From Adineta vaga (taxonomy: Eukaryota > Animalia > Rotifera): a stretch of DNA of 64,000 nucleotides. The stretch lies in assembly GCA_021613535.1 (NCBI GenBank), contig CP075494.1:4278001-4342000 (forward strand). Reading direction: 5' to 3'. How positions within the stretch are numbered: the first letter of the stretch is position 1; each line of letters begins with the position of its first letter. Below are positions 1-64,000 of the stretch, one piece after another. The notes under the pieces were generated by a model. The model worked only from the letters and a program-made list of their open reading frames with translations, was not told the DNA's origin and made no database searches. The translations under genes and the position numbers were made by a program.

Positions 1-118
1 CTTGTTTAAGTACAGATGTATATCTTCCTCGATATTCTTTCAAACCCCATCCAGCAATAATAACTGTTTTATTAGGATAAAATGGAGAAGATAATTGCAA
101 GCATTGACAGGTTGTTTG
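1..118 (-). other. Fragment of a trypsin-like serine protease coding sequence, running off the left edge (exon or relic)
   Basis: Minus frame reads CLQLSSPFYPNKTVIIAGWGLKEYRGRYTSVLKQ, resembling the S1 protease CL..IAGWG..S.VL.Q segment; a stop lies just upstream and no clean acceptor was seen. Confidence 0.4.
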
Positions 119-1185
119 TCATTTTGAACATTCGAATAAAAATAAATATTATGAATTACGAACATATAATGATAACAAAGATGTTATTTCTTGGGCACTA
201 TGTTTTATTTAATTAATATACAGGTAACTATAGGGAAAAACGACCGCATAAGTTTTAAAAAAATGAAAGTGTATGTATAATTCTAAGTAATGTGATATAA
301 TCGATTTCCTCCATGCTTTGTATTCAATTCCATGTAAAAAAGAACTAATGGAGAATATGATTAAAATCGATTTTTTTCGAGAAAATCAATAAAATCTGTC
401 TTGATATGTCATTTTGCGATTAAATTTGATCCATTAATTGATTTTAACGGATTTTTCAAGTTTTAATTCATTATAACACCGAAAATAAATCAGTTTCAAT
501 AGATTTTTTGTCTTTAATCTGTTAAGATCGATTTTAATAACGCTCTAGAAAAACTATTTTCTTGCGTTCTCAACCATCTGCCAGATTTCTCGACCTTTTT
601 TTCGTAATCCTCTCACCGACAAATAGTAGGTACGGTAGCAGAGCAATCTGTTTCCCCTTGTCATACTTCGACCGATACCGATACTATCGTTTGATATTCA
701 TCCACACATGAAAAAATACTACTGATCTTGATTTAAGTCGATTTTTTTCTGACGAAGAATCTGATTATCGCCTGATGAAAATCGTACCATTTATTTTTAC
801 ATGGGAATGTGACTTTTATTGAATGAAGAAAAAAAATTTATTACCCTCATTAATGGCGGATCTGAGCTGTGTCTTACTTACCTATAGTAATCATGAAAAA
901 GTTTTCTGTTTTCAAAAACATTTTTTTAATAAGATCATAAGACACAACAAAGAATAGGATATTATCCAAAGTAATCTACTCGAATTACATAAGGGAAAAA
1001 ATCCATTTCTATTGCAGACATTGAAGTTTAATGTTTTTAATCATTATTTGATCGAAAGAGGATTAACAGATGTTTATAGCATATTATGTTCCTCATTTCA
1101 AGTAATTTTGTCTCTATATACTTAGGGATTTTTCACACAAAAATAAATATTTTATTACAAACCTGGGAGATTTTTGTTCTAATGG

Positions 1186-1194
1186 TATATAAAA
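1186..1194 (+). promoter_or_regulatory. Putative TATA box
   Basis: TATATAAAA about 50 nt upstream of the ATG at 1241; the AT-rich background weakens the call. Confidence 0.35.
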
Positions 1195-1240
1195 CCAATG
1201 GAGTGAAGAAATAAAAGCAGTTCTTTTCATTTATCCTCAA

Positions 1241-4200
1241 ATGTCGAATTCAACTACACAAGATTTAATTGTTGATGGAGCAGAATTAAGCCATCCAATA
1301 ACCATCAAACGTGGTAAAACATCACGCATACATCAAGTTGTTGCATATCCAACGCAGTTAACAAGAAAGACAACAAATGGTTTTGCTGATGGAACAACAA
1401 CACCCGATGAAAAAACTGTAAAAAAATGTCGATGGCACACTGCCGGTATCATTCGATTTCATCTGAATCCTGAAACGAATAAAATCTATGAAGCACGACC
1501 AAGTTTACATGAATTAGAAATAACACTTGAATGTCTTCTCGACGAGTCTCATAAAGAACAATTAGCTAAACGAGCTGAACAAATCTATGGTTTAGAATTT
1601 ACAGCTGATAATTTTGTTATTTGTCCATTTCAAACATTTATGGCACAATTAACAGTTCCTATGGATGGAATTCCGAAAACATATTATGGTGTTCTTGTTG
1701 ATAATAAAGAATTACATCCAATGAGAATTATTTTTGACATCAAAGATCCAAATGAAATCAGCGAAATTGCTTCAAAACTTGATCATCCACGTGATCATGA
1801 TATTGTCTTACGTTATGATTATAGTTTAAGTGGTACATCAACAGCTCGTGCAGCGTTAACAATCAGTGCTGAAGATATCAACAAAATCGATTTAGAAAAA
1901 CAAGTTTTTGGAAAGAGTGAAGCTGATAGTATGGTAGTAAGTCGATCAGTAATGGATAAAATTACAGCAAGTATCAGTACTCAATTGAGAGTTGTAGAAG
2001 ATATTGGTGTAGGTGGATCATCATTTGGACAAGATTTAATTCAACAAGAAATTGCTCGAGCCATGTCTTCAAGTGGTTTTCAAAAGTTTAGTATGGATGA
2101 TATAATACAAATGAAAAATAATGATATGGAAATTAGTGATGATCTTAAAGCGAATATAATTAATTCAACATCATCAAATAATTCCGATAGTTCATCATCA
2201 AGCCATCATAATATTGATCAATCATCATCGGCTAATTCATCGGACATGCTACATGAAAAAAGTGATTCGAATCGAAATGCAGGTGGTCAATCGACTAGTT
2301 CATCAAGTAGTTTTGGATTAAATGCCACGATTGGAGGTTTCGGCGGTGGATTCAATACGAGTAGTTCCAATTCACAGGCGACAAATTTCGATAATTCAAA
2401 CAGTTCAGCGAATAAAGATCATGAAATACTATCTAAACAATCTTCAAATTTGAATGATAATTCTGCTAGTAATTCAAGTTCTACTTCGCGAAACAATGCT
2501 GTGCAAGGAGAAATACGACAAGTAAAAGATATCGATGCAGCAATAGTTCGTCGATCCGAAATTTCAAAAGGTTTTACAATTTCATTACAAAGATTTCATC
2601 ATCAGTTGGCGACAACAAGTATTAAAGGTCGATTAACAACAAAAGTTGATACAGAAATATTGGAAGATATTCAAGCAAAAGAACAAGCAGAACGAGAAAA
2701 ACAAGCAAAAAGAGAAGAAGAAGAAAATAATGCAAAGGAAAGAGCATTACGTCAAGAATTAGGTTAGATGATTAAACAACGAAAATCCGTATAGATCGTA
2801 TTTTCTTTTAGAACTAACACCGCAACAAATTGATGATTTATTGCACGAAATTGATAGTCTCGATGAAGATCAATTAAAAGAAATGTATAAAGAATTTGTG
2901 ATATTATGGTAAGTAAAGAAGAATTGATAATTATGAAATAGTTTATTCGTCTCTTTTTTTTTAGTCCTAATGGAAAAATGTCTCGAGAGATTTTTACTAG
3001 TTGTTTTCAAAAATTACATCCAGGGTAAATTTTAATCGAAATTTCTCTTTCTTTATGTGTCTTTGTTGTTGTTGTTGTTGTATAGTGGAAAGGTGAATAA
3101 TTATTGTCGTTATTCATATAGCGTATTTGATACAGACAATACTGGAGCAATGAATTTTACAGAATATGTAAGAGCGATGCATGCACATGGATCGGATGAT
3201 ATCGAAGAAAGTCTTCGTTTGGTAAAAAGATAGATAAACTTATTATTTGAGATTTTTCCAAAAAAAAGTATTTATTTTATAGGCATTTGATGTATTTGAT
3301 TATGATAAATCTGGAAAAATTGATCAAAAAGAAATACTTCATATATTAACAGCGACAGGTGATCTTCTTGGACGACCATTAGAAACAGCAAATGCAAAAA
3401 CACTTGCTAAGAAAATTTTGGATACTTGTGATAAACAACGAAATGGTAAAATATCAAAAGAAGAATTTGTAAATGGGTAAATTCATCTTTTCGAAACTTC
3501 TCTCATACTGAACATTCATCTCTTGTTATAGCTGCAAAAATATCAAAGAATATTGTCAATTCTTAATACCAAATTTTGAACAAGGTAAATCAACATTGGT
3601 AGTATAAAGAACGGATAGAAAATGAATTTGAAATTTATATTTTAGTTGTCACATCTCACGATCCAAATTATCAAGGAGATTTAGAATATGGTAAAAAGAA
3701 TGGACAAGGCGTTTACACTTGGCCGGATGGTCGCCGATATGAAGGCCAATGGAAAGAAGATAAACAACACGGAAAAGGTACTTTGAAATGGCCTGATGGC
3801 CGTCAATATGAAGGAGATTGGTTAGATGGTGTTAGAAACGGACAAGGTATCGAAACTTCAGCTGATGGCGATAGATTCGAAGGTGAATGGAGAAGTGATA
3901 AGAAGAACGGAAAAGGTATCGAAACTTCAGCTGATGGCGATAGATTCGAAGGTGAATGGAGAAGTGATAAGAGGAATGGAAAAGGTGTTTACATCTGGTC
4001 AGATGGTCGACGATACGAAGGACAATGGAAGGATGATCAAGAAGGTAATACAGGTGTTTATGCTTGGCCCGATGGTCGACGATATGAAGGAGAGATCAAA
4101 GACGATGTCAAACATGGATATGGTACCGAAACCTTGGCCAACGGTGACCGTTACGAAGGACAGTGGACAGATGCCAAGAAAAATGGGAAAGGCGTCTACA

Positions 4201-4670
4201 TCTGGTCGAACGGCAATCGGTATGAAGGAGACTGGAAAGACGATATCAGAACTGGAAAAGGTGTTTTCATCAACTCCAAAGGGAACCGGTATGAGGGAGA
4301 CTACAAGAATGATAAGATGAATGGAAAAGGTGTTTACATCTGGGCTGACGGTGATCGGTACGAGGGAGATTTCAAAGACGGTAACAGCCACGGAAAAGGC
4401 GTTTTTACCTCGACTGATGGTTCTCGGTATGAAGGAGGCTGGAAAGATGACAAAAAGCACGGAAAAGGTGTTCAAACTTTTGCTAATGGTGCTAAATTCG
4501 AAGGGGAATGGCAAAATGGTGAACGAAATGCAACTGGTCGTTTAACCTTAACAAATGGTACGTACTATACAGGACATATTAGTGATGATTTCATTAAACA
4601 AGCAAAAAATAACCAAGTACAAGGAAATCAATGCAATCAAGTTCAATGGACTTATTATACTTCATCATAG
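1241..4670 (+). CDS. 7-exon fusion protein: unknown N-terminal domain with Ser/Asn-rich tract and coiled coil, neuronal-calcium-sensor/recoverin-type EF-hand domain, MORN repeats
   Basis: Exons 1241-2762, 2812-2908, 2965-3024, 3086-3221, 3283-3476, 3532-3584, 3646-4670 splice in frame through GT-AG introns; CPNGKMSRE, FDTDNTGAMNFTEY, AFDVFDYDKSGKIDQKE and CDKQRNGKISKEEF are NCS EF-hands; then repeated YEGxWxxxKxxGKG MORN units. Confidence 0.85.
3844..3973 (+). repeat. Recent 69-bp-period tandem duplication of one MORN unit
   Basis: AAGGTATCGAAACTTCAGCTGATGGCGATAGATTCGAAGGTGAATGGAGAAGTGATAAGA occurs at about 3844 and 3913. Confidence 0.9.
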
Positions 4671-4977
4671 ACTCTATGATATCGAGTTATCACTTTATCT
4701 ATTATTTTATTCAAATTCATATTGCTTCACATTTTACTTATACTTTACCAATTAGAAATACAAAAGTTTATTGTTGTATTTCTAAACATTGACATCAGGT
4801 TTTTCACATTTGGTAACATCTGTAGAAATACTAAGAATGAATGAAAAAAAAATAGAAATTTAATGTATGCAATACAATTCCATGTATCTTATCAGATAGA
4901 TGAGATTGATGTGTTAATATGCTATCGCCATTCACATCCGCAACAATATTTTCTCCACATCACTACAAACACTTCAG

Positions 4978-5049
4978 ATCCATGTAGTCTAGCGGTTAGG
5001 ATGTGGCGCTTTCACCGCCAATACCCGGGTTCAAATCCCGGCATGGATA
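4978..5049 (+). tRNA. tRNA-Glu (TTC)
   Basis: Acceptor ATCCATG/CATGGAT, D arm GTCTAGCGGTTAGGAT, anticodon stem TGGCG/CGCCA with loop CTTTCAC, T arm CCGGG-TTCAAAT-CCCGG, oligo-T terminator just downstream. Confidence 0.92.
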
Positions 5050-5213
5050 TAATTCTTTTTTCCATCATTCAATATTACATCATATACTTTTGCATTCGTT
5101 TTCTTTACTTTCCCTTTTCGGTGAAAAAAATCAAAATGACTCATTGCTTTTCTTTGATAAGGAAAGAAATTATATACAGGTATAGAATAATCATAAAAAA
5201 CGAAAAAAATACT

Positions 5214-5285
5214 TCCCTCCGCTCGGAATCGAACCAAAATTGCCTGAGCTACAATCAGACCTGATGACCACTACATTACAGAGGG
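5214..5285 (-). tRNA. tRNA-like gene with GTA (Tyr) anticodon, intronless, weak D and T stems; possible pseudogene
   Basis: Reverse complement CCCTCTG-TA-ATGTAGTGGTCATCAG-G-TCTGA-TTGTAGC-TCAGG-CAAT-TTTGG-TTCGATT-CCGAG-CGGAGGG-A, followed by an oligo-T run. Confidence 0.7.
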
Positions 5286-7191
5286 ATGTTCTATTCTCTG
5301 ACGAAATAGCACAGCAATCAGATCAAAATATAGATGTTAAGATGTAAGGGTGAGAATCTATATGAGTACTTCTTCTCAATTCACACCTTCAACCTCAGCC
5401 ACCACCGATAGTTTTTCATAGCAAAACAACAGATCACTAACACAAAACAAAAATAGATATCAATACATGGAATCGCTATAATGGTAAACAAATTGAACAC
5501 AAGTGGGTCGCATTTGATTGAATGATCTGATGGATATAACTTATATGCCTGGAATTTCAGATGAAAAATTATTTAAAAAGCAAATATTTCTCCTATTTTT
5601 TCAATAATATCTCATAGCCCAAATAACCACATATAATAAGTGTTGCTATAAGTGGAAAGAGAAGTGAACAACGTACCTGCAAAGCAGAATTAGTGTATAT
5701 ATTACAACAACATGCGCTTGCAACTTCTATAAATATTTCACGATGCCTAAACGAAGTAACCATCAATAAGGTAATTTAGGTCCATCGACACATTGATCAA
5801 TTCGAATCTCCGCAAAAATAATTAAGGCCAAAAAGGACTCGACAGAATCATCGTGCATATGATCGCTTCCGTATGATAAGAAAAATGCCTTTGATTATTC
5901 GAAACATCTTGATACATTCTGAAAAGTGACAATATCTTAACAAACTTTAAAAGATTTTAGTGCAAAAAGCAAGTAGTAATGAATACAAAACAATCACTTC
6001 AACATCAAAAGAACACAGTAGGAAAAAAAAGAATCGATGAATAATGGATTCTTTCACATCTTTTTTTATACATACTATGTGTATGTCCTTCTACAGTATA
6101 ATTTTCTTTTATCGAATAAGAAAGGCGTATAAGTTATATCTATTGTGATATGGTAAAATCCAATAAGTCATTTGTTCTATTCCGTTCTTCACTTTTTTAC
6201 TACAAATCATAGGTATTTTGATTATTAATAGAGAAGATTGCTATATGATATTTCATGACCTATACATCATGTCATTAGAAGAAAGACAATCAAGTTGGTA
6301 TTATACATAGGAAAATCACCTGCATTTGTTGTTGTTGTCGTTGGTACAATGATTAGTGCATAGTCACTAGATCAAAGAAATTCGATGGGTCAAAATCAAT
6401 TTGATCACTTCACGAATTCGATCTAAATTCTGCATTGGATTACATTCAGGTTGAGCACATAAGAGAGATCGATGATCAAAAGAAGAAATAGGAAGATTAG
6501 TTGTCAAAAATGTCATCGAAAAGGTTAAATAATAATTAGCCATCGATGAATAACTTGCACATAGCACAGATGATGCATTTGTATTGGTCATACTTGATAT
6601 AAAACATCCTTTACTTTCTTCTATCGATGAACTTGAACATTCGGTAGTTGATTGGTTTGATGAATCTTCGATGGAAATGGACTCGAGAACACGTTTTAGA
6701 TAGTGGGTGAGTGTGGGTTTGAAAGAAGAAGAAATACCCACACCCTGAAAAAAACTTTTGTACATGTGGTTGAAATCCCATGAAAATACCCTCTCATATT
6801 GCCTGTGGTTGTGAAAATCAGCTATCGTAACTAACGTAAGAAATACTTGTTTAAAAAATATTTTTTCACAAGAATATATAGCAACAGTTGTCTACCACTT
6901 CTCTTTTGTTAACGCAATTGTTCTCTTCTTCAACGGAATGTACTTTTATTGATGCTGAAGGCCGTCTTTTTTTATTCTCTTTTGTAATGTTTAGAATTTT
7001 CAAATGGGAAAAAATCCTACATTGTTACAATGTTTGTTGACGATGAATGCCAATTCAAGAGTCTCAGTGGCGTTTCTCTGTTCTCTTTTCCTTTCATTTA
7101 CGCATATATATCACTCTCATTTTCTTTTCTTTCTATCTTCTTGGTTCATCATATTGTATGCTTTTGAAAACATTCAAGAGAAAAATTCACG

Positions 7192-10100
7192 ATGAAAACT
7201 AATTCAACGGCTATTCAAATGACACCGGTTCAGCCCTTTTATTCTCCTGAAATGGATTCAAGTTCTTCAGCATCATCATCATCATCAACAAAAGCGTCAG
7301 AAAATCTTCGTATACAGGAAGATAACGTGAAAAGTAATACTGAACAACAGAAGGAACTGTACATCATCAATCCTAAACCAAGCCATCGATCTCGTAAATC
7401 TGACCTATTTGATGAATTAATAGAGGTTTGTTCACACCTATGTCTGTATTCAATATAACTGCAGCTCTATAATGCAAAACTGTTTATAACATAGATTGTT
7501 CAGCATCCGGAAACAAGTAAAGACGAGTGGCCAAAGTTCGAGAAAAAATTAGACGAATATGTCATTGATCAGTATTCTTGTCTTTGTGTTCAATCGGCGC
7601 ACAAAAGAAAACGAAAATTTCTCCAACAATGCGACAAAAAGTTACTTTACCCCGTACATCACGCTGTCTTGAATAATAATCAGTTTATGTTTAAAACACT
7701 TTTCGAGGACTATGGTTGCGGTAAGCAAGAAGCTTTTTGGGTACCTTTTTTCTAGCAGAATTCAATGTGTACTGTTTTCATTGAACGGTTAACTAAGAGT
7801 GGGACTCAGTAATTAGATTACGATGAGAGTTTAGTGTTTCTTCTCCTTCTACCTACGTCTACCTACCCCTCATATAGACTGTAGAATTTTAAGGAACGTA
7901 AGGGATTTAATAACGTTCTACTAATGTAATAGAGTAAAGATATTGAATTACTTTTGATCCCACCATAAGCTTCGTCAACAACCTCCTCCTTACTTAAACC
8001 TACGCTCACAAGAAGATATTATTGTCATAGGAACTCTGACATTCAATTTATTTCATATTATACGTAGATATTAATATTCGTACGCTCGATTATGATACAG
8101 TACTCATTTTGGCAGCCCGAGCACGATCTATTTGGGAGCCTCAAACAGAAAAAAATGTATCGTCAAGTCAACCTGTTACATCTTCGAATACCGATCTGAG
8201 CGACAAAAAAACAGATCTAATCGAATATCTTTTAAATAAAGTATACGGTGGCAACGTAAACGCTATTGATGCATACGATGATGAACATCGAACAGCTGTA
8301 TGTACGCAAAAATGTTTTCTTCAGAGAATATTGTTTTGTTTATTGTATAGCTTCATCATGCAATCTTGCACCGACGATGGGATTACATGGTGCGGTTAAT
8401 TGATTTCGGAGCGGATATCAAAGTATAGTTTTTACATATCGTATAAAATTTGACCACATTTTTTTGTTTTTTCTAGATTAAGACTACACTCAAGGCAACA
8501 GTTCTTCATTTGGTTTGTTTTTGGGCTAAAGATGATAGAGAATGCTGTACACAGTTAAAAATTTTATTTAAAAAATTGGGCCAGCCGTATAATCAATTTA
8601 TTCTTCAGAAGGATACCGATGGTTTAACAGCTGTTTGTATTGCTGCAGGCCGATCTTTCGAGCAATCAGTTGAAGAACTTCTCAAAATGTATCAATGTTC
8701 ACCAGAAGATCAGTCTTGTGATATTGAATTAGAACATGGCGTTTCTTCAAACAACAAAAAGATTTTGGATAAAATTTATCAAAAACACAAATCGTGCTCC
8801 TACCACCAGGTAAATAGGAATGAGAATCATTCATAATAACTATGTTTGAGAGAAAAAACGAAGGAACCTGTTGTTTTACGAGAATTTTACTAAATGATAG
8901 TCAGTTAGTTGTCTTGACCAGTTGAATGCAGGTAATAAAACGAAATATTCCGGTATTTCAACCGATAATTAATGAAGATTTTTGAAAGTTTAAGAATTCA
9001 ATATGCTATTTAGCTTTGATAATCTATTTAAAAATATTCACTTCAAGAAATAACAAATAAATGTTCGACGTACTTGCTAACAACTATGCAAAATGGAAAA
9101 TCTTTTTTTCAACTTTAATATTATTATGTCTGATTCATAGGGAAAAGATACATACAAATATTTACTACATCTCGCTGCTAAATTTAACAACGATCGAGAA
9201 GTTTATGTTGGAGCGAATGATAATGAACATAATCAGCAACGGGATAATGTTTCACACATAATAAGTACCACATATAGCCCGAATGCTTGGGAAAAGCCAA
9301 ATGTTGAAGGCTATATGCCGGTGCACATTGCAGCACATTATGGTAACAATGCATTTATCCAGTATGCCATTAAAAATGTCAAGGATGGCAAAAAATATGT
9401 CTGTCAAACAACGCAAAATAGAAGAAAAATCAATGCATTACACATTTGTGCTGAACAGAGCATATCGTCTCCACTATCACCAGATGAAACCAAAACGGAA
9501 AAAAACACGTATGTATTTGAATGTGAATCAGTTTTTTTCAATTATCATATGAACTAAATTATCATTTATAGGAATACAAAACATCTGGAAATTTGTAAAA
9601 CTCTACTGTCACTGAATTCTCCGTATGTTGAGATATTATTTCAAGCAGGTGACAATGACAAAAATACTCCACTTCATCTTGCTGCTAGAAAAGACAACAA
9701 GGAAGTTTTCACATATTTATTAAAACATGGTAAAAAGCTGAAACATCCTAATTTAAAGGATGACAAAGAAGATAATATGTACGGAATAACTGAACCACAC
9801 AATTGCCGTGGCCGAACACCATTGTTTGAGTGTGCAGAATATAATCATATATCATTAATGGAAGAGCTATTGTCAACAGATGCCAATTCGAAAACATGGA
9901 AAGAAACACTTGATCAATTGAAAGATGAAAATAAAATAACATGCTTGCACATAGCGTGCAATAAAGGTAAATATAAAATATATAGAAAATTAACTACAAA
10001 GGGTCATAAGAAAAATCTTACAAGATCCACGAACATTTAGTAAACCTGCAATAAGATGCTTATGATATAGGATATGTAAAGAAGACGTGATATTTTCATC

Positions 10101-12542
10101 TGCTGCCTATTTCTAATAGATTTATGTAGTAATATCTTACTAATTGATGTCTCTTTTGATTGAGAAATGGATGATTCAAAGAATTCTTAAACAATGTAAG
10201 CAAGTAGTAAAGATTTAGTGCAACGAACTTTTGATAACAAATTTCAAGTGATGTAGACAGAGACTGCTCTATGTCTGATCTATTTTCTTCCGCATCAATA
10301 ATAGATCTTTTTGTTCATATTATTAGTGAACTTTATTTTTTATTCTAATCTATATGTAGGTAGTCTGGATGCTGTTAAATATCTTGTAAGTGAATGTCAG
10401 GTTTCAGTTAATGTTCGTGGAGCTAATCAGCAGACTCCATTGTATGGTGCTTGTGAATGGGGTTTTCTTAGTGTTGTACAGTATCTACTTGGTCATACGG
10501 ATGCCGATCCAACACTAAGAACGGCCAAAGGCTACAATTGTCTTGATATTGCCATCGCAAAACACCATCCTGAAATCGTCGAACGTTTATTGAAATATCC
10601 CGACTGGCGTACTTTAATGGAAAGTGTACAGTATGACGGTAGTGATGCACCGATTACACCTATGCGACGATTGATCATATCTATGCCAGAGATTGCCTAT
10701 GAACTTATTGATAAACATTTTAAAACAGTTATCGGAGATGCTGATCAACCGAAACATATTATTAAATATGACTATACATTTATTGATGATCATTACAATA
10801 TTTGTGATTGGCAGTTAGGTAAATATCTTTTGATTGTTGAGAGTGTGGGGTGTGGGGTGTGAGTGTGGATATATCTTATCCACCCACACCCACCCTCTTA
10901 TTCTCGTAAAATTTCGAAACGTATTGATTATATATTCTTATTCAGATGACCACGCTGAGCAATTAGGATCAAAGTGGAGAACATGGTTTAGATCTATGTT
11001 AAGTAAACTAGACTTACCTGAACGTCGTCATCCTTATACACCGATTGCCTACATACTACTTCGAAATCATCCCTTACTGCTGATGTCACAATGTAATCAA
11101 GAAAAACTAATGTCACATCCATTGTGCGTGGCATTACGCAAAGCTAAATTTCGACGATTTAGTCGATGGATACTTGCCTTGTTCTTTCTCAGCTATATTA
11201 TGTTTATGACTTTGTATACTGTGGTTGTTCTTCAAACAATTCATCCACAATATTATTACGATCTATATAATTCATCTGGAAATACGTCAGGTCAAATCAT
11301 CGAGTGGGATTATGGATTCAGTGAGAATCTCTGTCAACGGGTGGGAACTTATTTACTTGAATCAGGAAATACTGATGCACGAAAGACGACAAATCAACAA
11401 AGATATATATTCACGCTTGATGTTTTATTAATTGTATTTGTAATTAAAAATGCACTTTTTATACTAGCTTCATTTCCACGTTTTGTTCGTAAAATAGCAT
11501 ACTATACAGAAGGATGCGTTTTATTATTGGTATTTCTGTGTATCAGAGACGAACAAGCATGGCAACATTCCCTTAACTTTCGATGTCCAATTCAATGGGA
11601 ACTGGTATGTACTATATTGTTAATGAATTATAACGGTTCTAGAATAGTTTTCTACGAGCAAACTTAGAAACAATGATCTTTCACACATTGAAATCATTAT
11701 CAGAATATATTGTTTCGTAGGGCTCAATTGGTCTTCTATTATCTTGGTTGGTATTGCTCTCATATTTGCGTTACATTCCTTGGATGGATATTGGTCTATA
11801 TGTTGTCATGCTTGAAGTAATCTTTTTAAAATTTCTTCGAGCAATACCTCTTTTAATGGTACTCTTCTGTGGCTTTGGTTTCACTTATTACATGCTACTA
11901 CAATATGAAGCTGTCTATGCCACACCATTTGAAGCATTGTTTCGGACAACATTGAGCCTGTTCGACTCAGGATATGAAAGTCGACTTTATAACCCACCAA
12001 ATGATGTTATGTATTATCCCGTTATTTATTTCGTTTTTATTCTGACCGTAATTATTCTAACAATTCTTGTCACAAATATGTTGATTGGTAAGTTAATACT
12101 GTCAGAATTCTTTTACTTCATCTAATATATCCATGTAGGTTTGGCTGTAGGGGAAATTCCAACATTGAAAACACAGGCGGCGCTTCAACGAAATAAGATG
12201 TTATACGAACTCTTCTTCGACTATGAAGTCTTTCATCTTCAATTGAAAATAATAGCACGAGCTTTTTTATATTTCTTGACGTGCCGTGCATGTCGTTCAC
12301 GTTCAAATTCAAGCAATCAATCACGTCGTACTAAACGGGCTTTCTCCCTATACGAAGTTCATGTAAACAATGAAATCAACGTTGATGAATCGTTACAAAC
12401 TACAGGGTGTATAAAGAAATTTCTCAAGTGGCTTCGAGATACTGTTACAGAGGATGATATTCAATCATTAATAGTAGTCGAAAAAGAGTACAAAAAAAAT
12501 CATAAAGGAATGACCAAGGAAAACGATCAAGAAGACGAATAA
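7192..12542 (+). CDS. TRPA-like ankyrin-repeat cation channel, 11 exons
   Basis: Approximate exons 7192-7425, 7495-7720, 8068-8297, 8351-8422, 8477-8809, 9141-9508, 9572-9966, 10360-10818, 10946-11604, 11721-12087, 12139-12542 join in frame; many ankyrin motifs (TPLHLAA, MPVHIAA, TPLYGAC), TPMRRLI, HPL, six hydrophobic segments and NMLIGLAVGEI after S6. Confidence 0.9.
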
Positions 12543-12906
12543 AATGATGGTTGAAATACTTATGACTTTGATTTTTACACTATTTTATTTTTTTCTTGAA
12601 TAAATCCAGAAATTTGCATGAATTGTTGATTTTTCTTGATGAAAAACGGTACTCACCACGAGTGTCTCTACCAGATTTAATATATTTTCGTATAAAAATG
12701 TCCTTTCAGAATAGATATCCCTAAATCTGACGGTTTTTTTATGGTCCACATCCACAACCATACTCTTTTTTGAACTACCGACATCTATTATGCTATAAAC
12801 TGACAACTAAATTAGTATATTGTGTAAGTAAATATGAGTCATATTTTAGAGAACACGTGTGTTCTATTTTCTCTTCGTTTTTTCATATGAGAGTTAAAAG
12901 AAACTG

Positions 12907-14040
12907 ATGGGACAAAACGTAAGTTCGCCAAAAGATGAAAATAATGAAAAGGAATTATATCTTCACAAAATATTACGACAACGTGAACATATTCCATTTA
13001 ACGTTGAATCATGGTACAAAATTCTAGAAAATGAAACATTTTATACTGAATTTTTGCCAATTTCTCCATCAATTGCTCAAGCATTTGTTAACTATTATCA
13101 AGCACGTTACAATTCCAAAACATCACTATTCAATACTGAACATTGTCAATTAATTCAATCGATTGAAAATCAATTAAAAGAACAAATTTTTAATTCGAAA
13201 AGCAAGACATTCTCTACAGATGGATGTTTTATCCGTTTAAGTTCTCGAAGTCCGAAAGATGGTAATTGTTTAAATCAACATATGTTAAAAGAACTCTATT
13301 ATCAAGAATTAAATCGATTAAAAGAAACTTATCCAAATGAATTTGATTCAACAATTGAAAGTCAATCAAATATGGAAATGATTGCATTTTGTTCTGCACA
13401 AGCTCATTGTTTAAAAGTGACCAATGAACAAGAAACCTTAAATCTGCTTTTATCAAGTGAAAGAGTTTTTGTTGATTTATTAGATTCATTGCATTGTCAA
13501 AAGCTCGATGAAACATATCAATGGAATAATCATCTGATTATTCGTCAATGGAATCATCAATTAGATCATTCAATGGAATTTCGTTGTTTTGTTCATCAAT
13601 TGAAATTAACCGCAATTTCACAATATAATCATTATTGTAAATTTTATCATTTACAAAATGAGTTAATTATTGAACAAATAAAATCAACAATTATGAAATA
13701 TTTTCAAGAAAAAATTCAATTTTTATTTGAAAAATTCAATGAAATTTATTCGAATTATATTATTGATATTAGTCTAATTAAAAATCAATTAACAAATGAA
13801 TTTGATTGTATTGTTATTGAAATAAATCCATTTCATAAAACAACCGGTGCAAGTTTATTCGATTGGACAAATGATCTTGATCAATTAATTGGTAAACAAA
13901 ATCAAATTGAAATGCGTATTAGAAAAGATTATTATCCTAATATTCAAGATTTAATTGAATTTATTCATCAAGAAAATAAACTCAAGCAAGAAGAGGACGT
14001 GTCTGATGATCAGCAGCCTTATTTTGTTTTTTTTAAATAA
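12907..14040 (+). CDS. Cdc123/D123 (R2K-clade) ATP-grasp protein, intronless
   Basis: FIRLSSRSPKD, LLSSERV, IIRQW, EFRCFV, LTAISQY, IEINPF and GASLFDW motifs. Confidence 0.85.
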   Translation: MGQNVSSPKDENNEKELYLHKILRQREHIPFNVESWYKILENETFYTEFLPISPSIAQAFVNYYQARYNSKTSLFNTEHCQLIQSIENQLKEQIFNSKSKTFSTDGCFIRLSSRSPKDGNCLNQHMLKELYYQELNRLKETYPNEFDSTIESQSNMEMIAFCSAQAHCLKVTNEQETLNLLLSSERVFVDLLDSLHCQKLDETYQWNNHLIIRQWNHQLDHSMEFRCFVHQLKLTAISQYNHYCKFYHLQNELIIEQIKSTIMKYFQEKIQFLFEKFNEIYSNYIIDISLIKNQLTNEFDCIVIEINPFHKTTGASLFDWTNDLDQLIGKQNQIEMRIRKDYYPNIQDLIEFIHQENKLKQEEDVSDDQQPYFVFFK

Positions 14041-14434
14041 AATAAAATCATCACTGTTACTGTAAATGATGAAACTAAGGAAGTTTTATGAATTAGGAAA
14101 ATCGATTATATCATACGGCGGAAATAATACTGTTAATATATAAATAAGTAAATTTTCTGTGCTTTGCATAGAATACGATGACATTCGTAACAAAAATGCT
14201 GCTTTTTTTTAACATACTTGTTTGTTGTGTATCGATTATTGTAGCTATAGTGGAGGCTGTTGGTCAAGTGGATGGGGTGGCTACTGTGTGAATTTGGTTT
14301 CCACTAAATAATGACTGTCATCGTTGTGTACCACGCGGCAAATGATCTACTGACACTAAAAAGCGCAAATTTAAATGTTTTCGCCTACAACTATTTCACG
14401 TCCTAAAAATGTAAACATACTTCTAATTAAGTGA

Positions 14435-15265
14435 TTAATTAATAGTAACATTTACATAAGCATCTCCAGTCATAAAAGGTATCTCTTTCTTATAAAGCCA
14501 AAAACTAACATTATAAATCTGTCCATTAAGAACCGTAAACGATTGAGAAATCCAACTTGATCCCATGCCACATGAATTGTAATATGATTTATTTGATGAA
14601 TGATATTCACTCGATGATGAACCAACACTTAGTGGACAAAATGTTGAATATCCGCTAGTCCAACCAGTTAATGATGGGGAATTTTCAAATTTGTTATTCG
14701 TTATTTTCTCATTTGAAAATGGATCTTTTATGGAGACATCATCAAGATACCAATAATACTTAGCACTTGCCTGAAAATAAAATTTGATCGTCACATTTGT
14801 TGAAATTTTTGCTTGATACGAAAGTGTATAGATTATCCATTGATTTGTTTGTGTAGTACTACCAGTAACAGAATGTAATATTACAGAACCCGGTATTGTC
14901 GAAAGTGTTGATGGTGAGACTAAAAACAGGGGAAAAAATCATCGTTAATTTCTTCGATAGTTCAGCATACTAGACGTTCCTCCTGATGAATATCCAGGTG
15001 GTAATTGTTGTAAAAGAAAATATGCACCATTCGATTGAATTAATCCAATATCATTGGACGAATAATTCATAATTAGTTGACATTTATTATTACAATTCCA
15101 ACCAACTGCACCAGATGCTGTTGCCATACAAGTACATTCCATGCATGTCAAATTTAAATGGATTTGATTGATATTTGATGATAAATATGTTGCATTCGAA
15201 ATTAAACCGATACGAATTGATATCGTACTTTGAATTGAAAACAATATTAAATAAAAACTTATCAT
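14435..15265 (-). CDS. Secreted protein: Cys-rich PAN-like N-terminus plus CBM/galactose-binding-like domain (paralog 1)
   Basis: Exons 15265-14971 and 14919-14435; signal peptide, CxxCxC...WNC...C, WYLDDVSI, ITN.KFE, ISQSF..GQ.YNVSFWL. Confidence 0.75.
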
Positions 15266-16117
15266 ATTAAGAATGAAACGAAAGAGTAACGATGTGTTGA
15301 TCGTAAAAAAAAATTATTCATTATGAAAAAGTGAACTTTCCTTTTTTGTACGAGTACCTGATTTCTTCTCGAAGAATAATTACAACGATGAAATGTTCGT
15401 GTCAATACTTCATCAAAAGAAAATATGAATTTTGAACATGCAAGAATATTTAGTAAACGTTTGATAATTACATAAACGTTCATTTTCTTATGAAAAAAAA
15501 GATTGTCAAGGTACATATCGTGATCTTTTTGGAAAGATAATAGTTAACAATTATAAATCTCAGATTTATTTCTAAATCATTATATTCAATTTGAAGAATA
15601 ATACAGCTTTTTATGCAACAGAAAGCTTCATTTGAACATTTCCATGTAGCAAACTTATTCAAAAAAGCCGAAACTAAAACTGTATAATTTTGTCCGCTAA
15701 CAATCCTCAAGATTGTTATTTCCTGTAATGAAACACTCGACAACGATATTATCTTCAATACTATCAAATATGGTTGTCTTTTATTTCTGGCAAAAAGAAG
15801 TCTTTCCATTAATTCTCAAGAAACACATTTTCATTTGTTTTTCTTCCCGAGAAAAGATAAAAAAAATTGTTTCCTAGCTACAGTTCACAAGACATACACG
15901 CGAAGCACGTTTTTAACCGATATTTTCTCTTTAGTAAACAGTATACGAGTGCAAAAGAAGGTTAATGTAGATAAATCACTTGAGTACGTTAAGATAAACT
16001 TCAGCAACGTTTTATTTTTGTGAAATAACAATTTTCAAGATCTGAATTTTACTTCTTCAGGAATATATCGATGATCTGCACCAATGAACTATTATCATTA
16101 ATAAATAAGTCATATTC

Positions 16118-17008
16118 TTATACAATACTAACAGTCGCTTGAGCAATAGTCAACGGTAATGGTATAATAAGCAGATCCATATAAAGCCAAAAACTAATAT
16201 TATACGTTTGTCCACTAATAACGTTAAAGGATTGAGAGATCCAAGTTATTCCCGTTATACATGAACTATAATATGATTTACTCGATGAATGATATTCATT
16301 CGATGTTATACCATAATTAAAGATACAAACTCCTGAATATCCTGTTGTCCACCCAGTTAATGATGGAGAATTTTCCAATTTCCCATTCGTTATTTTTTCA
16401 TTTGAAGATGAGTCTTTTATTGATACATCATCAACATACCATTTATAATCTACACTTGCTTGAAAACTGAATTTAATTGTTAAAGTTGTTGAATTTGTTG
16501 CTTGATAAGAATACGTAAACAATGTCCAGCTGTTTGCCGTCAAAGAACTAGGAACAATATTATTTAATGATGGATTTTGTGTTGTTACTGTCGCTGAAAA
16601 AAATAAATAGATTTAGAAAACAATTTTCTCTAACAAATTTAACTAAATCTACAAAAACATACTAAGTGTTGTTGTTGTTGTTGTTGTTGTTGACAATCGT
16701 TTCGGTGGAAGTTGTTGAAATTTAAAAGTACTATCGTTTACTGTTATCAATCCAATATCATCTATTGAATAATTCTGAAATAATTGACATGTCTTATTGC
16801 TTTGTATACAATTCCAACCAACTGTCGGAATCTTCAAAGCTGAACAGGTACATTCTATACAAGTCATATTATAATAAATAGCATTCATATTCGATGATAA
16901 ATACATGGCATTTGATATTAAACCAAGACGAATCGAATATATATAATGGGGTATCAATAATACTGTACATACAATTCTGCTATGGTAGTTCAAAAGAGGA
17001 ATAAGCAT
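16118..17008 (-). CDS. Secreted PAN-like plus CBM-like protein (paralog 2)
   Basis: Two exons (about 17008-16663 and 16593-16118) collinear with 14435-15265; Thr-rich linker. Confidence 0.75.
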
Positions 17009-17825
17009 GTCTGCTATTAAACAGCTTTACTTTAGGAATGAAAAGAGTGCGCTTTAGAATATCAATAATAAGAAGTTTTATTGTAAAAACAGAATAAGGA
17101 AGAAAAGTAATCATGAAGTTGCACTTGTCTGTTGAATAAAAAACTTTAAAGAGAAAACAGCTTTTAACTAAAAATAGCAATGAGAAATGTAAGTAAAAGC
17201 TTTACTATAGGACTGAAGTTCATTATTTATAGAAAGAAGCTAGAAAAATACATCTATGGGAATATTTCCTCGTGCAGAATAAAAAACCTTTCATCTCATG
17301 TAAAAGGAATATTTTAAAAGATCTTAAAAACTAAAGTTCTCATTTTACTGAATAATCAGCAGACATTTTTTCTATTGAAATTGATTCATGATAGTATAAG
17401 ATTTTCATCGAATAAAAGCATTTTTTGAAAAAGAAAATTGCAAGTTCGATAGTTACTCTTTTTGAAGTAGTCTTTCTGTTTAATCGTTTCTCTCTTATCA
17501 ATCAATGTTCCCGTAAACTATACTCATTCTTTTTATTTACTCAAGAAATCTCTAACAAAGAGCCATCTATGTAATTTTATCGAGTAATTAATGGATGCTT
17601 TGAAAATGAATGATTTTTTTTGTACCTTATGATTCACTGTTTGTGAATAGATTAACGACAAAGAAATTACAGAACGAAGTAAAAGGTGCACGATTTTTTC
17701 TTATTGATCCCATGTTTTTACGTTTGAAAATGGCGAACAAGAAAAGTAAACATACCTGTCTTTAAAAGCTAGTATACGAAAAGAAGAAATAGGCACATTT
17801 TTTTGTCGAACAAAATCTACAAGCC

Positions 17826-19119
17826 ATGTCGATGTCTAACATTGTAATTACACTGATATTCTCAAGCATTATTCACATTAATCTAAGTTAGTATAGTATT
17901 CGTAATAAATCTATATTTAATGTTTACTTTTTTTCTTCGATCAGTTAATTGTGATGGTCTTTTTTATCTGCAACGAATTCCATCATCGTGTATGGAGACG
18001 ACGATCACTATAACGATGGATAATACTACAATTGAGAATTGTTTTATATATTCCTGGCAACAAATAGTTGAATTAACAACAAATTATACGACATATAGAA
18101 AACCAAACACAAATGACACATTTTATGCACAAATTGGTGCATTGACTGTTCTAGGAACAATAGATAATTATGATTTAGATTATCATTGTCCACCTACAGG
18201 TTATAATGGTATTGGACCAGGATGTTCTACTCAACCTCATACACATTTAGTCGTACTACACATCAATACTTTTGATAATAAATTATATTCAATTGATGTT
18301 ATTCTTTCTGGAACTCCTTTTCCTTCACCTGATACTCTTGTTGACAATCAACCTCCATTTGGTACAGCACGACATATATTTAATTCAGCAATTCCAATTC
18401 AATCAACAGGATATTTGAAAGTTTGTAAGAGTAATACTAGTGATCGTTGTCCTAATGCAGATATAAGTACACAGAAATTACCTAATCCATTACCAAGTAA
18501 TACAGGTTATGGAATCTTTGGTTATCAAGTAGCGAATTTTGTAACGAATTCAGTATGGATTATGGATGATATCCATCAATTACTTATTATTACTGCAGGT
18601 ACTAATTATTATTATTTTAATGCTAGTGGTTTTTATCTATACGATTATGGATCAAATGCATGCATGTGGATATCTGCCTGTAATTATCAATGTGAAGTTT
18701 ATAATTATAATTCTCGATTTTTGGATTATGCTGGTGAATGGATTATTACAAAGAAATGGGGAATCGAAAGTATGAAATCGGTCACTGTACAAGCATGGAT
18801 TGGTAATGCTATTGATGCTGCTGGTATTTTTCCTATTATTATGTACATCGATAATGCAACTGGACATTACATTGGTTTAGATAAACTAGATGCTAATCCA
18901 GCTCCAAAGATGGGTGCATCCTATTGGTATATTGCACATGATAATACAACAATTGGGGAAAGTATTGTAAACTTTCATCCCAATGTTGTAGACGTTGGTT
19001 GTGTGAATCAAGTGAGTGATTGGACTGGTACGATAAACAATTGTGAAATAATCATGACAGCAAATACTATCCAACGAATGATTGCTCTTTTATTCGTTAC
19101 ATATTTACTTTTGATTTAG
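17826..19119 (+). CDS. Uncharacterised secreted, possibly GPI-anchored, Cys/Tyr/Asn-rich protein
   Basis: Signal-peptide exon from ATG 17826, short intron ending TCAG near 17944, long open exon, hydrophobic C-terminal tail. Confidence 0.75.
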
Positions 19120-20220
19120 AATGAACAATATACATGTATATCTATCACATATTATATCAATGTTCTTTCTAATAAATATCAAGCAGCAGAAATAGACAAA
19201 ATGAACCGCTTCAATAATTCCTAAACTTCATAAACAATGTTCTGTAGTTGAGTGAAACCTAGATGATTGATTTCACTTTTTGCCATAAATAGACATTGAT
19301 AACGTATGAGAAGTTCCAAAGAGATATATCTCTTCAAACCTTCTTTTCAAAGTTATAACAATTTTAATAAATTTTAAGTCTGTAGCTCAATACATACCAA
19401 CATATCGAATAATATTATTTCAAGCTAAAATTAAGCTCATAAATAACTATATTGGTAACCAGAATGTTTCCTTCACAACACATTAAATTCATGAGATTCG
19501 TACGCCTTTCATAATGTGCAGATTGATTTTGAGAATTGAACGTTTTGTCAAGGGAACATTCTTTTTGGTGGAAATTTTGAGGATCTACTAGTTACAAGTA
19601 TAGCTATCTATGAGCTAATAATTTCAACTGAAAACAATATGGTTCGATATTATGGTACATACTAAACTGCAGGCTTTAATTCTACTAGAATCGTTATAAC
19701 TCCGGAGAGAATACTAAAGAAACTGCATATCTTTGAGGTTTCGCATACCTTATCAAGATTTATACTCATGGACAAAAGTCGAAGTCTCAATAGCCTTAAC
19801 ATACCGAGAGGTTTCTTCGTTCGATCACCTATTAAGATTACATTGCTTTGTGAGTGTTCACAAATCTTGAATATATATTAAATTATTCTCGAGAAATTAA
19901 AAGGAATTTATCTTTTCTATTAGTATTACAGATAAAGATCACTCAGTCTTTCTTATATCGTCTGTTCTGTACGCTAGCATATTTATTTATTCTTTTGTAT
20001 AACTATCAAAAGGGATTTAATGTACCTAGCTTTTAATTTCGCATCTATGAACTTCCTGAGAATATTTATTGATTCGTCAAGAACTTAAGTTACTAATCTT
20101 AATCGAATTGATTTAAAAGCTTTGTACATTCTTATCATTCATATATAGAACTTCTAACGAAAGAATTTGTTTTTTCATTAACACAAATATGTAACACTAC
20201 TATACAAAATAAGAAATCAT

Positions 20221-21485
20221 TTAATTCAATTCATTCTGATCGATCATTCGTAGTTTTTCACATGCCCATCTTCGTAATTGCATACGGAGTTTATTTTCAA
20301 ATTTCCATCGATGAACATTCTTAGGTTTTTCTCCATGACCAATCCATACTTGACAACCATATGGAAATGTTCTTTCATGTTGAAAATTGGCAGCTGGTTG
20401 AATCCAAAATCTTTCTTGATTAACAATAGTTTGAAAAACTAATTTCGAAACATTTGTAGCAAGTTTCTGTGCTGGACATCGTCGAATATCAAAACCCCAT
20501 GACATCAATGGTGGATGTTTAGGTAAATTCCATCGTTCCGAACAGAATGTATCTGGTTGTGACCATCCATTACGATTCAATTGAACCAATGAAGTAATCC
20601 ATCCACGTTGATTTTCATATGGTTGTCGTAGCCATAGATCAGTTAATGGATATAGACGAAGTGTTTCATGCAATGCATTATCGAAATTATATTGAAAATC
20701 TTCCGAATGTTCCGAGTAAAGAAGAAGCATATGACAAACAAGATCAGTACATTGAACAGATATTGTTGTTAGAAAATCTTCAGCAACAGATGAAACTTGA
20801 TGAATTTCCGTCATTTGAAAGAAATCTTCACAATGATGAAAAAGAAAATCTTTATCATTTTGTTGAATTAATTTCAAAATTTCATCATAAAAACTTTGAC
20901 GAATCTGTACATCGGGTTTTGATGTAAATCGTTTGATAATTTTATTAATATCAAGTAAACCGGGATAGATTTGATTAAATTCATTTTCTGTTGGATAACG
21001 ATTGAAAACTAATTGAAAAGAATATTTTGATATCATTTCAAAAATATCCCAAAGAATATTTCCTTGTTTATCGAGTAATTGAAAATTAAATGGTATTTGA
21101 AAAATTCTTTCATTGATAAGATCATTTCCAAAAGAAAATACTTGACGTCGTTGTTTCCAATTACTATCATTATCAAGAAGAAATGTTGGAAGAAATGGAC
21201 ATAGAGCATTGGTAAATTGATCCAATGGTTTCGAACATTTTGGAAGTTTAATTAACGTTTCACTATCACAGATTAAATCACGATTCATTAAAGAAACTTT
21301 TCCTTTACGATTTCCAAATAATCTCCAAATTATTGTTCCTGGTGTCATCAATGTAACAAACGCACTAAGATATAATAATACCGTATAGTACATTGTTTGA
21401 ATAGTTTGAATCACATTCATTATCATTTCCTAAAAAAAGATTCGTCAAAATTTGAGAAATAATTCTATAGAATAGTTACCTTCAT
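20221..21485 (-). CDS. Short divergent cytochrome P450
   Basis: 6-nt coding first exon (ATG AAG, 21485-21480), intron 21479-21430, exon 21429-20221; N-terminal TM, ETLRLYP (ExxR), PDTFCSERW (PERF), WGFDIRRCPAQ heme motif. Confidence 0.85.
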
Positions 21486-22077
21486 ATCCTTGCTGTATTT
21501 TTCCAAATGTATAGGGAGATAACGTTGAATCAATAACATTTTACTAAAAATTTTCATTATCTCTTTCCACGGTGCTATATATAATTCATAATATTGACTT
21601 ATTGAATCACAAAAAAATGAATATCTCACAATGACAATGGTAGAAATTTATGAAGAATGACGATGCATTGATAAGAATATCATCATACTTTACAGTCGAA
21701 AATAATTGATAATGCATCTTTTTCTAACCAAATATATCGAATTTATTTACAAACAGAATAAAATCAATATATAATCTTTAGTTTAAGTTCATCTCATGCA
21801 TTTTAATGATAGACTGGTTATAGTACGATGTCGATATAGTAGCGTCGTAAATACATGTTTTTTTTCTTCTTTTTCGTTCTTCAATCTTATCAAATGACAT
21901 ACATAACAAGTGACGTTGCATATATTTTTTCCTATGCTTTATTCTTTTATCATCCATCATCGTGCATTTTTTTTTGTGACTGAGTACAAATATTTCGAAT
22001 AAAATCCGTTACACTGAATAGAAAAAAAATAAGAAGTGACTCAGCATAAAGCACATTTCTCATTTTAGAAAGCGAAA

Positions 22078-23739
22078 ATGAATGATCAACTTGATATTGG
22101 AATTATTGGATGTGGTTGTAGTGGATTAGTAACATTGAAAGAATTAGTAGCTGAAGGTCATCGATGTAAAGTCTTTGAAAAATCGAATTCACTCGGTGGT
22201 TTATATAATCAAGCTTATCATCAAGGAATATTTGTGTCTAGCCATTTATTAACAATGTTTAGTGATTTTATTGGCAAAGATAAAGAGATTCTTGAAAAAC
22301 CACGAATGTTATCATTTAGTGAATATGCCGAATATTTAAATGATTATGCTGATTATTTTCATTTAAGAGAATTCATTCGATTAGAAACAGAAGTGAAATC
22401 ATTATGGAAAGATTTTTCTGATAATAAATGGAAAATTCGTTTAGATAATCAATCAGATATTTATTCTTTTGATCGGATTGCAATCTGCTGTGGGATATTT
22501 GGAAATATAAATATTCCACCATTTAAAAACGAAAATTTATTTCAAGGAAAAATTAAACATTTAAAACATATCAAATTCTATGAAGAATTTCAAGATAAAC
22601 ATATTTGTATAGTTGGAAGTGGTGAATCAGCAAGTGATATGATTTTAGCGGCAGCACAATTCGGAAAAAAAGCTTTCTTATCAATTCGAAATGATCATGG
22701 ATTTATTGTTCCAAGATATATTCATGGAGATCGATTTGGACCAGCTGATTTAGATACATCACGAGTTCACCATTCCATTCCGCGAGCTTGGGGTGTTCTA
22801 CATACATACATCGATATGTTAAATAGTTTAATCAAATCCTATTTGAAATGTCTTTTATTTCAAAAAGGTCAATCGACTGAATATGATCTGATCAGGCGTG
22901 CTGGAATTTATATGAATTTAAAACAAATTCGAACAAGTAATGTTTGGACAACATATGGAACGAAAAATTCGAATATTGTCGAAGCGTTAGTCAAATATAA
23001 GAACAAATGTCAACGAAAACCGGGAATAAAAGAATTAAAAAGTCATTCGATTGTATTTGAAGATAATACTGAAGAATATGTCGATGAAATTATCTGTTGT
23101 ACAGGCTTTAAAAACTCATTTCCATTTGTGGAACAAAGTCCGGAAGCTGATGAAAGTTTCAAACGTTATTTTAATGAAGCAAAAATTTCACATAATTTAT
23201 ATAAGCATTGTTTTCATCCGGATCTTGGTGATGAAATTGCTTGGATTGGTTTCGCTCGTCCAGCATTAGGTGCCATTCCACCCTTAATGGAATTACAAGC
23301 ACGTTGGTTTGCTTTATTATGTTCAAAAAAACTAAGTTTACCAACGAAAAATCAAATGAATGAAAAAATTGTTAAATACGTCAAATATTTAGAATGGCAA
23401 TTAACACCTTATCGTGTTAATCGTTTAACAAATCTAACTGATTATTTGATCTATTCAGATGATTTAGCAAGAACAATTGGATGTCGACCGAATTTTACAC
23501 GAATATTTTTTACTCAACCAAAATTATGGATGAAATTAATGTGTGGACCTTTATTAAATGCGCATTATCGTTTGACAGGTCCACATGCCAAACCAAAACA
23601 AGCTAAGGAAATTATTTTAAAAGCTAAATGGGTTAAACAACCAAATATTTTGTATTTTTTTATGTTGATATGTTATGCGTTCTTTTATTTAGTCTTTCGA
23701 ATTGAATCATGTAAACCTGCTTCATGGTACCCTTTGTAA
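22078..23739 (+). CDS. Flavin-containing monooxygenase (class B FMO), intronless
   Basis: GCGCSG FAD motif, FEK..LGG, FQGKIKH FMO fingerprint, GSGESA NADPH motif, CTGF, MELQARW, C-terminal hydrophobic anchor. Confidence 0.92.
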   Translation: MNDQLDIGIIGCGCSGLVTLKELVAEGHRCKVFEKSNSLGGLYNQAYHQGIFVSSHLLTMFSDFIGKDKEILEKPRMLSFSEYAEYLNDYADYFHLREFIRLETEVKSLWKDFSDNKWKIRLDNQSDIYSFDRIAICCGIFGNINIPPFKNENLFQGKIKHLKHIKFYEEFQDKHICIVGSGESASDMILAAAQFGKKAFLSIRNDHGFIVPRYIHGDRFGPADLDTSRVHHSIPRAWGVLHTYIDMLNSLIKSYLKCLLFQKGQSTEYDLIRRAGIYMNLKQIRTSNVWTTYGTKNSNIVEALVKYKNKCQRKPGIKELKSHSIVFEDNTEEYVDEIICCTGFKNSFPFVEQSPEADESFKRYFNEAKISHNLYKHCFHPDLGDEIAWIGFARPALGAIPPLMELQARWFALLCSKKLSLPTKNQMNEKIVKYVKYLEWQLTPYRVNRLTNLTDYLIYSDDLARTIGCRPNFTRIFFTQPKLWMKLMCGPLLNAHYRLTGPHAKPKQAKEIILKAKWVKQPNILYFFMLICYAFFYLVFRIESCKPASWYPL

Positions 23740-24485
23740 AGCAGGAAATAAATGAAATATAGAATTGTAGTTAGAAGAACAAACATATACCTTTTATTCA
23801 ATTAAGGGTATGAGGATGTGGATGTGGGTATGAAATATTTATTCATCAATCCTACGTACACGCACACCTTCAATGCAGATGAAAACGTTTCGTAACAGTA
23901 TAATATGTATGACTTTTTCTTTTTGTGGCAGAAGGACGAATTTCGTCTATGACAAAGAACCGAGAGGACAATTCAGATGATTCATATAAATAAAGCAACA
24001 ATACATATATCTTAGAAATCTAAACAGATTGTTTGATTTTTGACCTGAACATTAGTCTATTTGCTTAAAATCTTGTTAATACTGATTTTCTTTCGACTTA
24101 TTTCGAATAGACGTTTCTTGATTATTCTTCATTCAATCTGCCAAGAAAACTTATAAGATTTACTTATTACTCATATTCTTATATGATAAAAAGGCATCTC
24201 TGGTGAATACAAATAATAATGATGTGTACTTTTTTGTGCTTATTGAGACCTTTGACTTGTCCGTTAAAGATTGAATAGCGAACTCTAAAGAAAAGAACAA
24301 CCTTATTTTTTTTATTGAAGCATTATTCTGGATTTCATCAATATTCTATACGCAAGGTACAAAAGTTTTGTTTTATTTTCAGTTACAAATAATCTTGCAT
24401 TGTTAAGATTTCTGAATATAAAATCTTATTTAATCAAAATTTGCTCACTTTATAACATTGAATACAAATCATTTTCTTATTAAAG

Positions 24486-26845
24486 ATGGCTACTGAAAAC
24501 AATTTGAACGTATGTATAGTCTGATATTCTTCATTGTGATTAGTGAGCAAAATGTCATTTAGTTAAAACAATTATCAAATGAAAGAAAAGCATCTGTTCG
24601 TATTCGACGAGTAGGTCGATCATCGATCCAACCGAAAAAGAATACACGTCGAAGATCACATATTTCTAAGCAATCAAAAGATTCATCAGTTCAAATACAG
24701 AAAATTATTCAAGTATCAAACTATAATCAAGATGTAAAAGGTCAACAAACCAAAAGACTCCGTCCATCAATCCCTTTAGATACAATCAATCAATCATTTC
24801 TAACTCGTGAAAAATCGATATGGCCATTTCAACATTGGAAAAAAAGAACTTTTCCTTTGACCGATCGTTCATTAAATTCTCGAGAAAAAATCATTACACC
24901 ATTAAAAATTCAATATCGAACTAATTCGAATATTTCAGTTGAAGTAAACAAACATGATCGTTCAGCCTCGATTGGTCAAGTACATGAAGTACACAAACAA
25001 ATGCGAAGGTAATTAGTCTTCGAATTATATAAGTAGACTTTCGTATTTGGATTTCTTTTAGACGACATAATGCTTTTTCTAAAACGCCACGTTGCTGTTG
25101 TCTAGGTGTATTGACTATTTTAACAGCTATAGTTCTTCTTACAATGGGAGCTATACTAGCTGTATTTTGTATGTAATTAAATTTGTATTGTTACATTCTT
25201 TATTCTTTTATCTATTCGTTCTTTAATTGTTTGCTAGTAACACAACCAAAGATACAAACAACAACAACAACAACAACAACAGGTAAGTTATTTTAAAAGA
25301 ATAAAAAATGAACACTCTAAGGTTTCTGTTATTAAACATTTGAAGGAACGACAACAACTGCAAGTAAATATACCATATACATTCATTTTTACCAATGTAG
25401 CTGAATATCTTCATTCATTTAAAAGCAACATCAACGTCCACGTCTTCAACATCAAGTACATCATCCACTTGTAAGACTCGCATGAAATACATAATAATTC
25501 TAAGAAAACCATCTATTCTTTCTATCTTATTTAAGCAACAACATCAACAACAAGCACTACTTCAGTCACTACAACAACATCGACAACTTCTACAACATCG
25601 CAAACTACCTCGACAAGTACTTCAACAAGCACCAGTTCAACTTCTTCTACAACAAGCACATCTTCAACGACAACTACTACTGCTACAACATCAACGACCT
25701 CTGAGACTACTACAACAACGACAACATCGGTTACCACATCAACTTCTTCAACAAGCAGTACATCATCGACTTCATCAACTTCGGCTACTACGACAACAAG
25801 TATAAAAATAAATCCGTATATTTATTCGAAAATATTCTTTCCTATTCTCTTCTTTCTCCTAGCAACAACAACGACAACAGCATTTGATTCTTGTCAGTTA
25901 TTTTTTTCTTCTATTTAGAGGTGTTCTATTTGTCTGTATGTTACGGTTCTTTTAGGTGCTCATCTTCGTTGGAATCAAACAGGTAAAATCGTTGCTGGAG
26001 GTTCATCAGGTAGTGGTGCCGACCGATTGAATAAACCGAGTTGTTTATATATTGATGCGAATGATACACTCTATATTTGTGATTTTGATAAACATCGTAT
26101 CCAAAAATGGGTAAAGAATGCAACAAGTGGTGTCACTCTAGCAGGTAGTAGTAGTGGAAACTCTGGTGACTCTTCGATTTTATTAGAAAAACCAACAGAT
26201 GTCGTTTTTGATATCTACGGTTATATGTATGTTGTTGATAGTGAAAACCATCGTGTTCAACGTTTCCTTCCTAATTCTTCTATTGGTACAACAGTTGCAG
26301 GCACGAAGACTGCATCCAATGCATTAAAAAATCTTGATAAACCTTCTTCTATTGTTATTGATGATAATTCGAATCTTTATGTTCTTGATAAAGGTAACAA
26401 GCGAGTTATATTATGGACTCCAAATGCAGCAAGTGGTATCGTTGTAATCAGTAGCTCGCTTTTGGAAGAAGCAGAAGCGATGATCTTTGCACCTGCTTCG
26501 ACAGATGCAGTCTTTATAAGTGAGGTGAAATATCACAAAATATATCGATGGCAATTGAATGGTACAGGTCCGATATTAACTCTTTCACAAGTGAATAGTA
26601 GCCCTAATTCTTTGAATAAACCAAGAGGAATGGTTTTTGATCCATACGGCAATTTATATGTTACTGATTCTGAAAATAATCGCATTGTTATGTATTGCGT
26701 TAATTCAACTGTAGGAATTGTTGTCGCTGAAGAAACTGGTAGTACAGACCTTGATAAACGGGTGGATATCGTTTTTGATTCTGATCTCAATATGTATGTC
26801 GCAGCTCTTGATGACGATCAAGTAATTAAATTTCCACGTCGTTAA
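24486..26845 (+). CDS. Type II membrane NHL-repeat protein with Ser/Thr stalk (copy 1, multi-exon)
   Basis: ATG at 24486, basic cytoplasmic exon, Cys-rich/TM exon near 25060-25170, Thr micro-exons, final exon LRWNQTG..AGG with NHL repeats (MYVVDSENHRVQRF, GNLYVTDSENNRI). Confidence 0.85.
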
Positions 26846-27029
26846 ATTACAAAGACGAAAGCATTTTTTCTATAAAATAGATGTGTGGTACTTTCCTTAT
26901 ATTATTCAATCGAAATAAAACAGAAAAGTTTTTTTTTTTAGTCTACAGTTGTCACATTCTTCTAATTCAATGACAGTACTAAATTGATCATCCATCAGCT
27001 TTGTTCGATTGTGTATCTATCAGTGTTAC

Positions 27030-27605
27030 AACAGAAAAAAATACCCTTCTTTACCTGCCACGCTAGAATATACGTGTGTGATCGACGATCGTTTCAATCC
27101 GAAACATTGACACATGCAGGCACTTTTCTTCTATCGATATGACGATGACTGAAAGAAAACTATCTCTTTTGATCTTATTGTTATTTATTAATCTAACGAT
27201 TGGAAATGGTATACAATCAGTTTCTAATGACTTCAATTGTTAGGTGAAAATTTCACTTAATTCACATAAACACTGTTTTCATCCGGATCTTGGTGATGAA
27301 ATCGCTCGGGTTGGTTTTGGTTGTCCAGTATTGGATGCCATTCTACCCTTAATGGAATTACAAGCACGTTGGTGTGCTTTATTATGTTCAAAAAAATTAA
27401 GTTTACCAACAAAAAATCAAACGAATGAAAACTGATTATTTGATCTATTCAGATGATTTAGCAAGAACAATTGGATGTCGACCGAATTTCACACGAATAT
27501 TTTTTACTCAACCAAAATTATGGATGAAATTAATGTGTGAACCTTTATTAAACGCATTCGAATTGAATCATATAAAACTACTACATGGTATCCTTTGTCA
27601 AATAG
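27030..27605 (+). pseudogene. Chimeric relic at the duplication junction: ART/Kelch intergenic pieces and Kelch exon 1 start fused to the FMO 3' end, with several deletions
   Basis: 27030-27243 matches pieces of 32970-33627; 27244-27600 matches FMO 23179-23740 with two internal deletions. Confidence 0.92.
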
Positions 27606-27938
27606 AAAATAAATCCGAATATTCTTCATACTGTTTTCATTAAAATTCGGAAAGAAATTATTATGAATTCGTATAATGTTTACTTTTTGTTCTGATTTAG
27701 GGTTGTGAGTTTTGTTGATAAACATTGAAAATATCAAATTCAGAAGAGAAAGAAAAATCTAATGATTTTTTTGTCCGAATTTGATTATGAATTATGATTA
27801 TTAAAGGTTTCATTGATTTTCTTTATTGATATTTTTTTCTGTAACTATTTCGCAATTTTAAAAATTCTGAAAATCGAATCTGTCTTCCACTCTTCGCTTG
27901 TTCTACAGCATTGATCAAAAAGTGTTTTTTAATTACGA

Positions 27939-30554
27939 ATGGCCTCTGAAAACAAATCGAACGTATGTATCATTTGATATTTTTCATTGTGATTAGTGAG
28001 CAAAATGTCATTTAGTTAAAACAATTATCAAATGAAAGAAAAGCATCTGTTCATATTCGGCGAGTAAGTCGATCATCGATCCAATCGAAGAAAAGTACAC
28101 GTCGAAAATCACATATTTCTAAGCAATCCAAAGATTCATCAGTTCAAGTGCAAAAAGTTATTCGAGTATCAAAAAATTATAAGGATGTAAAACGTCAACA
28201 AGCGAAAATATTGCGCCATTCAGTTCCTGTACATACAATCGATGCATCAAAATTTCCGACAAAGCATGATGACAAATCGATATGGCCATTTCAATATTGG
28301 AGAAAACGAATTTTTTCTTTAACTGATCGTTCATCAAATTCTCGACGAAATATCATCACACCATCGACAATTAAATTTCGAACTAAGTCGAATACTTCAA
28401 TCAAAGTAAATAAACATTCTATTCGTCAACTTTGATTTTATTGAAAAGATTCTCTTTATAGGCAAAAGATGATCTTTCAGCATGCATTGATGAAAGTATC
28501 ATCAAACCTTATGCTAGTGACCGTCGTTTAGTTACTGTCTACATGATTGAAGGAGAAAATGAAAACGACGAAGAAGAAGAAGAACGAAAAAGAAGGTGCT
28601 GAATCTTCAAACTGTCTATAAATAGAATTTCGTATTTGAATTTCCTTTAGACGACGTGGCGCTTTTTTTATTACACCATGTTGCTGTTGTCTATGCGCAT
28701 GTGCTATTTTAACTGCTATACTTCTTCTTGCAATTGCAGCCATACTTGCTTTCTTATGTATGTGAATAATTGCTTTTCACATCTGTGTTATCGCATTTTT
28801 TGGTTCTTTCTTAGTAACACAACCAAAGATACAAACAACGACGACAACACGTAAGTACTTTGAAAAAAAAGAAGAAATGAAACTTTGAAGGTTTTTCCAT
28901 TATTAATAATGTAAAGAAACGACAACAACAACAACAACTGCAAGTAAATATACCATATACATTCATTTTTACCAATGTAGCTGAATATCTTCATTCATTT
29001 AAAAGCAACATCAACGTCCACGTCTTCAACATCAAGTACATCATCCACTTGTAAGACTCGCATGAAATACATAATAATTCTAAGAAAACCATCTATTCTT
29101 TCTATCTTATTTAAGCAACAACATCAACAACAAGCACTACTTCAGTCACTACAACAACATCGACAACTTCTACAACATCGCAAACTACCTCGACAAGTAC
29201 TTCAACAAGCACCAGTTCAACTTCTTCTACAACAAGCACTACCTCCACAACAAGTACAACATCAACAACGACAACTGCTACTACGTCAACAACCTCTGAA
29301 ACTACAACAACATCGGTTACCACGTCAACTTCGTCTACAAGCAGTACATCAACTTCGTCTACAAGTAGTACATCAACAAGCACATCTTCTACGACGTCAA
29401 CGACCTCTGAGACAACATCAACAACAACTACATCAGCTACCACATCAACTTCGTCTACAAGCAGTACATCATCGACTTCATCAACTTCGGCTACTACGAC
29501 AACAAGTATAAAAATAAATCCGTATATTTATTCGAAAATATTCTTTTCTATTTTCTTCTTTCTCCTAGCAACAACAACGACAACAGCATATGATTCTTGT
29601 CAGTTATTTTCTGTAGCTAAAAGAATTTTATTTACCAATATCTTTTGTTCTTTAGGTACTAATCTTCGTTGGAATCAAACAGGTACGGTCGTTGCTGGAG
29701 GTACACAAGGTACTGCTGCCAATCGATTGGACACACCAAGTTGTTTATATATTGATGCAAATGATACACTCTACATTTGCGATAGTGCAAATAATCGTAT
29801 TCAAAAATGGACAGAAAATGCGTCAAGTGGTGTCACTCTAGCAGGTAGTAGTAGTGGAACTGCTGGTACATCTTCCACTTTATTGCACAATCCAGTTGAT
29901 GTTGTTTTTGACATTCATGGTTATATGTATGTTGTTGATAATGAAAACCATCGTGTTCAACGTTTCCTTCCTAATTCTACTACTGGTACAACAGTTGCAG
30001 GAACAATGACTAAATCCGGTGCATTAACAGATCTTGATCATCCTTCTGCTGTGGTTGTTGATGATAATTTAAATGTTTATGTTCTTGATAAACATAATGA
30101 TCGAGTTATAATGTGGGCTCCAAATGCAACACAAGGTTTTGTTGTTATAAGTAGTCCTCTTTTAAACGATGCAGAAGATATGATATTTGTACCTGGCTCG
30201 ACAAATGAAGTCTTTATAAGTAGCACGAAACAAAACGATATATATCGATGGAAATTCAATGCTTCTAGTGCGACAGCAACTCTTTCACAAGTCAATAGCA
30301 GTACTAATTCCCTTAGTAAACAAACAGGAATGGTTGTTGATCCATATGGTAATTTATATGTAGCTGATACTACAAATAAGCGCATCGTTATGTATTGCGC
30401 TAATTCAACTGTAGGAATTGTGGTTGCTGGAGCTGGAGTTACTGGTAGTACACCATCGCTGGATACCCCACTGGGTATTGCTTTTGATTCTGATCTCAAT
30501 ATGTATGTAGTTGTTGATACCGACGATCAAGTAATTAAATTTCCACGTCGATAA
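27939..30554 (+). CDS. Type II membrane NHL-repeat protein with Ser/Thr stalk (copy 2)
   Basis: Same overall architecture as 24486-26845, longer stalk, identical C-terminus QVIKFPRR. Confidence 0.85.
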
Positions 30555-30639
30555 ATTACAAAGACAAACATTTTTTCTATTAAATAGATGTGTGATTTTT
30601 TTATTATCATTTAATCGAAATAAAACAGAAAAATATTTT

Positions 30640-30965
30640 TTATTAGACTGGTTGTCACATTCTTCCAATTCAAGGAAAATAATAAATTGATCATCCATAG
30701 GATATGAAGGTTTGATTTTATCGACATTAATTACTTTATATACAATAAACGGCATAATTAGCACATTCAGCTTCATTCGTATACTGAGAATGATAATAGA
30801 GTAAGGTAATCATAGATTATGTACAGCTTCGTATAAGTTTCTGATGATGGTACTTCATTAGGGAGAAGTCGTTCAGGATGATCTTCTCGAGAATGTGATG
30901 TATCAGTCACATGTTTACGACGATCAAATAAGTATTGTTTTATAGAAATTAACAGTATTTGATGA
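30640..30965 (-). pseudogene. Internally deleted ankyrin-ART paralog
   Basis: IKQYLFDRR..DHPE..EVP (like the N-terminus of 31519-32916) is joined almost directly to SQYTNEAE / frameshift / VLIMPF..IKP..LELEECD (like the ART C-terminus). Confidence 0.7.
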
Positions 30966-31518
30966 CAATGAAAATATAAATGAATAGCAATGTCTACCTA
31001 TACGCGCATCATAATTCATAAGGGATGAGAAATGAAAATATAGCAAAGATTCTTTTACCTTCGAAGAGTGATGTTATAGCATGATGGTTAACTTATACAA
31101 AGCATAGGTGACGGGACGATTTTAATTTAGGGAAGGTTCAAAATTATTACACAATGGTGCTAAATGAAGTCTCGTAAATAAAATTTCAGAAAAAAATTCG
31201 ACTTAATCACAATCTCTCGACAGATATTGCGATTCTAAGAAACTGCAAGAGTCAGATCGCTTATTTGATCTTCACATAAGCTGAAAACCATGGTAGTCAT
31301 CAGGACAACCGTAGGTTTCTTCAAGAACTTTTTCTGCAGAAAGAAGAGTATTTCTTGGATGTAGATATAGTTTTCTCAGATATACTGAGCTTCTCCAAGC
31401 CTAATGGCTCCACTGCCTATGGAATGCATCTATTCGATTCGCCATATTTATAAATATTAAGATTATTTTTCAAAGAAAAGTATCGTTGAAATCTTATACA
31501 GAAAAAAGAATATCACAA

Positions 31519-32916
31519 TTATAATCGTTCGATCGTTGTCGATAGACATGATGCTATGCTTGGTCTTTCTGTATTGAAATATTGATGGCATTCTTCTAAC
31601 TCCATTTCCACTATTGTACGAGCGAATCTTTCATATCGAAATGTAATAAACTCTGTGCGTTTGATTTGAAAAACAGTATATGGCATAATTAAAACTTCAC
31701 CTTCACTTGTATATTGTGATGTATTCTCAATATGTAATGCTGTACGACGATGTTTTATATGATAGATACACATCAACCAGATTTTAATCTGTGTTCCATC
31801 GCTTCGAGTACGTACATGTTGTTGTGATGATTCTTTCTCACATAAAAATAATTCTGCAATTTTTCGATCAATCGATGATGAGAGAAATGATTTTGTCATA
31901 AGAAATGAATTTTCTTCATATTTATCTAGATCATTTTGATTGATTTGTAGAACACGATACGAACAGCCAATAAATATCATTGGATCTAATTTTGGATGGT
32001 GAGAAAGCAATGCAATGATATATCTTCGTTCATTTTGATTCATAGTTGCACCACAAGCAATTTCTTTATTTAAAATTTTATAGAAATCTGTTTCAGCTGT
32101 GTAAGCTTTGATAATCCAAATTGGATCTTGCTCTTCCATTGCTTTGCGACAGAAACGTTTGACTATATCAATTCCTTCAATATAATTTAATCGATTATCA
32201 ATGTAGTTTTTAAAAATTTTTTCAAACATTTTTTGAATTCCAATTGCTCCGCACGCGTTTTCATATGTTGATCTAATTATTTGTCGATCTTCTGCGGCAT
32301 TTATAATAGCATCATTATCAATCGATTCCCATTCAATTTCACCTGTACTGGATACGAATCGATTGGCACTTTGTATCCGAAAGAAAAGTCTTCTTATTCG
32401 ATCATTTTTCGCTTCGTCATAAGGTAAACATTGAAATTTATTTAAGATCGATCGATCAGCACCGGCTTTTAATAACAAATCAGCAATTTCGTCATGACCA
32501 TGATAACATGCGGAATGTAATGCAGTACTTCCATTTGGTTCCAATCGATCGATTTCCTCAGGAGTCATCGTTTTAAGTAGTTCTCGAACTTTGTGTATTC
32601 GATTAGTTCGACATGCTAAATAAAATTCACTACATTGATTTTCTCTTGTTGTTGTTGTTGTTCTATTTTGATTGCTATTCGATGTTGTCAATATAATACT
32701 GAGAAGAGATGATCCATCAATATCTGTAACTTGTACACCATCATTTGTATCTGTTGATAATGCAGAATTTTCAGATAACGATGTAGTTTTTCGTAATGTT
32801 GAAAAGCCATCGACCGGAACTTCTTCAGGATGGTTCGGTTGAGAACGACCTGCAGAATTCTGCGGTGCACGACGATTATATACATATTTTTTCAAGCCTT
32901 CCAGTACTTGTCCCAT
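31519..32916 (-). CDS. Ankyrin-repeat plus ADP-ribosyltransferase (R-S-E type) protein
   Basis: NGSTALHSACYHGH ankyrin; AYTAETDFYKILN, SYRV, FLSSS and EGEVLIMP catalytic motifs. Confidence 0.88.
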   Translation of the reverse strand: MGQVLEGLKKYVYNRRAPQNSAGRSQPNHPEEVPVDGFSTLRKTTSLSENSALSTDTNDGVQVTDIDGSSLLSIILTTSNSNQNRTTTTTRENQCSEFYLACRTNRIHKVRELLKTMTPEEIDRLEPNGSTALHSACYHGHDEIADLLLKAGADRSILNKFQCLPYDEAKNDRIRRLFFRIQSANRFVSSTGEIEWESIDNDAIINAAEDRQIIRSTYENACGAIGIQKMFEKIFKNYIDNRLNYIEGIDIVKRFCRKAMEEQDPIWIIKAYTAETDFYKILNKEIACGATMNQNERRYIIALLSHHPKLDPMIFIGCSYRVLQINQNDLDKYEENSFLMTKSFLSSSIDRKIAELFLCEKESSQQHVRTRSDGTQIKIWLMCIYHIKHRRTALHIENTSQYTSEGEVLIMPYTVFQIKRTEFITFRYERFARTIVEMELEECHQYFNTERPSIASCLSTTIERL

Positions 32917-33528
32917 CTTACTTATGAAACGGAAGAAGCTATGTATCGTTACAAGTTGTATTCGAATAGAACAGAAAAAAATACCCTTATTTACCTGCCA
33001 CGTTAGAATATGCGTGTATCACATGACGTAAGCAGCGATGTAAACAACAAGAAAAATACAATATAATGTAAAAATATAGACAGAAAAACAAATGTCTACA
33101 TTGCTACTGAATATCATTTTATGTTAACAAATAAGTTTAATCTATATAATTAGACGATCGTTTCAATCAGAAACATTGACACATCGAGAAATATCTGATA
33201 AACAGACATGTCACATGCAAGCACTTTTCTTTTCGGTGAAAGAGTACATCTATTCCATTGAAATATCAAATGTCTTCTTTGTAATTCATTGCATTTTATA
33301 ATGATATATGAATATTGCTCATTTCCTTGATAACAGGAAGATCTCTTTCGTCAATCTAATTGAGAATACCTGTTTTAAAAGAGAGGCAGAATATGTTTTT
33401 AATCAAATAAATGAAACGGAAAGATGAAGATATACTGTCTGACAAGAGAAAAAATGAATTATGACTTTTTTCTCTTTAATATTAGATGCACTTTCAATAT
33501 CAGTTCCATTTCTTCTATCAATACGACG

Positions 33529-35123
33529 ATGACTGAAAGAAAACTATCTCTCTTGATCGTATTGTTATTTATCAATCTAACGATTGGAAATGGTATGCAA
33601 TCACTTTTAATGACTTTAATTGTGGGGCAAAAATTTCAATGTGCTCAAACAACTTGCTTTCCATTCTTAAGCCTGACTACAGCAAACATTCGTAATTGTC
33701 AAATAAAATGTTTAGTTTATACTCAATGTAAAGCAGTTACATTTCATGAATCAACTTTGAATTGTGAGTTATTTATTAACATATCTGATCAAATTGGAAA
33801 TATGTTATCGGATACTGATGTTATTACTACGATTACGATTGATGAAACACGATATCTAGATGGTTAGTATCGACAGGAATGAGGAATTTGATTCGTTATA
33901 TAAGTGTAGAGTGTACATTCAAAAGTAGATTGATGAGAGATAATTTTAAGAAAATGATTTTATTTTCCAGTTTTGAGTATAATTTACATTTTCAAATATA
34001 GAGTCAAATAAACAACATTTGAGAAAGATAGCTGATTCATTTGAAGATCTAAGGATCGTGAAAGGAAAAAAATAGCCATCCTATTTTCATAAATGATGTG
34101 AAATTGTTCTAAGATCTATTCCTATTTTTAGTATGGACCGTTACAGGAAACATGAATACTCTACGATCGTATCATGCAGCATGCACATTAGGAAATGGAA
34201 AAGTGTTAGTGACTGGTGGAACTGATGGTAGTACGACTTGGAATAGTGCTGAGTTGTATGATTCAACAACGGGCACTTGGACAATAATAGGAAATATGAA
34301 TACTGCTCGACAAAAGCATGTAGCAACTCTTTTATCGAATGAAACACTGTTAGTTACAGGTGGAAGTAATCTCGGCACTTATTTAAATAGTGCTGAATTG
34401 TATGACTCATCCACAGGCATTTGGACATTGACAGGGAATATGAATGTCGCCCGGCAGTATCATACAGCTACTTCATTCGGAAATGGTAATGTCTTAGTCG
34501 CAGGCGGATCTAACGGCAGTGCTGGTTTATTCAGTACTGAATTGTACAACATATCAACAGCTATTTGGACAACAACAGGAAGTATGATTAATGCACGTTA
34601 TTATCATGCTGCGTCGATAATCGGAAATGAAAGTGTTTTAATTGCTGGTGGTTTAAAACCAGGTTTTATTCTCAATGGTGCTGAGATATATAATTCATCA
34701 ACAGGCATTTGGACACCAACAGGAAACATGATTTTTGCACGTTTTTATCATACCATATCGCTATTAACAAATGGAAAATTATTAGTGACCGGTGGAAGTA
34801 ATGGTAGTATGACTTTGAATAGTGCTGAGCTGTATGATCCAGCATCAAGTACTTGGACAGCAACAGGAAATATGAATAGTGTTCGACAAAAACATGCAGC
34901 TATTGTACTGACAAATGGACAAGTATTAGTTACTGGTGGATCCGATGGTAGTAATATTCTCAAAACCGCTGAATTATACGATCCATCAACAGGTATTTGG
35001 TCAATAACTGGGAATATGAGTATCACACGAAACCTACATACCATATCTAAACTTGGAAATGGAAAAGTGTTAGTTGCTGGTGGGGTTAATCCTACTTATC
35101 TAAACAGTGCTGAGTTTTATTAA
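33529..35123 (+). CDS. Secreted PAN/apple plus Kelch-repeat protein
   Basis: Exon 33529-33862 (signal peptide, CQIKCL..CKAVTF..CELF) spliced to 34132-35123 with about 7 Kelch repeats (GNMN.AR..H.A..L.NG.VLVTGG..SAELYD). Confidence 0.88.
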
Positions 35124-35311
35124 TTAGAACAAACAGAAAAATACTTTTAATCGTTCACTAAATAATAAAATTTGATGTTGTATAATCATCTCTTTTTCTC
35201 ATATTCTATATTCTTCTTTAAAAACAATTGTATTTTTATTTCATGAGTCTAAAATAAATTGATTATTGATTTATACATAATTGTATAAAAAATATCAGTA
35301 GAAAAACATCG

Positions 35312-36526
35312 CTATGCATCAAGATATTGATCACATTCTTCCAATTCGATTTCTGTCATTGTTTGACCTTTCGGAATATATTCTGGTTTAATTTGAGCTA
35401 TTCTTCTCACTCGAAAGACACTATAGGGCATAATTAATACTTCTCCTTCATTTGCATATTGTGATGAATTTTCAATATGTAATGCTGTACGATGATGTTT
35501 AATATAATAGATACACATAATCCATGTTTTCGTAAGTGATCCATCTTGTTTTACACGTTTCGGTACTATGATTTCTTTTTGTGATGATTCTTTTTGACAT
35601 AAAAATAATTCCGCAATTTTTCGATCAATTGATGACGAGAGAAATGATTTTGTTATCAGAGAACAGTTAACTTTATACTTTTCAAGATCATAAAAGTTCA
35701 TTTGTATAACACGATAGGAACAACCAGTAAATGCTAATGCATCAAGTTTTGGATGATATGAAAGTAATGCAATAATGTATCTTCGTTCGTTTTGAAATTT
35801 AGTAGCACCACATGCAATTTCGGTGTTTAAAATTTTATAGAAATCTGTCTCAGCTGTATAAGCTTTGATAATCCAAATTGGATTTTGATCTTGGGTTGCC
35901 TTTTGAAAAAATCGTTTGATTTTATCTATTCCATCGAAATTAGCTAAACCATTATTAATATAATTATTCTCAATTTTTTGAAACATTTTCTCAATAGAAG
36001 TTGTTCCCGTAGAGTTCCGATAAATTGATTGAATTAATTGTCGATCTTGTGCAGAATTTTCAACAGCATCATTATCAACAGATTCCCATTCAATGACGCC
36101 AGTATTTGAAGCCAATCGATTAGCATTGGGTACACGATAGAAAAGTTCTTTAATTCTTCCATCTTTTGCTTCATCAAATGGTAAACAATTAAACGTATTA
36201 TTAATAGCTCTATCAGCTCCTGCTTTTAATAATAAATCAACAATTTCACGATGACCATAATAACATGCTACATGTAAAGCAGTACTTCCATTTGGTTCTA
36301 TCCGATCAATTTCATCAAGTGACATGTCTTCTAATAATTGTCTAGCTCTATTAACATTATTATTTCGACAAGCTAAATAGAATTCACTGCATGGCTTTGA
36401 TTCTGTCGTTGATTTCGAATCAGTTAAGGGAGTTTCATTCAAAGAAGCAAAATCTACACTAGGAGAATACACAGTATCACGACGTGTGTTTGCATGCTGT
36501 TGTAATGAATCGAAAAAGTTCCCCAT
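35312..36526 (-). CDS. Ankyrin-repeat plus ADP-ribosyltransferase protein (paralog)
   Basis: Collinear with 31519-32916; likely start MGNFFDS at 36526; YRV / FLSSS / EGEVL. Confidence 0.88.
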   Translation of the reverse strand: MGNFFDSLQQHANTRRDTVYSPSVDFASLNETPLTDSKSTTESKPCSEFYLACRNNNVNRARQLLEDMSLDEIDRIEPNGSTALHVACYYGHREIVDLLLKAGADRAINNTFNCLPFDEAKDGRIKELFYRVPNANRLASNTGVIEWESVDNDAVENSAQDRQLIQSIYRNSTGTTSIEKMFQKIENNYINNGLANFDGIDKIKRFFQKATQDQNPIWIIKAYTAETDFYKILNTEIACGATKFQNERRYIIALLSYHPKLDALAFTGCSYRVIQMNFYDLEKYKVNCSLITKSFLSSSIDRKIAELFLCQKESSQKEIIVPKRVKQDGSLTKTWIMCIYYIKHHRTALHIENSSQYANEGEVLIMPYSVFRVRRIAQIKPEYIPKGQTMTEIELEECDQYLDA

Positions 36527-37070
36527 ATGCAGCGCACTATTTTGAAAACGAAAGAAAAATGAATTCAAAATAAAAGATTCGTAAAAGTATAAAAACAACT
36601 AATGTTTTGATTGGAATTTTTCAAAGAAAAAATGACTTGTTCTGTTCCTTCAATTCATGTGCCTCTTTTACGTTAAAAAATTTAGAAAAAAATAGTATGT
36701 CTTTGAATTTGTTTAAATACGTGCAACTCAAAATACAAAAAATGATTCAAAAAATGAATAAATATTCAAATTTTTTTTCTCGATTTTGATGATTGCTCGT
36801 CATCTGCCGATGGAAAGATTGTTAAATCCTGAAGTGGATAAGTTTAGACGAACTAGTATGCATAATTTACAAGATAAAAATATTATTTTGTTATCATTTA
36901 ATCATTGATAATGTATGTAGATAGGATCGATTGGATCAAACTGACTGAGAATTTACAATATTGTTATTGTACGTCACAACCTGAGAAAAGATATTGATAA
37001 TACTGTTATGTACCAAAATGAGTTTTCGATTTCTTACGACACGTTTCATTCTCATATTAATAAATATAGT

Positions 37071-37075
<5 letters not shown>

Positions 37076-37110
<35 letters not shown>
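37076..37110. repeat. (AG)n microsatellite
   Basis: About 17 perfect AG units. Confidence 0.95.
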
Positions 37111-37115
<5 letters not shown>

Positions 37116-37650
37116 TGTTGCTATTTGTACTATGATCTAAATGATGTTTTTATTTCAATGTATATGAGCATGAAATAGTGAGAAGATTTCATCTATCATC
37201 TTGCGGTTAAACAATACAAAGCATAAAGATAGGATATGTTCATATGTATTCTCATTCCCTACTGATATTTCACATTCATTCAAACAAAATAAATTCTGAT
37301 TACTGGGTATTTTCCAACAAATAAACTTTTTCTATTACATGTATTATGTAAAGAAATTACGTCCTTGTTCGTTTCTTATGACAGTTAAAATGTACTTATT
37401 ATCAAGCGTTTTCATTTCTCGTTATGAATAAAAAATTGTTATTTAAAAAGAAAAAGTTGAATAAAAACTTTTCTTCCTTGTTTACATATAATAGAATTAG
37501 TCATAATCTTAGACACGCATGATTTTTCTTCATTTATGGCCATGTTGGATTTTACCTATATGAGCAGTTCTATTTATATTTATTTGACAATTCATTCTAA
37601 GCAGTAATGTATATAGTTGCGTAAAGAAATCCGTGTATTAGAATATTAAC

Positions 37651-39413
37651 ATGGTTGAATTGCGCAGTCCATTTGATTTTAAAGATGAGTTGATAGCTTT
37701 AGCAGGTGGAGAATCAACTACATCTCAACCATCAATGAATACGACGATGATAAATGCTGGTCGTGGAAATCCAAATTTCTTAGCAACAACTCCCCGATAT
37801 GCCTTCTGTCAGTTGATGTTATTTGCATTACGTGAATCAGAACTACGATCTACTCATTCGACTGAAGGCATAGGTAGTTTTCCAGAATATAAAGGAATTG
37901 AAGAACGTTTTGAATTATTTCTTCACGAAAACAAAAATTCAAATGGTATTACTTTCCTTTGTGACATGGTTCTCTATATACGTAAGCAATTTAAGATTGA
38001 TATGTCCAAATTCCTATACGAAATCTGTGAAGGCATACTTGGTATTAACTATCCAGTTCCTGGTCGAATACTTGCACTTTCTGAGAAGATTGTCAATCAT
38101 TATCTATGCAAGGAACTCAGTACTGCACAGGTAAAGCAACTCTATTGATCTTATTTTCGAATACGACGCACAATTTTAGCCGATGGCTGACGGATTTCAT
38201 CTGTTTGCAGTAGAAGGTGGTACAGCGGCTATAACATCTATTTTTAATTCCTTACGTGCAAATTATCTGCTTAACACAGGTGATAAGATCGCACTGGGTA
38301 CACCCATTTTTTCACCTTATTTAGAAATGTCCGATACGAACGATTATCAATTCGAAGTAATACATATCTATGGTGATAAAAACCATAAAAGTGACAATAT
38401 CCTAAAACTGAACTAGACAAGTTACGTGATGTAAAGGTAAAATATCCGTGTCGGTATTCTGAAGTCTAATGTATTTTATGTCTTTTGTTTGTCGACTCTT
38501 TCTATAGCTATAGGTAAAAGCTTTCTTTCTTATCAATCCTTCCAATCCTCAATCGGTAAAACTTGATAAGGACAGTCTGGATTATATTGCTACCATCGTA
38601 GCCGAACGACCTGATTTAATTATTCTCACGGATGATGTTTACGGCACATTTGCCGAACAATTTGTCTCGCTGTTCGCTATATGTCCTAGGAATACTATTC
38701 TCGTCTATTCATATTCGAAATATTTTGGTGCAACAGGTTGGCGTCTCGGCGTGATTGGAATACATAATAACAACATATTTGATGATCAGATTGCAAGTCT
38801 CGACAATACGAAACGAAATGACCTTCACAAGCGTTACAGTTCTCTCACATCTGATCCTTACTCTTTTAAATTCAACGATCGATTAGTTGCTGATAGTCGT
38901 TCGATAGTACTGAATCATACAGCAGGCTTGTCTACTCCTCAACAAGTTCAAATGGTCCTCTTTTCTCTATTTGCTCTAATGGATACATCTAATTCGTATA
39001 AAACGGCACTCAAACAACTTATTCAGAATCGCAAACATGCTCTGTATCGTGCCATTGGTATTGCTTCTGTAAATACTGAAGAAGATGTTAACGCTGCCAA
39101 TTACTATACTATCATCGATCTAGAACTACTTAGCGAGTGTCTCTATGGACAACAATTTGCAAGTTGGTTTCTCTCTTGTATAAGTACTAGAGAATTTTTG
39201 CGTCAACTTGCAACCGATACACACGTTGTTCTTCTACCTGGTGATGGTTTTGGCATTCGTCATCCAGCAGTTCGTGTATCTCTCGCAAATCTCAACGAGA
39301 ACGATTACATACTTATCGGTGAAGCTCTATGAACTTTAATTGAAAACTAATTTCAAAAATTCAAGATTCAAACCACCGAAAGCTCACTAACCAATGAAAT
39401 AATACTTGAATGA
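37651..39413 (+). pseudogene. asdA: Bacterial-type bifunctional aspartate aminotransferase / L-aspartate beta-decarboxylase, two introns, disrupted
   Basis: SPF.FKDELI, NAGRGNPNFLATTPR, FAVEGGTAA, NPSNP, TDDVYGTF, SYSKYFGATGWRLG (PLP lysine), RLVADSR..LNHTAGLSTPQQVQM, RVSLANL; frameshift near 38390 with TGA at the Trp of WQYP (38392-38394); stops at 39330-39332 and six codons later. Confidence 0.88.
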
Positions 39414-39884
39414 CATAACAGAACCTGTACATCTATACGTCTCTAATACTATTTCATATGATGAATAGTATGATTGTATTCATTCATTTTCTTTTCTTTT
39501 CGTTAAAATGTGCATTGTAATACTTTTTTTTATCTCTCTGTATGCCTTGTCATCCTCGCACACACATTTTGATTCACTTTTTCTTCATCGTTCTCTATAA
39601 AATTGTCCTCATTCTTGTACGCAAGACTAAATGCAGATTTGATTGATATTTTGAATAATAGATTCACTATAATGCAAAGTAAATATCTTTTTTCTCATAC
39701 AGTTAAAGTTTAAAAGTAAGATTTCTTTAGATAATCAATTATATATTTTGTTATTCGGCACGACTTTAACCAGTGTTGTGATTCTTTTTCAATATTTTAA
39801 AGAAAAAAAGAAGAAACAAGATGAAGAACGAGTTTGTTTCTTACTTCTATTTGATAACTAATACACTATTTATTGATGAAATAG

Positions 39885-41167
39885 AAGAATCAATATTTGA
39901 AATGTCAATCGTTATTTGATTTTGAAGAATTAGCTAAAAAATTGTTAAAATCTCATCGTTTTCATTATTATGATTATAAAGCTGGTCAAGGTCTTACTTA
40001 TCAAGCTTGTCGAAATTATTTTGATAAACAATTAAGGATTATTCCGCGAGTTTTAATCAATGTTGAAGATATATCTATAAAAACAACAATTTTAGGGTAA
40101 ATTATTATTTTCAAATTCAAAACGATTTTCTGTTCGTTTAGAACGACCTATGAATCGCCAATTATCATTGCTCCAACAACTTTTCATTGTCTTGCAAATA
40201 CAGATGGTGAAGTTGGTACAGCTCGTGGTGCAACAGAAGCACAATGTATTTATACATATAATTGGATGTATTCCACAAAGCCTGAAGATGAAGTTTTACA
40301 AACAACTGGTTCAGTTTCTCTTTCGGTTGTTTCTTTTTTCTATGAATTTTTAATTTTAGGTCCAAAATTTTTACATGTCTACTTAACGACACCGACGAAA
40401 ATCTTAGAAAAAATTGTTTGTGAAGCTGAACAAAAAGGTTATCGAGCTATTGTAGTGACATGTGATCATCCAACGGATCGAGTACGAGATAATGTTTTAC
40501 CTTTATTCGAAGAGGCATCAAAGACGACTGATCGAGAATTAACTGAATGTATGCCAATGCCGAATATGAATGCAAAAGATATTATTGAAAAACAAAATTT
40601 TAGTACGGGCTCAATCACATGGGCTAATATAGAATCATTAAAACAGTTAACGAAATTACCAATAATTTGTAAAGGAATTTTATCTCCCATTGATGCAGAA
40701 TTAGCAATTAAACATGGTGCAAGTGGAATCATTGTTAGGTCTGATTAGTTCTTTATTATCACTTGAATACAATCGAAATCATTTTTTTTTTCAGTAATCA
40801 TGGCGGAAGACAAGTTGATACAGCACCAGCTGCTATTGAATGTCTTGAAGATATTATTAAGATTGTCGATGGACGAGCTGAAGGTAGATTTATAGGACTA
40901 TTTGAACATCGCATTTTTGAATTTTTCTTTTTAGTTTTTGTTGATACGGGTATTCGAAGTGGAACAGATATTTTAAAAGCATTAGCATTAGGTGCACGTG
41001 GTATATTGATCGGTCGACCCATTTTGTATGGATTGACTTGTGGTGGGCATGATGGAGTGAAAAGAGTTTTAGAAATATTAAAACGTGAATTAATTTATGA
41101 TATGGCTTGTTGTGGAGTGACGTCGATCGATCAAATTAATAAAGATATCCTTTATAAACATGCGTGA
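39885..41167 (+). CDS. FMN-dependent alpha-hydroxy acid oxidase (glycolate oxidase/HAO family), multi-exon; 5' end uncertain
   Basis: PRVL, PIIIAP, TCDHP, ICKGI, SNHGGRQVD, DTGIRSGTDILKALALGA and GRP motifs across short introns. Confidence 0.88.
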
Positions 41168-41310
41168 TTGAAAGAAATTTGAGTTATCGAATTTAATAAG
41201 TTGAATATAAAAATAAAAGAATCAAATCTGAGCATATCAGATTTACAACGTTATAATCAACTGCTTTTTTTTAGTATCTGAAGATAGTTATGATTGGATT
41301 TTCGATTGAA

Positions 41311-41621
41311 TTATAATGTTAATCCACCGATCGTTAGCATAATGAAAACACCAGCTGCTAATAAATAGAACCAATCTACGCCAACAAATCCAGCAAAAAT
41401 GCAGTTAATTTTTCTTTTTGCTTGTATTCACATGGTTTATTTGAATCGATAATAACATACTCGGATCCAGTACATTTACATCGACGAGTCGAAAGATCAC
41501 ATATGCCTCATAAGCCACAGGTAGCATTTCGTGTACATGATGTGGTCGTAAGTGACACTGTTGTAATAATACAATTCACAATAATGCAAAAGAGTAAGTT
41601 TAAAACGAATGATTTCAACAT
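41311..41621 (-). pseudogene. TM2-domain protein with Cys-rich ectodomain, disrupted
   Basis: Signal peptide MLKSFVLNLLFCIIV, C..C...C.C...C, then KRKLTAFL / frameshift / GFVGVDWFYL..AGVFIMLTIGGL; in-frame TGA at 41510-41508. Confidence 0.7.
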
Positions 41622-42864
41622 TTTGCAATAAATTTAAAATGAATTTTTGAAAGATCTTATTGTGTATTTATACCATAGATATAGTTATAAAATTACGCAA
41701 GACATGGAATATCCCGTACGCAGTTATGTAGTTGATTGCCCAAAAAAATTCATTTCCGTTTTATCGTAGAAAACGATTATTCATTGATATCAAAGAACGA
41801 TAAGAGAAATCTCTCACGGCTTATCACGCTTTATGTAATCACTGCGAAAGAATGTCAATTTTCATTTGATTTATTATTGATAGGAAGTTTAGAAACGGTT
41901 GTATTTTTTTCCAACGATCTCATAATAAGATTCAGAGAAATAGATCTCTAGAATATGATAATAATATTTATTCTAAATACAAAATTTTAAATATTATCCA
42001 GTTTATAACGAAACAATCTTTTATGAATAGTCACGTACTTAATAAAGATATATCTTTTTTAAGATTCTTTTCAATGTTCACGTTAAGATCAATCTTTCAA
42101 TCATACTCCATCACAATTAAGAGATTTATTTGCCAATGTCATAAGCCAATCAATTAGAGCCCGTATAGTTAAATATACCTGCCCTCATATACAAACATCT
42201 ATTACCATCTGCTAAATAAAATCATTCATATGCATCGACTGTGCTTGCAGGAAAAAAGCCATCTATTTCTATTTTGTTCGATGTAATACACTATATACAG
42301 ATTGAGTACAACAACAAATATCGATCAAATTATGACACGTTCTTTTACGATATTGTACATTGTATCGTCTCAAGAAATATAAATGAATTGAAATAATTTC
42401 AATATTTTGTAAACTTCTGTGTAAATAGCAGACCATGGAAATGAGCAATTCTTTGATAGTCGATTTCTATTCATTATATGAAATATGTCAAAATCATAAG
42501 GATGTCTCATTTTTCATTGTTTTATGAAATTTTCTGATATTACAGTATATATTTATGAGACAAGAAGAAATCAATTTTTGTCCATGTATAATAGAAAAAT
42601 AATAGTGAAGTCATAAATTCGGATTGCTTTTTTTTCTTCATCATACTAGGAAGTATTGACTGATACCAATCGTAGATGTGGAATACAAGTTTTTGTCAAA
42701 TAAAAAAAACTACTGACTAAAAGTTATGGAGACTTCGAAATTTTCTCATCCTTATCTGTCACTAATATACATCCGTTCAAATATTGACATGAAGATTTAT
42801 CGAAATGAGGATGGAATCATGTGTTTTATTCAATAAGCTTTATCTCTACGACAAGCAAGTTAGG

Positions 42865-44226
42865 TTAAAAACAAAACGAAAGATTACAATCAATTTTATC
42901 AAATGGTATTATATGTAGAAGATGATAGATAATCATTCTTGGTAAATGAACTGTATAATGAAGAAAAAATGGTAATGGATCATCTACGGAATAGAGAGCT
43001 TCTTTCCCATGGAGAAAAACTTTCCATTGTTTGATTAAATCTTGAATATTTCGTATTTTGAAAATATTCCATAATTCATGATATAACCAATAAGTTAGAC
43101 GAGCATTTGATTTTGGTTGAATTGGTTCATTCAATAAACGTTCTGTTCCTAGATAAGCTTCAGCAACAAGTGGATGATTAGAAAAAGTTGTTATTGCTGT
43201 ATGAGTACGAGCATTACATTCCAATGGATAAACGAGACCATTTTCATAACTTTCAATGAAATCAAATGCTATTTGACCAGTTGTATTTGCTTTTGAACAA
43301 AATTCTTTCACCCAATTGAGAATATTTAATTTATTATCAACATGTTTATAATTAAGAAGCCATGGTAATGATTCACAACAAACATGCAATCGTAATTCTC
43401 CATTTTTAACTGTTCCATGTGTACAATATTCTTTCCCAATAATAAATTCTTGCATAATCCATGGATATTCTTCATTAATAACTAAACTATTCAGATAATT
43501 AATCATTTGTTCTCGTGTATCACATGGAAGTTTGACTAAATTCGTTCGATTAACAAAATCATATTCGATACGTTTCAGAATAAATTGACATTTTTCTTTT
43601 GAAAAATCAAATGTTAAGATTTGTTTTGGATCAGTAATTCTATATGATTTCGGAACTGTTAAATCAAACGAACGTGCTCGATCCATAAATGCATATTTAT
43701 CACATAAAATTTGTACTTGTTCAAGATCACCATGAATTGTTTCACAATTGAATGGAATTAATGCTCGTTTAATTCGCGCATCAAGACATTCCGTAGATGA
43801 ATGTGAGACTGGAATAAAATAATCAATACGTTCTCGTTGAACAATATCAACAATTGATTGAATATATTCGAATTCATTGTTTGAATCTGCACTTAGATAA
43901 AATCGTGAAACACATCGAGAATAACGATTTGTTGCATACGGATATGATTCAGTAAGAACAACGTAATGACCAGCTGAATAGAAAGAACGTACTAATTGTA
44001 AACTTTTTGTTTTACCTCCATTCGATATTAAAATACGTTTAGCATTTGGATTATTTTTTTGTGGTTTTCGTGTAATTGAATGAAGTATCAATGTCACACA
44101 TGTAATGACAAATGGAAGAGGAGATGCAAGAAGAAATAATATTATATATCCAATTGTTTTTATAATATGATATAGATTTGCTGATTGAAATAATCGTGAT
44201 ACATGCAGAAGACGAGAAGAATTCAT
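42865..44226 (-). CDS. mysC: MysC-type ATP-grasp ligase (mycosporine-glycine synthase family), intronless
   Basis: N-terminal hydrophobic segment, ILISNGGKTKSLQLVRSFYSAGH, YFIPVS, FILKRIEYD, WIMQEFI.GKEYCTH, GELRLH.CCES, TGQIAFDFI, ECNARTHTAIT, TYWLYHELW, DDPLPF, all recalled as features of cyanobacterial Ava_3856/MysC. Confidence 0.88.
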   Translation of the reverse strand: MNSSRLLHVSRLFQSANLYHIIKTIGYIILFLLASPLPFVITCVTLILHSITRKPQKNNPNAKRILISNGGKTKSLQLVRSFYSAGHYVVLTESYPYATNRYSRCVSRFYLSADSNNEFEYIQSIVDIVQRERIDYFIPVSHSSTECLDARIKRALIPFNCETIHGDLEQVQILCDKYAFMDRARSFDLTVPKSYRITDPKQILTFDFSKEKCQFILKRIEYDFVNRTNLVKLPCDTREQMINYLNSLVINEEYPWIMQEFIIGKEYCTHGTVKNGELRLHVCCESLPWLLNYKHVDNKLNILNWVKEFCSKANTTGQIAFDFIESYENGLVYPLECNARTHTAITTFSNHPLVAEAYLGTERLLNEPIQPKSNARLTYWLYHELWNIFKIRNIQDLIKQWKVFLHGKEALYSVDDPLPFFLHYTVHLPRMIIYHLLHIIPFDKIDCNLSFCF

Positions 44227-44890
44227 TTTTATTCTAATCTAAAAAGAAAAAAAATTCTTAGAAAATCACTCTAAACATTGCATCACTAATAGAGTATGAA
44301 ACGATGTATTTCTTTTTCTTTTCTTATCTATATAACTCGATTAACGTGTGAAGAATGAATGAAAAGAATGAAAGAAAATTATTTTCAGTATAGTAGACGA
44401 TAATCGAAAGAGTATATAGTCTATAAAGTACAAAAAAAGATCAGCTAGTACAGTAACATATGTACTTAATCTGAATATGAATTTGATAAGATTTCGAATG
44501 ATCATTTCAATAAGTGAAGATATGTAACTCTACTTATAGCATTGTGTCGTTTGTTAATAAATAAATAATTCAAGAAATATATCTTAATCCATAATAGAGA
44601 ATGACAATATCAATATATCGATGATTATATAATCACGGATTGCGATGCAATATACTCTATAGTCGTTAAACGAAGTTATTCTGTTTTGTTCGTTCTTATG
44701 TAACTGTAATAAATACTGAAGTAAAAAAGAAAAAGAATATCGATGATATAAATACATCGAGTCAAAAATATATCTATCATTCTTAAGCATTGAAAAGTAT
44801 TTCTTGGTTTATCTTATCATTTGTTCGCGACTAAGAAATTATATTTTTATGTTCTAGATTGTATTCCAGTAGAAGAAAAAAAAGTAAATC

Positions 44891-45931
44891 ATGCCATCGT
44901 CACTTCGAATTCTTCATTTAGTTGGTTCTGTATACAATGATTTTTACTGTGATTTGTCCTATCGATATGCAGAAGGTTGTTTGGAAAATATAGCAACTGT
45001 TTCATTGGTACAAGACTTTCAAATTGCCTATATTACACCTGATGGTCAGTGGCGATTTTCTCGTTCGCTCAGTCCAAAAGATATCGATGCTGCCAATCCG
45101 ATGTCATTATCCGATGCAATACAATTCATAAAAGTACAAAAAATTGATCTGATGATACCACATATGTATTGTATTCCTGGAGTGACCCATTATCGTGCCC
45201 TATTCGATCTTCTTCATATTCCTTATATTGGTAATAGTCCGGATGTCATGGCATTGACAGCTCATAAAGTAAAAACGAAAGCAATTGTCGCAGCAGTTGG
45301 AGTTAAAGTACCTGATGGTGAATTGCTCCGTCAAGGAGATGTTCCCACCATTTTACCACCAGTGATTGTCAAACCTGCAAATGCTGACAATTCTTTAGGA
45401 GTATCGTTAGTTAAAAATATCAAAGATTACGATGTTGCTCTTAAAAATGCATTTAAACATGCAGATGAAGTGTTAGTCGAAAGATTCATTGAACCTGGTC
45501 GAGAAGTTCGATGTAGTATCATTGTCAAAGATGGACAACTCATTGCTTTACCATTAGAAGAATATCGATTGGATTCAGAACATCAACCTATTCGTAGTTA
45601 TGATGATAAATTTCCAGAGTTAGATAGCGATGGTAAATTTATTGGTTATCCTGAAGATGATATTGGAAAACATTGGATTGTCGATAGGAATGATTCGGCT
45701 ATCAAAAAAGTTCAAGAAATGGCTAAGAAATGTCATCTTGCTTTGGGTTGTCGTCATTATAGTCTATTTGAATTTCGAATCGATCCAAACGGAGAACCTT
45801 GGTTTTTAGAAGCTGGATTATTTTGTTCGTTCGGTGATGGTGGTGGAATATCACTTATGGCGAAAACTGCTGGAATATCATTAGAAGATTTATTGAAAAT
45901 AATGATTAAAGAAGCAATGAATAATGCATGA
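44891..45931 (+). CDS. mysD: MysD-type D-Ala-D-Ala-ligase-like MAA ligase, intronless
   Basis: LRILHLVGS..DFYCDLS..YA, IAYITPDGQWRF, P.MYCIPG.THYRALFDLL.IPYIGN, VKPA.ADNSLGV, GREVRC, CH.ALGCRHYSLFEFRIDPNGEPWFLEAGLFCSF; lacks the canonical Ddl GG.S.E and LHG..GEDG motifs. Confidence 0.9.
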   Translation: MPSSLRILHLVGSVYNDFYCDLSYRYAEGCLENIATVSLVQDFQIAYITPDGQWRFSRSLSPKDIDAANPMSLSDAIQFIKVQKIDLMIPHMYCIPGVTHYRALFDLLHIPYIGNSPDVMALTAHKVKTKAIVAAVGVKVPDGELLRQGDVPTILPPVIVKPANADNSLGVSLVKNIKDYDVALKNAFKHADEVLVERFIEPGREVRCSIIVKDGQLIALPLEEYRLDSEHQPIRSYDDKFPELDSDGKFIGYPEDDIGKHWIVDRNDSAIKKVQEMAKKCHLALGCRHYSLFEFRIDPNGEPWFLEAGLFCSFGDGGGISLMAKTAGISLEDLLKIMIKEAMNNA

Positions 45932-46959
45932 TGGTATTTTTTGTTTATTTATATTTTATTTCTTTGTTTTTCGATTCAAATAAATAATTTATTTCATTAG
46001 AAACATATAGACCATCCATCATTCCAACACTTAAATCAAATAATAATGTCATTGTATCATATGTGAGAGCTGCTGGTCTCTTTTTGAAAACTAGTTTTAT
46101 TTCGGCTGAAAATTTTTCTGTAATAGCTGAGGTAAGAACAGTTCAGAGATGCAGCGTCATCCACGAAATCTTACTTAATATTGAGTTTATGAGTCATCGA
46201 GAGAAGTGCACGACGCACAACAATAACAAAACACATATACATAAAAAACTTAGAGTAATTTCATGTCGAACGCCAATAAAGCATCATTTCATACAGTACC
46301 GGTAGAACTTTGTCTTCCGAATTCTTGATTATCAGATTGATTGGGCTATCCTTTTTCCAATGAGAAATATTTATGCACGATTCAATTCAATTCAACTATG
46401 AATATTTATCGTCGCTGTCAGGTAACTATGTATTATTCACTCATGTCTAAAATTTAAGTTGATAAATTCATTGTAAACTCAGACTTAAGTTATACACACG
46501 CACACTGATCAAAAGCTCACTAACATACATAAGAATATCCAACCAGATATTGTATTATGATAAAATAAGATTCTGTTCAATTTTTTCATAGTTTAACTAT
46601 CTGTTTTCTTTCATCTGTAGACTTTTAGCACGAAGACCATTGTAGAAAAAATTATATATGGAGCTGAAGGAGCAAAACGTTTGACAATTAAATTGATTAT
46701 TTCACTTTTCATGTAATTCAAAAAACGCCTAGTAGGACCATACAGATTTATGATGGTTTTTTTGTATTACTTATCACATTTTCTCATAACTTCATTGCTC
46801 TTTTAAATACATTTAGTGTGATGAATGTAGGATTAAGTCTATGTTAAGTTTTGAATGACTCTGTAACTGTTTCAATATACTTCGATTAGGTTATAATATG
46901 ATGTTTATATATGTAAAACAAACAAAATAGGATCTTTAAATAGAATCAAAAGTTTAAAG

Positions 46960-47051
46960 CGACGTCATCGAGTTTTAAATTGCCCTCATTCATTGTATAG
47001 TCTAATCAAATGAGGAGCGTTTGTTTATCTTGTTCGTTCGGTGATGGTGGT
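46960..47051 (+). pseudogene. Collapsed relic of a second mysD copy
   Basis: 22-nt exact match 47030-47051 to 45823-45844, preceded in order by degenerate matches to mysD 45017 (tttcaaattgcc) and 45755-45805. Confidence 0.55.
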
Positions 47052-47060
47052 TAAGTCATC

Positions 47061-48020
47061 TTAGTGAATATTGATTTGTTTTATAGTCTGACGATTTTGT
47101 TGAACTTTACCCATTGTTAATGTATGAACAAATGGAACTACGCGTGTTGTTCGACGTAGGATATTTTTAATGACTTGACGAATATCTCGATCTAATAAAA
47201 TAGTACATAATGTTGCCAGAGCAACTGCTATAGATTGTGTTACCAAATTAATTAAATAAGGATATTTTGTCGGCGTTAAAAAGTATACAATACTTGGTAA
47301 TCCACCAGCTATATAAATACTGATTAGAAAAACAATATTTCGAAGAAATTCAAGATCACGTTTAGCACGATTTTGTGTAGTTTTTGTATTCATAATAACT
47401 TCTTCTAATCTCTTCATTTTATAGAAAATATATAGATAAATACAAATAGTAATTAGTAATGGAATAATATAATATGCAAAGATAGCACAAACAACATGTA
47501 ACGTATTTTGCAGTGGTATAAAACATAATTTTTCGGGATGATATTGAATATCTTTCGTTATCAGAGTAGATGATGTAATTAAGAGAACGACAAACCATTG
47601 AATACCAATAAGATAATAATGTGTTTTGAATTTAGTTAACCATCGATATTTAGTTGAAAGAACACAGAAAAATATTCGTGATATGGCTTGAATCATATAT
47701 GAATGTAATACACTGGCAATGCCTACATAACTGAAATAGGCTCGCAATTGACATCCAATTGTACTTGTTTCCCATTGTACAAAAAGAAAGAAGATATAAT
47801 TGATTATGGTAATGATGCTATAGAAAATCGATGCAAAACATGTATTACTTATGAGTAAATGATGAGTTGTATGTAGACGAGGTTTAGTTCGATAGATTAA
47901 AATCAATATAGTAGTACAAATTGTTATTGCAAAAATACCAAAGACACTGGATAATAATGCTACAAGATGATAATCTTCTCTCGTAGTAATTGTATCCGTA
48001 TAAACTGTTGTTGCATTCAT
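47061..48020 (-). CDS. Orphan rhodopsin-like 7TM GPCR, intronless
   Basis: Seven hydrophobic segments, LISNTC in TM2, GCQLRAY, QAISR (DRY position), Cys in ECL2, YIIP in TM5, GGLP in TM6. Confidence 0.85.
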   Translation of the reverse strand: MNATTVYTDTITTREDYHLVALLSSVFGIFAITICTTILILIYRTKPRLHTTHHLLISNTCFASIFYSIITIINYIFFLFVQWETSTIGCQLRAYFSYVGIASVLHSYMIQAISRIFFCVLSTKYRWLTKFKTHYYLIGIQWFVVLLITSSTLITKDIQYHPEKLCFIPLQNTLHVVCAIFAYYIIPLLITICIYLYIFYKMKRLEEVIMNTKTTQNRAKRDLEFLRNIVFLISIYIAGGLPSIVYFLTPTKYPYLINLVTQSIAVALATLCTILLDRDIRQVIKNILRRTTRVVPFVHTLTMGKVQQNRQTIKQINIH

Positions 48021-48859
48021 TTTTTGTTTTTTTCATTTGACAAAAAGAAAGAAGCTTTTCTACTATAATAAAGAATATATCAATAGAGTAATTAATAATT
48101 GAAGAACTCATCACAATGACATATTAGAAAAATAATCATGAAAATAATTTATTCATCTGTCATTCAATTTTATTCTTGAAGAAATTTCAAGAACATTCCA
48201 AAGTATTTCTTCGCAATGAATTTGTTTTAGAATTTATTGTTTCGATTCACATTCATAATCAGTTTTTTTCTATCTAAGGTGACAACAAACATTGAAAATG
48301 AAATATTTTAAAAAGATATTGAATAGAAATAGAAGAAAAAAAAGAAAGAACATGATTACGAAATCAGACATGATATAAAATAGTGCTTGAAAAACTGAAA
48401 TAAAATATTTATGTACGTCAATCATTATGTTCCAATAATAACAACAAAAAAAAATATGCTTTTGATTATAGTCTATCAAATATCAGGTAATCATCGATAT
48501 CTATTTTTATATCACAAACTATCGGAGGTACTCAATATGGGTTGAAATAATTTGATCGGTCGGGACCAAGAATGAGGGTGTGAATAAGGCTTAAAATCAA
48601 CACCTCGCACTCCATTTCTTCTTGTTTGTTTTTTAGGAGTGGGCGTAATGAAACAAACGAAAAACAAATATAAGGTCATATCTGCCGAGAAGAAAAGAAA
48701 ATGTTTCTTTTCTCTTCTTTTTCTCTTTCACATACAGTCAGGTTATTCATAATTCTTCTGTTCATAGCACGTGTATACACAAGTAACTTTTTTATGTTGT
48801 AAATCTTTTCTTTCTATAGTTATTGATTTCATTTCAACGTCATAACAATTTGTTCAACG

Positions 48860-49630
48860 ATGTCTTCAATCGTAGACACAAGTATTTATCCTCATGCAAC
48901 TGGAGAAGCAGAAAAAACAGTTAAAGTACATTCAAATAAACATGAACTTGTCTTTTATGCTGGATGGTTTTGTCCATTTGTACAACGAACATGGTTGGTT
49001 TTAGAAGAAAAAGAACTTCAATATGAATATCGTGAAGTAAATCCATACAAAAAGGACAAAGAATTTTTGGATATTAATCCACTTGGTTTAGTTCCTGCCA
49101 TTGTGTACCACGGACAAGCATTGTACGAATCATTGATTCTTAATGAATTTCTGGAAGATGAATTTCCAGATTCTAAGTCTCTTTTGCCAAAAGATAGTTT
49201 CCAACGTGCACGATGCCGACTTTGGATTGATTATTTAACAAAAAAATTTACACCAGCATTCTATCGAACTATGCAAGCTCAAGAAGAAGATAAACAGAAA
49301 GAGGCTCTTAATGAACTTGTTGCCACTCTTAAAAACTATCTTGATCAAGTCAAAGGTCCTTGGTTTTTAGGTGAACAATTTTCATTGACAGATATTACTG
49401 TTGCTCCTTGGATCCGTCGTATGTACATTCTGGAAGAATATCGAGGATTTACAGATGACCTTGTTGGTGGACATTGGTCAGATTACAAAAAACTCATTAA
49501 TGAACGACCAAGTGTTATTAAAACATCGTCAGATTCGCAGCGTCTTATAGAAATTTATCAGCGATATTTAAAAAATGAAACACAATCTGAAGTTGGCAAA
49601 GCAATACGAGCAGGAAAATCATTACCATAG
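48860..49630 (+). CDS. Glutathione S-transferase, omega-like, intronless
   Basis: WFCPFVQR active-site Cys, EVNPYKK, INPLGLVP, LYESLIL.EFLED, GPWFLGEQFSLTDI.VAPW. Confidence 0.92.
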   Translation: MSSIVDTSIYPHATGEAEKTVKVHSNKHELVFYAGWFCPFVQRTWLVLEEKELQYEYREVNPYKKDKEFLDINPLGLVPAIVYHGQALYESLILNEFLEDEFPDSKSLLPKDSFQRARCRLWIDYLTKKFTPAFYRTMQAQEEDKQKEALNELVATLKNYLDQVKGPWFLGEQFSLTDITVAPWIRRMYILEEYRGFTDDLVGGHWSDYKKLINERPSVIKTSSDSQRLIEIYQRYLKNETQSEVGKAIRAGKSLP

Positions 49631-49876
49631 ATATTCTTTGTGATTAATCTGACTAGAATATGCTGATTCTCTAAATAAAGTTATCTTTCTCATTTTGAGG
49701 GTGATGATAAGTATATTAAATCTAATATTTCAACTTACTCCTATCCCATATTTTTCATGGATGATACTCTCTTTCATAACTAAATATTGAAAAGAATATG
49801 AATCTGATCGTCTCTTGTTTATCATTCTCATACTCTCAATAGACTTCTTTTTATTAGAATAAGCACAAAATATACA

Positions 49877-52202
49877 TTAGAGTTCAAATTTAAAGCGTTC
49901 ATGTGATTGAATTTTGATTTTTCTTTTCGGTATTTCCGATGCATCGAGTGTTTCATTAGGTAAAGGTGCTCCATTGAGTAACCATTGTCGCAATGTTTTC
50001 TTGGCATCACTATTGTGATTAAAAACGTGCTCCAATTCGCCATTCGGTTCGATTGACTTCATCAATTTACACGTATCGACACTTTCTTCGGTCACTCTTT
50101 GTCCATCCTAAACAGTTAAAAAATAACCAGCTCTTTCATTTATAACCAATGAAGTTTTGTAAAGCCATCGTATTTAGAAGAGAGTAATATTCTGATGATT
50201 TTTTTCTGCATACAGAGACATATGTTATCGAAATAAACTAACTACCTCTTTCTGTGACTCAACGTACAAACAATATGACTTACGAATGGAATGGTCCATT
50301 CACTAGCACGAAAAGCAGCAAGCAAATCAGCAGTATTCCCAATGAACAGATGTCGCAGTAACATCTGAGACTGATCTGGTAACTTGAGTACAATGTGATC
50401 TTTAATTTTCTCAGCTAATTTGCGATGTTGAAGGACAAGAGAAATCATGTCATTGATGGTCGATGGTTCCAAAGAAAGAATCCATCGTGAAACAATAACA
50501 AGTTCGTTAGCATCGAATATCTACAGTATACGATATGACTATGACTCGTTCAAAAAATTGTTTCTATTACTTGATACATTGGACCATGAAAACCAATAGA
50601 ATAATTAAGAAATTTACTAGCACCAGGATCTCCTTTGACAATTATTTCAGAATTTTCTAGTTGATTGCATATCTTTTCGACATCGCCAGAACTGAATAAA
50701 TCGTTAAGGAGATGTCCTTCGGGACCTATACGTATTGAACCATGCATTCCTTTAGCACCAGCTGATTTCTTTTTTATTAACTTGATGAATTCTTGTCGTG
50801 GTGTTAACACCTTTTGTTTGTCAAAGAATTGTCGAAGAGTGCTATCGATATTACCCGCCATTCCATACGCTACATATCTTTAAAAAAAACTCAAGTAATA
50901 TTATGAAGTATTTTATATTAAATATTATATTCCTATTGTTTTTTACTGACATACCCTGTCCAAATGCGTTTCCAATGTGCTTGAACAGCTTCCTCGCCTT
51001 GTGTCTCCATAATTTGATTGAGATACATTGTCACTGCATCTCGAGCATATCGTCCATGTCCATTAACATTATTATCAATAGTAGTATGTAAGAGGGAAAA
51101 ATTCGAACTTAAATTATATCGTTCGAGTATTTTTCGAAGACCAGCATGATGTGCAGGTGACGTAGTTTCGAGCCACTAAAATTCGTAGATTAGAGCGTTG
51201 TCAAAAAGGATCTATGTGGATCAAATTAAAGTTACTTACCAATGTGTAACCCAGAATTTCCGGTTCGTATGTTGTTGGAAACAGTGAAGTGGTCAATGGA
51301 AGTAGTGGTTTTTTAAAACTGATTTCAAAAATTGATTGTTGATCAACAAATTCACGTGAAAAAATCGATGGAACTTTGAGACCCAGACTCTCGAGTACAT
51401 TCAAATAGACATTGCAATGATTTTGTGATATATCACCGTTGCCCATCTCATCGATATAGATAGCAAACAGTTTACCTGAAGTTTCTGACATGGGTCCTTG
51501 TGGTACACCACGCAACCAAGCACCATCTGTGAGATGATAAGGTGCATGTTGGATCAAATAAGTCGTTAAATGTAGTTTTGTTTGAGCCCACCAGAAAATA
51601 GAATCACTAGATACAGGCTGGCCAGCTTCGCACCCTTTCAATAGAAAACCGAATTAGAATTGCATTCATATTTATATCTAATTACTAACAATCAAGATAG
51701 TTTTTCTTGAAAAGTCGTTCAAAAATATAATTCAATTTTTCGTTGACTTTTTTCTTGTCGTATGGAATATAAGTAAAATGATCGGGGAAGTCATGATTAT
51801 CGGCATGATCTTCCATCATATACTTCGCAGCTGCAGTGTGCATTCGTTCACTAAATTCTAAATATGGAAGTTAATTCAGATTTGACCGATCATTTTCAGT
51901 GTAAACTAACCTTTGGCAATATCCATTTTGTCCCAATGGTTTTCGGGATTGATAAAGAAATGAAAGAGATCACGATATGAGTAATCATCCAATGTTTTCT
52001 TCTCCTTCTTCAACGCTTCTTTATTCATCTTCATTTGTTTGCTTTTGAATAATCCATACATACTTGTGATAGTAGCACCCATCAAACATACAACGACTAC
52101 CATTTCAATACTCGCCATTGGACATAGTAACCAGCTCGACACATTATCCATCAAGGATGATGTTTCGTTTGCAAATGCTGGTATGATATTTAAAAATTGC
52201 AT
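49877..52202 (-). CDS. Heme-oxygenase-like diiron oxidase (iron-containing redox enzyme family) with N-terminal TM and duplicated C-terminal domain, 7 exons
   Basis: Spliced translation gives APYHLTDGAWL, IYIDEMGNGDISQNH, PEILGYTLWLE, LHTTIDNNVNGH, WKRIWTGY, then two repeats of the type IV.GDP..SK.L....F.GPM..IF....L....W. Confidence 0.85.
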
Positions 52203-54056
52203 TATTCGCTTTTGAATACACTGAATCTACAATTATATTGTAAAATCAATAGTATAACTAATTTGTATGCTGAAATAGTTTCAAAATACTAATCACTATC
52301 ATGGATAATTTTGTATAAATGACTATAGAAGTATGTATAAATAAAACGAAGGGATCTTACTTAATGAACGCACTTATAATAAAATAACGACCTTTGAAAT
52401 GATTTCTATTTTGATTTTTATCTGCATGTACAAGAAGCGGTATATATTCTGTTATATTTCCTTCATGTGGGTGATGTCTCAAAAAAGTCGTCTACACTTT
52501 TCATTAAACATAAAATATACAGAATGAAATGACATACTTAGCTTTTTAGAAATTGACTTCAATTCAATAAAAATAGCAAGCTTTTTATACGAAACTTTTT
52601 CCTTACATAATTTTATGTTTTAGCATAATCGGTGACCTTTGTACTGCATGCTTTTTTAATCTTTTCCATTAAGATGTTCTTCCTCTATCATAAATCTTGC
52701 ATCCTTATCTAAAAAACTTTTATAATTTTTTCCCGTATGAGTCAACGGTAAGAGAATCTATTCTCCCATGTAAATATGTGATAACAGCAAGCTTAGTACA
52801 AAAAATTTTTCAATCTCTTTTACCAAGGACAAAAAAATTGAATACTTTGTATTGAATCACATGAGTACTGGTTAATCATTTTGTTATGTAATCATAATGT
52901 TTTTTTAGCAAATTGAAGGAGAAAAACAACACTCATCTACTGTTATCTTCGTTAAAGCTGAAAAGGTGCTGCTGCAAAACTGTGATAAAGTCCAGTATCA
53001 AATCACGATCAAAAACAACATTAAAACTTCAACCTTGCAATATAAGAGTGTTTAATAATAAAATTTTTTGTTTTAGAGAATCTGAAAATTTTTCAAAGTA
53101 CATAGACTTTCTCCAATTTTCCTTTCTCCGGTATATTCATAATCGCTGTATCGAAACAGAATATCAATTTCAACGAATTCGAAAAGAACAATACAACACT
53201 CTAACTGATTTTAATCCACTTTCTCATTTTACTCGATGGAATATTTGATCCTTTCTTAACTGACTATTGAAACGTAGTTTTAATTTAAAATTACAAATTA
53301 TCTTTACTGTTTTTAAAAATACATTTATATTTCATAAAAATTGCAATCATTAAATTGATTAATAAAACAAAAGTGAAGGTAAAAAGTCTTCGAATTATTT
53401 CTAAATACTATTTACTCGAACTATATATAGTTACGTATAGTACATACACTTATATTGATTGCCATTAAATTAATCAATTTGTCCGTCAATCATATATATA
53501 GAATCCAGTTAGTAATCAATCATTTAATAAAGTATTGTCATATGTACTCAAGTGAATTGAAGACAGATATAATAGAATAATATATCCTTAAATATATATT
53601 GAATTCGATCAAGAAAAACCTCATCATCAATGTCGAAGTATGTGCACCTACTAGTATCTATTAATAGTAAATGACCTGTGATTAGAAACCATGTAGTAAG
53701 ATGACAAAAATCGCTCTATACGCTGAATCAATAAAAATAAGTACAAAGATAACGGATTTTCATACTCATATGCACGTATGCATTTTTGAAGAAACTTACT
53801 TCATCATAGTTACCTATCTGTTTTCACTCACTATTTATAAACGAAAACATATAAAAAAGGACTGATCAAGTCATGATCATTTGTACTTAAACTATGTGTT
53901 GTTACTGTGGAAAAAATAAGAAATAGTGATTAGTTTTTCTTTTTTTTTATTATTCGAAATAACTTGATGATGAGGTTAATGCAGTTTTTTTTCCAAGAAT
54001 TACAACGACAATAAAATAAATCAATTCTCGCATGGAAAAAGTCTATTTGCCAAGGG

Positions 54057-57000
54057 TTAATAGGAACCTTTTGGTTGAAATGTTTCATGTTCAGCACCAC
54101 AAGCTCGACGAGTGAATTCATCCGTACAAACCATTCGAAGTCGTTCAACAGTAGCAGGTGAATGAAGTGTAAAATAATCATGTAAACCTTGTTGTTTTCG
54201 ATAAGCGATACAGGCTTGTTTAAGAGCAAAGAAAACTGAAGTACCTAATACCAGTGGTGGTTCACCAATACCTTTTGATGAATAAACAGCACGTGGATTT
54301 AATGAATCTGATAATAATGAAACACGAAAATCAATGGGAACGTCACTAAATGATGGAATTTTATAAGTATCTGGTCCCCGAGTATATAATTCTCCTGGTG
54401 GAATCCATTGATGTTGTTTCTCATCACCCCATTGAAGTTCTTCCATTGTATATAAGCCAACTCCTTGCATAAAACCGCCTTCGATTTGTCCAATATCAAT
54501 TTGAGGATTTAATGATACACCAACATCCTATAAAGTAAAAGAAATTTCTCTCTTTCTTTTATGTATCATAAGAAATGAACATACCATAAGAATATCAACA
54601 CGTAAAATATGCCAATCACCAGTTAAAACATCTAATTCAACTTCTGTTACTGCTGCACCTTGAGTAAAATAATTATAAGTTGCTTTATTTTTTGTAAAAT
54701 CCATATCAAACATCTTTGGCATCACATAAAATCCTCGTGCACATAAATCAACTCGAGCATAATATGCTTGACTTACAAGAGCTTCCCACGAAATATCTCT
54801 ATTTTCATCAGTAATCAATGTATCTAATCGTTGACGTAGTTGTTCGCATGCATCTTTCACAGCCATTCCATTTATATCCGATGAAACAGATCCACCTGTT
54901 GGACTTGTATTATGAATAAGATCCGTTGATGTTTCACTTATTCTTATGCGATGAATTTCACAACGTAAGACTTCAGCAGCAATTGCAATCATCTTCGTAT
55001 GTATTGATTGTCCCAACTCAGTGCCTCCGTGATGAACAACAACTGAACCATCTTTATAAACATGAACAAGAGCACCAGCTTGATTGAGAAATGCAACAAC
55101 AAAACCAATACCAAATTTTACTGGAATTAAACTAATGCCCCGCTTTCGATAGATACTTTCACGATTGAATTGTTCAACATTCACTTGTCGCTGAATAAAA
55201 TCACTGGATTGAAGTAATTCATCGAGAATACGTGGAACATTCCATTGTTCTAAAACTTGTCCATAAGGCGTTTTATCACCTTCACGAAATAGATTTCGAC
55301 GGCGAATAGTTAATGCATCACATTGAAGATAAGTGGCCATATGTTCAATAATCGTTTCACATGCTAAAATTGCTTGTGGACCACCAAAACCACGAAAAGC
55401 TTAAATAAAAATATAGGTTTTAGATTCTATTTATAAAGATATTGTTTTTTTCGAAATAAACCTGTATTAGATGGTAAATGTGTTTTACAAACACGACCAC
55501 GAATTCGAATATTTGGAAATTGATATGTATTACTCATATGAAGCATTGCTAATTCCATAACAGCTTTTGAAGCATCTAACGTACAACCTCCATCGTTCCA
55601 CATTTGAATATCTAAACCTTGTAATTGTCCTTCACGATCAAATCCTACTTTATATTTAATTTTAAATGGATGTCGATGACCAGTTATTGATATGTCGGTA
55701 TGACGTTCAAGTTGAAGAAAAACGGGACGACCGACTTTGACAGCTGCAACTGCAGCTGCTAAACAGATTGGCAAACTAGAATTCAGATGAAAGTTTTTTT
55801 TGTAAAAAAAAATAGATTTAAAGCATATGATCTGGATTCTTTTCCACCAAACGCACCACCTATTCGTTTGGTATGACATCTTATACGACTTGTGTCTCGA
55901 CCAAGAACTAATGCAGTTAATTCTTGAGCAGCTGTTGGACTTTGTGTTGCTAAATGTAATGTAATTTCTTGATCATCTTTTGATGGTATGACCATACAAA
56001 CGTTTGTTTCCATATAAAAATGTTCTTGTCCACCAATAACTAATTCACCTTCTAACTGATGTTCACATTCCATCAAACTCTTTTCAATATCACCTTGTTG
56101 AAGACAAATTTCATTATCGAAATATGATTCATATTCAATCGCATCTTCAATTGAAAGAATCAATGGTGTCGATAACGATTCATAATCAATTTGAATTAAC
56201 TTTGAAGCTATTTCAGCTGATTGTTCTGTTTCACATACAACAACACCAATAATTGCACCAATACAAAGTGCAATAGATGATACGAATACTTCTTCATCGG
56301 GTAAAGAACCATTTGGTTTATTCAAACCAGGTACATCGACATGACTGACAAATGAAACAAATCCAGGAACTTTCGATGCTTGTTCAATATCTACATGAAA
56401 CAAACAATAATGATATTTTGTTGACGAAGATTCCGCACTCTTACCGATATGTTTTATTCGAACATTAGCTTTTGTACTAAGAACAAGTGCAGCATGAAGT
56501 ATATCCATAGGAAATGACATATCACCGATATATATTGCTTCACCAGTTGTATGTAGATAGGCGGATCGATGTGGAATAGAACTACCGATAATTTTTTGTG
56601 ATGAAGGTCGTTCAGGAATGGTTTGTTGACCATGAGATGTAGCTCGATGATAAGAAAATTCATTTAGATCGGCGTTGAATTGTTTTAATTGATGACAAAC
56701 ATAAGAATAGAATTTAAATAGAAACGATTGAATTAATGTACGTCTAAAGTCAAAATTAAAGTGAGCTTTTATTGATTGTAAAATCGCAAATTACTTATAT
56801 TCAATTCGGCCACCTGGACTTGTTTCATTCAAGATAATTTCTTTTAAAAGTAATTCGTTCGTCTGATTGATCGTTTCTTTTGTCCACAATGATCCAATTA
56901 ATGCTTGTTGTGTATGTTTTGCTTCGATTGTTTTCGACGCTACACCACCGAATGCAAAACATATTTTTATAATTTTCCATTGATTCTTCTCGCTCTCAAG

Positions 57001-58472
57001 TTCAACTTGAAATCCAGCACTAACAATGCCTTTGGAATCATCACGACGACAAGCTTGTTTATATGATTGAATGAAATATTGATTTGAAGAATTTAAAAGT
57101 GGAATGCGAATAGCAACAAGAACTTCATTATCTGCTATTGCTACTCGATATTCACCAAGAAAGAATTCAGACAAAGAAATGATTCGAACTTCAGTACTAT
57201 CAGAACGATGCAATTCTAATAATGCACCAGCTGCTTGTAATATTGGATTGATATCCGAACTAAAGAGTGTGTAAGATTGAGAGTATAAAATTTATTTTGA
57301 TATAGAGTGATTTACTTCGGTAATGCAGCAATAATATGTCCACCAAGTGAAGCGACATTTCGTATTTGTGTTGATGCGAAATGTTTCAATTGATCTAATA
57401 AAGCTTGACAAATAGAATTATCTTTCCATTCCATCAATTTATTCTTAAATCGTGTGAATGTCACACCTGCGCCAAAATAGATTGCATCATTCGTTTGTTT
57501 GATTTCTTGCAATTGTTTTATATGTGTTACGGTAATTAGACGTGGATAGATACGCTGTTCAAATTTTCTTTCCAATTGAACACGTGTATTTCCAAAGATG
57601 AGTTTGGATTGATCACCTGGATATGTATGACGAAGATAAAGTAATTCAGCTAATGTAATTGGACGATACCAATCCATTGAAGAACCTATTTATCGAAGTT
57701 CTTGTATAAGTATCAAAATCAAAATGATACTACCTTTGATATGAATAGATTGAGGAAGATAATCACGAAGTTGTTCAGGAAATTGAACTTGATCAATAGA
57801 TTGTTGAGTAAAAATAGAACATTTATCGAATGTTGTTGATGTATTTGTTGAAGAAGGTTTTTCTTTAGAAAACTTTTCAATATCACATGCAAATGATTTT
57901 GCAGCATCAAGTATTGGACGGTATCCTGTACATCGACAAAGATTTCCATCCAACGATTCTTCAATATCAGCCATGGTTAATGTTGATGCATCTTTTGATG
58001 TTACAGTTCCATACAATGACATAACCATACCAGGTGTACAAAAACCACATTGTGAAGCATAAAATTCTGCTAGACGAGTTTGTGTTGGATGAAGATTTGA
58101 TTTATTTGTTGAGCCTAATCCTTCCACCGTAATAACATGACATCCATCAATTGAACATAATGGTGCTAAACAACCATTGATTGTTCGATGTTCAATTTCA
58201 CCAGATTCTTTATCAATACATTGTGAAATTAAAACCGTACATGCTCCACAACCACCTTCACCACAGCCCAGTTTTGATCCAGTTAATCTTAATTCTACAT
58301 TTAGATGAAAAAAAGAAACAGCGAAGAAACTATGAATTAAGTATATATGATATTTACTATTTCTTAAATACCAAAGAAGTGTCCATTCAGGGTCAGCATG
58401 CCGTTCGATAACTTCTTTTCCATTAACATAAAACAACAAGTAGTCCGTTGTTGATGCGTGTTTCTCTTTCAT
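54057..58472 (-). CDS. XDH: Xanthine dehydrogenase / aldehyde oxidase family molybdo-flavoenzyme, multi-exon
   Basis: GCGEGGCGAC and QCGFCTPG 2Fe-2S motifs, GNLCRCTGYRPI, FAD domain (GNT, FASTQIRNVA), GGQEHFYME, GGAFGGKE, AFRGFGGPQ, GQIEGGFMQG, SSKGIGEPP. Confidence 0.93.
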
Positions 58473-58720
58473 ACTATCTATAACATGTGAATATATTCGA
58501 ATATGCTTTCATTTCAATTTTTCGCTCCTGTTATATATAGATAAGAAAGATGAAAAGTTGAGAACATTAAAAATTTGCATTTTATCATTCAAGATAATTA
58601 TGACAATGCAAATATGTGAGAAAAATATTTATCTTGACTTGCATAGATATTCTTTATTATATTATAAAAGAAAATGTGATAATCTACGTTTTATGTTTTA
58701 AAATATAAAATACAAAAAAT

Positions 58721-59548
58721 TTAAGTTGACTGTTTAGTGGACGCGTCATCTTGTTCTGCGAGATGTACGATGGCAAAAGTATTCTTGAAAAAGAACGGAT
58801 CACCAACGAAAGTAAGTCGAGTACCAGGAACCAGAACAACTTCTTCTTCATCTGGAAATGCTGAAAATTTAGAAATATCTCGAGCATTCAAAGCATCAAT
58901 TGCAAATACAGTTCCAATATCTTGTATTAAACAATGTTGTGCCATCTTAACATTAACTGAACATGAAGTAATATTCCACCAAGTACATGTCGTACCACAA
59001 GGATAATCTAAAACATCATCACTGGAAAGACCTCGCCAAATCGTTTTCTTCATTGAAGGTAATTTCTCAACGGCAGTTACAAAAAGTTTTAAATAGGAAT
59101 ACCATGGTTCTAATGTTGCACGTGTTGCAATTTGAAAAGCTTCATTGATAAAATAAATGAAAGGTGATGCCATTGTATAAAGATATATAGCAGCAGATTC
59201 ATCGACAGTTAATCCATTCAAATCTTTCTTACACTCTCTTTTAGCCTTCGCAACATATTCTTTCAGATTAGAAAATAATGGAATAAGTTTTTCAGTTGCT
59301 TCTTCCAAGGAAACAACAGGCAGATCTTGATAACCATCAATAGGAGATCGTTTTCGTTTTTCTTCTTTTGGAACAACACTATTATTCGTCGTTGGAAAAT
59401 TTTCCGTTGTTGCAGAATTTTCTGTAGCTGCGGTAGCTTCGGAGGTTTTCGTAGCTTCCGATATTGCAGAATCTGCAGTCATCCCAGAAATTGCAGATGT
59501 TGCCATTGAAGCATTAGTCGGAGATGTTTCTAAAGGTTGTATATCCAT
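58721..59548 (-). CDS. Stand-alone NAD:arginine ADP-ribosyltransferase (ART) domain protein with Ser/Thr/Ala-rich N-terminus
   Basis: ESAAIYLYT, YLKLF, IWRG, WWNITSCS, GTVFAI, DEEEVVLVPG (R-S-E triad); start at MDIQP is uncertain. Confidence 0.85.
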   Translation of the reverse strand: MDIQPLETSPTNASMATSAISGMTADSAISEATKTSEATAATENSATTENFPTTNNSVVPKEEKRKRSPIDGYQDLPVVSLEEATEKLIPLFSNLKEYVAKAKRECKKDLNGLTVDESAAIYLYTMASPFIYFINEAFQIATRATLEPWYSYLKLFVTAVEKLPSMKKTIWRGLSSDDVLDYPCGTTCTWWNITSCSVNVKMAQHCLIQDIGTVFAIDALNARDISKFSAFPDEEEVVLVPGTRLTFVGDPFFFKNTFAIVHLAEQDDASTKQST

Positions 59549-60726
59549 TGAAGACGTGTCACTAGAGAATGGAAATGAAAATAAATGCACATCAAATGAG
59601 GTTTTTCTTTCTATTATATAACATTCCAATGCGAGAAAGAGGAAGGAAAGAAAACTACGTAAATGAAAAAAAAACAAACAAACATGAATATCATTTAGTC
59701 GCGTATGTCATGTTGCGCATTCTCTATCGCTTCATTATGGAGCAAAACAAACGAACAATTTAGAAAAAGAATATCAGGTGCATTTTTTTCAATTTAATTT
59801 AGAATTTTCATTGAGATACGCTTATTCAAAAAATATCATCAATGAAATTTTCCACGTCACTTAAAATAAATTGAAAAAAAAAATAACATCGATGTTTTCA
59901 TTGAATAATTTTCTATAAAAAATATATTACAAAAAAAACCTGGAGTGCAACCAGATTCTTTAAATTAACTTGCTAAAACAACCTCGAAGACTCGTCTTCT
60001 AAGGATTATTTTTCCTACCTTTCGCTGTTTATGAACACATAACTGATGAATTACTATATTTTTTTATCGTATATTACATTGTTTCTCTATTTGTACATCT
60101 CAATACATTACTACAAGTTCATCTTCGAATGAAAACCATGTTTCAATGTTTTCTCTAGCAAAAATCTTCAAAACTTCCAAGAATCAAAGAAATTGATACT
60201 GATTTTTTAAACAGATGAACAATCATGAAACCAATGATAAAAATGAATTAGATATTTTAGAAATGGCATAAGTTTTATACACATAAACATGACAATAAAT
60301 GTATAAAAAGGAACTGTGCTTTAATTCAAGTCCGATTAGGTTCAAAGAAAATAGAAAATCGAATAATCAAATGATCAAAATATGTGAGACGAGAGATATT
60401 TGTATCTCATATTATCATCATAATTCAGGTCTTTTCTATCATATTTTTCCGTCTTAGTTTTATCAGGCATTACTTTATATCACAACGTGATGCGCATTGT
60501 ACATGTTTTTCTTCTTTTCTCATTGTAAAACTATACTAAACGCGTAGTTTCTTTCGAATATATGTGCAGTCTTTGATCATGCAAGGTAAATCATGATCGT
60601 TCTTTGCGAATGTAATTATAACTCGGAACTTGCTGTCAAATCATTGACGCATCATATTGTTAAGAGAAATATATAAACATATGATTGCATAAATACAAAG
60701 TCATTTCGGCAAAAGAAACAAATCCG

Positions 60727-61531
60727 ATGGGTGCGTCAGCTAAAGAGTTTGAATCTGATGAAACGTTAATAATTGACAAAAACGAGTTCCATTTTCCATG
60801 GCTTCTAGTCAATACAATAAAAAAGCCGAAGGAGTTGTTTGGATCAAATTGTGATCTTTTCAAGAAGAAATATATGGCTGATCATCTACTATTACTGATT
60901 GCATTCGTTACTTTCATGTTCAGTTTTATATCTGGTATAGTGTTCAATGACAATTGTTATTGTGGAAAGACACAATGTCCTATGATGATTGTACAAGGTT
61001 CATGTGGTCTTGTCATCTCTTTAATTCATTTGTTGGCTATTATCTTCAGGTAATGTCATCTATTTTATTATTTATATTTTTGTTAAACGTGTCTTTTATG
61101 CGTGAAAAACTATCTGATTAAGAAAACAGTTCGTGTTTTTCTTTAGTTGGAAACCAGAAAACATGGTCGACTACTCAAAAAATCAACGCTTAGCTGTCAA
61201 ACTGATCTTATTGTGTTCGCAGATACTCGTTGTATTTTGCATTATTTTATTTTTCGTTGCTCATCTTTACGTAATTACTGATGCTACTTGGGAATTTATT
61301 TCTCGTGGTTATAGTTGTAGCGACTATTATGTCAACACAGATCGTTCTAAAATTTTTGGTTATGTTGCTATACTATTGCATTATATTATGGGCATCTGTT
61401 ATGTATGCCATCGCTTATGGAACAATGCATCATTCTTACGTTTTCTCAATAAGATTATTCAAGCACGTTTAAAAAACTATCAAGAAGATGAAAGAATACT
61501 CGATATAGAAAAATCGGACGAAACTATTTGA
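60727..61531 (+). CDS. Uncharacterised four-TM membrane protein, 2 exons
   Basis: Exons about 60727-61049 and 61147-61531; four hydrophobic segments with Cys-containing loops. Confidence 0.7.
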
Positions 61532-61871
61532 ATTTATTAATCAATTCAACCACTTTTATTAACAAACACCATTCTTTCTTTTTTCGTGAGAGTGTTGACA
61601 GAAATGTTGATGAGAGACTCCCATCTATGTCCTTTTTATGATATTTTCTCTCTCTAATATTATAGTACATTCATTCTATCACAATGTTTTGCGTAGGTAA
61701 CGTCTTTCGAATAAGCACGCAGACTTTGATCATTCAAGGTAAACCATAATCATTCTTTGTGAATGTAATTGTAACTCGGAACTTGCTGTCAAATCATTGA
61801 CGCATCGTATCGTTGAGAGAAACATCAATGATTGCATGAAAAAAACAAAGTTATTTTGTTAAAAAGAATCG

Positions 61872-62605
61872 ATGAGTGTCTCACCTGAAAAGTTGAAATC
61901 CAGCGAACAGTCAAAAAGTGATAAAAATGAGTTCCATTTTCCATGGCTTCTAGTCAATATGATACAAAAACCGAGGCAGTTGTTTGGACCAAATTGTGAT
62001 ATTTTCAAGAAGGAATATATGGCTGATCATCTGCTGTTATTGATCTTATTCACTATTTTTATATTTACTTTTATACATGGAATAAGATTGATGAATACTT
62101 GCATTTATAGATAATTAATAGGTTCTACTATGACTAAACAAGGTTCTACTGGTCTTACCATCACTCTAATTCAATTTATGGCAATTATCTTTAAGTAAAA
62201 TCATCTTATGAATTATCTTTTCGGAGTCATCTCTTTCTTTCGATAATTTTTGTAAGTAGAAACCAACAAATATGATACATTATTCGAACAATCAGCGTTT
62301 GATTATTAAACTAATAATTTTGCGTTGTTTGGCTTTTCATTGTTCATATTTACATGTTTACGAAAAATTCTTGGCGATTCCGTTCTACTCACTCATGTAG
62401 AGATTCATCTATGATTACGAAATTTGTTAAAGCACATGGTTCTGGTTTTATAGTGCTGCACTATGTTACGGTTATTAATTTGAACTATGTTTTTTACGAT
62501 GTCTCAACAAAATTATTCAAGCACGTTTCAAAAACTATCAAGAAGATGAAGAAATGTTTGATATAAAAAATGTAGTAGATACGGAAAAATCCACTAATAA
62601 CTGTT
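61872..62605 (+). pseudogene. Degenerate tandem paralog of 60727-61531
   Basis: DKNEFHFPWLLVN and MADHLLL shared; stop at 62112-62114, deletions and frameshifts; the upstream region 61690-61860 duplicates 60540-60720. Confidence 0.8.
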
Positions 62606-63303
62606 GACAAATATTATATTGAACTGACTTTATTTGATTAATGCATACTCTTCTTTTCTTTGCCTACGCTAAAAACGCACCCTTTGACGATTAGTATCTC
62701 AACTTAAATCTATTTACGATAAGTCAAATGAAATCTAATGAATGGAAAGGTGAGTGCAGACTCAAGCTTTTCTATCTTAAAATGTTATCGAATTGGTCAA
62801 ATATCTAAAATTCTTAGAATATAGGTTGTCAAAATATGATTACTTCGGAAGAAATCCATTGTGTTCAGTAACGATTTCTAGGAAATATACTTTCATGGTT
62901 TGCTTTACGACAAAAACAAAATGAACAAGAACATAGAAATTATTTAGTGCACAGCTTATATCGAAAGAAAACAAATGTCTTATACAATAGTATGGAACAA
63001 AAAAATATCACTTATGTCTTTGACTTAATAAAGTTAATGACATACTGATTATGACTAAGAAGCAAAAGTTTTACATGGACTAGATATTTTAGAGCTTCGC
63101 AGTTCACGGGCATGGTAAAACTTATGTTACCTATAGTGTGCATTATAGAAGAAAAGAAAGAAGAATGGAAAGTTGGAGAAAAATATAGTTCATATGAGAT
63201 GACATGTTTGACATCGAATCTTTGTGATATCCTATAATGAGCAAGGTATATTTTTAAAATTGATTCAACGTACTACTTACACGAAGATTTGAAAAGCATT
63301 GAA

Positions 63304-63981
63304 CTAGTCTGTTGATTGTATGGGAGAGCATCCCTCTAATATATGTTCTTCCTTCTGTTGAAGTGTTTCTTGTCGTCGAGTTAAATCTTTCAGTTGTCTT
63401 TCTAAATTTCGCATCGTTCGAGTATAGTTTTCTACCGCCATTTGATGGTCTAATTTGCATTTTTGAGCAAAAATAAGTCGTTGACTCAAGTCATCTAATT
63501 TAACCTGGATACATTGTCGTTCCTCTCTTGAATGTATCGCAACTAGAGGAGTAATACTGTTAGCAGAATGTATCCGTCTCATTGTATCATGATACTCAAG
63601 TTGACGATCACAGTTTTGTGCAATTAGTTCTTGTATTTGTAAATCTTTATTTGTTTCAATTTTGTTAATTGATTTCACTTTTGGATAATTGTCATCTGCC
63701 CATTCATCAACAGCCTGAGTATTGTTACATAAGATGTGAAAAGCATTTATTTGTATCAAATCATGGTTATTTTTGACAATTTTTTGAAATTGTCCGATGT
63801 CGAAAAGAGGGAAAATTGGAATAAATGTAATTTGAGAATCGTGTTTTGAATATATGTGTTGTAAACATACATCAGTGTCGTAATGACGTTCGTAGACAGT
63901 AGGGGCACAGGAAATAATAGGGTAACAACAGTCAGGTTCTAATATAATTGTCAATGGTCGCCTAGGTGGTTCATCGGACAT
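63304..63981 (-). CDS. Hypothetical protein with C-terminal coiled coil
   Basis: 225-codon ATG-initiated ORF in AT-rich DNA; no family recognised. Confidence 0.6.
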   Translation of the reverse strand: MSDEPPRRPLTIILEPDCCYPIISCAPTVYERHYDTDVCLQHIYSKHDSQITFIPIFPLFDIGQFQKIVKNNHDLIQINAFHILCNNTQAVDEWADDNYPKVKSINKIETNKDLQIQELIAQNCDRQLEYHDTMRRIHSANSITPLVAIHSREERQCIQVKLDDLSQRLIFAQKCKLDHQMAVENYTRTMRNLERQLKDLTRRQETLQQKEEHILEGCSPIQSTD

Positions 63982-64000
63982 TTTCTAATGGACTACAATA

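Follow-up and report, generated by a model that had tools for sequence, protein, structure and literature searches.

Does an animal carry in its own chromosomes the genes for the last two steps of mycosporine-like amino acid (MAA) synthesis? The MAAs of zooplankton, rotifers included, have been ascribed to diet or to symbiotic bacteria (PMC7073964), and the only animal MAA gene sets that we found described are those of anthozoans, where the last step is of the NRPS-like type (PMC4083563). The question is raised by two neighbouring open reading frames of the bdelloid rotifer Adineta vaga, a mysC-like ORF1 and a mysD-like ORF2, which lie on chromosome 5 (a chromosome-scale contig of 16.9 Mb). 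They were analysed within a window of 64,000 nucleotides, and all positions below without a chromosome number are positions in that window. The original prediction was made without awareness of any description of such a pair, and a literature search for bdelloids or Adineta in connection with mycosporine, gadusol or these ligases found none. We consider it likely that ORF1 and ORF2 code for the two final enzymes of the MAA pathway, gained by Adineta rotifers through horizontal transfer and now kept as their own genes.

ORF1 (42865..44226, minus strand) encodes a 453 aa ATP-grasp ligase, and ORF2 (44891..45931, plus strand) encodes a 346 aa ATP-grasp ligase homologous to D-alanine--D-alanine ligase (Ddl). 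Both ORFs are intact and intronless, and they diverge from a gap of 664 bp (44227-44890), an arrangement that had been predicted with exact coordinates. Their definition draws on the ORF list, on family matches (PRK06849 for ORF1 and Dala_Dala_lig_C for ORF2), on identity to MysC and MysD, on RNA contigs (X8 for ORF1, X1 and X8 for ORF2) and, for ORF1, on an AF2 model searched with Foldseek. On one side, a host gene for an FMN-dependent dehydrogenase (40200..41256, plus strand) was recognized from Pfam FMN_dh matches on split ORFs and from X8 and X5 RNA contigs. The X8 contigs skip three GT..AG spliceosomal introns in this gene (40307>40359, 40736>40793 and 40881>40933), and an X5 contig terminates in poly-A at 41256. 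On the other side, Pfam identifies a 7tm_1 GPCR (47061-48020) and a GST (48860-49630), so the expectation of a GPCR beside the pair and of intron-containing genes around it is borne out. A diiron-oxidase-like gene also lies nearby, at 49877-52202. A link to the mys genes, of this gene or of the other three neighbours (GPCR, GST, FMN dehydrogenase), was rejected, since their homologs are absent near mys genes at other loci.

In composition, the pair resembles its surroundings. GC content is uniform across the window at ~31%, and GC3 is 0.11 in ORF1 and 0.20 in ORF2, compared with 0.17-0.19 in the neighbouring GPCR and GST genes and 0.37-0.40 in Nostoc genes; these values agree with the host-like, AT-rich codons noted at the outset. 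An independent DNA run (X6), in which allelic variants are present, is continuous from the FMN dehydrogenase gene through both ligase genes. Linkage of the pair to intron-containing host genes, which the original prediction had named as a check, is therefore found in data separate from the assembly.

Both intronless genes are transcribed. A single X8 RNA contig is collinear with the genome over the full length of ORF1 (42811-44240), and on ORF2 an X8 contig runs from codon 18 to beyond the stop codon (44944-46003) and an X1 contig covers 44873-45931. RNA contigs of studies P1 and P4 span both ORFs and leave the intergenic DNA uncovered, and at the 3′ end of mysC there is also a P2 RNA contig. 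Two Logan contigs (L134 and L135) carry neither leader nor poly-A, and no evidence of expression is drawn from them. The 3′ UTR of the mysC-like mRNA (42811..42864, minus strand) is marked by RNA contigs of three studies (X1, X5 and X8) that stop at 42811/42812, 54 nt beyond the stop codon, with no poly-A tail directly visible in the contigs ending there. For the mysD-like mRNA, the 3′ UTR extends over 45932..46003 (plus strand), up to the end of the X8 contig, and a minimal 5′ UTR occupies 44873..44890 (plus strand), the X1 alignment beginning at 44873. The 17 loose letters at the 5′ end of the X1 contig match 44860-44870 in part, with small indels.

The bdelloid spliced leader, a 23-nt sequence present on > 50% of bdelloid mRNAs (PMC1925144), is found on the mRNA of mysC. 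At 44240 the X8 contig departs from the genome, and its loose letters, when reverse-complemented, read CTTACCAAG. The departure falls at a canonical trans-splice acceptor AG (44240-44239) that is preceded by a pyrimidine tract (44241-44260) and followed by a 5′ UTR of 12 nt (44238-44227), acceptor and UTR together occupying 44227..44240 on the minus strand. Genome-wide there are 44 copies of ACAACTTACCAAGAG with GT directly after them, arranged in arrays, compared with 0 occurrences of a reversed control, so these sites are SL-RNA genes. The intergenic region that separates the two mRNAs (44241..44872, 25% GC) has no X1, X5 or X8 RNA contigs and is fully covered in the DNA run X6; the transcription starts of both genes must fall within it.

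We conclude that mysC and mysD are expressed host genes of Adineta vaga, integrated in an animal-type genome as had been proposed. The species is confirmed by a paralog that matches I4U23_015239 at 100%. Bacterial contamination or an assembly artefact, a notion that could appeal to the cyanobacterial identity of the nearest non-rotifer relatives, is already refuted by the chromosome-scale contig, the host-like GC3, the independent DNA run that continues into intron-bearing neighbours with two haplotypes, the spliced leader on the mysC mRNA and the orthologs of mysC and mysD in three Adineta assemblies.

The predicted product of ORF2 is a MysD-type ligase of the cyanobacterial type. Nostocales MysD encoded inside mysABCD operons share 65-68% identity with it, and its homolog in Nostoc sp. 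C052 is the fourth gene of an operon for a cyclase, an O-methyltransferase (O-MT), an ATP-grasp and a Ddl-like protein (mysA-B-C-D). All but one of the 82 residues that are invariant across 95 cyanobacterial MysD are retained (81/82), a degree of conservation that would argue for unchanged chemistry at C1. ORF2 is also the only intact mysD copy in the A. vaga genome. A reading of ORF2 as an ordinary Ddl, unrelated to MAAs and comparable to the Ddl-type foreign gene of bdelloids, could start from the Pfam Dala_Dala_lig_C match (8e-22) and from best PDB matches that are Ddl enzymes, and superfamily and fold class are indeed shared with canonical Ddl. However, the sequence refutes it. Every NCBIfam Ddl model scores far under its cut-off on ORF2 (best 99 vs 243 bits), whereas the real Ddl-type foreign gene on chromosome 3 (13.76 Mb) reaches 242 bits. 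Searches of three Nostocales genomes with ORF2 gave E~1e-145 for MysD and E~1e-5 for Ddl-type genes, with identities of 65-66% and 23-35%, respectively, and the same split appears in the tree, a quick tree in which very long branches (4.1+4.1, support 98) hold MysD and Ddl apart. Additionally, the position of the Mg-ligand Asn of Ddl is Gly in ORF2, within a motif, EAGL(Y/F)CSF, that is conserved across the MysD alignment. Phylogeny against Ddl, the comparison proposed with the original prediction, thus places ORF2 with MysD as expected. Because the Ddl outgroup is too distant to root the MysD tree, the donor genus of mysD is left unnamed.

The enzyme predicted from ORF1 is a MysC-type ATP-grasp, likewise of the cyanobacterial type and in agreement with its initial identification. 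ORF1 is 44-50% identical to cyanobacterial proteins and 46% identical to the operon-encoded MysC of Nostoc sp. C052, compared with only 27% identity to a fungal (Curvularia) ATP-grasp, and it falls in a rotifer-type MysC clade. Neither a Pfam match nor a PDB relative by sequence was found for ORF1. Its membership of the ATP-grasp enzymes, predicted for both ORFs, is indicated by NCBIfam PRK06849 (E 9e-102; 341 bits, cut-off 406) and by the AF2 model (pLDDT 90.1, pTM 0.88), whose best 50 Foldseek matches are all ATP-grasp enzymes (E~1e-14). The N-terminus contains a hydrophobic helical region (residues ~3-52). Of the 109 positions that do not vary among cyanobacterial MysC, ORF1 retains 80, and some of the changes, several in number, are common to rotifer paralogs; together with the PRK06849 score below the cut-off, this suggests that the substrate may differ. 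The idea that the rotifer ATP-grasps, a chromosome 4 copy among them, came from fungi was rejected on identities of 27-33% to the Curvularia enzyme vs ~47% to Nostoc MysC.

The earlier steps of the pathway have candidate genes on chromosome 4 of A. vaga (11.548-11.555 Mb), where a DDGS-type cyclase, an O-MT and a third mysC-like gene are found, all of them intron-bearing. The genome has one DHQS-like locus only, the cyclase gene, which has an intact two-exon model. Its product shows 55% identity to Nostoc MysA and 67% to eukaryotic DDGS, and lies far from AroB-type paralogs in the tree. The best tree nests the rotifer enzyme among fungal and amoebozoan DDGS (66-73% identity), with a cyanobacterial grouping not rejected by the AU test (p 0.23). 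The O-MT (Methyltransf_3, 224 aa) is encoded 310 bp downstream of the cyclase, a linkage kept in A. steineri, and the mysC-like gene is divergent from the cyclase. Orthology of the O-MT to cyanobacterial MysB was considered and is unsupported: identity to MysB is ~30%, the nearest relatives are bdelloid O-MT paralogs, and the enzyme belongs to a bdelloid O-MT family. We show that all four predicted functions of the MAA pathway are represented in the A. vaga genome, with an O-MT that is not a clear MysB ortholog.

The arrangement of these genes varies among loci. The A. vaga set is unclustered, with mysC and mysD on chromosome 5 vs cyclase, O-MT and mysC-like gene on chromosome 4. In A. steineri, all four functions lie within ~7 kb, and a stretch of ~10.5 kb holds mysD, mysC, cyclase, O-MT and a second mysC; the annotation of that genome gives cyclase and O-MT as one fused model. 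The head-to-head orientation of mysC and mysD is not conserved, which weakens the initial proposal of a shared bidirectional promoter. A tandem arrangement is seen in A. steineri and one environmental contig, a second such contig has the two genes convergent, and no mysC lies within 10 kb of one mysD paralog of A. ricciae. Co-transfer of mysC and mysD would be compatible with the trees.

The pair, first described as a mysC-mysD module, is not self-contained: the genome has further copies of mysC and mysD, some of them decayed. Paralogs of mysC are also present on chromosomes 3, 4 and 1, the chromosome 1 copy having altered core motifs, and on chromosome 3 (13.62 Mb) a paired mysD and mysC are both pseudogenes. 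A second MysD copy on chromosome 5 (4.18 Mb), considered as a remodelled enzyme, is a frameshifted pseudogene. In the DNA run X6, one haplotype of the window mysC has a stop at Q318, and the differences listed for it are 9 non-synonymous vs 4 synonymous, a non-synonymous excess. Each of these observations would suit a pair that is the decaying relic of an old transfer, transcribed yet without a useful product. We regard such a relic as very unlikely, however, and mysC and mysD are under purifying selection, with pN/pS of 0.24-0.30 against orthologs over a long divergence at which dS is saturated. The reference alleles are intact and expressed, with the trans-splicing evidence coming from the mysC mRNA, and MysD is almost invariant at the sites conserved in its family. 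Furthermore, the orthologs are intact in three named Adineta species, and the gene models of the cyclase, the O-MT and the chromosome 4 ligase are intact with clean introns.

Judged by this gene content, A. vaga can probably make its own sunscreen instead of taking it from food. We infer the mechanism from the characterized cyanobacterial enzymes, and with it what each enzyme does, its substrates, the final product and a role in UV or desiccation protection. The DDGS-type sugar-phosphate cyclase of chromosome 4 would convert sedoheptulose-7-phosphate to desmethyl-4-deoxygadusol, which the adjoining O-MT would methylate to 4-deoxygadusol. A MysC-type ligase, either ORF1 or a paralog from chromosome 3, 4 or 1, would then phosphorylate the C3 enol and add an amino acid, yielding a mycosporine such as mycosporine-glycine, glycine being the amino acid used in cyanobacteria. 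Finally, the MysD-type ORF2 would attach a further amino acid, such as Thr, Ser or Gly, to C1, and the product would be a disubstituted MAA, e.g. shinorine or porphyra-334. The claim that this animal makes disubstituted MAAs has thereby gained the upstream genes, which are present, and synthesis itself appears plausible. With somewhat less than even confidence, we propose a mosaic de novo pathway in which a eukaryote-type DDGS cyclase, an O-MT of a rotifer family and cyanobacterial-type MysC and MysD act together, the expanded MysC family perhaps leading to new MAAs.

The genes could instead be expressed host genes put to another use, in which the MysC paralogs, possibly together with MysD, act on different substrates and yield either a compound other than an MAA or a new mycosporine carrying different amino acids. 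The rotifer MysC family comprises many paralog lineages in the tree, and its members have lost 19-27% of the residues that never vary in cyanobacterial MysC, several substitutions being common to paralogs. A separate origin for the lineage of the chromosome 4 and chromosome 1 copies was considered and is unneeded, as a single rotifer-type MysC clade costs 0.78 lnL (p 0.37). The absence of a clear MysB ortholog points in the same direction as the diversity of MysC, and for homologs of MysC and of MysD the use of varied amino acids is known (review PMC10666671). We nevertheless find another use rather unlikely, given the near-complete set of invariant residues in MysD and the linkage of cyclase and O-MT to mysC and mysD in A. 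steineri, which one pathway would predict.

If the proposed MAA pathway is real, no animal before would have been shown to make MAAs by the MysD route, and no bilaterian invertebrate to have a full MAA pathway; the view that rotifer MAAs come from food or symbionts only would be contradicted. A small-molecule sunscreen or antioxidant would join the explanations for the stress tolerance of the desiccation- and radiation-tolerant bdelloids. These genes would also be a clear example of how a metabolic pathway of several genes can enter an animal genome or be assembled there, and the ligase genes, intron-poor and already adapted to a eukaryote, would be available for MAA engineering.

Among known systems, the cyanobacterial mysA-mysB-mysC-mysD cluster (Nostoc punctiforme type; Nostoc sp. 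C052) has the same two ligases, with mysC and mysD as neighbours in both, and the same chemistry would be expected, amino acids being added onto C3 and then C1 of 4-deoxygadusol. The rotifer genes differ in being AT-rich in their codons and in having monocistronic mRNAs and a spliced leader. The A. vaga pair is divergent, not co-oriented in an operon, and the cyclase and O-MT are on another chromosome. Moreover, the rotifer cyclase is nearer to eukaryotic DDGS, MysC has expanded to several paralogs, and the O-MT, at 224 aa and ~30% identity, lacks the N-terminal extension of MysB. Fungal and amoebozoan loci with DDGS and O-MT, in some cases with an ATP-grasp (Basidiobolus, Planoprotostelium and Curvularia), share with the rotifer an O-MT that adjoins the cyclase; in contrast, the rotifer ATP-grasps are closer to Nostoc MysC than to the fungal enzyme, and fungi are without MysD.

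Within animals, the vertebrate gadusol pathway, which reportedly proceeds through EEVS and MT-Ox (Osborn et al. 2015, cited in PMC7073964), is likewise de novo synthesis of a UV-absorbing cyclohexenone from sedoheptulose-7-phosphate, a likeness at the level of description. Its cyclase type and tailoring differ from those of the rotifer, and it has no ATP-grasp ligases, so that its product is without amino acid substituents. The anthozoan shinorine genes (Acropora and Nematostella) comprise a DHQS-like gene fused to an O-MT, an ATP-grasp and an NRPS-like gene (PMC4083563), and they equip an animal genome with a complete set of MAA genes of horizontal origin, as the rotifer genes probably do, with the cyclase adjoining the O-MT. 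In contrast to the anthozoan set, the predicted last step in the rotifer is a MysD-type ATP-grasp, not an NRPS-like enzyme of the MysE type, the host is a bilaterian, and the ligases are of the cyanobacterial type and have multiplied.

The window corresponds to C5:4278001-4342000 of the A. vaga genome (6 contigs, 100.8 Mb), and the two divergent genes of the original prediction lie there at exactly the predicted coordinates: a mysC-like ORF1 (window 42865-44226, minus strand, 453 aa) and a mysD-like ORF2 (window 44891-45931, plus strand, 346 aa), with 664 bp between them. GC content is uniform throughout the window at ~31%, and the pair is flanked by an FMN-dependent dehydrogenase spread over several ORFs, a rhodopsin-type GPCR and a GST, which agrees with the intron-containing, GPCR-bearing neighborhood expected for it. 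The GC3 of the pair (0.11 and 0.20) is host-like, as was also predicted, being in line with the GPCR (0.17) and GST (0.19) and unlike the Nostoc genes (0.37 and 0.40). Homologs of the gene at window 49877-52202 were sought near mys genes at other loci and none was found, with no conserved link seen.

ORF2 matches the Pfam domain Dala_Dala_lig_C and scores far below the cut-off of every curated NCBIfam model for D-alanine--D-alanine ligase (Ddl), the best being 99 bits against the 243 required. In three Nostocales genomes searched with ORF2, the hit to MysD has E~1e-145, as opposed to E~1e-5 for the housekeeping genes of Ddl type, and in a maximum-likelihood tree a very long, supported branch divides MysD-type from Ddl-type sequences, with ORF2 on the MysD side. 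The sub-threshold Ddl scores, the difference in E-values and the tree rule out that ORF2 is a canonical Ddl. The predicted MysD identity is further borne out by ORF2 matching 95 cyanobacterial MysD proteins at 81 of their 82 invariant positions. A genuine Ddl-type foreign gene on A. vaga chromosome 3 (C3:13762254-13763351, minus strand, 365 aa; 1237-2334 of extracted locus L017) reaches 242 bits on the Ddl model NF002527 and is separate from the MysD type, and therefore provides an internal contrast for ORF2. Beyond Adineta proteins, the nearest relatives of ORF2 are Nostocales 'Ddl family' proteins (64-68% identity), and the one from Nostoc sp. C052 is the fourth gene in an operon of cyclase, O-methyltransferase (O-MT), ATP-grasp and Ddl-like genes, which is the canonical mysABCD layout. 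Lichen cyanobionts (Peltigera-associated Nostoc), along with other terrestrial Nostocales, account for many of the closest MysD loci from cyanobacteria (L036-L115); they share moss and lichen habitats with Adineta.

ORF1 had no match in Pfam and no relative by sequence in the PDB, and its hit to NCBIfam PRK06849 (E 9e-102) falls under that model's cut-off. Its identity to cyanobacterial proteins is 44-50%, with 46% to the MysC from the Nostoc sp. C052 operon. An AlphaFold2 model of ORF1 (35 homologs in the input; pLDDT 90, pTM 0.88) was used for a Foldseek search, which returned matches to ATP-grasp enzymes only, in agreement with the proposed MysC-type ATP-grasp. ORF1 keeps 80 of 109 MysC-invariant positions, and because several of the substitutions are common to rotifer paralogs, the changes point to a shift across the rotifer lineage rather than random decay.

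We compared contigs from four studies with window 40200-46100 (5,901 letters). Contigs of the DNA run X6 cover every bin, including intergenic DNA, and contain allelic variants, so the pair is linked to its host neighbors as the original prediction held. Contigs of the RNA run X8 skip three GT..AG introns in the FMN-dehydrogenase gene and leave intergenic DNA bare; one (42811-44240) takes in all of ORF1 and a second spans 44944-46003. The RNA runs X1 and X5 show the same pattern, with a poly-A tail on the neighboring gene's transcript in X5, and the mysC transcript has its 3′ end at 42811/42812 in all three RNA runs. Past 44240 the X8 contig carries extra letters whose reverse complement is CTTACCAAG, and the minus strand at this position has a pyrimidine tract followed by AG. 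In bdelloids, over half of all mRNAs are reported to receive a trans-spliced leader of 23 nt (PMC1925144). The 3′ end of the leader followed by GT (ACAACTTACCAAGAG + GT) has 44 exact matches in the genome, in arrays (e.g., C5:9884354-9925971, C5:10912929-10934589 and C2:8684671-8691981), and the reversed control has 0, which identifies the arrays as spliced-leader RNA genes; many of these are inverted pairs ~165 bp apart. Given the leader letters at the pyrimidine tract-AG and these genes, we conclude that the mysC mRNA receives its leader by trans-splicing 12 nt 5′ of the ATG.

One X6 variant of mysC has an in-frame Ile (TTA) insertion and a G>A substitution by which Q318, within the conserved TGQIAFDF motif, becomes a stop (window 43275 and 43280). 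Elsewhere in mysC the X6 reference and alternative contigs are each at about half depth, and the stop-bearing allele probably represents the clone's second haplotype. The intact reference allele is the one carried by the RNA contigs (X1 and X8). The listed X6 differences comprise nine non-synonymous (the stop included) versus four synonymous in mysC, and two versus four in mysD; measured against orthologs with saturated synonymous divergence, pN/pS is 0.24-0.30 for both genes. At window 43181 the reference has G, and X1, X8 and X6 have T (S349Y in mysC); the G is either a reference-private variant or an assembly error. The mysC-mysD pair is real, expressed and domesticated.

As an MAA module, however, the pair is only one part of a gene set that is dispersed over chromosomes and partly redundant. 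For the cyclase, the O-MT and the chromosome 4 and chromosome 1 ligases, searches, comparisons and trees were each based on individual exons. The single DHQS-like locus in the genome is on chromosome 4 (C4:11548893-11554155; loci L001, L002 and L008), where a desmethyl-4-deoxygadusol synthase (DDGS)-type cyclase whose two exons are separated by a clean GT..AG intron of ~56 nt (exon 1 55% identical to Nostoc MysA) is followed 310 bp downstream, also on the minus strand, by an O-MT (224 aa, three exons, Methyltransf_3), with a two-exon mysC-like ATP-grasp gene divergent from the cyclase on the plus strand. An intact, intronless and solitary mysC paralog (C3:13724118-13725434; L007 1513-2829), 60% identical to ORF1 and 100% to A. 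vaga protein I4U23_015239, is adjoined by a convergent 242-aa ORF. The two-exon, long-branched copy on chromosome 1 (C1:2836185-2837557; L009, L011) is drifting, with altered core motifs: it keeps only 50 of 83 invariant residues and has the core motif ECHPYVN versus ECNPRxH in the others. ORF2 is the only intact mysD in the genome: a second one, 143 kb upstream (C5:4179765-4180790, L013), is frameshifted with stop codons in its central third, and a tandem mysD-mysC pair (C3:13622041-13623664; L010, L014) is in pieces over three frames, with stops. The stretch C3 13.62-13.76 Mb holds this decayed pair, the mysC paralog and the Ddl-type gene.

A. steineri has a five-gene cluster, ~10.5 kb long and all on the same strand, that consists of mysD, mysC, the cyclase and O-MT (annotated as a single model) and another mysC; its cyclase and O-MT are orthologous to the A. 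vaga chromosome 4 genes (73-93% identity). Directly 3′ of this cluster (L032 19158-21147) are a Cupin_2/AraC_binding gene and a zinc alcohol dehydrogenase, which might be tailoring genes or unrelated. Two eukaryotic metagenome loci of 42% GC (L030 and L031, ENA ERZ26165376) have the mysC/mysD pair convergent in one and tandem in the other; these pairs nest among Adineta sequences and adjoin a reverse-transcriptase/endonuclease element or a piggyBac-like transposase. In A. ricciae, one mysD paralog lacks a mysC within 10 kb. Therefore, mysC-mysD adjacency recurs, and the head-to-head layout is peculiar to this A. vaga locus among the loci examined. Among the matches listed, the named ones for all the genes were to Adineta only; MysC from Rotaria or Didymodactylos is not among them, which hints weakly that it is absent there.

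In both the MysD and the MysC tree, the cyanobacterial sequences sampled group in clades of 100% support, and the rotifer-type ones fall outside these in several paralog lineages. Because the root within MysD is unreliable, the Ddl outgroup being too distant, we leave the donor genus unnamed. Constraining all rotifer-type MysC, including the chromosome 4 and chromosome 1 copies, to one clade cost 0.78 log-likelihood units (p-AU 0.37), and the data are therefore compatible with a single mysC acquisition followed by duplication. The nearest non-rotifer relatives of the cyclase are from Basidiobolus and Planoprotostelium (67%), followed by many Ascomycota and Basidiomycota (~60%), some annotated as DDGS. 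In Curvularia clavata an 809-aa model next to the DDGS (L034 3324-6550), with an O-MT domain and an ATP-grasp region, looks like a fusion of the two. The rotifer cyclase falls in a eukaryotic clade apart from cyanobacterial MysA (branch 0.66, support 91), and a grouping with cyanobacteria is not rejected (AU test, p 0.23). A mosaic pathway, with a eukaryote-type cyclase and cyanobacterial-type ligases, is thus the best reading of the trees, short of proof. The closest relatives of the O-MT are bdelloid paralogs (A. ricciae, Rotaria and three further A. vaga loci) and beyond these generic O-MTs only; with ~30% identity to MysB, its putative pathway role rests on its conserved position beside the cyclase.

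The Adineta MAA gene set is apparently complete, and we consider an MAA function likely. Following the characterized enzymes (reviewed in PMC10666671), the cyclase and O-MT would yield 4-deoxygadusol, a MysC paralog would add an amino acid at C3 via a phosphorylated intermediate, and MysD would add a second at C1; these activities, their substrates and products, and any physiological role are predicted by analogy. MAAs of zooplankton, including rotifers, have been attributed to diet or symbionts (PMC7073964). As the original prediction supposed, our literature search found no publication that connects MAA genes with Adineta or other bdelloids; an earlier mention may exist in subscription journals or in supplementary HGT tables, which lay outside it. 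The rotifer ligases belong to the MysD-type route of cyanobacteria and would be expected to work alike. Anthozoans, the only animals for which we found MAA gene sets described, instead have an NRPS-like last enzyme (PMC4083563), whereas Adineta has a MysD-type ligase.
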